Assembly: GCF_018977255.1 (NCBI RefSeq)
Contig: NW_024704742.1
Location: 7,132,001-7,196,000, forward strand
Source: Callorhinchus milii
Lineage: Eukaryota
Length of the DNA: 64,000 nt
Reading direction: 5' to 3'
Both the position numbers and the translations under genes were made by a program. Shown here one piece after another: positions 1-64,000 of the stretch; position 1 is the stretch's first letter; the number at the start of each line of letters is the position of its first letter. The notes beneath the pieces were generated by a model. The model saw only the letters and a program-made list of their open reading frames with translations, did not search any database and had not been told where the DNA came from.

Positions 1-50
1 GTTGCTAGCACTCTTACCTCTGGTTTAACCTCCATGTTCTGTAGAGTCTT

Positions 51-427
51 ATGGAGTCCTATAGCTCAGTGCTTAGAGCGCTCACCTCGCTAGCGAGAGA
101 CCTGGGTCCGATTCCTGGCAGGATGAAACGTTGGGCATGTTTCCTTACTCCACACACCTCTGTTTACCAAACAGTGAGTAGGAACCTGGTTGTTAGTCGA
201 TTGGTGGATTGCTTTTCTGGGGGTAATAATTCCTTAAAAATAATGATAATAATTTGGTCAATTCAATCCATGACTGTTTGTGGGACGCTGCTGTGCACAA
301 TTGGCTGCTGCGTTTCGCCCACAAAATATACAGTCAATTCACTTTACAGTATGTTCTGTGAAGCGCTTTGAGACGTCTCGAAGATGTGATAAGGTGCTAT
401 ATCAAATGCAAGGATTATTATTATAAT
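51..427 (+). mobile_element. Young tRNA(Ala)-headed SINE, long form, full length
   Basis: Head TGGAGTCCTATAGCTCAGTGCTTAGAGCGC..GGGTCCGATTCCTGGCAGG (A/B boxes), central CCTCTGTTTACC..GTTAGTCGATTGG module, Deu-like 3' part, tail GCTATATCAAATGCAAGG(ATT)n. Confidence 0.9.
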
Positions 428-439
428 GTCAAGGCTTTG

Positions 440-780
440 ATCTTATAATCTTGGCTGACACTCGACAATGTGCTGGATGTGCTACATTGTTTAGGTGGAC
501 ATCAATTAAAACTAACGTCCCATCTGCCTGTCCAGGTGGACGTTAAAGATCCAATGGCACTATTTCAAAAGATAAGGAAGCTTCTCAAGTGTCCTGCCCA
601 ACAACTTGCAATAAAATTTGTCATTCACTTCATGGCTGTTTTTGGAATACTGCTGTGTGCAAATTGGTTGCCACATTTGCCTTCAAAACACACAGTCACT
701 GCACTTTACAGTCTTGCCTGTGAAGTGCTTTGGTACTTCCTGCTGAAGTGAAAGGAACTGTACCTCATGTAAGGATTGTA
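440..780 (+). mobile_element. Older DeuSINE (SacSINE1/AmnSINE1-like) body and tail
   Basis: CTGCCTGTCCAGGTGGACGTTAAAGATCCAATGGCACTATT..GCTGTGTGCAAATTGG; its head remnant lies at 1-30, split off by the young SINE. Confidence 0.75.
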
Positions 781-889
781 CCTGTTGTGAACGAGCCACA
801 AGCACAAGCAAAATACCTTTTCTGCTTACGAAAGGGAATGGCTATGCAGAGGCATAGGTGTGCCTGCGCTTTTTGTAAAGGATTGGAGT

Positions 890-1150
890 GATAGACCAAT
901 ATTATTTGGGGGATTGTGGGCCAGAACAGCGGGAGAAACTCCTTTCTCCTTTCGAATAATGCCGTGGGAATTTTAACGTCCCCGGTTTAACGTCTCATCC
1001 AAAGGACGGTACCTCTGAAAAAACAAACCATGCCCAGGACTGGATTGGAGTGTCATTTTAGACTATGCAAATTCAATCGCGTCGTGGGGCTTGAACCCAA
1101 ACCTTCTGACTCAGAGGTAAGACTGCTACTCCTGAGCCAGCCCGACACAT
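890..1150 (-). mobile_element. Older DeuSINE, 5' half
   Basis: Reverse complement GTGTCGGGCTGGCTCAGGAGTAGCAGTCTTACCTCTGAGTCAGAAGGTTTGGGTTCAAGCCCCAC..GGATGAGACGTTAAACC. Confidence 0.75.
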
Positions 1151-1321
1151 CTAAGCCATACTGCTCAGAGGTGAAAGAACAGGAATGAAATATGTGCATG
1201 AACACTGCAATTTTGAGCCCATAATTTCCTGTTTATTTTTCTTTTGGGACTCTTCTCACAGATCTTGCCTGACCTGACTGAAAAGCCAATTAGGGAATAA
1301 ACTCCCAGACCTCTGACAGTG

Positions 1322-1691
1322 CAATAATAATAATCCTTGCATTTGATATAGCGCCTTATCACATCTTGGAGACGTCTCAAAGCGCTTCACAGAAGATACT
1401 GTAAAGTGAATTGACTGTATATTTTGTGGACTAAACACGGCAGCCAATTGCGCACAGCAGCGTCCCCACAAACAGTCGTGAATTGAAGTGACCAATTTAT
1501 CATTTTTTTTAAAGAATTATTATCCCCAGAAACGTGATCTGCCAAACGACTAACAACTGGATTTCTGCTTACTGTTGGGTAAACAGAGGTGTGTGGAGTA
1601 TGGAAACCTGCCCAACGTTTTGTCCTGCCGGGAATCGAACCCAGGTCTCTCGCTTGCGAGGCAAGTGTTCTAACCATTGAGCTGCAGGACA
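1322..1691 (-). mobile_element. Young tRNA(Ala)-headed SINE, long form, full length
   Basis: Reverse complement of the 51-427 element, with head, central module and (ATT)n tail. Confidence 0.9.
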
Positions 1692-2077
1692 TCTGTTCTA
1701 ATACCAGACTCTAGTTGTTTTGAGAGTTTCCCCAGAGGGATTCTCCCTCAGGTTCTCAGGAAGTATCTCACTTGGAGACTCCCCTCACAGTGTGTGCATC
1801 AGTGGTGTGGCTCACATCAGCGGTGTGCGACATTGCTGTGCAAATTAGCGGCTGCGTTCGTCTGCAAAACGCACAGTCACTACACCTTATAGTAAAATCT
1901 GTGAACGCTCGTTGAGACATCCTCCCGACATGAAAGACACTTATATCAAATGCAAGAATTCTTATTGTTCTTAATAACACACCATGTAGTAAATCAAGGA
2001 ACACATAAATCTAAATTCTGCCACTCCATAATGCTTCCCCCCATTACACCCCAGCACCAGCCTCAGCTATACACTGA

Positions 2078-2530
2078 TGTTTGTTTTAGTCAGTTGGGTA
2101 TCTGACAGATGTGGAAACCCATCAACACGTTTAAGAATATCCAAACCAAACTGAGAATTAAATGCATCCCACCTACACATGGAAATTGACAAGATATTTA
2201 TTGGGACGGAAGGCACACTCTCTCCCTCGCGGGACACATCCTGCTTACCCAATTCCGGAAAGTGTTCGGCGCAGGTTGGCAAAAGCCAAGGCTTGGGGAC
2301 CCCAGAGTGTGCGTTGGGGTAACTGCTGGAGTCTAACCAGCTAAAACCAATAGCTTGCCATTGATATTGCTGTCTGGCAAGCTTTCCCGCTGCTTGTCCA
2401 GCTGGGACCACCCAACCTGTTAGGGCTTTGGCTTGCAGGGTTAATAGGAGCCGAGTGGGTTGACTCCCTGCCTCCAGTGACTGGTCTGCCCTTCCAGGTC
2501 CTGCCGATGAGCCAGGCTGGGCTGTGCTAT
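2078..2530 (-). mobile_element. Unassigned interspersed repeat 'family X' (probable SINE-like retroposon)
   Basis: Homologous to 5547, 28061, 41930, 48828, 51225 and 53655; ends in a GTCAG-N8-CTGAC hairpin plus A-rich tail. Confidence 0.8.
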
Positions 2531-3009
2531 ACAATGACTGAACACCAGCCTCAAGCTCTACAGAACATGCAACAATATGGATGGATCAAACTGGCTCACA
2601 CCATAAATATAGACTGTAGCATTTTGAGCAGCACTAAACAGAGAGAAAGCTCGAGGACAGCATTAGGGTGCTGATTTATACTGTTGTAAACATAACAAAT
2701 GAAGAAATAAGCTGGTGGAATTAAAAGGAAATCACTGCCGAGATTCATTTCACCCTAGTTAAAGGCCTGTTCAATACTATATCTGGGTTGATCTTAATAT
2801 TCTGATTAAAGAACTTCATTTACTTATTATAAATTATGACTGTGACTCAGCCTGTCCTCATTAATTCATGGCTTTCGATAAAGCGTTGGTGCAGAATCAC
2901 CCAGTCAGCAATGAAAGACTGCAGTGCCTGGAATGAGAATTAAGCGGATGAAAAGACTTGAGGTAAATAACTATCAGATCAGTAATTTAACCTCTTTAGT
3001 TCACATTAA

Positions 3010-3150
3010 TAAGAACATTGCATAGGACGTTACAGCACGGAAACAGCCCATTCGACCCAACTGGTCCATGTCTGTGTTTATATTTCATCTCAATCTCCAC
3101 CCTCCTTAATACTTTCTGCTATACCTCTCTATCCTCTTTTCCCTTATTTT
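3010..3150 (-). mobile_element. CR1-type 3' tail fragment
   Basis: CATAGGACGTTACAGCACGGAAACAGCCCATTCGACCCAACTGGTCCATG resembles the reverse complement of a CR1 3' UTR. Confidence 0.55.
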
Positions 3151-3819
3151 TTGCCTACAAAATACACAGTCTTGGCTCTTTACAGTATATCCCTTGAAGC
3201 GCTTTGAGACATCCTCCTGACATGAAAGACACTATAACAGATGAAAGGATTGTTATTATTTATGTATCATGTTTCCGCTTAGATGCGTTGTAGCTTTCTA
3301 TCTCAACCGCAGCTTCCCTCAGTGAGTGAGAAGAAAAATAGTTTGTACTTAACCATTTAAAACCTTTTGTTTTGGAAAGAAAGGTGGAATCCACTTGAAG
3401 CAGAGATGATGCTCTTATAGAACTGCTTATCAGGGGGCGCCTGTTAATTAAGATGTGCTGGTGAAACGTGTCTCACTTATCAGATTCTTCTTGTTAAGCA
3501 AAATCGATTGCCGTTGAATTAATGAGGAAGTGAAGTCCTCTGGAGTACTAATTTGCTTTGCTACATTGCTCTCTCTTCTTTCCATTGAATTACCACAAAG
3601 CTTTCGTCAGCCTTTTCCTACTCCTGCCTTCACAGGGCTGTGGACTCCCTTCATTGTTATTTCGGTTGCCTTGGGATACGTGCCAAGAATGGGTAAAAGA
3701 TACCATTGAGACATGCAGTTCCTGGGTAAACCGATGAAGGCGACATGGTTGTGGATGCTGAAATGGCCCCGTGACACAGAGCAAAACATTTATAAGTGCA
3801 TTGATGGAGTTGCTTGCTG

Positions 3820-4122
3820 CCCATTCCACTATCCGTTGCCTCCGCTCGACTGGCTCCGATGTGCCCCCCCCCCCCCCGTTCCACCTTCAGTGGCCGTGCT
3901 TTTAGCCACTACGTCCCGATACTCTGGAACACCCTCCCTCAATCCCTCCGCCTTGCCCCTTCCTTCCCCATCTTCAGGTCGTGCCAAGAAGCGCTTCCTC
4001 TTCAACTGTGCTTATAGTCACCTTCCCACTTCCTCTGGCTCGGTGTTGTGCTCCGCCACTGAGCTCTGGGTCACTACCCTGAGTGAGGGACGCTGTATAA
4101 ATGCAAGTTGTTGTTGTTGCTA
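3820..4122 (+). mobile_element. L2 LINE 3' fragment
   Basis: Translates to ..STFSGRAFSHYVPILWNTLPQSLRLAPS..; tail TATAAATGCAAG(TTG)n. Confidence 0.8.
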
Positions 4123-4434
4123 CTGTCGTTCAGGTGAGATTTTAAACCGAGGTCATGGCTGCCTGTTCAGGTTGGATGTTAAAATTCCCACGGCACTCTT
4201 AAAAAACAGAAGGAAAATGTTTACGGGGTTTTCATCTTAAACCATTTTGTAGGATTTACTGTAAAATGTAGTAACTGTGTTTTTTGTAGGCAAACTCTGC
4301 AGCCAATTAGCCTACAGTAAATTCCCACAATCAGTGAAAAGCTTCACTCCACCATTTATGATAGGCCGTAGTCACACAAGCCTTGAAGAGAGGACAGAGT
4401 GAAATTTGTGCATTTCACAATGTGAATATGTTAT

Positions 4435-4740
4435 GTATTTCACCCACAAATATACAGTCAATTCACCTTCCAGTCTGTTCTGTGAAGCGCTTTGAGATGT
4501 TTAGAAGACGTGAAAAGCGCTATATCAAATGCAAGGATTATTATTAATCCCTCCAAAACCAAAAACAATAATAAATTGGTCATTTTCAATCCACGACTGT
4601 TTGTGACATTGCTGTCGCAATTGGCTTCCGCGTTGGCCCACAAATATACAGTCAATTCACTTTAACAGTGTGTTCTGTGAAGCGCTTTGGGACGTCCTCC
4701 CGACGTGAAAGCGCTATATCAATTCGCATTTATAATTATC
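4435..4740 (+). mobile_element. Two tandem young-SINE 3' parts (second is short form)
   Basis: Two consecutive CACAAATATACAGTCAATTCAC..GTGAAGCGCTTT..GCTATATC units. Confidence 0.85.
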
Positions 4741-5027
4741 ACATTACATGGACTGTGAAACCCCACAAATTGCTCTATTCTGGTTCTTAATGCAAGTTGT
4801 TTTTTGCTAATGTCTTTGTGCAACAACAAACAACAAATTACATTTAAATACAGGAGGACTTGAAACTTCTCTGATCTCCTTTCTATACAGTCTCTACTGT
4901 TGTTTCTCTCCTAATTCCTTGAACCCAATTTGACCATCTCTCTCTCTCTCTCCAATTGCCTGCACATATTTCCTATTCTTAGCTTTAAGGTCGTTGCCAT
5001 AAAATTTGAAATCATGCAGAATTTTCG

Positions 5028-5133
5028 AGAACGATTTTCAATTCAGTCTTAATTTGAAGCTGTTTTTCCACAGTACCCGTAAAGAACTGTGGAAAATGAG
5101 CTTCCAAATGAGCTCTTAATTAAAACTCTCTCT
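5028..5133. repeat. Long imperfect inverted repeat (hairpin)
   Basis: ATTTGAAGCTGTTTTTCCACAGT (5052-5074), 11-nt loop, ACTGTGGAAAATGAGCTTCCAAAT (5086-5109), with weaker outer pairing. Confidence 0.8.
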
Positions 5134-5546
5134 CTAATAACTGGTCATTCACTTCAAAGCTGTTTGCAAGTCGTTTTGTGCACAAATTGGCTACTGTGTT
5201 CACCTACAGAATGCACAGTCATACCACTTTACAGTAAATCCTGTAAAGTGCTCAAATGATTCTGCAGTCTGCTGTCAGATGAAGCTAAGAACATGAGAAA
5301 TTTGGGGCAGCAGAATTTCTACATTATGCTTCCTCGCTTATGAATTGTCCATTGAGTTTGAATCTCCTAAAATAATCCTTGCATTTGAAATTTTGAGGTC
5401 TCCAATCTACCTTTAAAAGGAAGTTTTTACAAAGCGTGTTTATAAAAAATAGCTGACCTTTTAAATTGCTGTTCCATAATTTTTTTAAAAATATACAATT
5501 TCTAATCTAATGTAAGTCATCTGTGAGCCAAAGTACTTTCAGATAG

Positions 5547-5850
5547 AATGGCCCTAGCAGGACTATCGGTGGGTAAGCTTGCTAGACAGTATTCTCATTG
5601 ACAAGCTTATGTGATTTTAGCTGGTTAAACTCAAATATTACCCCAGCGCAGACTCTGGTAGACTTCAAGCCTTGGTTCTCATGGAATCTGCATCCAATAC
5701 TCTCCAGAAATCTGTGCGTCCCTCTTGGGTGAGAGTGCGCATTCCATTCCAGACACGAAAATGTGCATGTGTTAGCGGCGAACATGTGTGGAACTCTGAG
5801 CTGGGTTTGGATACTTTTAAGCATGGTAAAAGGTTTTCGCACAAGTCAGA
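5547..5850 (+). mobile_element. Family X copy, diverged, 5' truncated
   Basis: TTTTAGCTGGTTAAACTC..CAAGCCTTGG..GGGTTTGGATACTTTTAAGCATGG..GTCAGA. Confidence 0.7.
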
Positions 5851-5989
5851 GGACCTGGAGGACATCTCAGAGTGCTTCACATCGGTTGCTGGATGCTGAA
5901 GAGGGTGAGGTGCTTATTGCCAGATAGGGCGAGACGTTCATTAGAAAGATTTACTTTTTATACAGATGAATTTCCATATCTTAAAATTA

Positions 5990-6160
5990 TTGACCTTGGC
6001 TTGATATCTCATCCAAAGGATGGCAGCTCAAACAATGCTGCACAAACCCAGCAATGTACTGGAGTGTCAGCTTAGACTATCAGAGATCTAGTTCCAATGT
6101 TGGGCTTGAATCTTCTGACTCAGAGAGGTAAGAGTGTTACCAATGAGCACGTTTGACCAA
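5990..6160 (-). mobile_element. Older DeuSINE 5' fragment
   Basis: TCTCATCCAAAGGATGGCA..GGAGTGTCAGCTTAGACTA..TTCTGACTCAGAG. Confidence 0.65.
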
Positions 6161-6308
6161 CCCAGATAATTTACAAAAGCTTTAGGAGTCTCCAGTAATT
6201 TGTTTCAGAGCATTTTTTTTTATCAATGAGAGAAACAGAGGGAGCCTGGTGTTCAATGAAGCATTTTCCTTTTCTCTTTTCCAATGTATACGTAAGAAAT
6301 ACGAACTT

Positions 6309-6828
6309 AATAATCATTGCATTTGATATAGCACCTTATCAGGTAGTTGAGACGTCTCAAAGCGCTTCACAGAATATACTGTATTATTGTGGGCAAAACT
6401 TGGCAGTCACTTGCAAAGATCAGACTCCCACAAACAGTCGTGGATTGATGGAAAAAACTATTTATTTATTCCATCTGTCCATCCATGTATCTGTGTGTCC
6501 ATGTTCATGCAACCCTAACCCGTATGTATGTATGTATGTATGTATGTATGTATGTATGTATGTATGTATGTATGTATGTATGTATGTATGTATGTATGTA
6601 TGTATGTATGTATGTATGTATGTATGTATGTATGTATGTATGTATGTATGTGTGTATGTGTGTATGTGTATGCGTGTATGCGTGTATGCATTTGTTTGTT
6701 TGTTTGTTGTTTGAAGGGATTATAACCCCCAGAAAAGCGATTTGCCAATCTACCAACAACCGGGTTCCTATTTGCTGTGCTTTCGCTTGCGAGGCGAGTG
6801 CTCTAACCAACACGCTACATGACTCCAC
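6309..6828 (-). mobile_element. Young SINE split by an internal microsatellite
   Basis: Tail at 6309-6450, central module and head at 6710-6828. Confidence 0.8.
6522..6712. repeat. (GTAT)n microsatellite grading into (GT)n and (TTTG)n
   Basis: Pure GTAT run at about 6522-6650. Confidence 0.98.
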
Positions 6829-7321
6829 AACTTATCTGAAATCTATATAAAAAAACGTGGGGGAAGAAGAAAACTATAAGAACATCAATTATATAGCACC
6901 CTTCTGCAGGATAGCGTCTCGGAGCACTGCGCATATATGAGATAATACATTTAAGGTGCGTGCAGTTTACTGAACGTTTACTAATTGGCTTGTTGACCTG
7001 GGCTTGTCTGAGAGGTCTGCAGACCTGAATGATAAAAGCACCACTTTTGATGCTTGGAGCTGCTGCCTTGTCAGCGAGTAGGTTGATGGAAATGCTGTCC
7101 TGATCAGCTCAGAGCCACACCTGTCTAAAGTGACTCTCAAGTCTCTTGTGATCCAACAACAACTTGAATTTGTATAGCGCCCTTCACGCCGGACAGCACC
7201 TCAGTGCGCTTAGTACTAAATATGACTGAAAATAAAATCATAGACAGAAAACAAGCAAAGGCGTCTGCGACAGACTGACATCGACAGACTGCTGGTGGTG
7301 AGACTTGCTGTTGTGTGTGTG

Positions 7322-7720
7322 TGTCAGTCAGTCTGGCTCAGTTGCTTGCTAACACTTTCACCTCCGAATCAGAAGGCTGCGGTTCAAGACGCACATTGGG
7401 ATTTTCAACCGACGTAGTCTAAGCTGACGTTCCAATGCAGTACTGGGGATTTTCTGCATTGTTGGAGGTGCCGTCCTTTGGATAAGATGTTAAACCAAAG
7501 TCCCGACTGCCTGTTCAAATGGACGTTAAAGAACCCATAATAATAATAATCCTTGCATTTGATATAGCACCTTATCACGTCTTTGAGAAGTCTCAAAGCG
7601 CTTCACAGAATATAGTGGAAAGTGAACAATCCTACAAATAAAACTGGTCAGTCCCTCCATGGTTGTTTGTGGGACATCACTGTGCAGAATTTGGCTGTCC
7701 GCATTTGCGCTCAAAATGCA
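7322..7720 (+). mobile_element. Older DeuSINE interrupted by an antisense young-SINE tail (7537-7627)
   Basis: GTCAGTCTGGCTCAGTTG..GGACGTTAAAGAACCC, then an inserted ATAATAATCCTTGCATTTG.., then resumes CAATCCTACAAATAAAACTGGTCA. Confidence 0.75.
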
Positions 7721-8999
7721 CATGGAAAGATTCAAACTCAAACCAGGCCCTACTGCCTTAAGCACTTCCTACCAGTTAACATTAAGTGACTTAAAGTTAA
7801 AAACTTCTCGTGAATCGTGCTGTTATCAATTAGTTCTCATTCTGTGGCTGCGCGTTCCTTGGCACGTGGCATTGAGTTAATTATTTGCTTTACAACTGAT
7901 TTCTCCCCTTCAGCGGTTGTTGGGAAATGTTAATGAGTTTTGCTTACTCTGGATTTTGAAGGATTTGTTAGAAGTTCTTTCTCAGTCTGCTGGTTCAAAC
8001 GCTCTTAATTTGGTAAGGGCAGTCGATGAAACAGATGCTGTGTCAATTATTTATGGAGCATTATTAATTCATATGTGAGTCTAATTTGACTGGTTTCATA
8101 AGATCCATACCTTCTCATGTACCTCACACATGGCAAGCAGCCAGAAAAATGACCTGCGCAATTCCAGGATATTCACACAGTGTCTACCATGATCAGTTTA
8201 ATGTTCACGAGACAATCAGACACGTTTAGCCATCTGATAAAGACAGTAAAAACTGAACTTGTACATCAGAACAACAGATTGATTGACATCTAAAAGACAC
8301 AGGTCTTTTTCTCAGTTGCTGATCCATTGATCCTGGATTTCTAGCACTCACGTGTTTATTTTTCTATTATGTCTACTGTCAGTAGCAAACTTCACTTTTC
8401 CTCTTTGTCAATTCTTTGTCTATTGCAAAGCAGCATCATAAAGTAGGTGCACTCCAGTTGAGGGTTAACCACACATGAAATCTCCTGATTACAAGACATA
8501 ATGTGATTTAATCTGCTCCGCGCAGTGTATTCATTGATGAGGGACAAACCGCTACTCTGTTCTTGTCAATTATCTAAAATTGTCTCTCTGTGCAACTATG
8601 AATAACTCTAATGCAATTTGAGATGAAAAATCATATGAAATTAATGATGGAAAATTTAATTATCTTTCAAAATGATACTTTTGAAATTGGATTGCAGCTA
8701 TTTACAAGACCACAGAAACAAATCTCACAAAATTACAGGAGGGCACTTGGGCCCCATCTGCCAAAGCTCGACATGAACCCCCCCCTCTGTGAAGCATTTA
8801 CCTGCCCTCGCCACATGCCAGGCTGCTGCTCATTCAAACAACTGAAAGCAGATGGAAAAAGAACCAAACAAAGCTTTGGAAAAGGAAAGCGGCGAAAGAT
8901 AAAATCATAGGTAAACCCGAACCAAGGACCGACACAGAACAGAGAAGCGTGGGTATACGGGGGGAAAAAACAAGAGGCAAGGGATTAAAGGATTAAAGA

Positions 9000-9190
9000 T
9001 TAATTCAAAGGTCAATGGTATTCATATCCTAACGCATTCGTGGAGCAGAAGATTAATGGAGGTCAGTCACACTGAATCAAGGTGTGAAAGAGTTTAGGTG
9101 AGTTCAGGCTAATTTTTTGTGAATTGAGACTTCTTAATCCAGAATCACCTATACTATTACGAAGGATAAGTTAGTGGCAATCAGAGGAAG
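9000..9190 (+). mobile_element. Possible degraded CR1 ORF2 fragment (endonuclease end)
   Basis: Weak resemblance to the GDFN.P.I.W...F...VQ.NFL region; heavily decayed. Confidence 0.3.
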
Positions 9191-9397
9191 CAATAGATTT
9201 CAGTGTATACAAGTACTGTGTATATTAAATGGTGTTACGTGGTAAAGTGTTGCCCAGCAGGTAGACTATGCTGCAGCTCACACATTGGGGTCGAAAAAGC
9301 ACTTGAGCCTCATAAATGCAGCTTGTGAGATGAAGTGAGTTTCTGCAGGAAATCGTCTGATTGTCACGCTTGTCTAACAAGCCCTCAGCTCCAACAA

Positions 9398-9537
9398 ATA
9401 ATAAATAATCCTTGCATTTGATATAGCGCTTTTCACGTCTTTGAGGCGTCTCGAAGCCCTTCACAGAGTATACTGAATCGACCGTATATTTGCGGGCGAA
9501 ACTCGGCAGCCAATTGCGCACAGCAATGTCCCACCAC
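9398..9537 (-). mobile_element. Young SINE 3' fragment
   Basis: ATAATCCTTGCATTTGATATAGCGC..CCAATTGCGCACAGCAATGTCCCAC. Confidence 0.85.
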
Positions 9538-9629
9538 TTTGGCAGCTGGTGACACTGTTCAAGCATTCTTCAACTCCATTTTGCTGATACCCATTTTTAT
9601 TTCCTTATGTTGTATGTTTACGTTGTGTG

Positions 9630-9895
9630 ATCCACCGCAATCATTTTCTCTTCTCCAAAGGTTTCTCCTCTCGCCCCCACACGGTCACTTGTGGCGTACC
9701 CCAAGGCTCTATTCTCGGCTCTCTCCCTTTTCTCATTTACATGCTCCTCTTAGTGATATCATCCGCAGAAAGCGGATGACACCCGAATCTATTTTTGCTC
9801 CTCTAGCTTTGCCCGCAGGACCACTGATGATCTCTCTGCTTGCTTGTCTGACGTCAAGGCCTGGATGAGCGGTAACTTTCTGCCTCTGAATATGG
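9630..9895 (+). mobile_element. L2 reverse-transcriptase fragment (decayed)
   Basis: ACTTGTGGCGTACCCCAAGGCTCTATTCTCGGC encodes TCGVPQGSILG, the non-LTR RT motif; later CLSDV.AWMSGNFLPLN. Confidence 0.8.
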
Positions 9896-10084
9896 ATGGA
9901 ATTCCCTTAATTTTCTTTCTTCGGAGGAAGAACTTGAACTTCACTCTTGATCAGTGTTTACATAGACTTTCGTGGTAGATTTACTCATCATGTTGATGCT
10001 GGAAACATCAAATTCTATGGGAATACCTTGCCTAGACTGTTGACTTTGTGAGAAACCTGCACTGAATTGTGAGATTAAGCACGT

Positions 10085-10277
10085 ACTTCATTACAATGTG
10101 TGTATGACAGAGATGGTGAGATAGAGGGCAAGTGAAATTGAACATTCATCTCATCATTACAATGTGTTTGAGAGAGACGGAGAAATTAAATACATTTGCT
10201 TTATCATTACAATGTGTTTGAGAGAGAGAGAGAGAGATATTAAACACATATGCCTTATCTTCACAATGTGTTTGGTA
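10085..10277. repeat. Minisatellite, 4 anchors of TCATTACAATGTGT separated by variable GA runs
   Basis: Anchors near 10088, 10154, 10204 and 10258. Confidence 0.85.
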
Positions 10278-10543
10278 TTTCGTACTGGGTGAGAATGTTA
10301 CTATGGTAGCAAAGAGACTGAGAGAAAAAAGTTTGGTGTTTGCAGAGCCCAAAACCCACAAGATTGCTTTCATGTTAAAAAAAATAAGATTTAGGTAGCT
10401 TTAGAGCACAGTATCGAGGAATGTTACATCACCAATGTCTGGCACCAATATGTTCCGTCTCCTACTGCCCCTTCAATGTCTTTGTGGCATGTAGTGTGAA
10501 GCCAACAGCTGTGAGCAATATCAATATTGTTATACCCTCAGCT

Positions 10544-10885
10544 ATAATAATAATCCTTGCATTTGATATAGCAGTTTTCACGTCGGAAGGACGTCCCAAA
10601 GCGCTTCACAGAACACACTGTAAAGTGAATTGACTGTATATTTGTGGGCGAACGCGGCAGCCAATTGCGCACAGCAATGAAATTGAAGGCAACACAATGC
10701 AACAGAGAATTGTTCTGTACCTTGAGAAGTGAATATAAGCAGCAATGCCCAATATGCTTGGCAAAACCTATAATAATAATCCTTGCATTTGAAATAGCGC
10801 CTTATCATGTCTTTGAGACGTTTCAAAGCACTTCACAGAATATACTGTAAAGTGAATTGACTGTATGTTTTGTGGGCGAAAAACA
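10544..10885 (-). mobile_element. Two young-SINE 3' fragments (10544-10680 and 10770-10885)
   Basis: Each begins TATAATAATAATCCTTGCATTTGA. Confidence 0.85.
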
Positions 10886-11221
10886 TGGTAAAGATTGGCA
10901 GAATTATCTTAATGAGTAGCTTAATAATTAGAAATCAATAACATTTCTTGAATTTGCTTGGAGGAAGATATTTCTCTTTAACATTGCTCTTTATTAAAGC
11001 CTTTTTCACACCAATGTTTTCATCTTTTTTCCTTAGCAACTCCTTTTCTTCTCTCCTCCAAACCTGAAATAACTTGGCTCCTTTCTGTTTCTACTAGGTA
11101 CAACTTCACAGGCATAAGTCACTCTCCAATACCTCACCCAACTGGCCAATATTTATATACAGCAAGTGTTCCAAATTGCTCAACCGTAAAGGGGCTTGAT
11201 GCTGAGATCGTTCCTATCTTA

Positions 11222-11585
11222 ATAATAATAATAAACCTTGCATTTGAAATGGCGCCTTATCACGTGGTTGAGACGTCTCAAAGCGCTTCACAGAATGTAC
11301 TGCAAAGTGTAGTGTCTGTGAGTTTTGTGGGCGAAATGTGGCAGGTAATTAATAATAATTATTTGATATATTGCCATTCACATGAGAAGGGTATCTCAAA
11401 GAGCTGCACAGGATTGACTGTAAAGTGTAGTGACTGCACATTTTCCAGGCGAAACACAGTAACGAATTTGCACACAGCAACGTCCCACAAAAAGTGGTGG
11501 AGTGAGTGACTAATTCTATTTGGCCAGCAGACCAGGAGAAACTCCCTTCTCTGCTCGAATAGTTCCATGGGATCTTAACCTGGCA
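11222..11585 (-). mobile_element. SINE tail (11222-11345) plus older DeuSINE 3' half (11350-11585)
   Basis: Tail motif, and GAAACTCCCTTCTC..GAATAGTTCCATGGGATCTT. Confidence 0.7.
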
Positions 11586-12004
11586 ATCACACATGCCATG
11601 TCCACAAATGTCACACCCTAACAAGATAGTGAGTGATCAGGAAGCTTGATATTCCTCTCCCTAACCCAGGAAACCAAGGCCAATTGTAACATTCTTACAT
11701 CACGATAGCTGAGATGAGTTAACCCAGCTCAGATTGAGTTGGTTACACTTACTCAGCCTTTGAAGCATCTGGCTTTAAAGCTCTAGCAAAAAAAAATTGT
11801 TGCATGCAGAATTTCAACCAACGTGAGCCAAATTGAACTCACTCAGAGCAGCTGTATTGATAAAGGAGTCAACCTGGACTGTGTATCAGATAACAATCTG
11901 AGGAATCTCTTCTTCAGAAGAATAGGAAAAGCGTTCCAAAGAAGCAGTCGTCAAACTACTGGAGAAATGGAGCCAAATTTTCAAATTAGTATCATGCAAT
12001 GGGT

Positions 12005-12510
12005 GGTGTCAGCCTGGCTCGGTTGGTAGCACTCTCGCTTCTGAGTCAAAGGTTGTGGGTTCAAGCCTCACCTCAGCACACGCAGTCTAGGCTGACACTT
12101 CAATATAGTGCTGAGGAATGCTGCATTGTTAAAGGAACGTCCTTTGGATGAGGCGCTAAAGTAACCGTGGCACAGTTTGAAAAGAGAACTGAGCCAGCAA
12201 TCCCTCAGATAAAACTAATCATTCACCTCACGGCTGTTTGAGGGTAAAATTGGCTGCCACCCTCACCTATAAAATATACTTTTACATTGAATCCTGTGAA
12301 GAAGTTCTTTGAAATGTCTTCTGATATTAAAGGCGCTATATCAAATCCAGGGATGATTATTATTATTATGCAACGTCTGAGGATATTCAGAAATACTTGG
12401 CAGCATTTGCCTCAAAATACACAGTAAAACCATCTTACATTATATCACTTTGAGACACCTCAATGAAGTGATAAGGCACTATATCAAATGCAAGCATTAT
12501 TTATTATTAT
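12005..12510 (+). mobile_element. Older DeuSINE, near full length, followed by a second tail
   Basis: GGTGTCAGCCTGGCTCGGTTGGTAGCACTCTCGCTTCTGAGTCAAAGGTTGTGGGTTCAAGCC..GGCGCTATATCAAAT. Confidence 0.8.
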
Positions 12511-12734
12511 TTGAAGTGTAAGAAAGTACAATCTAATTAAAGGTTATTTAAACAGCTGCGTGAGATTGAGCTTCATATAGACCCATATGTGTAATTTAAT
12601 GCTCTGAGAGGCTAGTAGTTTGGTTTGGACCTGTGTTTGTGAGGATTGTGCTGAGAAATCTATTTACCACAATCCTCCCATGCAGGGAACTACCAAAAAG
12701 TAGTCTCCCAGAAACAGTGCCATGTATGGGTCTA

Positions 12735-12982
12735 CCCAGCAGTAAGTAGGAACCCAGTTATTAGTCGATTGGCGGATCGTTTTCTGGAGGTAATAATCCC
12801 TTAAAAAAAATAATTTGGTCACTCAGTCCATGATTGTTTGTGGGACGTTGCTGTGAGTAACTGACTGCCACGGCTCGCCCATAAAATACACAGTCACTAC
12901 ACTTTACGTATATCCTGTGAAGCACTTTGAGATCTCCTCCAACGTAAAAGATGCAATACTAAATGTGAGGATTATTATTATA
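12735..12982 (+). mobile_element. Young SINE long form, headless
   Basis: CCAGCAGTAAGTAGGAACCCAGTTATTAGTCGATTGGCGGATCG..GGATTATTATT. Confidence 0.8.
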
Positions 12983-13387
12983 TTTATCATTTGATCCCTG
13001 TTCCCTGCCCGATCCTCAATCCCTTGATACTCCCCTACAAAATCCAGTCACTGCACTCTATAATAAATCCTGTGAAGCTCTTTGAGACATCCAGTTGACA
13101 TGGAAGTTGACACTGTAACAAGGATTATTTATTTACTTTCTTCCTAAATAACCATCTGTCATCCTTTTAAACGTCAAAATAGATTTTGCCTCTTCAGTAT
13201 ACAGCAAGTCTTAAGAATGGTTTATTACATTAAGACTGAGCAGGAAGTACCAAGATATTAGTCATTAAAGGCAATGCATAAACACTCAATATTCTGACTT
13301 TACATTCTCAACATAAAACATTTACTTTCTAATATACCTACCCGGAGTGTTTACTACATTGCCTATATTTGTGATACTGTTATACAA

Positions 13388-13515
13388 TACAAAATTACAT
13401 TTGTATAACGTCTATCACATCGGGAGGACGCCCCAAGGCGCGGGACAGTCAGGGATTTGAACCCGAGCTGGGGGTCGGAATCGGGGAGGTTGGAGGGCAG
13501 GGAGAGTAGGAGGCT
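13388..13515 (-). mobile_element. L2 3' end
   Basis: ATTACATTTGTATAACGTC..TCGGGAGGACGCCCCAAGGCG. Confidence 0.75.
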
Positions 13516-14162
13516 TATTATAAAGATGTATACCCATCCATCACCTTATAAGGGTACACAACCCTGACATCTACCCCCAGGTAAAGTGTGAAGTTCTCCT
13601 TCCAGTGTGATTCCCAGAACTGATGTAAATAGAGGTATGCACTTTGAGTTGGGTTCCTGGTACACCACACCACACCTTGCTTGCATTTATAGGGCTTTGT
13701 TTTTGGTGACACGTAACAGTGAATGGTGAAGATGGATTACAGGAAAACAAGTAATGTTCTGCCAAGTAATTGTTGCTGAGGGGCTTGAGGCTAATCCAGA
13801 GTGTCCTTATAAAACACTGATAGCTCTTTTAGTTAGAGGCACCAGGAGATGACGATAGTTTTATGAAGCAGGAATGAAGAAAACTGACATTCCATGTCTA
13901 CAGGTAATTTCGCAACTCCATCAGTTGCAACTTACACAAAGTGGCTTCTACATCAAATTAATGTTCAAAAGCGTAGCACAATCGAGATTTACAAGACGTT
14001 AGTTAGGAACAGGATCATTAAGGAGGAACATTTTCAGTATAAACAAGCGCAAATTCTAAATGCGTGTAACCATGCCAAATATTTCCAAATAAATCAAGAA
14101 CTGGCACACGTTGTCAGGAAAGGTGGTAGAGGTCAGGACACTGGACTTATTTAGAAAGCAGC

Positions 14163-14534
14163 TTAATACCGATGCTGTGCTGGGAGAACGGGTGAGAGAG
14201 TATTCTGGATGATGAGATCTGAAGGACTTTCTTCATCCGAACCAAACTTGTGTGACATAAAATGGCAGTGGGATGTGTGAAATACTTTCAGAATATGACT
14301 ACCTTTCTGTTTGCATTCTATCACCACTATAAAGACGAAAACACAACAGTAACAAATTTCGAACGATATACTGAAAGCAGACTGGATGATCAAAACACCA
14401 GCAGTGTGATATCCTCTGGGGACAGATGATATCTTTTGGTGCAAGTTGCTCTTTGCATTACTCCAAATAAAGCCACCCAGGTTTCCCATTCCACAAATTG
14501 CTGCACTGAACAGCGTAAAAAGAATTATGAAAGG
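14163..14534 (-). CDS. Candidate terminal coding exon of a multi-pass membrane protein (two hydrophobic helices, CD20/MS4A-like spacing)
   Basis: Pyrimidine-rich acceptor ..CCCTTTCCCCCTACAAATCTGATTTTAG, then 123 open codons PFIILFTLFSAAICGMGNLGGFIW..AGVLIIQSAFSISFEICYCCVFVFIVVIECK..RY* in non-repetitive sequence. Confidence 0.35.
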   Translation of the reverse strand, partial: PFIILFTLFSAAICGMGNLGGFIWSNAKSNLHQKISSVPRGYHTAGVLIIQSAFSISFEICYCCVFVFIVVIECKQKGSHILKVFHTSHCHFMSHKFGSDEESPSDLIIQNTLSPVLPAQHRY

Positions 14535-14784
14535 CTAAAATCAGATTTGTAGGGGGAAAGGGATACAAAAAATACTTCACAATTTCTTTAGATTTCAAGA
14601 TGCTGCTGCTCCTTTGAAAAATAACCTCCGCATAATTCTGTTTTAATGTTTGGCATCATTTCTGCACAAACAATAGTGGTGTGACAACGTGATGATGTAA
14701 GTTACTAAGTTCCTGCTGGATCTTTTCCCCTATCGTCAGCTCAGCTGTGGCTAGACCGCTCCATACCGTGTCCCATTGCCATTC

Positions 14785-15158
14785 GGAGTCCTGTACTGTA
14801 ATGGTTAGAGCACTTCCCTCGCAAGTGAGAGGACCTGGGTTCAATTCCTGGCAGGGCAAAACTTTAGGCAAGTATCCTTACTCCACACACCTCTGTTCAC
14901 CTATGTATGTAGGAAACTGGTTGTTAGTCGATTGGTAGATCTCTTTCCATGGAGTAATAATCCCTTAAAAAAATTAAAAAATGGTCATTCAATCCATGAC
15001 TGCTTGTGGGACGCTGATGTGTGCATTTGGCTGCCGTGTTTAGCCCATGAAATATACAGTCAATTCACTTTACAGTATGTTCTGTGAAGTGCTTTAAGAC
15101 ACTTCAATGATGTGATAATACCACCTTATCCATATATCAAATGTAAGGATTATTAATA
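14785..15158 (+). mobile_element. Young SINE long form
   Basis: GGAGTCCTGTA..GGGTTCAATTCCTGGCAGGG..tail. Confidence 0.88.
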
Positions 15159-15262
15159 GTAGCAGTATCCAAATCCCTGACTGTCCAGTACCTTGGGATG
15201 TCCTCCGAATGTGAAAGGCGTTATACAAATGTGATTTTGTAGATTTTATTATTATTATTATT

Positions 15263-15600
15263 ATGAGTCCTGTAGCTCAGTGGTTAGAGCACTTGGCTCG
15301 CAAGCGAGAGACCTGGGTTTGTTTCCCGGCAGGGCGAAACCTTGGCCAAGTTTCGTTACTCCACACTCCTGATAACGCCTGATAATAATCCCTCAAGAAA
15401 ACAATAAAATTGGTCACTTCATTCCACGACTGTTGGTGGGACGCTGCTGTGAGCAATTGGCTGCCGCATTTTTCCCAACAAATATACGGTCAATTCACTT
15501 TACAGTAAATTCTGTGAAGCGCTTTGAGACGTCGAGAAGACACGAAAAAGCGCTAGATCAAACGCAAGGATTATTATTGTCATTATTATTATTATTATGA
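15263..15600 (+). mobile_element. Young SINE, short (central module deleted) form
   Basis: Head joined directly by ACTCCACAC..CCTGATAATAATCCCTC to ATTGGTCAC. Confidence 0.88.
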
Positions 15601-17295
15601 TGTGCAACATGGGAGTTTAAGTCCCTACTAGCCTTTCGGATTAAGTATCGCAGTAGCGTCATAGTCTCTGAGTGAGAGACCTGGGCTCCACGAGAACAAG
15701 CACAGGCACAAATGGCAGGCGCTGCGGGAAAGTAACAGCTTGACAGCCTGCTCAGATTTGCTGCCGAATCCCAGCAATTTCGAGAGGGTTTTTGCATTCC
15801 CATTTCCTTGCAGAGACCTTTCTCTCCAAGGGTCGCAAGCAACAGCCGGCTCTGAGCCCAGCACAAAGGATCCGTGACATGAAATGACATTGGAACAAAT
15901 TAAAACCTCCACCCCTACAGGTAAAATTGCTGCTTTTACGCAGTTTGAGCGCTGCTACACTGACAGATGAATCAGCCTTTAACGATGGCTCCGTCCAACT
16001 GGGAAGCTGATGAGAAGGGTAGGGGGAGGGGTAAAGGCATGCGAGGAGATGCACTCTAATGCTGACGGCCTTTTGTGTGCTGTTTTACAACAGGCTTGGA
16101 ATCCAGGTGTTTGCTGCGCAATGAGCAACTATCTCTGAACCTAAAGTGTAGGGAGTTACTTGTGCCCACGTGTGTGTCTGCGTGTGTTTTATCTCACGTA
16201 CTTTTCTCGGTTTGAAAGGTAACTCCAGCTCTCGCTGTGTGCTCCGGTACTATCATCTATCAGAGCTCCTTTAAAATAGTTATTAAAAGTAAATTGACTC
16301 AACGCAGAAATGGCACATCAGGGTTCCCGAGAGACATGAATTATAGATGCCAGGAAAGAACCCAAGTGACGTGCACGACAGTGTGTCTGCAGAGTCTGCT
16401 TCTGCATGACTGAACATTGACATTTACAGAAGACAGAATCTATAAATGAGGAAATCCCAGAGAGTCCCTTTCCCCACAACCCCCACCACCCCCTCCAACC
16501 ACCATTCGGTGTCTCATGTCTGTGCTCCACTAGCGTGTCATATTTTTTTCCCCCCCAACAGGAAATCTGTTTACTTAACTAAATAGAATCGCCAGTGTTG
16601 GGTTAAAGTACCCTCGGCTACACGATCTATTTGTGGCCTGATCAACATGCATCTCACAGAGCCGGTGCAGGATGTTTATGATAAGTATAGATCTGTAAGA
16701 GGACAAGCTGCCACCAGTGTCATTGACAGCGCTGTCCTTTGAACCAATGAGATACCCTTGAGGGAACAACCTGTCAGTTCCTAAAGGTTGCTTGCAGATA
16801 TTTATTCCTCATTTCTGGTTTCTGTGGCTACCGGGGCTGAACGCACTGTAATAGAGATCATGCAGCGAACATTTGCTTTGTCAAGAATGAATGAATTTTT
16901 TTCCCCTGCCGTAATTACTGTACAGCGGAGAAAGCTACAGGAGGCCGGTATAGAAAATGTAGCAATTTGGATTCTTTGTTCAATAATTTGATCCATTAGA
17001 GCAGTCGGCTGAAAAAAGCAGGGGGGCACTCATCCTCCTGAAATAGGAATAAAGAATAGTGCCCCCCTCAGATATAATTGATAACATTCTGAGACTTCCT
17101 CCCAAAGTGAAAGTTGCTCTAATAACATCAACAATAATCATCCATACATTTGGTAAAGCTCCTTTCACATCAGGACGACGTCCCAAAGCGCTTTACAGGA
17201 TATACTATAAAGTGCAGTGCGCTTTGTGGACGAGCGTGGCGGCCAATTAATGCACAGCAGTGTCCCACAAACAGCCACGATCAATGATCAATAAT

Positions 17296-17960
17296 GATGA
17301 TAATAATCCTTGCATTTGATATCGCGCCTATCACGTCTTTGAGACGCCTCAAAGCGCTTCACAGAATATACTGTAAAGTGAATTGACTGAATATTGTGTG
17401 GGCGAAATGCGACAACCAATTGCGCACAGCGGTGTCCCACAAACAGTCATGGACTGTAGTGACCAATTTTTTTTTGAAGGAATTATTACCCCCGGAAAAG
17501 TGATCCGCCCATCAACTGTGGAGCGCTGTAGCTCAGTGGTTGGAACACTCACCTTGCAAGCGGGACACCTGTGTTCAATTCCAGGCAGAGGGCGAACCCT
17601 TGGGCAAGTTTCCTTACTCCACGCGCCTAATAATAATGACTCCAAAAACAAAAATAAATTGGTCATTTTCAATCCACGACTGTTTGTGGGACACTGCTGT
17701 GCACAATTGGCTGCCGCGTTTCGCCCACAAATACACGGTCAATTCACTTTAAAGCATATTCTGTGAAGCGCTTTGAGACATTGAGAATACGTGAAAAGCG
17801 CGATATCAAATGCAAGGATTATTATTAACTAAGAATCGGGTTCCTACCGACTGCTAGGTAAAAAGAGGAGTGTGGAGTAAAGAAACTTGCCCAACATTTC
17901 ACCCTGCCAAGAATCGAATCCAGATCTCTCGCTCGCGAGTCGAGTGCTCTAACCACTGAA
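17296..17960 (-). mobile_element. Young SINE long form, split by a nested plus-strand SINE
   Basis: Tail and middle at 17296-17513; remainder and head at 17829-17960. Confidence 0.85.
17516..17826 (+). mobile_element. Young SINE short form (nested)
   Basis: TGTGGAGCGCTGTAGCTCAG..CAGAGGGCGAACC..CCTAATAATAAT..tail. Confidence 0.9.
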
Positions 17961-18139
17961 TGTAATCAATATAAACATAACGCCTTTCACACAGCCCTCT
18001 GAGACATTGTTCTGTGTGAAGGTGAAACGTGAATACATTGTATTGTATTCTATGATAGAAAACGCCATACATTTAGAAAAGAAAGCCCAGCTTTATAGAC
18101 TTGTGTTTTCCTGTTTTCTTAACAGTATCACCGCAATGA

Positions 18140-18252
18140 TTTTGCCCACAAAATATACAGTCAATTCACTTTACAGTATATTCTGTGAAGCGCTTTGAGA
18201 CGTCTCGAAGACGTGATAAGGCACTTTAGCGAATGCGAGGATTATTATTACT
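18140..18252 (+). mobile_element. Young SINE 3' fragment
   Basis: TTTGCCCACAAAATATACAGTCAATTCAC..GACGTGATAAGGC. Confidence 0.85.
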
Positions 18253-19593
18253 AATGATCACGATTCTTCCTCCGGGAGAATGAGTTGATCTGATATGTGT
18301 ATCTGAATGGAACCTTCTCTTACAATGAGTGCAGGACATTCACGAAGCTTCCTCCAAAGTGGTGTCCAACACAGACTGTGAATTCACCACAATGAAAGTT
18401 TTGGCAACAATGAGAAACAGACTTCCTGTAACATTCCTTATTAAGGAGCCTTTTCCTGCACGGTTCGAAATCTGACCATTTTGTCTCTTCTTTTTTCTCG
18501 TCCCACATCCCTCGTCTCATCCAAGAACACATTTTGGGTTATGCTGTAACTATTGGTGCCTACAGAGATTTGCATCCCATTCACGGGCACTATTATCCTA
18601 CACTTCATATTTCAGTATTATTCAAAACACAGTCCAGAAGGTGTTCTTTGCAACTCTAAACTTATGTCCTGTTCTACTGTCTTGCACCAAAAAGGTTTAT
18701 TTTCTCAATCCCATTTAAAATTTTCTACACCATTATAAAGTCCTCTCTGGCCAGCTATTGAATCTTATAATAAAAAAAACTTGCATTTGATATAGTGCCT
18801 CATCACATCGTGTAGAGACGTCTCAAAGCATTTCACAGGATTTATTTATGCCAGAATAATTCCTGGGGAAAGGTCTCGACATCACCAGAACCCAGCTCTT
18901 ATCAGGTGTATTTGTAATATGTCACCTACAGTGATGACATACCATAGGGAATGTAGGGGAAACCTTTCGCATCGTGTTCCAACAACCTTTTAGTCCGTGC
19001 TATTTCACAAAATGATCCTCCAAGAAGGACATTACAATGTTTTATGGTAACATGTTGAAATTTCAAATTGTATTGGACCTTAAAAGAGCAGGGAAATTAG
19101 TTATTAGGATGATTTATCACCCTTTCCGCCAAGAGGGAAGCGTGCAATTCAAGGAACCTTTTCCTTTTTATTGGATCTGGCTGACCTTTGACTTTTCAAT
19201 GGATTATCTTTACTGCCAGATCTCTTTCTTTCTCTGTCAAGCAGGATAAAGGTAGTTAGTTACCCAGTACCTCGGGCTTTAATTAGTACATTTTATTTTC
19301 CCTCCGATTTTCTCCTCCCATCAAGTTGCTGATTTTCTAGGTATTTTGGATTAAATTAAATTAATGCAGCAAAGGAGCAAGCTAAACTGATAACAAAAAG
19401 ATTGATAGTGCGAGCAATTGTCATCAACTCCACTATTTATCACCAGATCAACAGCGAGAAATGTTACGTTTTATAAAACTAAAAACATAGAAATGAAGGC
19501 AACGGAATATATTTCTTTGTTCCTTTGTTTTGATTTCCTTTCTGCACCACCTGTTATTTTTTTGAACAAAGTTGTTATTCTCTCTCTTCATAG

Positions 19594-19683
19594 GTTCTTG
19601 CACACCAAAGCACGTTCTCTGGTCAATGAGGACAACTCGTCCCTGGTTTCTGGTCAGGTTGCTCTGAAGCTGGGTTCTGAAAG
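19594..19683 (+). other. Possible 90-nt internal exon
   Basis: Long pyrimidine tract TCTCTCTTCATAG| and donor AAG|GTAAAT; one open frame (FLHTKARSLVNEDNSSLVSGQVALKLGSE); no recognised homology. Confidence 0.25.
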
Positions 19684-19986
19684 GTAAATAATAGTGTCAT
19701 TGGCCAGTCTGCTCTCCCACCCTCAGGGAAAGTCCATGTCTGTGACTGGCACATGCCTTAGGCAGCCTGGTTGAGAAAGAACAATTAATTTGGAAGAATT
19801 ATGCCTGAGAACCTGCCTCAATGTACCTGTCACGTTGAGTCAGTGAACTGACTCACACCCTATCACTGGGCAAATTCTCTTTCAGGAATGTAAAACTACT
19901 TCACAATGCTGCTGCATGTGTCTACTGCTCTTTTAATGCACAGTAATCCAAATGCATGATTATTATTATTATTATAATACATCAAT

Positions 19987-20358
19987 TGTGGAGTCCTGTA
20001 GCTCAATGGTTAGAGCGCTCGCCTCGCAAGCGAAAGGACCTGGGTTTGATTCCCGTGCGGAGCTGAACGGTGGGCAGTTTTCTTACTCCACACGTTTCTG
20101 TTTACGTTGCGGTAAGTAGGAACCCGGTTGTTAGTTGATTAGTGGATTGCTTTTCCGGGGGCAATAATTCCTTAAAAAAAATCACTCAATTCACGACTGT
20201 TTGTGGGACACTGCTGTGCGCAATTAGCTGCTAAGTTTCACCCACAAAACATATGGTCAATTAACTTCACAGTATATTCTGTGATGTGCTTTAAGACGTC
20301 TTGAAGACGTGATAAGCCGCTAAATCAAATAGAAGAAGGATTATTGTTATATTATTAT
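19987..20358 (+). mobile_element. Young SINE long form, full length
   Basis: TGTGGAGTCCTGTAGCTCAATGGTTAGAGCGCTCGCCTCGCAAGCG..tail. Confidence 0.9.
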
Positions 20359-21169
20359 AAAATCACTTATATCATTTTTGTATTTTAAGTAAATAAACCA
20401 TTCTTCAAAATACTCTTGCGGTAAATCCTGTGAAGTGTTTTAAGGCTGTTGCTCAATATGAAAGGTGCTATATCAAACATCCATTATTATATTATGACAG
20501 TAATATTATTCTTTGCTGAGGGGCTGAGCATCCAGGTTGTTGACTGTACCACTCTTCAACCAGCCACTAGGAGGTGTATGAGAATACATTGTCAGGGACC
20601 CTCCTTTCTCTCTCGCTCTTTCTCTCTGTTTTTGACAAGACACAATGAGCTCAAGTATATGCTGAAATTTTAAACAAGATTATTCCATTATACGTCTTTA
20701 GAATGAGATTTCCCAACGTGAATGGTTATTGATCACTCTGAGTGTATGACAAACCTCAGTGTGGAGATTCAATATGGAGATTAAAATTAGTAATTTAGCC
20801 ATGACCAGCAAGTTCTCCCCTTTGTAAATTATTTAGCATTATTATTATTACTTCAGACCCTGGCAACCTATTTGCTAAGCATATTGTTTGCTATTATTTT
20901 GCTTTGTGTGTGGTGTTCAGGATAATACATTCAGTTTTTGCATTGCGAATGCTCCTGCAAAATAAAGAACACAGACAAAGCTAAGCTACCGACAACAACA
21001 AAATTACATTTTTAAAGCGACGCGTCCTTCCACAGGTGTCCTCCCAGATGAGTAGAGGTAAAGATGAAATATCTGTCTGTGTCTGTCTGTGTGTCAATCT
21101 ACATTCCATATAAAATCCTTTGGTTGCGAGCACAGCAGCAACGGGTAAGCTAATAAGAAAGACTCATAT

Positions 21170-21310
21170 CCAACTCAACCGAGCCCAATACTGTTTGAAA
21201 CCCAACATTCGCACACGTGCATTATCCAGTGGGGCAATGATTCGGATTGAGGACATTGGTGTTTCTCCCCCTTGCTTTTCCATAAGATGCTGAGACCAAC
21301 TGCAGGGCTC
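21170..21310. mobile_element. Ancient dispersed repeat fragment (related pieces at 26210-26280 inverted, possibly 11620-11740)
   Basis: TAAGATGCTGAGACCAACTG at about 21283 matches the reverse complement of CAGTTGGTCTCAGCATCTTA at about 26237. Confidence 0.5.
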
Positions 21311-21552
21311 TTTTCAATCTTGGAAAATAATAATCCTAGCCGCCGGTCTCAAAGGAAACAAGACTACAAAGCCATCAAGTTACATCCGTTACCACATTGG
21401 ATGCATTTTGAGGCTGCATTGTTTCAGGTGGGCTGCCTCTGCATGTACTTTGCATAACATAATAGAGTGTTTGGTAAATGGGCTTCCTTTAGGGAGTTTT
21501 ATTTTAGTCAGGAAATAGAAATCAACCAGCAGCACAATGATGCTTTCACATA

Positions 21553-21670
21553 ATTTCGCCCACAAAATATACCGTCAGTTCACTTTACAGCATATTCTGT
21601 GAAGCGCTTTGAGACGTCTCGAAGACGTAATAAGACGCTGTATCAAATGCAAGGATTATTTATTATTATG
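21553..21670 (+). mobile_element. Young SINE 3' fragment
   Basis: Tail consensus. Confidence 0.85.
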
Positions 21671-22629
21671 TCTTCATTTAATGCGCTCGCAAAATAGGTA
21701 CTGGAATGCAGAGCTCACTTGAGAACCTGGTTACTAGGCTCAAGTCAGCCTGGTCCGGCCAGAGAAACCATCCCTTCACCTGACCTGCCCCGGTAAGGTT
21801 CACGTTGAAAGACTCTTGAGAAATAATTTTGAGGAAAAATTGAAACTGCTATTTTAAGACAGGAAGGGAGGAGTGGGGGTGGGGGGGACAGGAGTGGGGG
21901 GAATAAGTTCGACTGAAGATAGAGGCAGCAGGCGATGACAAAGAAAACACTTGTCAGGATGTGACGACGTCACCTCTTCGCATTGCCTCCTGCATTGATT
22001 TAGAATTTTAACATCTTGTCATAAAGCTTTGTTAAAATCAGAAAACATCCAGTCATTTTTTTCTTCTACTCTTTNAAAATCAATATCCCTGTTTATGTTT
22101 GCACGTTTTGTGCTCTCGGGTAGCTGCCTCTTTTTATTAAAAGTTCATTTCCTCTATTTCCTTCCCTTTTCCTGCTTCAGAGGGGACAGTTTTTCATGGA
22201 GAAAAAATGTTCTCCACTGAGAACATTTGTTATTCGTCAAACCTTTTAATGCTGTCCTTGCTTTTAGTCAGATAATTCTGACAACTCTCTCCTTTGCAGT
22301 CTCCGCTTGCTTTGATCATCAGTCATTTTGATTTCATCTTTATTCAGCTCAAATTACTGCTTATTGTTTTGGAATTCCTTTCAATTTTTTTATTGCTCTC
22401 AGTCTTACTTTTCATGGACGCTTAGTTCAATCTGAGCACCCGGCATTTGCACTCTTTATTTCTGAAGGAACTTTATATTTTGTAGCAATTCAGAAGAGAT
22501 TTCCTTTATTCTACTGAATCCTCTATCAATTAGCTGAACACAATTCTTGGGGCCCATATTCTGGGTTTCATACTGATTGGTTCACTCAGCCCTCAAACCT
22601 TTTAAGCTAAATAAGATGAACAGTAATAA

Positions 22630-22945
22630 TACTAACTTTTACATTTGGTGTAGCATCTTTGACATCGGGAGGATATCTCAAATTGCTTCACAAGATTCTG
22701 GGTAAAATGCATTTTTTATCAATACTACCGTATTTGTAGGTGAATGCAGCAACCAATTTGTACACAGCAATGTCCCACAGATGATCATGAAGTGAACGGG
22801 CAACTTTATCTCAGGAATACTTGGCCAGGAAACAGGTGAAACTTATTTTGAATAGTGCCATGGGATCTTTAACGTCCACCTGAATAGGCAGACATAACCT
22901 TTGTTTAACATCTCATCCAAAGGATGCACCTCTGACAATGCAGGA
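22630..22945 (-). mobile_element. Older DeuSINE 3' two-thirds
   Basis: GAATAGTGCCATGGGATCTTTAACGTCCACCTGAATAGGCAG. Confidence 0.8.
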
Positions 22946-23939
22946 CATACGATAAAGCATCTTTGTATAGTGCATTTTACATTGGGAGGATGTCTCAAAG
23001 TAGTTCAACCAAGTTGGCTGGGAGCCAGAAATAAAACAATTATATAGTATCTCATAAGTGAATTTCAGACTTTACCCTAAGACAAGTATCCAATAAGTGT
23101 CTGTCAGCAGTTGCATTACTACCTACTACAATCTCAGTAAAGCAAATACAATTCCTATGAACTATATTGGTAAGTTACTGTATTCTATATAAGGTGTCAG
23201 ACAGTTGAACATAGATTGATCTGATCAAACTAACCAGATTGAAGAATACTTAGATTTGGGGCCCTTTAGCTCCAGACCAAAAACTTCCTTTTAATGAATG
23301 TTGCTGATCACTTATTGCCCACTGCAGTGGTAATAGGGTGCAAACCTTAGCTTCACGAAAGGTGAACACTGGGTACAATTCAACGCAGAAGAAATCATTA
23401 ACATGATTCACAAGTCTGTACATAAATGGAAAGGATGAAATGTTCTGTCCTTTAAATTTGCCTTTGCCCTCTGAGCATTGCGTTTCATTTTTAATGTCAA
23501 GACTTTATGTTGTTCCCTGTGCTTTGTGCTCTTGCTGCAGTCCTGAATATATCACATTGATCGTATTTGCCACTCCTCTGCGTGTTTGGACACCTATTTA
23601 TTTTTGGTGACTGACTCATAACATTTACTGTAAATTTGGTTCATTGCTGTTCATCGCCCAATGTAGATCTCCAACTAGATTATTAAGCCTTCCTCTTCTC
23701 CCCAAAGTTAGATCTTGACCATTCATTAGTGGTAATAGCTGCTCGTAATGTGACAAGATAACCTCACAACTAGAACCAACATTAACAAACAAATGAAAGC
23801 TAATGGGGATGAGTGTGGAAATATTACTTGCAGTTCCAAGTTCATTTTGGACTTGTTTCTACATGAGTAAAGAAACACGCCCCAAACCAACGGGCAATCA
23901 CATACAGTAAATCTCAGGAATATACAAATCAGCAATCCT

Positions 23940-24280
23940 TGTGGAGTCCTGTAGCTTAGAGGTGAGATCACTTGCCTTGCAAGTGAAAGGAGCCAGTGAG
24001 ATTCCCAGGCAGGACAAAACCTTAGGCAAGTTTCCTTTCTCAACACGCCTCTGTTTACCTAGCAGTTAGTAGGAACTTGGTCGTTAGTTAATCGGTGAAT
24101 CGCTTTTCCATGTGTAATAATCCCTTCAAAATAAATAAAGAAAAATAATTGGGTCACTCAATCCATGACTGTGTACGGGACACCACTGTATGCAATTAGC
24201 CACCACATTTCACTTTATAGTATGTTCTGTGAAGCATTTTGAAACGTCACAATTACGTGATAAGGCACTATATTAAATAC
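23940..24280 (+). mobile_element. Young SINE long form, diverged
   Basis: TGTGGAGTCCTGTAGCTT..CCTCTGTTTACCTAGCAGTTAGTAGGAAC..tail. Confidence 0.85.
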
Positions 24281-24971
24281 ATGAAATAGCGTGGCTGCAC
24301 AAACTTCTTTATTTGTGTCAGGTTCATATATAAAGAATAACCACACGGTATGAATATTGAAGGGCAAGTTCCCATATATCCTGTGAAGTGCTTTGAGATA
24401 TGAAAGGGGTGCCATAACAAATGTAAGGATTGTCATCATAACATCACACATCACATTGTATTCCTCACCTCCACAACCCAATCAGATCACCAAATCTTAT
24501 TTCCCCATTTCTTTTAAAAACATACAATTGAAATAAAACCCAACAGAAAAGAATATGAAACACTCGGACAGAACAAAGTGGCATGTTACCTACTTCACCA
24601 CATCGGATGCGCACAAACTCATTTAGGGTACGATTTCCAAACTCAATTACTCTTTACAATTTCATCACACTATTGGGTAAAATCAATGCCACTTATTGAG
24701 TGCAGCAAAACGCGTTGTGAACTGGTTTGTTGAACTACCGAAATGTAACATTAATAAATCCAATCAGATCAGCATTCCTCAGCTAGAATCATGAGTTCAA
24801 CAGACACCAATACTCGAAACACAGCCCACATGAGTGCACACAGGAACCTGGTCATGTTAAGGGTTCTGCTGATGTGGTGAAGAGATTGTATTTTGCTGCT
24901 ATACATTGCACCACGTATAGATTGCTGCTATTAATGTGACCAAAGAAACTTATATATATATATAAATCTAC

Positions 24972-25028
24972 CTTGTCAAATATGATAAACGCATTCTGTT
25001 CTTTTTTTTCACACTGCAAAGTGCTAAA
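24972..25028 (-). other. Possible 57-nt phase-0 exon (FSTLQCEKKEQNAFIIFDK)
   Basis: TTTTTTTTTGCAG| acceptor, AAG|GTAGAT donor; frame-compatible with the 14534 exon. Confidence 0.15.
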
Positions 25029-25447
25029 CTGCAAAAAAAAATGTAGTTTTATCTGTCAGCAATTTGTGATCCTCAGGGATTGACACTGCAGAGCTTGATC
25101 TGCTCTCAGCCCCATTATTCAGCACATTAATGCAGAGCTACAAAGCAGAGCGTTAAATGACGGTGAGTGTGGGCAGACGGTGAAAGGGAGGCGGGGGAAG
25201 GGGAAGCCAATAGCTTCACAGCCTCTGTGACTAATCTCTAAATAATCAGAAACAAACCGGCCTAATTTCAGCGCTCCGTCTGCATGAAAGGCGCTATATA
25301 AAATAGCAACAAATTGTTGTTGTAATTTCAAGATGAAATAACTACAATTGATGAATGTCAGTTACTTTCCCGCAGCACCAATATGTTGAGGTTTTATGTT
25401 GAACTCACGTGGAAGCTTAGATATGATATGGGGTTAATTACTTCAAG

Positions 25448-26062
25448 TCAGTCAGCTATCAGTCTGGCTCAGTTGGCAGCAATCTCGCCCATTGGGCCTT
25501 AACACACTAAGATTCATCAATTCAGTGGAGGACTGGGGTAGGGTGTTGCATTGACGGAGGTGCTGACCTTCAAATGAAACTTACACTGAGGTTCTATTTG
25601 CCTGTTCAGGTGGAGATTAAAAATAATAATAATAATCCTTGCATTTGATATAGCACTTTTTCATCTCTTCGAGACATCTCAAAGCGCTTCACAGAATAGA
25701 CTGTAAAGTGAATCGACAGTAAATTCGTGGGCAAAACGCAGCAGCCAATTGCGCACAGCAGTGTCCCACAAACAGTCGTGGATTGAAGTGACCAATTTAT
25801 TATTTTTTTCTTGAGGGATTATTATCAGGCGTGTGAAGTAAGGAAACTTGCCCGAGGTTTCGCCCTGACCTGCTGGGAATCAAACTCAGGCCCCTTGCTT
25901 GCGAGGCGAGTGCTCTAACCACTGAGCTACAGGACACCAAAATCCCATTATACTATTCAAAAAGATAAGCGAGTCTCTCCCAGTGTCCCAAATAAAATTG
26001 TAAAAGCACTTTGAGATGTCCACCTGACATGAAAGGTATTATATCAAATGCAAGGATCATAT
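25448..26062 (+). mobile_element. Older DeuSINE split by an antisense young SINE
   Basis: ..TTCAGGTGGAGATTAAAA, insertion, AAAATCCCATTATACTATTCAAAAAG.. Confidence 0.7.
25623..25937 (-). mobile_element. Young SINE short form, full length (nested)
   Basis: Tail at 25623, head ..GAGTGCTCTAACCACTGAGCTACAGGAC. Confidence 0.9.
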
Positions 26063-27204
26063 TTTCCAATATTGGAAAGAGCATTTCAGCGATAGTCGGA
26101 GAGTAAATATATTCTTTTGTGTTGTGTGTGGGGGGAGATGGGGTCAAACTGAATAAAACTCAGTTAAAGGCGAGCTGTAGATAGATTTGAGGGAGCTGAG
26201 TCACCTCTAGCCTTAGCCACCCACTGCTTAAGATTACAGTTGGTCTCAGCATCTTACGAATAAGGAAGGGAAAAGATGGATACCTTATCACATTGGGAAG
26301 ATGTCTCAAAGCAATGTCCCCCAAACAGCCATGAAGTGAATGTGATCAATTTAGCTGGAAATTAATGGCCAGGACATTGATTTAACATTTCATCCAAAGG
26401 ACAGCAGCACCGACAATGCAGAGCTATCCCAGCACAGCACTGGTGTTTCAGTCTGGTCTATAAGCTCAAAGTCCTGACATGGGCTCCATTTGTCCATTTA
26501 GTAAACTGGAATAAAAGCACAACATTTCTAATCATTAATACATCAGTCTGCCTGGCTCAGGTTAGCTCCAGTCGACTGTCCTAATGTGGCTGTAAACAAC
26601 ATTAATTTCAATTACTGACCCCTTGTCCTAGCGCATAAGTAAAAAAATATAGGAAGCAATGCGAGTGTATATTTTAATTGTTTCTAAGGTATACTGAACT
26701 TTGCAGCAATCAGTTGGTTGCTGAATTAATGCTTGTGATAACATCAGGACATGGACTGGACTGTGTGTGCACTGATGCCTCCCTTAGCCAATAAAATTGA
26801 CTATCATTTGAATTAAAAGCTCCCTCATAATTCAAACCATGCACGTTTCTAAAAAAAAAAGGACAGGCAGCTACTTCAAGGCTTTATGTGGCCTCTCGTT
26901 CGAGATGACAGACAGACACATTAAGTATTTTTCAGTGCTCTTTAGCCCAGTTTTTGTTCTCATGTTGCGGAACACCTTCTGAAAGCAGCTCGATAAATCC
27001 ACTTCTGTCAGAAAGTTCGCTTTGTTCCTAATGGTCCTATAGCCCTGGAGAACAGCAAAAATACCGCAGTTTTCTTGTTGAAAAACGATAAAGATATGTC
27101 CTGCTGCAGTGAGCAGTGCTAACTTTCACTTTTCTTAGTATTAAATTTCAAATGTGCCCATTGTTTTCTGCATCCTGCACACGCCCGCTATTTGCAACAA
27201 GTGT

Positions 27205-27440
27205 CACCGATGTCTCTTCCTCCGCGATGTGGCATCAGTCAGCTTCCTATGCTAAAATATGGTCATCGAGCCGCCGCTATGTTGTGTCACTTCCTTCGTC
27301 GGGCTTTCCGCACATAGACTGCATACGTAGCGTGCAGGAAGTGATGTCGGCAGCGCCTCCTGTGCACAGGAATTGATGTCAGTAGCAATTTCTGCACGCA
27401 GGAAGTGATGTCGGTGGTGATCTGATTGCATGGAAGTCGA
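27205..27440. repeat. Array of CAGGAAGTGATGTC-like motifs (direct copies at 32-bp period plus inverted copies)
   Basis: Direct copies at 27335, 27367 and 27399; inverted CTTCC cores at 27216, 27243 and 27290. Confidence 0.7.
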
Positions 27441-27649
27441 CCATTTTCTAGCACTCAAGAAGCCAGCCATTTCATGCGACAAAGCTAACCTGGGTCCGCA
27501 GGGCACCTGGTTTAGAAGTAAACAAGCGTTACAAAAAGATGCATTATAAAGGGGGGCTCCTATATTATTCTGGATAGGTGTGTAAGGTGTTAAAGGATTT
27601 AAAGGAGAAAAGTACAGATAACTATCACAAGGACAGAAAATGTGGCAAT

Positions 27650-27753
27650 GATAATAATCCTGGCATCTGATATAGCGTCTTATCATGTCTTCGAGACGTC
27701 TCAAAGCGCTTCACAGAATATACTGTAAAGTGAATTGACTGTATATTTTGTGA
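27650..27753 (-). mobile_element. Young SINE 3' fragment
   Basis: Tail consensus. Confidence 0.85.
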
Positions 27754-27759
27754 GTATTT

Positions 27760-28015
27760 CATAGACAGGAATAGAACTTGCCAAGGAGAAAGCTAAAAGA
27801 GATCTACAGGAGTTACTTTACTCATCAAGAGGACATAGGTTTAGAGTTGCAAAGGGCAATGTCAGGACAGTCACCAGGAAGTGTTCCTTTATTGAAAGGT
27901 TAATTAATAACTGGACAGGTTGTAAGGAAAGATGGTTGAGGCCAGGACACCAGACTCATTTGAAAAGCAGCTTGGTGCCATGATGGAACAGAGCTAAGTG
28001 GGTGGTCTGAAGAGA
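27760..28015 (+). mobile_element. CR1 LINE ORF2 C-terminal fragment
   Basis: AGAGGACATAGGTTTAGAGTTGCAAAGGGC encodes RGHRFRVAKG; then RK.SF..R.IN.W. Confidence 0.7.
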
Positions 28016-28060
28016 TAAAATCAGATTAGCTGAAGGGCTTCCATCCAAACCAATCTTGTA

Positions 28061-28408
28061 TTAACCCTGCATGCCAAAGCCCTAATGGGTAGCCTGGTTC
28101 TAGCTACACAAGCAATGGGAAGCTTGCCAGAATATACTCTCAATCGCAAACTATGTGGTTTTAGCTGGATAGACTCCAGAAGTACCTCAACCCACAGTAT
28201 GTGGTCCCCAAACCTTGGCACTTGCTAACCTGTGCCTAACACTCTCTGGAATTAGCTGAGCAGGGTGTGTGCCTGGAGGGCGCAAGTGCACATTCCATTG
28301 CGGAGACAGGAATATTTCCATGTGTAGGTGGCAGTATATTTGGATACTGTTAAGCAATGTGATGGAGTTCTGCATGTATCAGACACTCAGCTGACCCTCC
28401 CAAAAACA
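28061..28408 (+). mobile_element. Family X copy
   Basis: TTAACCCTGCATGCCAAAGCCCTAATGGG..ATCAGACACTCAGCTGACCCTCCCAAAAA. Confidence 0.8.
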
Positions 28409-29099
28409 TTCTATTAACTCTACTTTTTCCTCAGCTGAACAGCTGAAACCCTGCTGTGTGCTTATACATAAGTCAAAACAAAGTTAAACTAAAGAAGAAT
28501 CTCTGCAGGGTTGAAAGTATTAATTTGGGGAAATGTGCAGTTACCCTTCAGGCTCTGCTGAGCGTGAATTCTAAGAGCTATTATTGCTTCACTTTCACCT
28601 GAACCTAAAAACAACGTCACTTCACAACCAGGTACAACACAAAGAAAACCCACTGTTCGAAGTCTGAGGCTCAAACAAGAGCCATTCATACCATAGATGG
28701 AATTGCTACCAGGATAGCCTTATAAAGGCAGGGGTGCAACTTGGACAGCAACTGACTTGATCCCTTGCCAAAGACACTCCACATCTTTCCCTAACAAAGT
28801 AAACTTCTTGCCCACCACATGAATCACATTTGGCTGGGCTTGATGTTCCTTTTCAAGAGAAGTTTACATTGGGGAATTTTTGTCTTTGCGTTCCAAGGCT
28901 GATGAAATGTTCCAATTAAAATAGGATTTCTAAGTCACTACCTGTGATGAACTGAATTCGCTGCTGGAATTAGAATTAAAGAATGTTTCTGCACTGCCGG
29001 AGGCCATTCAGCCCATCCTACTGACTCATTGAAAGAGTGCAAACTCACTCCTCCCAATATCTGATGGCATCCCGGTGGAAATAATAAGAATAATCCTTG

Positions 29100-29430
29100 C
29101 ATTACATCAAAAGTTACTGCTCAGCCCTCGCCTCCGCTAAATCGTCCTTCTACTCCAAGATAATCTTGAAGGTCAAGGACAACCCCAGCTCCTCTTCTCC
29201 ACCATCAATCGGGTCCTCCGACCACCCTCTCACTCCTCGTCTATCATCTCCTCCAACTCCAACTGCGAGGAGACCCTGGACTTTATCGGGCACCGAAACC
29301 CTCATCCATGCATTTGTAACATCTGGACCAACTCCCTGCTTGTCAGCTTTCCAAACTCTTCCACAAGCTACAGGTCATCCAGAACTCTGCAGCTCGTATC
29401 TTCTCCCGCACCAGGCTCCATGACCATATC
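29100..29430 (+). mobile_element. L2 ORF2 fragments (host element, 5' part)
   Basis: YCSALASAKSSFYSKIIL.. and ETLIHAFVTS..LQVIQNSAARI. Confidence 0.8.
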
Positions 29431-30262
29431 AACAACAACAAGATTTCATTTATAGAGCGCCTTTCATGTCAGGAGGATGTCCCAAGGCACTGGACAGTTG
29501 GGTCGGGACCCGAGCAGGGGGAAAATGGTCAGGGTGAGGGAGGGAAGGGAGGGAGTGAGGAGGGGGTAGAGAGTCGAGAGGGGAGCTGAAGGCACGGTCA
29601 AAGAGAAAGGTCTTGAGACCGGCCTTGAAGGAGGAAAGGGAGGAAGCGGCGAAGGTACTGGGGGATAGAGTTCCAGAGCCTAGGGGCTGAGAGGGTGAAG
29701 GCCCGGCCACCGATGGTAGGGCGGTTGGGGCGGGGGATGTGGAGCAGACCGGAGCCAGAGGAATGGAGGGGATGGAGCTTCCACAAGCTACCGGTCATCC
29801 AGAACTCTGCAGCTCGTATCTTCTCCTGCACCAGGCTCCATGACCATATCAACAACAACAAGATTTCATTTATAGAGCGCCTTTCATGTCGGGAGGACGT
29901 CCCAAGGGATGTGGAGCAGACTGGAGCCAGAGGAACGGAGGGTACGGGCAGGTAGGTAGGGGGATAGTAGGTCAGAGAGGTAAGAGGGAGCAAGGCCGTG
30001 AATGGCCTTGTAGGTGAGGATGAGGATCTTGAATTCGATCCTCTGGGGGATGGGGAGCCAGTGGAGGCGAGCGAGGGTGGGAGTGATGAGGTCCCGAAGC
30101 CTGGTGCGGGACAGTACACGAGCTGCAGAGTTCTGAATGACCTGCAGCTTGTGGAGGGAGGTGCCGGGAAGGCCGGCGAGGAGAGAGGTCCCATAGTCCA
30201 GCCTTGAGGTGATAAAGGCATGGACCAGTGTTTCAGCAGCGTGAGGGGTGAGGTAGTGAGGT
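29431..30262 (-). mobile_element. Young L2 3' end inserted antisense into the host L2, with internal duplication
   Basis: ORF AAETLVHAFITSRLDYGTSLLAGLP..LHWLPIPQRIEFKILILTYKAIHGLAPSYLSDLL; tail (TTG)n at 29431. Confidence 0.92.
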
Positions 30263-30735
30263 AGTATCACCCCCACTCTCGCCCGGCTCTATTGGCTCCC
30301 CATCCCTCAGAGGATAGAGTTCAAAATCCTTGTCCTTGCTTACAAAGCCCTCCATGGCCTTGCCTCCTCCTACCTCTGTGAGCAGCTAAAATCATATTAA
30401 TCTGTCCGTTCCCTCCGCTCAGCAGGCTCCAGCCTGCTCCACATCTCCCACCCAGCCTGCCCCACCATCAGAGGTCGGGCCTTCAGCCTCTCTGCCCCCC
30501 ACCACCCTATGGAACTCCATCCCACAGTCCCTTCGCCTTCCTCCCTCCCTTGCCTCCTTCAAGGCCCATCTCAATACCCTCCTCTTCAGCCGCACCTTCA
30601 GTCACCCTCCCACCCCTCCCCTCCCTGCCCTCCACCCCTCCTGATCCCAACCACCAGCTCAGGTGTAGATCCCTGAATGTCCAGTGCCTTGTGATGTCCT
30701 CCTGATGTGAAAAATGTAATTTGTTGTTGCTGTTA
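30263..30735 (+). mobile_element. L2 host element, 3' part
   Basis: ITPTLARLYWLPIPQRIEFKILVLAYKALHGLA..; tail AATGTAATTTGTTGTTG. Confidence 0.88.
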
Positions 30736-31114
30736 TTTAAATGCAAACTCATTTGATTCCATCTTTAAATTCAAGATTGCATAAAATCATGGGAAAAAAA
30801 AATCAAATTAAAATAGAATTTAAGAGTTTAACTCAACAGCTCCTTTCCAAACCGGAAGACAAAATTCTTTTGTGCAATATCTTGAGGAAACATGGTGGAT
30901 AACATAAACTCCACATGGATTTTCAGAGAGGTTTCGGCAAGGCTGTAACTAATGTCTAAGGAAAGACCTCACAGAATAGGAAGATGGTGGGAAAAATACA
31001 AAAACAGGTTAACCGTAGATGGGAATATTTTGGGAAGAAGAGGACGAGGATGGGACTGAAAGAATCCAACTACTTCACTGGAGGGCAAGGGTTCAGGGGA
31101 CACGGACTTATTTA

Positions 31115-31545
31115 CAACACATAGAATTAATTGAACAATACAACCGTAGAAATTTACAACACAGAAGAATGTCTTCGGCCCATTGCGTCTGCTGGCTCTT
31201 TGAAAGAGCTTTCCAATTTGTCCCATTCACCTGACTCCCTGCAGATTACTCCATTTTAGATATCTATCTAATTTCCCTTCTTGAGAGATCATATAGATTT
31301 TACTTTGCCTCAAAAACACTGCTTCCCCTCCCAACCCTCTTCAGCTCCCACCCCCAGCTCGGGTGTCCAGCCGGTGCTTTGAGACATGCTCTCCTCGCGG
31401 AAGGCACTGTATAAATGTAAATTGCAATTGCTTCAAACACCATACAAGTCAGGGCATTCCTCAACCTCACAACTGTAAACAATTCCTCCTGATCTCCCCG
31501 TTTGTTCCCTTGCTAACTATTTTAAATTGATGCCCTCTAGTCATT
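31115..31545 (-). mobile_element. CR1 3' fragment interrupted by an L2 tail (about 31320-31430, +)
   Basis: GTAGAAATTTACAACACAGAAG..CTTCGGCCCATTGCGTCTGCTGGCTC; CCAGCTCGGGTGTCC..TATAAATGTAA. Confidence 0.6.
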
Positions 31546-32049
31546 ATTTCGCAATCAAGCGTAGTTCAAAACCTCAGTGCTGTTAACAACAACGACAATA
31601 TGCATTTATATAGCCCTTCAGGTTGTGTACATGATACAGAAACAAGAATGAACCTTGAGTGGTTTAGAACCTCTGTTGTAATTATAAAATTCATTTCACT
31701 CTAGGATAGTTTTTTTAAAAAAATATGGTCAATCCCAGATTTAATGTTCCCCAGTTCAATGTTGGGTCACCTGAGATGCTGCTGCAGGTTTCATCTCTCT
31801 TGGGCGAATGAGTGGAATAATCAGCCAATGTTTCTGTTCTGGATGACCATTGAGGAACATGCTGCAAACCTACTTGATGAGAACAAGGTCTATAAATAGG
31901 TTTCGTTCACTCATTCTTTTCTGGGACTTTGCTGTGCTCAAATTGGCTGCCGTGTTTGACACAAATGCACAAGCAATTCACTTAATATTTAAAGTGCTTT
32001 AAGAAGACTCCACAACACAATGAGGTGCTATATCAAATGTAAAGTTTAT

Positions 32050-32510
32050 TATTGTTGTATAGCCATAGAAACAGGAGTAGGCCAATCATCCCCTCGAGCC
32101 TGTTCCGCCATTCTATTAGATCATGGCTGGTCTGTACCTCAAGTCCAATTACCTGCCCTTGCCCTGTATCCCTTGATACCCGGAGCTAACAAATATCTAT
32201 CCACCTCAATCTTGAAGGTGTGAATGGATCCAACATCCACAGCCTTTTGGGGTGGGGGGGAGTTCCAGATTTCCACTACCCTTTGGGTGAAATAATGCCT
32301 CCTGATTTCACTCCTAAATGGTTTAGCTCAAATTTTAAGATTATGCCCCCTTGTTCTGGATTCCTCCACCAGAGGATTAGTTTGTCTGTATCTACCCTAT
32401 CAAATCCCTTTATTATTTTAAAAATCTCAATCAGATCACCCCTCAACCTTCTAAGTTTCCAAGTTTATGCAGCAGGTCCTCATGATTTAACCCTTTTAGC
32501 CCTGATATAA
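32050..32510 (-). mobile_element. CR1 LINE 3' end
   Basis: Reverse complement encodes RLRGDLIEIFKIIKGFDRVD..TRGHNLKI; same family as 34780-35150. Confidence 0.85.
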
Positions 32511-34454
32511 TTCTGAATATAGCATATATATTATGCATATATATGTCAATGCAGCTTTCATAAATTTGGAGTCAGCTTTTCATTTTTTTTCTTACAGTGA
32601 CTACAATTGCAGATTGTGAGAGGCTTGATCTTATCCTTTCAGAATACCTTGACTTGCTATCATCCCACAGCATTGGTCAAGAAACACCTTGTACTTGTTC
32701 CTCAATTAAAGCTACCATTCCTTAATCTGTTCTCAGCACTTTTGAGACATCCTCCGGATACAAAAGGTGCATTATCAAGCAAGGATTATTAATATTAACT
32801 TCAGGTTTGGTCTGTCTTGCGATTCAGGTGGACATAAAGGGATTGCCTTCCGTTGCTATTGCAAAGAAATATGGAGTCTTTCTCTTGACTTATGTTCCAT
32901 CCCGATCCACATTTAGCCCCAAATTCAAGTTACTATAAATGACGACTCATCTCATTGCTGTTTACAGGCCATGAATGGCATAAATCAGCTGCTGCTTTGG
33001 AACATGTAACAACATTCACTTAATTTCTAATCTTGCAAAGCACTCAGAGACATCTACTTTGATGTGAAATCTAAATGAAAGTGCTTATTATCGTTAAGAG
33101 AAAACAAGTAAGGAAAAGATAAGTGTGGTGAAAACTAATTTCTGCAATTGAAGTCCCCACACCCAGGGGACAGTGCAACCTGTTCAGTGTTTGGTGATTC
33201 TGTAGCTGTGTCTAAACCAGCACTAAATGATTCACATCAGCTGCCATTATCGAACCAGGAAATAATAAAATTTGGTCCTGCGTGTTAAAACATTTTCCAG
33301 TTCAGCAGCTGAAAGCATTACCGGAATATAGATTAAAACAAAGCAGATTTGTACTCCCTCTCTTTGTTTCTCTCAGCACCTCAGACAGATGATATTACAT
33401 GTGCACAAGCTGAAGAGACCACGCAGACACTTCAGCAGTGTCCAAATGTGCTATCAATTAGATTCCAATGGTCAGTAAAATGAACAGAGATGGAATGCAA
33501 AGGTCAGGAAAGAGCACTGATGGTTATAACAAGGAGCAATAGCCTGGGGTTTCAGGGTAGAAGCAATAAAACCTGGCGCCTCTAATTAAAACCAAATTAA
33601 ATATAACACTTACGAATTACCTGCACTGAGTGACTGGTTTCAATGAGGCAAATTTGCCTTTCACAAGTTTAACATCTTGTTTGGTTCTTTTAATGACCAG
33701 TGCTTAAGGATGAGTCTGTACGAGACTAGAGGTGTGTTAAGTGCTATTTTGCTGACAAAGCCAGCACAACAAGTCAAGATTTCTAGACAGATTCCGAAAA
33801 TTCTTTGCCCCCTCATTAACTTTGTGAGTCCTGCCTCAAAACCTACATCTTCAACCATGTCGATGTTGACATCCCCAACCCCATCCTTGGTGTCTGTTCC
33901 TGTCACTGTAAAGCAGTACATCAAACTGTAATCCTACTGAACGGCATATATAAATGCAAGCTGTTGTTGTTGTGCTATATGTTGCTGCAGTAATAAAATG
34001 GGGCTGTCAGGTCAGGGAAGTTCATCATTAAAACAACTGGCAAATGGTGTTAATACCAGAACACGCCGGAAACACACAACAGGTGGATGAGAACTGAAGC
34101 AGAAAGATAAACAGTATCAACAGACTTGGAAGAGTTGGATGGGACAAACCTCTTTCTAATATCCAGAGGAAGGCAATTTAAAAACTGGTAACTGCGATCT
34201 ACCTAGTGAGGACTCAAACCTCCCTACATGAAAGGCATGATATAAATGCAATTTGTTGTTGTAATCTCTTGGGGTGTTGTGCCACTTTTATACAGTGGCT
34301 CCTATTAAATGGTTGGCAATGCTAAACTGAAGTTGCAGGCAATTAGAGTCCTTTTCCTATGCCTTCTAACTTTGCAGATTGTGCCTTTGCATTTCGGGAG
34401 AAGGGAGAGGGAGTGAGTTAGTGGACTATACCATTATGCACATGCATAGAAATG

Positions 34455-34720
34455 AACAATATCGTCATGTAGGTGCATAGGAATTGCTAGATCAAAAAAG
34501 ACCCAAGATCTATCCAGTTCGCCTTCCACCATCCTGGTTGTCGCACGCTACAATAATGGGGATGTTGATCACCATTAATTCTGTATGGATTAGTCTACAC
34601 CAGAGTGGAAAGCTTTGGAAGCCTTAGATCCAAAGTTTCCTGGTCCTTCCAAGCTGCTCTACACTTACTATATGTCACGACTCATCTTGCAGGAAGATGC
34701 GGAAAGGGTTACAGCAACGA
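34455..34720 (-). mobile_element. CR1-tailed repeat (related copies at 53278-53460 and 59310-59370)
   Basis: Shared GAATTGCTAG..AGACC..CAGTTCGCCTTCCACCATCCTGG. Confidence 0.6.
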
Positions 34721-34779
34721 ATTTTTTGTAACTCATTCCCAGGATGTGGAAGAACCTGACAGGACCAGCATTTATTTCC

Positions 34780-35150
34780 CATCCCTAATAAATGGATTTG
34801 ATAGGGTAGATACAGAGAAGCTATTTCCTCTGGTGGGGAAATCCCAAACAAGGGCATAGTCTTAAAATTAGAACCAGGCCATTTAAGAGTGAAATCAGGA
34901 AGCATATTTTCCACTCAAAGGGTGGTAGAAATCTGGAGATCTCTTCCCCAAAAAGCCGTGGATGTTGGATCCATCCACACCTTCAACAGTGAGGTTGATA
35001 GATTTTTGCTAGGTCAGGATATTAAGGGATATGGGGAAATAGTGGGAATTTGGAATTGACATGATCGGTTGAGGTACAGATCAGCCACGATCTAATTAAA
35101 TGGTGTGAAGGGCTGAATGGCGTCTTCCTGTACCTATGTTCCTATGCTCC
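34780..35150 (+). mobile_element. CR1 LINE 3' end
   Basis: INGFDRVDTEKLFPLVGKSQTR.H..RKHIFHSK..W; tail CCTGTACCTATGTTCCTATG. Confidence 0.88.
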
Positions 35151-35407
35151 TAATTGCCCATAGCAGATGGCAGTGAGCTCTCTCTTTATACTGCAGCAGC
35201 CCTGGTTGGTGGCAATTGAACTCGCAGAATGATGTTCGGGATTTTGACCCAGCAGGAAGCGAGAGTATTAATACAATGTACAGTGCCTGGGGACCTTCCA
35301 TCTCCCCGCCCTCTGAATGGCTCTGCGGCCAGACAGACACTTGTTGAAGGCTGTGTTCAGTAACAAACACTGGATGTGGAATGTGGATGTGCTGCACATC
35401 CAGACCA

Positions 35408-35710
35408 CACAACACAATGTTACATTTGTATAGCACCTTTCACGTCGGGAGGATGTCCCAAGGTGCTGGATAGTCAGGGACTAGGACCCGAGCTGGGGTT
35501 TGGGATCGGGGAGGGTGGAAGGCAGGGAGAGTAGGAGGGTGGCTGAAGGCTGGGTCGAAGAGGAGGGTTTTGGGACGTGCCTTGAAAGAGGCAAGGGAGG
35601 GAGCGAAGCAAACAGAATGTGGGATGGAGTTCCTTAGGGTGGGGGCAGAATGGCTGAAGGCCAGGCCACCGATGGTGGGGCGGGCCTGAGCCTGCTGAGC
35701 GAAGGGAGTG
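35408..35710 (-). mobile_element. L2 3' end
   Basis: TACATTTGTATAGCACCTTTCACGTCGGGAGGATGTCCCAAGG..GGCTGAAGGCCAGGCCACCGATGG. Confidence 0.85.
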
Positions 35711-36133
35711 GACAGGTTGAGATCGCAATCCTGAATAGCTACTGCAATTTCACCCAGAGTGTTGTGATGAACAGACAGCAGAAAGTATTCCTTTGTACCA
35801 GAGAATCATCAACAGCTGGAATAGATTACCAGAAGGGTAGCAGAAACTAGATACGGGTATCTTAAGAAACAGCTCAACACTGCAATGGAAAAAGGTAGGG
35901 TAGAAATTATTATTTGTTAGAGCAGAGTGGATTGGGGGCATTTAAGAGAATTAGACAAGTACATGGAGAGGAAAGGTATTAGAACAGGAAATTGGGTTTA
36001 GGATGAATGTATTCTTGAAGCAGCAAACACTAACAAACAATGGCACTCTATGTCAGATCTCTCAAAGGGCCATTTTCATCCAAACCTCTGTTGTAATCTT
36101 GTGATCCAATCTGTGCTTAGAAACAACAGACAC

Positions 36134-36505
36134 GTGTCAGTCTGAATCAGTTGGTAGATAACATTTGTCATTCATTTGCGGGACATTGCTTTGTAGCACT
36201 CTCACCTCGGAGTCAGAAAGTTGTGGGTTCAAGCACCAAGTCGGTACTTAAACTCACAGTTTAGGCTGATATTCCAGTGCATGGCTGGGGGGGGGGTGTT
36301 CTATCATTGGAGGTGCTGTACTTCGGATGAGACTTTTAAACCGAGGTCTCGGTCTGTCTGTAGGATCCCGTGGCACTACTTGAAAAGAGAAAGGAATTTC
36401 TTCCGGTGACCTGGTCAACAATCCCCAAAATATTCTCTTGATGGCTGTTTGTGGGACAGTCTCATAATGTGAAAGCTGCTATAAACAAATGCAAGGGTTA
36501 TTTTT
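36134..36505 (+). mobile_element. Older DeuSINE, rearranged
   Basis: GTAGCACTCTCACCTCGGAGTCAGAAAGTTGTGGGTTCAAG..GATCCCGTGGCACTA. Confidence 0.7.
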
Positions 36506-36999
36506 ATAAAAAGACGTTTAAAACAAGTGGGAGTACAGTTGAATTGGGGGTGAAACTGTTTTTTAAAAAAATACAATTGGCACAGGATGTTAGCACAGAT
36601 TTCAGATTCCTGGTGTATTTGGATGGGCCAACTAGTAAATGATTTACCATCTGTTAAACACAGACAATAAACACAGCAGAGCTTTAACAGAAGGGAGAAA
36701 AATGTGGCGGAGAGTGCTGCTGGTGTGATAGATGCAGCATCCTCTGCCTTTCAGTCATCTTCGCCTTCCAGATTAGATTATTTTTGTCCAGAAATTCCAT
36801 TTTTATTAAATGAAAATGCATTTGTGTCTCAGCCTCAGAAACATGTGTTGGTCCAGCCAAACCCTTTTCCTAATTCCAGAAATAGTATAGTTCTTGGCTT
36901 TGATGCGGATTACTTCTGCTGAATTGTAGGTGGTGCTAGTTTAAGCTCATTTCAATCTTTTGTGGCAATCACATGCTGAATGAAGCCTTTGATATGTCA

Positions 37000-37555
37000 T
37001 GGTGTTAGTTTAATTCAGTTGGTAACACTCTTGGCTCTGGGAGTCAGAAGGTTTTGGGTTCAAGCTCCATCGGGACTTGGAACTCACATAGTCTTATTAG
37101 GTTGACACTCCAATATATACCACTCCAAGGATATTGTGCATTGTTCAATGTTCAGTCCTTTGGATGAGATAAAACTGAAGAACTTTTTGTTTGTGGTCGT
37201 TAAAGATACCATTGCATGATTCAAAAGAGAAGAAATTTTCTCCCGGTGTACTGGCCAACAATCCCCCAGATAAAATTGGTCATTCACATGACAGCTATTT
37301 GCAGGACATTACTTTGTGCAAATTGACTGTTGCACTTGCCTGCAAAATCCAGTCACTATACTTAATAGAAAATTTCACCCACAAAATAGAGTCACTGCAC
37401 TTTACAAGGTATCCCGTGAAGCGCTTAGCGACATCTCAAAGACATGATAAAGCGCTGCATCAAGATTCAAAAGATTATAAAATCTTGTGTAGCACTTTGA
37501 GACAGCCTCCCAATGTGAGAGATGCTTTATCAAATGCAAGGATTCATTTATTATA
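37000..37555 (+). mobile_element. Older DeuSINE, full length with extra tails
   Basis: Head CAGTTGGTAACACTCTTGGCTCTGGGAGTCAGAAGG..; two tail copies. Confidence 0.8.
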
Positions 37556-38519
37556 TCCTAGAAATCCAGTACAATATGCAGCAACTTAAATGCTGCTGAA
37601 CAAAACGAGCAGTGTGGTTGTTTTTTTGCGCACAGTTTATGGGTAGCAAAGAGAGGTTGAGTGAAATCCTGATCATCTCTCTGTGACTATTTTCCAGAAG
37701 TCGGACAGAAATGTGTTTTTGTTGTTCATTAAGACTGTAAGTGGTAATTAATGGTTCATGGTATCAATGTGGTGCCCTGTGATCATCTCCCATTACACCA
37801 TCCTGAATAAATAGGCTGTTGCTATGCAACTGCTGGTTTTACTTCCTTAAGAAGATACCTTCTGTATCACACATCACAACAGCCTGCCAATGTTGCTCTG
37901 CATTGCTACCATGCACATATTGGAGAAAATAATTACGTTGCATAGCAAAGTTTCTCACATCATCAGGAACAACAACAGCTTACACTTGCGTGTAACTTAC
38001 GTGCAACTTGAATGAATGAACACACATTCAGCACAGCTTTTAGCAATGCTGCACATTATTTTTCCCATAACGTTTGTACCGTTTCTCTATTCACTCATTT
38101 TCATTAAAAGGGAACCTATTAAAACCTTGTTATTACTAATGGTATTTGGCTCTGATTTTAATATAATAACTGATGTCTCTCTTGTGAATGTGTAATAACC
38201 AGATAGTTTCTGCTCAAACTGTGCAGGCTCTCTTTGTGGAGCAAACTGAAAGACATGTGTAGAATTTGTGCTAAACCTCTTTCCTCCACATTTTGATCTG
38301 TAATATCCATTTAGGGTTTGCAATGCATTTTAAGAGGCTAAATGTGAAGCGGATTTAATGCATGTTTAATGCTACTTATATCTGTTAGCTTAAAAATGAT
38401 GTTACAGTGCATCATTATTTACCATTATGTATCCTAAGTTTGAGTTTGTTTGACCATTAACAATAATATGATAAATAACATGTATATGCTATATATTTTA
38501 AATATATATATATAATATA

Positions 38520-38658
38520 AAATAATAATCCCCAGGAAAATTGGTCATTCACTTTAAGGCAGTTTGTGGAAGATTGCGCTTCACAAATTGACTGCTGTGT
38601 TTGCCCACAAAACACAGTCACATTGTTTTACAGTATATCCTATGAAGCACTTTGAGAC
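38520..38658 (+). mobile_element. SINE 3' part, interrupted at CTTTGAGAC by L2
   Basis: AATTGGTCATTCAC..GAAGCACTTTGAGAC. Confidence 0.75.
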
Positions 38659-38955
38659 CACTCTCGCCCGACTCCATTGGCTCCCTATCCTTCAGAGGAT
38701 CCAGTTCAAGATCCTGGTCCTCACCTACAAAGCCCTCCATGGCTTCGCCCCAACCTACCTCTGCGACCTCCTAACCCCCACCAACCCACCAATTCCCTCC
38801 GCGCAGCCGGCTCTGGCTGCTCCACGTCCCCCGACCCACCCGCCCCACCATTGGCGGGAGAGCCTTCAGCCACTTTGCCCCCAACCTCTGGAATTTCATC
38901 CCTCAATCACTCCCGACGTGAAAGGCGCTATAAAAGTGTAATCTTGTTGTTGTTG
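38659..38955 (+). mobile_element. L2 3' end
   Basis: TLARLHWLPILQRIQFKILVLTYKALHGFAPTYL; tail GTAATC(TTG)n. Confidence 0.88.
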
Positions 38956-40702
38956 GGACGCTCACAGCATAGAAACAACCTTGGTCAAAGCAACAAATTA
39001 CATTTTGTCCATCTGTGACCAGGGCTCCCTCTGTCTCCTCATCCTCCTTTGACTAATTTTATTTTGGGGATTGTTGGCCAGGACACCAGAAATAATTCCC
39101 TTCTCTTTCCAAATCAATATTGATTTTGAGGCAGTAATTCTGAACTGCTAAAAAATTTTAAAGTATGCTTTTATTCAGTCATGATTTGAGTATATTTGGA
39201 TTTCAAATGACATTCATTATTTTTATTTAGAAAACATTAAAAATACATTGCCTCATTTTTTTTTATTATTCATGAAATCCTGTAGCTGATTCAGGGGAGA
39301 TTTACTAAATCCAGATTTGTAAATTTTTAATAAGCAAACAGTAGCTTTGTTTGCGAATCTACATCTGCAGTCAGTTTGTTCCAATTCGTACACATAAGAG
39401 ATGGAGTGAGACGAGGGGAAGAGAGAGAGTGAAAGCCCAGAGAATGTAAATAGTAGTCAAGCAGAAAGAGAGAGGAGAATAGTGTGAATGATTCACCATT
39501 CATCGTATTGCAAAGTTATTCATTAAATTCTTCTTCGAAATGTGAAATCTAATAAAAATTAAAGAGTAAGTGCAGTAATTTGAGGCCCATTGCAGCAATG
39601 TATATAGATAATATAACAAAAAGCAAAAATACTGTTGAAGTTATTTTTCACAGGCATCTATCTCCCTGCAGCAAACGAGCAGTGATAAGTTTGTCACAGA
39701 AATGAATCAAATTCTGTCGAAGAACCTTGAATTCCATCTGCCGATTGACTTATACGTAACTCACACCCTGGCCATTTTCTTTCTGATGGTGGAATTTAAA
39801 ACGTAGAGAAGCTTCTTGTGACCTCAAACGACTTGGGTCAGCTGTGATGCATTTCGCATTGAATGGCTGCCAATGCAGTGTGTCATGCACAAAGAAAGTG
39901 AATGTTGTTAGAGATGGATCACGGGCCCATCCGCACAATTCAAGGCAAGCAGACTATTATTGAGAACTGGCAATTAATGTCAAGGCCAAACTGCCAAGCA
40001 TCATTATTTATGTTGCAAACAGTTTCAGATGTAAAAGCACAAGAAAGCATAAAATACGACTTGATCATTCAGCACCTGAAGTCTGCTTCTTTCTCAGGCC
40101 ATGTAAAATCCAACCAACTGTGAACTCCACGCACATCCGTTCATCTAGTAGTTCTACAAGATTTTTCCCTGGTTTCCCCAATGGTAAATTACACTACGCA
40201 TCCCAGACCAGTTGTCTTCCCTGATGCAAGTTCATGGTCTACAAAAAAAAAACAATAATAAAAAGGTAATCTTCTTTTAAAAAAAAACTCGCTCATCTTT
40301 AATTTGGCAGCTATCACACACAGATCCCCAAAATTAGCAATCTTTGTGCAAAGCGTTTAGAATTGGAGCTTTTATTAGAAATAAACTGAAAAGACTGCTT
40401 TGCAACCAATGTGTGATGGATCTTAAGGTGTGTGTGTTCTGTTGGTAGCAGTCTCGCATCAGAGCTGGAAGATTATTTGCTCAAGACCCACGTCAGGACT
40501 TTGATCACGTACTGTTTAGCCGAGTGGTTCTCAAATAAATCAGTGTGCGGACACCAACACTTACTGCTGCCCGTCACAGTGCTAGTTTTTCCTAAAAACT
40601 AATCATATCAAAAATAAAGGAAATCTGGATATATGCACATCTCAAATGGTTTTCATTTATTTTTGTACACTTGACAAAACACATCTGAGAAAACCTTTTC
40701 AT

Positions 40703-40980
40703 ATAATAATAATCCTTGCATTTGGTACAGCGCCTTTCACGTCAAGACATCTGAAAGTGCTTTCAGGATATATACTCTAAAGTAGATTGACTGTGTATTT
40801 TGTGAGCAAAATGCGACAGCCAATTGTGCACAAACAGCCATGGCGTGAGTGAACCAATTTTACTTGGAGGATTGTTGGCCAGGATACCAGGAAAATCTCC
40901 CTTCACTTTTGAATAGTGTCATGGGATCTTTTAACATCCACCTGAACAGTCAGACAAGACCTTGGCTTAATGTCTCATCC
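40703..40980 (-). mobile_element. Older DeuSINE 3' two-thirds
   Basis: Tail at 40703; GAATAGTGTCATGGGATCTTTTAACATCCACCTGAACAG. Confidence 0.8.
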
Positions 40981-40981
40981 A

Positions 40982-41313
40982 TGTGGAGTCCTGTAGCTCA
41001 GTGGTTAGAGCACTCGCTTTGCAAGCGAGAGACCTGAGTTCAATTCCAGGCAGAGGGCGAAACCTCAGGCAAGTTTCCTTACTCCATACAGAGCCTAATA
41101 ATAATCCCTCCAAAACCATAAACAATAATAAATTGGTCATTTTCAATCTACAACTGTTTGTAGGACATTGCTGTGCGCAATTGGCTGCCGCGTTTCGCCC
41201 ACAAATATACAGTCAATTCACTTTACAGTATATTCTGTGAAGCGCTTTGGGACGTCCTCCCGACGTGAAAAGCGCTATATCAAATGCAAGGATTATTATT
41301 ATTATTATTATAT
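40982..41313 (+). mobile_element. Young SINE short form, full length, L2-like CTCCCGACGTGAAA tail
   Basis: Nearly identical to 56606-56935. Confidence 0.92.
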
Positions 41314-41929
41314 TCACAAAACCTTGCAAAGATAGTAATGTGAACAGCACAATAAATACAGCAACAACTTGCACTTATATAGCACCCTCCATGCAGGGTA
41401 GCATCTCAGAGCACTTAAATGAACACCATTTGAGATGTGCATAGACATTATGAAAAATGAGATGAACGAGCATGGCCTTGAGAAGATGGATGCAAAATGC
41501 AGATTATTGACAACAACATTTACTGCCATCAACACACAATTTCAGTTCAAACCACTTCTTCTGAAGAGATAAAAGAATCTATAAAATATGTGCAGAAGGA
41601 GAGTAAATAGAGAGCAGTGTTAGGTTCGGGATAAAGCAAGAATATCCGTAAATGAGGCAGACTGGATAACTGGTTGTAGTCACACGTGTGAGTGGAGCTA
41701 TTTATTATACTGCGCTGCTGGCTGTGATATATCATTCTATTTATAACATTTACACAGTAGTGTCATTGAGGGCTACAATGCCTGACAATGTCCCACATTA
41801 GATCCACACTCATAAATAATGTCGTAATCCTTGAATTTGATCCAGTGGCTTATCATATCATTGAAACGTCTCAAAAGTGCTTCACAGCATAGTAACATGT
41901 AATGTAGTGCCTGTGTAATTATAGGTGGT

Positions 41930-42028
41930 GGTCGGTGGGATGCATGGAATTCTCAGTTTGGTTTGGATACTCTTAAGCATGGTGATGGGTTTCCGCATGT
42001 GTCAGACACCCGGCTGACCCCCAAAAAT
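41930..42028 (+). mobile_element. Family X 3'-terminal fragment
   Basis: GGTGGGATGCATGGAATTCTCAGTTTGGTTTGGATAC..GTCAGACACCCGGCTGACCCCCAAAAA. Confidence 0.8.
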
Positions 42029-42524
42029 ATGGAACTGAGCTGACATCTAAATGCTCCAACTCTTTGCACCATGGACTGGCTGAGGGCACACGGTCTATAC
42101 TATGAATAACTGATTTAGATTACCCTACAATAACTTGCATTTGTATAACACCCTTCATGCAAGATAGCATCTCAGAGTGCTTAACAGTGCTTAACAGATT
42201 AGGTGCTGAGAAACAGAAAAGGGGAAGGGGACAATCACCATAGGTATGGTGAAAAAGGTAGGTGCTAAAGTGGGATTGAAAGATAAAGAGGGGCGAGATA
42301 GAGTCGTCGGAGGGATTATGACAGGGAACAGGACAGGCGGACAAATATTAGCTTCAGGGGGACAAGGAAGCAGGGGATAGAAGATTGTGATTTGTTCCAA
42401 TAGTTGCAATGCAGCCCTTTCTGTATGGATGCTCGGAGAAGCTTGGCTCGTAATAACATTCACTTGACTTCCCTCGCTGGACATTGGATTGGAGGGAGAA
42501 CACGTTTATGCAAGATTATGTTAT

Positions 42525-42736
42525 CTTTTTCGGGATTAATAATTCCTTAAAAAATAAACCAGTCACTCAATCCACAGCTGTTTGTGGGACACCAGTGTAT
42601 GCAATCGGCTGCCACGTTTTGCCCGCAAAATATACAGTCAATTCACTTTAGAGTATATTCTGTGAAGCGCTTTGAGACGTCGCGAAGACGTGATAAGGGA
42701 CAATATCAAATGCAAGAATTATTATTATTATTATTT
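42525..42736 (+). mobile_element. Young SINE 3' half
   Basis: AATAATTCCTTAAAAAA..GACGTGATAAGG..(ATT)n. Confidence 0.85.
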
Positions 42737-43164
42737 TAAGATTATGCCAAAATTGGAGAAAGATTAACCTGACACTCAGTGCCGTGGTCAGAGGTCTGTT
42801 TGTGGGAGGACACGTTGTGACAAAATAGAGTCTGAACTCACGTATTCCCCTATCAAGAGTTAAAACTTCTTATATGGAGCTGCAACCTCATTCCAAAGGT
42901 CTACATCAGGAAATTGACTGTATAAAGTTGCTTCCTGTGTTATCTTGGTTTCACTCGCAAACGGCCAGCTGGTCGGAATGAGTGTCTATGGGGGATGGGA
43001 GGCTGGAAGCAGCACACTGACTTACAGGTCAGTCTTCATTCGCTGCTGCTAATTAAGTAATAGGAACAAATTGATGCGTTTTCTACTTAATCCGCTCCTC
43101 GTCCTAATTTAACAGAACGAATGGATGAAGAAACAAAGGCAAATTTTACCCCTGCTAAACCAAG

Positions 43165-43392
43165 GGCCCCACATCTGCCTATTCTGGTGGCCGTTAAAGA
43201 TCCCACGGCACTATTCAAAAAGAATAGGGAGTTGCTCCCAATGTCCTGACCACCACACCCCCCAAATAATCAGTCACTCACTTCATGCTTGTTTGTGAGA
43301 CCTTGCTGGCATGCAATGGCTACTGTGTTTCCCTATAACTGTAATAAATGTGAAGCATCTTAAGACATTTCGTGGTGATAAAGAACTATAAA
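43165..43392 (+). mobile_element. Older DeuSINE 3' part
   Basis: GGTGGCCGTTAAAGATCCCACGGCACTATTCAAAA. Confidence 0.7.
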
Positions 43393-43687
43393 AAAAGCAT
43401 GTTCTTTCTTCCCTTCTGTGCCCCCACATTGATCCACTCAACTCTATAGCAAAGCCGAGCTCCTGTGATGTCTAACCCTAGCACACATCTGTCTGAGTCT
43501 GTTCCAAGTGTGGTCGGTTTATGCGAGCTGCTCACTATCGGTTCTAACACTACCGATTCACAGATGAAGTGTTTGCAATGCAATAAAAGCTGCAAGTGCT
43601 GACCAACCCACTGTGTAGCTACATCCGTTGCACAGAGCCTTGTGAATTATGTATACATCTGGTAGAAAGTCTGCTTTGCTCCCAGTG

Positions 43688-44337
43688 TGATGGTTCTCAC
43701 CCCCTTTTGTGTACTAGGTGGCCTCTGTGTTCGATCCCTCTCTAGGAATACAAGTCCCTATAGTTCAGGTGTACTTCACCAGTGAGAGTTACCCCTATGA
43801 CAGGTATTGCCAATTGTCATTTACTTTACAGCGAATTGGGGAGCTTCTGTCAGCAGTCTATCCCACTGGCAGACTGTGACATAGGCTCAATCTGTTCATG
43901 TGTCTTCTCCTTCCAGATTGATTACAGAGACTCGAGAAAGCACAGTCAATAAAACTCAACGGAATTTTATTGGAACACAACTCAAAGCATTAGAGACTTA
44001 AACACTTCCCAATAAATCGGATAAATACGACGCCAAGAAATAGCAAACACTAAACACGCTTTAACTAAACAGCAGCTAGCAATCAATTTACAATAAGTTA
44101 GTGACAGAATGCATGAATAAACAACTCCTGACTTGAGGACTACTCCTCAGTAACAATCAGGCACCTACCTCTGGTGTCATCAGGTTAACAGTGACCTCCT
44201 ACACCATGTGCTCGCATCTTTTATAGTCATTGAGCCCCTTTCCTGATAAGGAATGCCCAATGATAATTTACTTTTTTACGGTCCAATGAGATCCATGAAC
44301 TAATTGCCCAATCCACTGGGATAACAATATATCATCA
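43688..44337 (-). mobile_element. Candidate solo LTR (650 bp)
   Basis: TGATG..CATCA termini; on the minus strand three CCAAT boxes, then TATAAAA (44219-44225), then AATAAA (43966-43971). Confidence 0.55.
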
Positions 44338-44454
44338 GTGGCCCCACCAAATTGTTGCGATTGAGGTTGAGTCTGACATGTTGGAACTAAAAGTTTAATT
44401 CCTTAAATAAAAACCATTCTAGAAGGATTTAAACTTATTAATAAATAAATGATA

Positions 44455-44640
44455 CTAATTTGGTCACTCAATCCATGACTGTTTGTAGGACACTGCCTTG
44501 CTCAATCGGCTGCCGCAATTCGCCCACAAAGTACACATTCAATTTACTTTACAGTATATTGTGTGAAGTGCTTTGAGAAGTCTCAACAACGTGATAAGGT
44601 GCTATATCAAACGCAAGGATTATATATTATTGTATATTAT
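44455..44640 (+). mobile_element. Young SINE 3' half
   Basis: TTGGTCACTCAATCCATGACTGTTTG..GCTATATCAAACGCAAGG. Confidence 0.85.
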
Positions 44641-45024
44641 AACACTGCGCCTTGCGCTAGTTTCACGAGACTTCGGCTTTTCGTTTGTGTCTTTCCCAAA
44701 CGCAGTCATCAAGCTATCAATCGCATACATGCTGGTTGATGCTCTCAATTCTTACAAAAACACTGCAAAACACATTTTAACAGAGGGTAAATGCATAAAA
44801 AACAGGGGTAACCATAACACCAGCTGTTAAAGGGATACAGAGCATTAAACCTGATCAATACTTCTCTTTATGCATCACATAGGGGCTATATTAAAACAGC
44901 TGCACCCATTCCACAGCACACTGTAAAATCGAGTGTTTGAGATGGTTCTTATCCCTAAAACAAGCCAGACTGGTTTCCTCCTATAAATAAATATGCAGCA
45001 CAAACCTATTGTAACCCCTGTGCT

Positions 45025-45365
45025 TACAACACACTACAAATGTACATATGTATAGCGCCCTTCACATCGGAAGGCGTCCCAAGCTGCTTAACAATAATGG
45101 CTTGGCATCTGAACTGCGGATGGGAGCTGGTGGTAGGGTGGGGGGAGATGAGAGAGGGGAAAGATGCCCGAAAGCATGGCCAAAGAGGCAGACTTTGAAC
45201 AAGGTGAGGGAGGGTCGCTGGGTTTCTGAGGGACTCCAGGATGGAGTTCCTGAGAGTGGGGGCAGGTGAGCTGAAAACCCAACCATCAATGGTGGGAGCA
45301 GGTAGGGCGGAGGGTCATAAAGCGGGCTGGTGTCTGCTGAGCGAAGAGAGTGTCCGGGTCGCTGG
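45025..45365 (-). mobile_element. L2 3' end
   Basis: TGTATAGCGCCCTTCACATCGGAAGGCGTCCCAAG.. Confidence 0.75.
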
Positions 45366-45569
45366 GGTTTGGGGAGATGGTCCATCAGATATCCTGGGCA
45401 CATTTAATGGACCATAGAGGAGGCAACCAAGTTCAATTGACACCCGTCAACTGCTTGTGAAGCTATCTCTTCCAAGCCGGGTTCCTGGGCAATTTGCACT
45501 CATTCAACCATCATTTTACTGTACACATATAGGCAAATCTCTGCCAAGGTGCACTGTAAATACAGCATA

Positions 45570-45826
45570 AGGGCCTTCCACCACTCTGCACCCACCCTCT
45601 GGAACTCTATCCTGCAGTCCCTCCGTCTCACCCCCTCCATTGCCACCTTCAAGACCCACCTCAAGACCCTCCTCTTCGACCGTGCTTTCGATCTCCCTGC
45701 TTGCCCCCCCTGCCCTCCACTCTCCCCCACCTCGACCCTCAGCTCGGGTCCGTAGCTCTGTCTGTCCAACGCCTTGGAACGTCCTCCCGACGTGAAAGGC
45801 GCTACACAAATGTAATTTTGTTCTTG
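45570..45826 (+). mobile_element. L2 3' end
   Basis: RAFHHSAPTLWNSILQSLRLTPSIATFKTHLKTLLFDRAF; tail CTCCCGACGTGAAAGGCGC. Confidence 0.88.
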
Positions 45827-46047
45827 TAGAGAAAGCAGCAACATATTGCAGGGAATGAGCAGCAGCTGTTAAGGAGACAGGTTTGTGTGGAGGTGCAAGG
45901 TTTTATGCAGGATTAAAGAGTTGCTTATTGGACTTGACTATATAAAAAAAATCAGTGTATTCTGCGAAGTGCTTTGAGACGTGATAAGCCGCTATATCAA
46001 ATGCAAGGATTATTATTAGTAGTATTATTATGACCGCTCAGCACACG

Positions 46048-46231
46048 TCTCTTTGACCGTGCCTTCAGATCCCCTCTCGACTCTCTACCCCCTCCTCGCT
46101 CCCTCCCTTCCCTCCCCTCACCCTGACCATTTCCCCCCTGCTCGGGTCTCCTGACCCAACTGTCCAGCGCCTTGGGACGTCCTCCCGACGTGAAAGGCGC
46201 TCTATAAATGGAATCTTGTTGTTGTTGTTGT
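46048..46231 (+). mobile_element. Young L2 3' UTR
   Basis: Near-identical to 60960-61140 and to the reverse complement of 29431-29610. Confidence 0.9.
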
Positions 46232-46289
46232 CTGAGTTAAGCAGCACCTTTTTGCCGTGCCCATCCTGGAGCTTGGATGAAAATCACAA

Positions 46290-46480
46290 CGAGAGGAGGA
46301 AGATCACTTCAACCCATTTCATCTCATCCTTGCAGAAAACCCACTCTGCCGTTCTCCCATTGTAAGCTGCTTTTCAATTGAGTCCAATGTCCTGGTCTCC
46401 TGCACCCAATGTGATAATCTGTTCCAGCTGTTGACCACCCTATGAGTAAAGGAATCTTTCCATGAATATAATTCTGTAAC
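46290..46480 (-). mobile_element. CR1 3' fragment
   Basis: Reverse complement encodes ERFLYS.RVVNSWNRL; same family as 27760-28015. Confidence 0.55.
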
Positions 46481-47654
46481 TAGTAAAATACCAGAGTATC
46501 AATTCCAAGGAAATGTCTTGAGAGAGAGAGAGAGAGAAAGAGAGAGACCATTTTATTTCATTAAACGTCTTAATAAATACTTCAGTGTGAGTTTCTGCTT
46601 TGACAGCTGTGTGTTTTTTACTGTGCGAGAGGCGAGGGGATTGGTGCAATTGGTTTATACGCGGTGGAGAAAAACTCTTTTGACTTGTTATCGGTACCTC
46701 AGCAAAATGGTGGTGATAAAACCATTTCCGTGCACTTGCAATTCTGTGCCAATCACAATAAACGGGAGCCCGTAGGCTGAACCCGTCTAGGTTGGTTTTT
46801 GGTTTACAATTCCCATTCATTTTGTAAAACGCCTAAAAATGTAAGCTAATACACCAGGATCTACCATCAGGATCTGACATTCAGGTGCTGACGGACATTC
46901 TGACAGATGGACTCAGGGTCAGTCATACGGATATCCAGTTGGATGAATAAACACTCAGTCCTACAGCCTACCTTTACTGTGACTGTCTGGTTCAGGGATG
47001 TACACCATTGGCAGTATAGGTTTTTGAACCAGCACCATGTCATTTGGTCACCAGTTCTATCCAGACATGTGCAACAACCTAATTGTCAGTTTGGATCAGC
47101 TGGCAGCACCCTCATTTTTTTAGGGGGTCAGGAAGTTGCGCTTTGAGACGTCTCGATAAGGCGCTATACCAAATGCAAGGATTAGGATTATTATTATTAT
47201 TGTTGGGGGTTCAAACACCACATTGGTACTTTAGGTCACACTGACAGTGTAGAACTGGGCAGAGTTGGATTGTCGAAGGTGCCATCTTTCAGATGAAAAG
47301 TTAAACTAAGATCCTTATCTGTCTGTACATTTTAATGTTAAAAGCTCCCATTGCATAATTTGTAAAGAGAAGGGAGTTGTAGTGGCTAAAACATCATCCA
47401 GATGCCATTCACTGTTTGTGGAACCTTTCTGTTTGCAACCTGGCTGCCATGTTTGCCTACAAATGTGCCTTTACTAAACTTGAGATCAATCCACTTTGAA
47501 ACACCTTCTGATGTTCTAGGAGCTGAATTAAATCTGAGGATTATTATATCCTGGAGTGCTCTCAAATTATATACAGACTATCTAAAACTACAAGATAAAA
47601 ATAAAACACAAACAGTTGTCCAATGATACTCTGCGACCACAACAGTTCATAACT

Positions 47655-48700
47655 TAATCATAGGATCACAAGATTGATTTGGACGATGAAGGTCCTTGGG
47701 CCCATCTAATCTCATCCCTCCAGAACATCCACCCCACTGACCCCCCCCCGCCTCCTACCATTGGATCAAGCTGCGTTTTGAATGAGTCCAGCGTCCCAGC
47801 CTTAGCACAGCGCCTTGGGACGTCCTCCCGACGTGAAAGGTGCTCAATAAATGGAATCTTGTTGTTGTTGTTGTTGTTGTTAACTAGCTTCCTGGCAACC
47901 TGTTCCAGTCATTGATTAGCCTCTGCGTAAAGAAAAACTTCCAGGTATCTGTCCTGAAATTGCCCTTTACAACTCTGAACCTATGTCCACTTGTTCTACT
48001 ATCTTGATATATCCTAAAGTATTGCTCTGGGTTTACTTTTTCAATCCCATTTAAAATGTTGTACACCTCTAAGAGGTCTTCTCTGAGTTGCCTTCTCCCA
48101 ATACTGAAAAGCCCCATTACGTCTGATTATTGTTGATAGTTCATTCCTCAAACAATGGGGATTATCCTTGTTGCTGTCCTCTGCACTGTCTTTAGGCTCT
48201 AGGCAGCTCCTTATGTCGCGGTAACCAGAACTGAATGCAGTATTCAAAGTGCGATGTGACCTGAGAATGACATCTGGGGATCTGAACTCAACAGACTAAG
48301 CAATATAGCTCAGCGTCTTGTTTGCCTTATGTATTGCTGCCTCACTCTGTTTTGACATAGTGAGCAACGAGTCAACTAACATCCCTAGATCTCTTTCAGC
48401 TTCCCCCTTGGCAAGTTCAATCCCATTAATGGAGTACTGTTTCCTATTCATGGATCTTATATGTGGTACCTTGCATTTGTCAGTATTAAATTTCATTTAT
48501 CAGTTATCAGCCAATTCGCATACAAAGGCTATTAAGCTTTCTTTGTGAGTCTTTTGTTGTCTCTTCTGAGTTCGTTCCAACTCAATGATGTGACAACCTT
48601 ACACATGGTCAGCGAATCCAGGGTCATTAATATATACTAGGAACAGAAAGTGTCCCAGTATAGACCTCTAAGGCACTCCACTTAATGTCTCTCCCCATTT
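47655..48700 (-). mobile_element. CR1 LINE RT/C-terminal fragment, interrupted by an L2 tail (47808-47882, +)
   Basis: MKFNTDKCKV..ERDLGMLVD..HKANK; RRQLREDLLEVYNILNG..RTSGHRF..FFTQRLINDWNRLP; SGVP*RSILG at about 48650-48680. Confidence 0.9.
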
Positions 48701-48827
48701 TCATTTTGACCTAGCTCCTCTACCAAAGACCTATTTTGTTGCCCTTGACACCACACAATTGACTCACGTTCAGGCTCATGTCACCTTATACTGCTCCAAC
48801 ACTGGGTTGAGTCCAAATCACTCAGGG

Positions 48828-49360
48828 TTTTTTTTTGTGCCTGACACATGCGGAATCCCATCACTGTTCTTAAGAGTATCCAAACCAAACTGAGAGTTTC
48901 ATACAACCAAACAATACGTGGAAATTCCAGAGATATTTAATGGAATGGAAGTGCACACTTTTTCCTGGAGGGATGCATCCTGCTTACCGAATTCTGGAAG
49001 TATTAGGTGCAGCTCGGCAAGAGCGAAAGCTTGGGGACTCCAGAGTGTGTGTTGGGGCATTGCTGGAGTCTAACCAGCTAAAACCACATAGCTTACCATT
49101 GGGAGCATTGTCTGGCAAGCTTTCCCACTGCTAGTTCAGCTAGGATCACTTTACCTGATAGGCCTTTGGCTTGCAGGGTTAACAAGAGCAAAATGGGATG
49201 TCTCCCCGACCCCAGGCTGGCTGTCCAATCATCAGCAATGCCCTGGAATAGTATGGACCCATCAGCCTTAGGAACCAGACTACCGAGACCACCACAGAGG
49301 GTGGGTTCAATTTTGACATTTCATTGCAAACATGTCATCTTGGAACCAGTTCAGCTAAAA
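48828..49360 (-). mobile_element. Family X copy, extends furthest 5'
   Basis: CTGACACATGCGGAATCCCATCA..GGCTTGCAGGGTTAA..CATTGCAAACATGTCATCTTGGA. Confidence 0.8.
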
Positions 49361-49726
49361 GGTTAACTGCGGGGTGAGGGGCAGGGGGAGTGGGAGGGCG
49401 CTGGATAAAGACCAGGAACTGGAAAGCTGTCTGCTGTTGATTTTCAGTCTGTTTCCATCACCCTTTCAGGCAGTGCATTCCCCCACCCCAGCCCCAGGAA
49501 CACAAATACCAGCTATGCATTTTACTCAGGCCAAATTCCCAATTCATTTATTAAACGACTGAAAAATGGTGAATGTTTCCAGCTGATACAATAAATCAGC
49601 CTTTTGTTTGCTGGAAATAACCAATCAAGTAAGACCTATTGCGTAGACCATATGGATGCAGGAATCGCGTAGATTATATGGATGTTTTCTAGCTGCTGGT
49701 GACACTCCTTCCCCCTCTGTGTGTTT

Positions 49727-49972
49727 TTAGAATCATAGAATCATAAAATATTACAGTGTAGAAGGAGGCCATTCGGCCCATCGTGCCTGTGCAGGCTCTT
49801 TGGAAGAGCCACCCAATCAGTCCCACTCCCCCACTCTTTCCTTGTATCCTTGCAATTTTTTCTTTTTCAAGTACCTATCTAATTCTCTTTTGTAATTCAT
49901 TATTGAATATGTTTCCGCTACCCTTTCAGGCAGTGCATTCCAGGCTATAACAACTCTCTGTGTAAATTTTTT
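49727..49972 (-). mobile_element. CR1 LINE 3' end with (ATTCTATG)n tail
   Basis: FTQRVVIAWNALPERVAE..KRELDRYLK; TAGAATCATAGAATCATA. Confidence 0.9.
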
Positions 49973-50289
49973 TTTAAATAAAAAAAAAGAATAAAACCGA
50001 TCCCTCTCCATTCGCTCACAGCTCGAGTGGCCTGCGTCACAAAACCAAGGCCTGTTTCTCAGCGCTGTTACTGAGGTTATTCAGCAATCTTTTGAGTTAT
50101 TGTTGCTTTGAGCGGCTGATGCACCAAGTTGCTTTGTTATTAGTTTCTTCTGTCATGCTGCCCTGACTGCTAATTCTCCTGTGAGGGCTTTCTTCCTCAT
50201 TATCCACGGGAGAGAAAGGACCTCTCTCTCTTTTTCTCTCTCGCTGTCGATACCAGCAACCACTACATCAAGGCGTGAAGCTGATGGAA

Positions 50290-50303
50290 GTTTCCATAGC
50301 AAC
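50290..50303. promoter_or_regulatory. RFX X-box motif GTTTCCATAGCAAC
   Basis: Matches the established RFX consensus and lies in non-repetitive sequence; function untested. Confidence 0.35.
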
Positions 50304-51021
50304 CTGCATCATTTAGGTATCCTGGAGCAGTATCGGAAGGGGGAGGATTGTGTTGCTGTATGAACTCTGTGAATCTAAAATGCTGCACTCGTTGGAATGA
50401 TGTACCTTCATCGCAAAGTAAGTCAAAGCACAACCTGCCAAACACCTACTTTTTAAACTGAAAGCAAGCGTTTGATAATAGAGAGTCAAAGCAGTGCCAG
50501 GAGAAGGTTCATCCACATCGATGAGCAGTATTTTGAGCAGCGTGAGTCAGTAAATGGAAGACGAACTACGTAAAGCATTACGTGCATCATCTATAGCGCT
50601 GACGACCATAGTTGGGATTTCCTATTACAATCGTGTGTATAACGCTGAATGGTATTTTTACCCCAAGTACTGCATTTGTGAGATATGCACAACACTGGGT
50701 CAAAGCACTTCAAATGAGCTGAAAACCAGCTCTTTTATTGTGAGTCATTCTTGCCATGGTATTCCAATGTAATGGCATTGTGTGAATAGCTGCTGTTTGT
50801 CTTCCATCAATGGTCCTGGGTAGCAGGGCTGTGGCTCATTTCTTTAATATTTATTTTACTTGTTAATGTTATTTTTGCTGTTTCCTGTGTTGAATAAATG
50901 CCGCAGCTCCCGCCTCTGCCACAAGATGATAACATGGTGAAGAAGCAATGAGTAATGATAATCATCAACACACAGACTCGCTGATTAATGCATTGCTCAC
51001 TTAGAGGATACGTGATGGGAT

Positions 51022-51195
51022 AGAGAGTGAGTGGCTCAGGGCAGTAGCAGAATGTTGTCATTTCACTTCAGGGACCTAGGTTTAAATCCATTCCAGATTG
51101 ACGGGATGAAAATCTCTTTCTGGCAGCTCTGAGGGACCTGACGTGAATTAAATTCAAGGCAGGCTCAGTCGTCAAACTGAAAGAGGAACAAAATC
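51022..51195 (+). mobile_element. LF-SINE-like 5' fragment
   Basis: TGGCTCAGGGCAGTAG..TTTCACTTCAGGGACCTAGGTTTAAATCCA..GACCTGACGTGAA..GGCTCAGTC resembles the recalled LF-SINE head and body. Confidence 0.55.
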
Positions 51196-51224
51196 CCTCC
51201 ACAAGTCGTGGGATCACATCTCTG

Positions 51225-51557
51225 TTAACCCTGCAAGCTAAAGCCCTCATGGATAGAATAATCCTATCTGGAAAAGCAGTGGGAAGCTTCCAAGTCAGTA
51301 TTTAGAAGCCGCACAGATTATGCTGGTTTAACTCTAGCAGTACCCCAACGTCCACTCTGGGGTCTCCAAGCCTTGACTCTTGCAAACCCCAACCTAATAC
51401 TTTTGGCGATGAGGTAAACAGAGTGCATCACTCTAGGATGAGAGTGTTCATTCCAGGCTTAGGTAGAATTTCCATATATAGGTAAAATACATATGTGGAA
51501 CTAAATCTGATCTACATACTCTTTAGCATGATGATGGGACACCAGGCTGACCAAAAT
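51225..51557 (+). mobile_element. Family X copy, diverged
   Basis: TTAACCCTGCAAGCTAAAGCCC..GACACCAGGCTGACCAAAA. Confidence 0.75.
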
Positions 51558-51739
51558 TAAATTGCCATTTCAACATGTTTCTGCTGACCCAGTTCTCTTG
51601 TACTCTGCTTAGTCATTCCTCAAATACAGCACCTCATCCTCGATGATGTCACCAGCTCACTCAGTTTGAAAAAAGTCACTGAAGGCAACAGAAATCTATT
51701 AACAAAAAAAACTATTACAAAAAAAAACCTGTAATGCTA

Positions 51740-51900
51740 TGACTGATCTGTACACCCAAGTATTGCTGACCAGCTAGGTTGGCTGGGATGTTATTGTGGC
51801 TCCGCCTGGCTCAGGAACCCGGCTACCACAGAAAACTGACTCAATTCAAGTGTTCCATTGCAAAGCAAAGCATGTCACCTTGGAGGGAGCACAGCTCCAA
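51740..51900 (-). mobile_element. Family X 5' fragment
   Basis: CCTGGCTCAGGAACCCGGCTACC..CATTGCAAAG..CATGTCACCTTGGA, shared with 49260-49345 and 53200-53276. Confidence 0.55.
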
Positions 51901-52669
51901 AGAGATCCCACTTACCTCCCCCTTTCCTCTTCACTGTGTCTGAGGTCCTGCATTCCAACTGGGAGTTGAATCTCATGCACTAATCCACAATTCCTCAGTG
52001 TACGCACACTCTGTTTTGCTGCATTTAGTGTGTAACCCCAGCTGAAACCAAAACCCTGCTATGAAACCCCAGCCATAATATTCAACTATGCGAAGCATTC
52101 CCGGGAAGGACTGAAAATGGGAACGCACGTCGGTAGAAGTTTGAGAATGATATGTTGCCTGAATACAATTGTAATTTTATTTGATTCAATTATTCAGAGC
52201 AATTGGTAATGTTAGGAATTTGCAATCTGCAATACAAAAAAATCTGGGATAGTCTTTTTGTGCCAAACACAAAAATTATGCGTACTGATGCAATAGCTTA
52301 AGAGGATAACAGAGGCTTGGACCTCAGTTCCAGGCACGAATACATTGTGGATAACATCACAAAGCACAAGAGCAAAGCTTCGGTGGTTTACAGTCTCCAT
52401 CTGAGCCTCCATATCATGTCACTCCTTTGAAACATACTCTTGATGACTTGCTACTGCTTTCAGTAAATACAATATTATACAGATAGACAGACGTACCACA
52501 TGCTTTTCAATTATGAAAAATTTTGAATGGTGAAGTAGTCAGTTGATGTGTCACTGATCAGAAAATGTGAATAAATCTCTCCTGACTTGAACAGCAGAGA
52601 TGAAAGGTTTTGCTTTACAGTTTGATGTATAAAAATGTATAAAAAATGAATGTATATTGTAACAATAAT

Positions 52670-53055
52670 AATTCTAATAATACTTTGCATTTGATATAGT
52701 GCCTTATGTCTCAAAGTGCTTCACAGGATATACTGTAAGGTAAATTGTCTGTGTATTTTGTAGGCAAAATGCGGCAGACGGTTTGCTCACAGTAATGTCC
52801 CACAAGCAGCCATGGAGTGAATGATCAATTTTATCTGGGGAATTGTTGTCCAGACCATTGAAAGAAACGCCCTTCTCTTTTCGAATCGTGCCTTGGGATC
52901 TTCATTGTCCACCTGAACGGGCAGAGGAGATCTTGGTCTAATGACTTTTCTGAAGAATGGCAACTCTAATGATGCAACGCACAATACTTGAGTGTCACCT
53001 TAGATTATATGAGTTAAAAGTCCCAACATGGGGCTTGAATCCACAAACTGGGTTC
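52670..53055 (-). mobile_element. Older DeuSINE, near full length
   Basis: Tail at 52670; TTCGAATCGTGCCTTGGGATCTT..CCACCTGAACGGGCAG..GGGGCTTGAATCCACAA. Confidence 0.8.
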
Positions 53056-53119
53056 TGGGCAAATCCATTGCCCTGGAGATAAGCGGGATCTCTTTGGAGC
53101 TGAACAGGCTCCCTAATGG

Positions 53120-53276
53120 ATACTGGTCTGACCTTCCAAATCCTGCTGGTGAGCCAGGCTAGCTGGGCTGTCATCAGTGGTGCCCCGGAGTACTGCTGTC
53201 CCACCTGGCTCAGGAACTTCACTACCAAAACCGCAGTAAAGGTGGTGATTCTGACACTCCTCTCCCAAACATGTCA
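53120..53276 (-). mobile_element. Family X 5' fragment
   Basis: ACTGGTCTGACCTTCCAAATCCTGCTGGTGAGCCAGGCT matches 2480-2520. Confidence 0.6.
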
Positions 53277-53654
53277 CATAAGAATATAAGAATTTGCTAG
53301 GTCGAAGTAGACCAAGGACCAACCAGTTCGCCTTCCACCATCCTGGCAGTCACATGACATGTCGTGTCCAAATTATATATTATATCCCAAGATATTATGT
53401 CCGAACGGAAATCTATCCAATTTCTTCTGGAAAGAATCGACTATATTTTTCTGGTATCTGCAGCACTCCTAAGTAATTTGAGTTTGCTAGTGGAAAAGTG
53501 ATACCATTATTTAGTCTATAACCTTTATTATATACCTACAACTGCTTGTGTAATAGTTTTTCCTCTACTTTTCTGGGAGCCAAAGGCAGTTTACAAAATA
53601 AATTAAACTCTTGCTCTCTCCATCATGGAGCACAAGATTCAACATCAACATTCT

Positions 53655-54053
53655 GACCAGTCACTGGGAGCAAGGAATCCTCCCACTCAGCTCTCATTAA
53701 CCCTGTAAGCCAAAGCCTTTAACGGGTAGAGCGATCCTAGTTGGACCACAACAGGAAAGCTCGTCAGAGAGCAATATCAATGGCAAGCTTTGCAGTTTTA
53801 ACTGGTTAGACTCCAGCAGTTACTCCAATGCACATTCTGGGTCCCCAAGCCTTGGCTCTTGCCAACCTGCTTCTAATATGCTTTGAATAAGGTAAGCAGA
53901 TGCTTCCTTCCAGGGAGAGAGTGTGCATTCCACTCCAAACATGGGAATTTCTATGTGTAGGTGAGATGCATGGAATTCTCAGTTTGGTTTGGATGCCCTT
54001 AAACATGGCGATGGGTTTCAACATGTGCCAGATACCGGGCTGACCAAAGAAAA
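53655..54053 (+). mobile_element. Family X copy
   Basis: GACCAGTCACTGG..TTAACCCTGTAAGCCAAAGCC..CCAGATACCGGGCTGACCAAAGAAAA. Confidence 0.85.
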
Positions 54054-54837
54054 CACATTGTCCTGAAGTCAGGGGTGTTCATTCCCAAGCCTGTCACTGA
54101 GGACATCTTTTTAGCACAAAACCTGTCACCAAGGACAGGTTTCAGTGCTGTTTAATAGTCCAGGTGATAATTTACTCAAATGCAAAGATTATCATCACAA
54201 TCATGTCATAACACATTGAGAGCAATGGGACACGGTTTGCAGTGTTTCATAAAAAAGGGACCATCCCCTGTTTACCTGCTGGACAATTAATGGCAGCAAA
54301 AAGCAAAAATGAAAGAACGATCAATCATAAAATAAAAGTAGGAGACAGCCCTGCAAATTCATCACCAGTAAACATTGCAGTCAGGCTACTCCTAGGGAGG
54401 GTGCAAAAATATAATTGTTTTGTGGTGGAGCTAGAGGAGGTGGTGGGGAGCACGGTTAGTGAAAGCACACTGAAGGAGAGTTTGCAGATGTGTCAGGTAT
54501 TGAATGTTATTAGTTGGGAGATTCTGCACAGCACTGAGAGGAATGAGGCTGCAACCCAATCCATCATGTGGCAACCCCCTTTGACATTTCAGCCCTTGCA
54601 GACTGTAAATTTCCTTCTGAGAGCGTCTTCCTGGAACACCTGCATCTCTGCATAAACCTGCTGCGAAATGACAAGAAAGTAGGTGTGTGCCATAAAACGT
54701 TAGGAAACGTCAGGGTTTGGAGATGTTTGAGTTAAAAAGAAATAATCCTTGCGTTTTCGTTATGGGTTGAAGCAAAATCAAATCAAAATCAAATCAAAGG
54801 CAGGACGAAGCACAGGTCAAAGGGAAATCTCTGAGTG

Positions 54838-54935
54838 ATAATAATAATAATCCTTGCATTTGATGTTGTGCCTTACCACGTCTTCGAGACGTCTCAAAGG
54901 CTGCACAGGATAAACCATAAAGTGAATTGAGCCAG
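54838..54935 (-). mobile_element. Young SINE tail
   Basis: Tail consensus. Confidence 0.8.
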
Positions 54936-55295
54936 TATAAATAAGCAAGAAGTTTTCCCATTATGGCTGTTGGCTCCACATTAACAAAGAGATACTCAGC
55001 CCTCAATGCACCACACTATCTAATATTCTTCTCCCTTCATTTTAACATTGAAAGCAGGCTGACTATTTATAGTTGTTTTTGACCTAGTCAGGTTTTTTGA
55101 CCCATTTTGGATAGAGCTGCAAAATGGACAGTCACAACCACAAGTACACAGTAACTTCACTTTGCATTAAAATCCTGCAAAGTGCTTTGGGATGTCCACT
55201 CGACTTGAAAGACACTACACTAAATGCAAGGATTACTAGAATAACTACCCTTACTGGTAATGGTGAACACTGACCTAAGCAGCTCGGCATATTTT

Positions 55296-55580
55296 AGCAG
55301 TAAGCAGGAGTTGTTGTTGTAGTTGTAAGTTGTTGTAAGTAACAGTAAGTTGTTAGTCGATTGATGGATCGCTTTTCCAGGGGTAATAGTTTCTTTAAAA
55401 AAAACTGGTCAATCCACAACTGTTTGTGGGACACTGCTGTGCGCAATTGGCTGCTGTGTTTCGCCCACAAAATATACAGTTAATTCACTTTACAGTATAT
55501 TCTATGAAGGGCTTTGAGACGTCACGAAGACGTGATAAGGCGCTATATCAATTGCAAGGATTATTATTATTATTATTATC
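55296..55580 (+). mobile_element. Young SINE long form, headless
   Basis: TAGCAGTAAGCAGGA..GTTAGTCGATTGATGGATCGC..tail. Confidence 0.85.
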
Positions 55581-56379
55581 AAACGAGGCAGGAAAAAGCT
55601 TAAAATGAATGTCTTTCTGCCTGTTCAGCATGGATGTTAAAGATTCCATGTCACCTCCAGGTAAATCAGTCGTTCACTTCTTGCTGCTTTGGTAAGTGCT
55701 TTGTGCAAATTGGCCCCAAAAAGTCATTACACTGGCCAGCAATTACCTGTGAAATGTTTTGATGTTCATAGGCGTCATATCAAGTGTAAGAATGTTGTTT
55801 GCATGCCACCTGATGTACAAAATGTAGATTGAAAATATTCATGATTATCAGAATTCCAATAGGCTTATCATTAAAACTTAACACTGAATGTACTTCCTAA
55901 CCAATCTTCACTCTTACAATGGAGTACCTCATCCATTACCCTTGTCATTGATTCCCTGATTGATTCCATAATCAGGGACTAATTCGTTGGTAGCTGTTAA
56001 TTAGTCTGCGGTAATAATAATATCAAGCTCAATGGGTTCACTGCCAGCACAAGCCGGAAAACATTACTGACCTCAAGGGAGTTAAGAATATTCAGGACAG
56101 ACACAACCCAAACACAATCGAGATTTGCAGTGAGAATCGATGCAGTGAATGGAGTTTCTCCCAGTGTCCTGCCCAATAATCTCTTTGATAAAATTGATCC
56201 ATACACTAAATGTGAGGCATTTAGTGAGAGACGAGCAAAAAAAGATGGGGCAAACCAAAGGGAGAGAAGAGATTCTTCCTACTAAAATTAAATATATTAA
56301 TGTCAATTTATATGAATTAATTTATGGAAAATATTACAATGTGGCAGAATGTATACAAACTAACCTGAGAAATTTCAGG

Positions 56380-56600
56380 AGATATTTCTTATCCTCAAGA
56401 AGGTACAGAATAATCCCTCCATTTGGTATAGCCACCGAGTATAGTGACTGTATTTGTAGGCAAACGTGCCAATTTTCAGATAGCAATGTCCTACAAACAG
56501 CCTTGAAGCAAATGATCAACTTTATCAGGGGAATTATTAGACAGGACACTGGGAGAAACTCCCTACTCTTTCTGATTAGGGCCATGGGATCTTTAATGGG
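56380..56600 (-). mobile_element. Older DeuSINE 3' part (continues at about 56945-56980 after the nested SINE)
   Basis: CAGGACACTGGGAGAAACTCCC..GCCATGGGATCTTTAATG; resumes TTAATGTCTCATCTGAGGGACG. Confidence 0.7.
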
Positions 56601-56605
56601 CCCTC

Positions 56606-56935
56606 GTGGAGTCCTGTAGCTCGGTGATTAGAGCACTCGCTTTGCAAGCGAGAGACCTGAGTTCAATTCCAGGCAGAGGGCGAAACCTTGGGCAAGTTTC
56701 CTTACTCCACACACCTAATAATAATCCCTCCAAAAACCCAAAACAATAATAAATTGGTCATTTTCAATCTATGACTGTTTGTGGGACACTGCTGTGCGCA
56801 ATTGGCTGCCGCGTTCGCCCACAAATATACAGTCAATTCACTTTACAGTGTGTTCTGTGAAGCGCTTTGGGACGTCCTTCCGACGTGAAAAGTGCTATAT
56901 CAAATGCAAGGATTATTATTATTATTATTATTATT
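56606..56935 (+). mobile_element. Young SINE short form, full length (nested)
   Basis: GTGGAGTCCTGTAGCTCGGTG..CTTTGCAAGCGAG..(ATT)n. Confidence 0.92.
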
Positions 56936-58211
56936 GAAAAGGAAGGTGGATTAATGTCTCATCTGAGGGACGTCATCCCCAGTTGGATTTGACCTTGATG
57001 TAGGGGCGTAAATGATAATATACACCAACCTTTAAAAAAAGGTCAAAAGCGTAGCGTGAGCTAGATGTTCTTTGCTTGTTAACATTACAGGTTTCCTCTC
57101 CCTCCACCTAAACTAAGAGCTGGCCTGAGTACCATTATGCCATCCTTGTTGTTTTGTTTATTTAGTTTGAAGGAATCAATGGGGTCATTTATCAGGACAT
57201 TTCCTGAGAAACAGAGGAGGATATGCACTCGCCTGCCTTGGTTCCCAAATTTATTGATTGCTGGCACTTACACTTGACCACAACAACTGATTTTGTTATT
57301 TCAGAGAGGCAGCTCTGTGGCGCCGATGTGTCCAGGGAGATCGAACGAACAACCTGTGCAATTCATTTAGGAAGACGTGAATGGTAAAGCTAAGGAGAAT
57401 GTTCGGAAATATTGGCATTCATTCACCTTTTTTTTCAAGTTAAGGAAGTCAATGCCAATGACCAGCTGCTTGAGTTAGTTCTCTGCTTAAAAGGAACCTG
57501 TCATCTCATCATCTCATTGTGATTAAAGCCAGATTAACTACTGTATAAAGAGGAGCCTTTATAATGGCGCCAAAGGCCTGTTCATCTTCAGGTGACAGCA
57601 GTGTTTTCCTCTTACGGGAAATCGAATAAACTAAAGGTATCTGATAGAATTGGTTAGTGCTGCCCTGCCCTTTACCCCAATCACATGGCTAGAAATCTTT
57701 AATAATGCAGCATCGGAGCTCCCTGGTGCAATGTAATAACATTTTACTTCTCATTCTTCATTGATTATCTCCAACTATCACGTCCTTGTCATCTGGAAGA
57801 AACCCTATTCATCTGCCTGGACATCTGTGTAAATTTAAAAATACATTCTACTTTGGGCTACGTATTTATCAGTGGGCGATGTTGCTTCCGTGTAACACAT
57901 TTTGCTCATCACGTGAAGCCATTGTATTTATTCTCAGCTATACTGATGCATATTTGTGACCCGCTCGAGAATCTAATAAATACATTTGATACAGTTCCTT
58001 TCATGTTGAGAGGATGTTGCGAAGCCCTACACAGGATTTACTGTAATGATTGCTTCTTTGGAGGTGAACACTGCAGCCAATTTATGCACAGCAAAGTCCC
58101 TTAAATAGTCATGGAGTGAACAATCAATTTTATTTGGGGGATTGTTGGTCAGAACTGAAGAAATTTGAATAGATGACCACAAAATTAGGTTTTGCAGTCA
58201 ATAAGCTACAT

Positions 58212-58675
58212 ATCACCCCAATCTTCACTCGGTTCCACTGGCTCCCCATCCCCCAGAGGATTTAGTTCCAAGATCCTTGTCCTGACTTTTAAATCCCTCC
58301 ACGGTCTTGCCCCCACCCTATCCGTGTGACCTTTTTAAACCCTCCTCACCCACCAGTGTTCTCTGCTTGGCAAGCACTGAACTTCTCCAAGTTCCCTCGC
58401 ACTGCCTTACCCCATCATCAGTGGTCGGGTCTTCAGCCTTCCCACCCCCACTCTCTGGCACTCCATCCTGGAGTACCTTTGCCTCGTCCCTTTCTTCGCC
58501 TCCTTCAAGATCCATCTCAAGATCTTTCCCTTTGGCCATACCCCCACTCACCTTCCCACTTCCTACCCCAACCCCTCCTTGACCCCCACCCCTCTCGAAT
58601 CCATCCTCCAGCACCTTGGGATGCCTTCCTGACATGGAAGGCACTAAATAAATGCAATTTGTTGTTGTTGTTGGT
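58212..58675 (+). mobile_element. L2 3' end
   Basis: ITPIFTRFHWLPIPQRI..KILVLTFKSLHGLAP; tail AAATGCAAT(TTG)n. Confidence 0.85.
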
Positions 58676-58934
58676 GTAGCATCTTTTCACATCAAAACAA
58701 CTCAAAGTGCTTCATGTAGTTTTCCTATCAGGTGTAGTGACTGTGTATTTGTAGGAGCATATGCATACAATGGGATATAAGGCTGCCTTTAAGAGGTAAA
58801 AGGGAAACACAAGTCTGTTTTCTTATAGTAGATTTAAATGTGCTCACACAACCTCAAATTGTCATCAGCATGTATAGCGTAAATGAAATAATATCCCAAT
58901 ACCGTCACAGCTAAAACAAATACTTAGAAATGCT

Positions 58935-59300
58935 GTGTGCTAGCCTGGCTCCGTTGGTATTACTCTCGCTCTCAAGTCAAAAAGTTGTGGGTTCAAGTTC
59001 CATGTTGGGACTTGTTGGAGGTGCCGGCTTTCAGATAATCTGTTGTTCCATCTGCCTGTTCCGGTGGATGTAAATGACCCTATGACTCTATTCAAAAGGA
59101 GAAGAGAGTTTCTTCTGGTGTCCTGGGCAACAATCCCCCAAAATAAAATTGGTCATTTGTTTTTTGGTTGTCGGACATTGCTGTGTGAAATTGGCTGTTG
59201 TGTTCTCCCACAAATACACAAGTCACTCCTCTTTACAGTAAATTCTGTGTAGCTCTTTGAAACATGAAAGGTGCCGTATCAAATGTAAGGATTATTATAC
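58935..59300 (+). mobile_element. Older DeuSINE with internal deletion
   Basis: AGCCTGGCTCCGTTGGTATTACTCTCGC..GTTGTGGGTTCAAG..tail. Confidence 0.75.
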
Positions 59301-60106
59301 CAGACAATAAAAGACTGGTCAGAAGTCTTTAGTTCCCCTTCTTGCATCCTGGTAGTCGCATGTTACAAAGGAGGCCTATTGAGAACATCATCAACTAATA
59401 GAACGCATAAACTTTCCACACGTAATGAGCTGTGAATATTTTGCATCTAATGAATGCTATAGGAACTGTTTACATATTAATGTGGTTTAATCAAACACTT
59501 CCCTTGACGTAAAATGGGCATAGAAAGTCGCATTCTGCTTCAGGCTGGCTGATTCAGTCTTCTTGTTGCCGGATAAGAGATGGGCTGAGTTGGACTACGG
59601 TGACTAACGGTGCTTAAATTATTTAGGAGTGAATTATTTGTCAATCATTATCCCTAGCCAGCAAAAGAACCTGATGGCAACTGTCCTGAACTATACTGCA
59701 TCAAAGCTCAGAGTCCAAGTAAACAAATTGACAAGGAAAAATTAGCACGGCCATCCTAATCTATATTCCTAATGCTTAACAGTTGGTTTGTCTTCAGAAC
59801 AGTGTATTTCATTGAATTTATTTTTCTCCCTGAATGTTTTAGCACCCATAAAAAACTTCTCAGGGGCTCGCAGTGGGAGCACTGCAGCTCGATAACCCCA
59901 ACACTTACACATATGCTTTACGGCACAATGTTGCACTAACTGTCCTGAGAAATGGCCAAATTGTTCTTGGAGGTACACAAATCCTTGAGCAAGGCTTGAC
60001 AACCACCCAGTGGGCAAAACACTGGAGGTGCTGGAAATCTGAAATAAAAACAGCAGTCGCTGGGAACACACAGGAGGTCAGACAGCATCTATGGAGAGAG
60101 GAAATT

Positions 60107-60145
60107 GAATTAACGGTTCAGGTCGATGACCTTTCATCAGAACTG
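60107..60145 (-). ncRNA. Minimal type I hammerhead ribozyme motif (GAAA mutated to GAAC)
   Basis: Minus strand CAGTT-CTGATGA-A-AGGTC ATC GACCT-GAACCGTT-AATT. Confidence 0.55.
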
Positions 60146-60164
60146 CTCTGACTGCTGTTCTGTT

Positions 60165-60202
60165 CAGTGCTGACGAAAGGCCATCTACCTGAAACGTTAA
60201 CT
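60165..60202 (+). ncRNA. Minimal type I hammerhead ribozyme motif (weakened stems I and II)
   Basis: CAGTG-CTGACGA-A-AGG CCATCTA CCT-GAAACGTT-AACT. Confidence 0.55.
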
Positions 60203-60424
60203 TACTTTCCTCATATATATATATATAAAATATATATATATAAAATATATATGTGGCTCCCTATATGCAGCCTGACCTGCTGCATGTTCCCAGGTCTGTA
60301 TTTACATTTGATAACCCAGTAACTGGTTTGCCTCAGCCAGTGAGGGCAGGAGCCATCTTGTAACCAAACACAAAGCACTACCTGAATCAGCCTGCCATCA
60401 CCTGGCAGGGGCTGAGGGGGGCGG

Positions 60425-61203
60425 TGTGGAGTCCTGTAGCTCAGTGGTTAGAGCACTCGCCTCGCAAGCGAGAGACCTGGGTTCGATTCCCGGCAGGGTG
60501 AAATGTTGGGCAAGTTTCCTTACTCCACGTGCTTCTGTTTTCCTAGCAGTAAGTAGAAACTTGGTTGTTAGTCGATTTTCTGGGGGAATAATTCCTTAAA
60601 AAAAATGGTCACTTTAATCCACGATTGTTTGTGGGACAAAATATACAGTCAATTCACTTTACAGTATATTCTGTGAAATGCTTTGATCCTCATCCTCACC
60701 TTCGAATTCAAGATCCTCATCCTCACCCACAAGGCCATTCACGGCCTCGCTCCCTCCTACCTCTCCGACCTACTATCCCCCTACTTACCTGCTCGTACCC
60801 TCCGTTCCTCCGGCTCCGGTCTGCTCCACATCCCCCGCCCCAACCGCCCTGCCATCAGTGGCCGGGCCTTCAGCCTCTCAGCCCCGAGGCTCCGGAACTC
60901 CATCCCTCAGTGCCTTCGCTGCCTCCTCCCTTTCCTCCTTCAAGGCCGGTCTCAAGACCTTTCTCTTTGACCGTACCTTCAGTTCCCCTCTCGACTCTCT
61001 ACCCCCTCCTCGCTCCCTCCCTTCCCTCACCCTGACCATTTCCCCCCTGCTCGGGTCCTAATCTGATCCTGACCCAACTGTCCAGCGCCTTGACGTGAAA
61101 GTCGCTCTATAAATGAAATCTTGTTGTTGTTGTTGTTGTTGAGACATCTCAAAGTCGTAATAAGGCACTATATCAAATGCAAGGATTATTATTATTATAT
61201 TAT
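60425..61203 (+). mobile_element. Young SINE long form (60425-60686 and 61140-61203), split by L2
   Basis: Cleanest head TGTGGAGTCCTGTAGCTCAGTGGTTAGAGCACTCGCCTCGCAAGCGAGAGACCTGGGTTCGATTCCCGGCAGGG. Confidence 0.9.
60687..61140 (+). mobile_element. Young L2 3' end
   Basis: EFKILILTHKAIHGLAPSYLSDLLSPYLPARTLRSSGSGLLHIPR; (TTG)n tail. Confidence 0.92.
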
Positions 61204-61224
61204 CACCTGCAGTGGGAGATAAGA

Positions 61225-61420
61225 TTCTTAGAAGGATCTTGAGACAGGTCTTGAAGGAGCCAGGGAGGTTGTGAGGCGGAGGGACTGTGGGAAGGGGTTC
61301 CAGAGGTTGGGGGCAGAGAGGCTGAAGGCTCGCACACCAATGCTGGGTCGGGCAAGGCGGGGGACATGAAGCAGGCCGGAGCCTGCTGAGAGGAAGGAGC
61401 GGACAGGTTGGTAGGGTATA
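61225..61420 (-). mobile_element. L2 fragment
   Basis: GGGGCAGAGAGGCTGAAGGCTCGCACACCAATG. Confidence 0.7.
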
Positions 61421-61624
61421 AAGAACTCTGATACGCTACCCCGTGTGAAGGGCTCAATATAAATCTAGGTTGCTGTTGTTTTATAAGTGACTGGGTGTGA
61501 CAGTCTGGCTCCAGTGACTGATATTGTGACTGGATGAGCAAGTAAATATTTGGCTTTGAGGTACCATTAAGTGCCAAACTCTGTGATCAACAATAGTTTA
61601 AAAGAGAATAAACCATCAATAATA

Positions 61625-61855
61625 GTACGAATAATCCTCGCTCTTGATGTAATGCCTTTCATGTCAGCAGGATGTCTCAGTCCCCTTCACAAGATTTATT
61701 GCAGAGCATATTTTGTAGGCAAATGTGGCAGTTAATTTGTTCACAGAAATGTCTGGCCAAAAGCCAATGAAATTTATTTGAGAGATTGTTGACCAGGACA
61801 CTGGGAGAAACCCTTCTCTCTTTTCGAATACTGTCATGGATCTTTAATGTCAATC
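61625..61855 (-). mobile_element. Older DeuSINE 3' part
   Basis: CCAGGACACTGGGAGAAACCCTTCTCTCTTTTCGAATA. Confidence 0.7.
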
Positions 61856-62219
61856 TTTAATGAGGAAATGATAGGAAGATATTCAGCCAGATTCCAAGAA
61901 AAAGATTGGAATCGGAAGAAAAACACCCCTGAATCAATGGTCGGCATCTCATTTATCCTGCAGTAGTAGCAAGGCTGGTGACGACAGCCTCGATAAACAC
62001 AGCTCTACAGATTGCTTTTCAGAACGTGTTAAAAGCAATGTTAGATTTTCCCGATCTTGATAATTATGAGCCATCCTACCTCTACTGACATGTTGCTCAA
62101 TCCAGTGCGTTAGCTATCAAATCACCAGATCTGATCTTTACCCAACACAGCTCTCCTGGAGTGAGTAAAATGAGCTCCCTCCTAGGGGCTAAAGACATCA
62201 CCCAATGGGACTTGCAATC

Positions 62220-62430
62220 TAATTTACATTTATATTACACTTTTTACGTCAGGAGGACATATCAAAGTGCTTGACAATCCTGGCTGGGTACCCAAGCTGG
62301 GGGTGGGGAGGGGAAAGATATCTGAAAGCACGATTAAAGAGCTATGTTTTAAGACGTGCCTTGAATGAGGGGAGGGAAGGAGTGAGTCAAGGGGATCCGG
62401 GATGGAGTTCCTGAGAGTGGGGAACCACAC
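62220..62430 (-). mobile_element. L2 3' end
   Basis: TTACATTTATATTACAC..CGTCAGGAGGACAT..GGATGGAGTTCCTGAGAGTGGGG. Confidence 0.7.
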
Positions 62431-64000
62431 TTAGTTTAAACTGTGTGGCTGCATTTAACTTGAATGGAGCTTTGGAACATCCTCCCAATGTGAAAGGTGC
62501 TATCTATATAAGTGCAATTTGTTGTTCTTTTACTCTGCTCGTGACCATTGAATAAAGGAATCAAACATACATTTGCAAGCTGCAGTTTTTAATAGTATTG
62601 AGTCTTAGGGGAGTGGGTAGTATTAATATATCCCCTGGAGAATGGGAGAGATTTGAGACCAGTATAAGGGGACAGAATCTCCTAGGGTCTTTAATAAATG
62701 GGTCTGAGCAAAGTGAACACAGTTCTGAAGGGGGCTAGCCAACGGCATCAAAACTGAACCTAACTCAGTGCAAATGGGCAGAATGGTGCTGTATTTCACA
62801 CCAAAGGCTCATAATGCCGTCTCCTGGGGAAAAAAATGGGGGGAAACATTCACATTGGTGCAGTAATTAATTCTCTTCTGACGTTAAGGGATATTGTGGT
62901 AGAGTTAAGAGGCTTTATCCAGGGTCTAAACCAGGTTATACTTGGTCTGGGAGCACTTGATTTTGACAGTCAGTGCTGATGTTGAAAAATTGTTCCATTA
63001 GATGACACTAAATTTCCTGACCTTTCGGAGCACCAAAAAAAAATCCATAAAAGACTGTAACTTTTAGAAAACAAAGAAAATCTAACAGGCTGCTGTCAAC
63101 TTTGTGTGTGTGGGGTTGTTTGATGGCTCGAGCCCCAGGGTAATCATTCACTTGTAAGCAGATCCATAACCAGAACAGGATCAGGAACACAATACAGTCA
63201 GAGTTGTTTGAAACAACCATACGTTCCCCACCCACCCACTCACTCACTCAATCCATACGCCACCCCCCCTCCCCCCCCCAACCACCATCCGCCTTGAGAA
63301 AATATATACCATGTTACTTTCACTAGTAGCGGAGGAATGTGGAGGAATCTTTTATCTCTCCGTGTCTTCTCCAAAATAAAAGAGACGTTAAGGAATGCTA
63401 TCTCTCGTGCTGCACACTCTCAGCGTGTATATAATCATCAATGGCCCTGACAAAGTGAATGCCTACCCTCAATTATGGCCCCCAAAGTGCCTTCGGGCAT
63501 CATACATCTGAAAAAGAAGACAGCACAAGTGGAAGACTGAGCTACATGCCTGCAGTGTCTCCCGAGCAGAGCGCTGACACGAAGAGACATCCTGAGATGA
63601 ACAGGCTTAGCCCGTGCTGAACCCAGGAAGGTCTGTAATACCATCTGGACTTTGAGGGAACTATCACTTTCACACAGACAAGGAGAGGCCGAGCTTTACC
63701 TTGTGTGGGTCGGCTGACAGTGAGGAATGATCATGTTCCTGTTGGGGAAGGCTGATTAAAAAAACTATACACCGGACGCTTTCATATTTGATACATAAGG
63801 TTAAAACGACATCATAAGTCAATGGAACAGACAAATCTAACTTTTTAAAGAGGAATCCGATAAGTCACAAATAAAGGACGAGTCATTATTAAGACATAAA
63901 ATTGCAGTCAAATCCCAACTAAACTTTGGTTTAACAAAAGTTGTGACAACCGTGTTATTCCCAGGAAGGGGGAAAGAGGAGCCAATTTGGGATTAGGCTA

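Follow-up and report, generated by a model that had tools for sequence, protein, structure and literature searches.

The locus considered here raises the question of what brought two hammerhead motifs side by side onto opposite strands, and whether either of them still works. The window, meaning the whole 64,000-nucleotide stretch of DNA analysed, holds two inverted, head-to-head copies of one repeat, at 60013-60145 (minus strand) and from 60165 to about 60305 (plus strand), each opening with a minimal type I hammerhead on its own strand. The pair is probably made of worn end pieces of a Penelope-like element (PLE) left by one old insertion, of a kind already published. Very probably this was the work of endonuclease-bearing PLE machinery, by which the pseudo-LTR (pLTR) end was copied twice and joined head to head.

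The inverted pair and its two hammerheads

Aligned to each other, the arms are 83% identical in their initial 48 nt (E 2.6e-9) and 81% identical in another stretch of 37 nt, which bears out the first-pass annotation in its description of inverted copies of one unit around a short spacer; all the motifs that it named also sit where it had placed them. The right arm holds as an inverted copy with altered limits, since it starts at 60165, has its firm end at 60303-60307 and is split by a (TA)n microsatellite at 60213-60252, which had gone unmentioned; a repeat scan recovers this tract, and the left arm has no counterpart of it. Both arms start at the identical family base, five before C3, on either side of a 19-nt spacer (60146-60164). 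Contig depth, loose contig ends and arm homology define the left arm as a 5'-truncated PLE-type 3' end (a pLTR piece) that opens with stem I and closes at the 3' end shared by the family, 60013, which is 121 nt past A9. The right arm, delimited by homology to the left, is a second 5'-truncated copy whose firm homology stops about 87-91 family positions past A9 and opposite 60048-60044, leaving some 31 nt (60013-60043, minus strand) on the left arm only.

Regarding the borders, 59996-60011 and 60308-60320 agree at 12 of 13 aligned letters with one 3-nt gap, and the sole mismatch, at 60000, disappears in a contig of organism B carrying the right-copy letter. These stretches are probably the decayed left and right copies of a target-site duplication (TSD) of 13-16 nt, and the left-arm-only stretch is likely a PLE 'tail', both judged from sequence. 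As a weak alternative to both, the right arm may extend to 60332 with faint homology, whose score is equalled by 8.6% of 4,958 controls. The TSD is moderately supported, 251 of 19,838 edge-anchored controls (1.3%) scoring as high, and its competition with this extension counts against a PLE insertion; tail and TSD together are the favoured reading. Sequence comparison and the covariance model described below revealed no further family copies elsewhere in the 64-kb window. A 15-nt inverted repeat (93%; 59543-59557 and 60382-60396, 824 nt apart) brackets the arm pair and may be due to chance.

The left hammerhead (60107-60145, minus strand) comprises CTGATGA at 60140-60134, a 5-bp stem II and GAACCGTT at 60119-60112. 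Its CUGANGA core, extra A and stem II are intact; core position 15.1 (60116), which is important in hammerheads, is changed, so that the palindrome is broken too, and stem I holds one wobble at 60109. The right hammerhead (60165-60203, plus strand), with CTGACGA at 60170-60176 and GAAACGTT at 60191-60198, keeps the core and the ACGU palindrome; its first stem I pair, adjoining the predicted cut site, is broken (60169), and its stem II is shortened to 3 bp (60181). In both copies, the first stem II pair (10.1-11.1) is A-U and not G-C. Cleavage after U17, as had been foreseen, is supported by the sequence and would fall between 60112 and 60111 on the left and between 60198 and 60199 on the right.

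A strict descriptor, demanding 4-bp stems I and II, had no match in the window and none in 40 Mb of simulated sequence; as it matches neither local copy, neither is intact. The relaxed descriptor (core, 3-bp stem II and palindromic minimal stem III) had one match in the window, the right copy, and 15 in the simulated 40 Mb, and for the bare core pattern the 2 matches in the window do not exceed what chance would give (1.33 expected). The hammerhead models of Rfam, a search proposed earlier, found nothing in the window even at E up to 10, whereas a custom covariance model of 47 metagenome motifs placed the right copy (E 1.2e-6) and the left copy (E 1.6e-3) first and second among the 16 matches listed, the next having an E of 0.84. 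This model is partly circular, because the pattern of core letters that gathered its motifs was derived from the window copies. Moreover, its rows were picked for stem I pairing, 53 distinct motifs giving the 47-row alignment after six rows (L020, L036, L072, L085, L086 and L096) had been dropped by eye, and stem pair counts on that alignment are therefore excluded as evidence. Weak matches of the window to microRNA and sRNA models of Rfam lay far below the gathering scores and were rejected as hairpin and AT effects.

An RNA reading through both arms is predicted to form a hairpin with a folding energy of -41.5 or -50 kcal/mol (z-score -7 to -10), in which each hammerhead core would pair with its own complement, burying both; lying on opposite strands, the two ribozymes cannot pair within one RNA. 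Most likely, both local copies are dead and do nothing. They had been expected to be weak or dead, and the failure of the strict descriptor and the lesions at 60116, 60109, 60169 and 60181 agree with that. There is a very slight chance that the right copy still cleaves. For this, a plus-strand transcript starting in the spacer would have to pair in trans with another RNA that contains one of the thousands of family copies, or a PLE protein would have to fold it. In that case, the dispersed solo hammerheads would provide sites all over the genome at which RNA is cut conditionally.

The repeat family and the history of the pair

Contigs of four of the 24 listed runs were aligned onto 59900-60212 at 80% likeness, a threshold favouring agreement with the local copy and not disagreement at 60116. 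The aligned contigs numbered 4,927 and 1,047 in two runs of organism A, 4,632 in organism B and 3,669 in organism C, figures that are contig counts and not copy numbers. A single arm represents a very abundant family, present in organism A and the two others: in run X1, a flank depth of 8.9 contrasts with as much as 368,548 on the arm, the rise from 8.9 past 1e5 taking place within 60010-60031, and in all four runs loose contig ends accumulate before 60013, forming a sharp common 3' end. In four of four runs, the consensus of these loose ends finishes with a comparable A-rich word, about 10 nt long; the family may include copies that extend a little beyond the left-arm end, or the target may be AT-rich.

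The majority letters of the family depart from the local copies precisely where these are damaged. In X1, 40,425 of 41,161 depth units at 60116 (core 15.1) and 64,785 of 69,157 at 60109 (stem I) differ from the left copy, as do 493 of 533 at 60169 (stem I) and 8,539 of 8,704 at 60181 (stem II) from the right copy. The letters at 60109, 60169 and 60181 complete a stem I of 4-5 bp and a stem II of at least 4 bp, the core CUGANGA ... GAAA ... UH is satisfied, and by inspection the majority letters conform to the strict descriptor. Because they repair every damaging local change, the master copy of the family had a complete minimal hammerhead. The idea that an intact ancestor could be reconstructed is thus confirmed independently, the majority differing at exactly these four positions, and the identification of minimal type I hammerheads is upheld by the motifs in place, the model E values and the majority letters together.

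No alternative letter reaches 10% at 60134-60140, 60117-60119 and 60112-60113; for 60174 and 60186 no other letter is listed, and these may be subfamily letters, the fold being possible with both. Minority changes are mostly CpG-type, including those in the palindrome (60114/60115), where they amount to 13-26% of depth in X1, X8 and X13 and fit neutral decay. Within the arm family, two-sided stem covariation was absent at 10% of depth or more, and a one-sided, wobble-compatible change at 60111 reaches 6-21%. Hence, of the family conservation that had been anticipated, CTGANGA/GAAA is kept in the majority letters and the two-sided covariation at that level did not appear. A hammerhead likeness arising by chance within an unrelated repeat would explain the chance-level core pattern and the silence of the Rfam hammerhead models; it retains next to no probability, given that the strict descriptor, absent from the simulated 40 Mb, fits the family majority letters and that the covariance model matches both copies.

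Behind 60145, loose ends share an upstream consensus in three runs, and so part of the family is longer than the arms. In three runs, 22-27 nt ahead of the arm start, this consensus has a TATA-like word, with an agreement of only 0.40-0.46; as a lead only, it hints at a transcription start or a splice acceptor where stem I begins. A promoter and an intron in the pLTR are features of endonuclease-bearing PLEs. If the shared start at stem I were the true 5' end of the RNA, it would be relevant to the role of the PLE hammerhead, which is still open according to PMC8557442 and PMC11167929.

The first-pass annotation had further proposed a fold-back element with one ribozyme per strand, that is, an inverted pair mobile as such. 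The arms do have a common start position on either side of a short spacer, and other copies show strand-switch joints. However, the spacer bin 60153-60163 is near single-copy in four of four runs (depth 17.8, 10.6, 54.5 and 10.1 vs 8.9, 0, 36.7 and 0 on the flank), and the arms are thousands of times deeper than the spacer; with spacer and flank near single-copy, it is not as a pair that the sequence has spread. In addition, the seven strand switches inside the left arm, among the 15 of 80 joints listed, use seven different point pairs, and the read-through hairpin would pair the cores with their complements. The fold-back proposal is therefore largely refuted and very improbable. The spacer itself may be a remnant of a tandem copy: it resembles the arm's own 3' part, at a level found in 0.4% of 4,963 controls, but the organism B contig differs there at four letters.

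One contig of organism B (run X8) reaches from the flank through the left arm and the spacer across the right hammerhead; organisms A and B therefore share the insertion, which predates their split. No contig of the organism C run covers the flank, which does not prove that the insertion is absent there, and none of run X5, tentatively taken to be RNA, does so either. Between organism B and the window, the flank differs at 10 of 106 letters (9%) and the arms (60014-60211) at about 32 of 179 (18%; p 0.058). The excess in the arms could come from CpG loss, alignment error or conversion among copies, and there is no sign that the inverted pair is under constraint. These data bear on the suggestion that the host has kept a working element, either a hairpin RNA or a ribozyme with a host transcript as its target. 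Its presence in two organisms whose flanks have diverged this far, the complete core letters of the right copy and the z-score of the hairpin would suit such a role. Against it, the arms diverge more than the flank, both copies fail the strict descriptor, and a hairpin is expected from any inverted insertion. Published activities are also discouraging: in PMC4209133, intact minimal hammerhead ribozymes (min-HHRs) do not cleave as monomers and do so little as dimers, and in bioRxiv 10.64898/2026.07.22.740005, eight of nine Xenopus dimer elements were uncleaved. Host retention is accordingly highly unlikely.

The probable link to Penelope-like elements and the proposed course of the insertion

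Neither the window ORFs, nor tblastn, nor the translated arm revealed a reverse transcriptase (RT) or GIY-YIG ORF tied to the arm family. Pfam gave no match to 150 of the 159 window ORFs of at least 75 aa; tblastn of the window with GIY-YIG ORFs and 24 PLE-type proteins gave no significant PLE match; and the translated-arm protein search, a weak one, yielded 14 candidates, none at E 10 or better. The local sequence has no ATG after G8, and all three left-arm frames hold a stop. A missing ORF in the window is expected for truncated copies. The earlier proposal to look for copies joined to such an ORF thus came out empty in the window and was answered in other families of the same motif class.

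Exact and looser motif scans returned 0 metagenome contigs, 0 viral contigs and 0 prokaryote genomes. The loosest scan of metagenome contigs gave at least 121 stretches, 120 of which were taken as loci in 117 distinct contexts, some of them looking bacterial. Among the matches listed, none of the 120 loci has DNA similarity to the arms; they are other families, and the PLE link of the arm family consequently rests on motif and geometry. Also among the matches listed, a GIY-YIG-like remnant occurs in 29 of the 120 loci, on the same strand and 15-217 nt upstream of the hammerhead in 22 of those 29, and a partner motif lies head to head in 17 loci, tail to tail in 1 and in direct order in 2, several of the head-to-head ones less than 40 nt apart. 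Relatives of the GIY-YIG ORFs carry RT and then GIY-YIG in three of four scanned. Head-to-head minimal hammerhead pairs of other families are found in L064 (1460-2270), L032, L093, L099, L116 and L120; L064 has GIY-YIG remnants upstream of both motifs, and its RT fragment is not counted as a PLE link.

Stem I, which lay outside the search pattern, has at least 4 contiguous pairs in 84 of 125 motif matches among those listed, at least 3 Watson-Crick pairs in 19 of 40 distinct strand pairs (shuffled mean 5.6, maximum 14) and full pairing in 9 distinct strand pairs (shuffled mean 2.5, maximum 9). The 3' ends of the motif class form two clusters near 80 and 130 nt. For the two main families, whose membership is only roughly assigned, they fall at 70-92 nt (22/50) and 125-135 nt (19/50) in one and at 66-88 nt (17/37) and 122-138 nt (16/37) in the other, among the matches listed, and copies starting at most 35 nt from C3 make up 20/44 and 18/35, respectively (38/79 in all). 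Given these ends and partners, the geometry in the window is ordinary for such elements. Motif, insertion geometry and these loci with GIY-YIG remnants lend support to the PLE-type origin proposed at first reading; we infer that the arm family belongs to a PLE, motif and geometry providing the link.

Published systems point in the same direction. In the account of Cervera and De la Pena 2014 (PMC4209133), truncated PLEs have left thousands of dispersed solo min-HHRs, and pairs on opposite strands occur. The local copies share with these pLTR ribozymes the type I order, the CUGANGA core and one extra nucleotide before stem II, a stem I of 4-5 bp, no real stem III and a palindromic 15.2-16.2, besides thousands of dispersed solo copies and opposite-strand pairs. 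Unlike them, their first stem II pair is A-U (the G10.1-C11.1 pair is highly conserved, not invariant, in that account), stem II has 4-5 bp, both copies are damaged and no ORF is seen; the local cores are 30 nt apart, compared with about 100-700 bp in the pairs of S. mansoni. The A-U pair, the lack of an ORF tied to the family and the lack of two-sided covariation at 10% or more count against the reading as a PLE insertion. According to PMC4209133, PMC6765202 and PMC11167929, min-HHR activity is low, absent in monomers and dispensable for insertion in vitro.

Concerning the insertion itself, the sections of Craig et al. 2021 (PMC8557442) and Arkhipova et al. 2013 (PMC3846280) on endonuclease-bearing (EN+) PLEs list head-to-head inverted 5'-truncated copies, a one-sided tail of 30-40 nt and a short TSD as their traits. 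The local pair resembles those of Penelope/Poseidon, Neptune and Nematis in its head-to-head 5'-truncated copies with a shared 3' end and, on the favoured reading, in its one-sided extension of about 31 nt and probable short TSD; unlike EN+ PLE units, both copies are reduced to the pLTR end, and the clade is unassignable without an ORF. A similar geometry is that of PAc, a Poseidon of Anolis carolinensis (Frangieh et al. 2024, PMC11167929), in which RT starts 111-118 nt past the stem II start and the 30-40 nt tail lies between two start sites. Both systems would have the hammerhead about 110-120 nt upstream of the RT start and two start sites bounding a tail; the local end lies 121 nt past A9 vs 111-118 nt for one or other of the PAc start sites. 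The PAc ORF starts at stem II, unlike the local copies, which have no such reading frame, as noted above.

Taken together, the order of events would be as follows, with the insertion anatomy, the internal RT starts and the dimer- or protein-assisted cleavage borrowed from the literature. The element RNA would carry a minimal hammerhead in its pseudo-LTR; in the ancestral RNA, cleavage after U17 would proceed either in a dimer formed through the palindrome or with the assistance of a protein. An RT-GIY-YIG protein would nick the target and start reverse transcription within the RNA, at two sites lying about 90 and about 120 nt past the hammerhead core. The two cDNAs, each stopping where stem I starts, would then be joined head to head, which would account for the inverted arms, the tail on one side and the short target duplication. 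The local copies have since decayed.

The donor may instead have been a short non-autonomous PLE derivative of about 125-135 nt, similar to a retrozyme, that a PLE protein copied in trans; this would involve the same enzyme and the same dead outcome with a different template. The common start base of the two arms would agree with such a unit, as would the loose ends at 60143-60144, which have no shared upstream sequence and rank among the top rows of X1 (53 and 47), and a joint that goes back 123 nt, as in a tandem unit. Li et al. (bioRxiv 10.64898/2026.07.22.740005) describe the non-LTR retrozymes of vertebrates, including one cartilaginous fish, as derived from PLEs; the local pair is similarly short, non-coding, hammerhead-bearing and PLE-related. 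However, those retrozymes by definition consist of tandem units in direct order and contain two or more intact ribozymes, whereas the local pair is inverted, has none intact and forms no array, and the tandem joint is the only one among the 15 of 80 joints listed. Moreover, the upstream consensus behind 60145 indicates that some copies are longer, and starts near the core are common in GIY-YIG-linked families too. A non-autonomous donor is thus unlikely, and copying from the pLTR end of an endonuclease-bearing PLE is the reading retained.

Significance and neighbouring repeats

As it stands, the pair is one more decayed PLE end among thousands and has little significance, apart from offering a clean example of PLE insertion anatomy, with two RT start sites and a head-to-head junction. 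It would matter if family copies cleaved host RNAs in trans. No description of the arm family was found in the papers and supplements searched, the supplements giving neither a species nor a motif match; an earlier listing in another supplement may exist.

The surroundings are rich in other repeats. A SINE with a tRNA-like head lies at 60428-60690 (plus strand; Rfam tRNA at 60430-60501, 62.8 bits), and the window holds eight tRNA-like matches and many related SINE pieces. Next to it, 60700-61200 (plus strand) and 61230-61416 (minus strand) are two inverted LINE-like 3' fragments (141 nt, 72%), which we take to be L2-like and which have many relatives in the window. Farther away, a short stretch at 9666-9770 resembles a fragment of LINE-type reverse transcriptase (tblastn E 2e-4), and a (GTAT)n microsatellite of 36.5 copies occupies 6522-6667.
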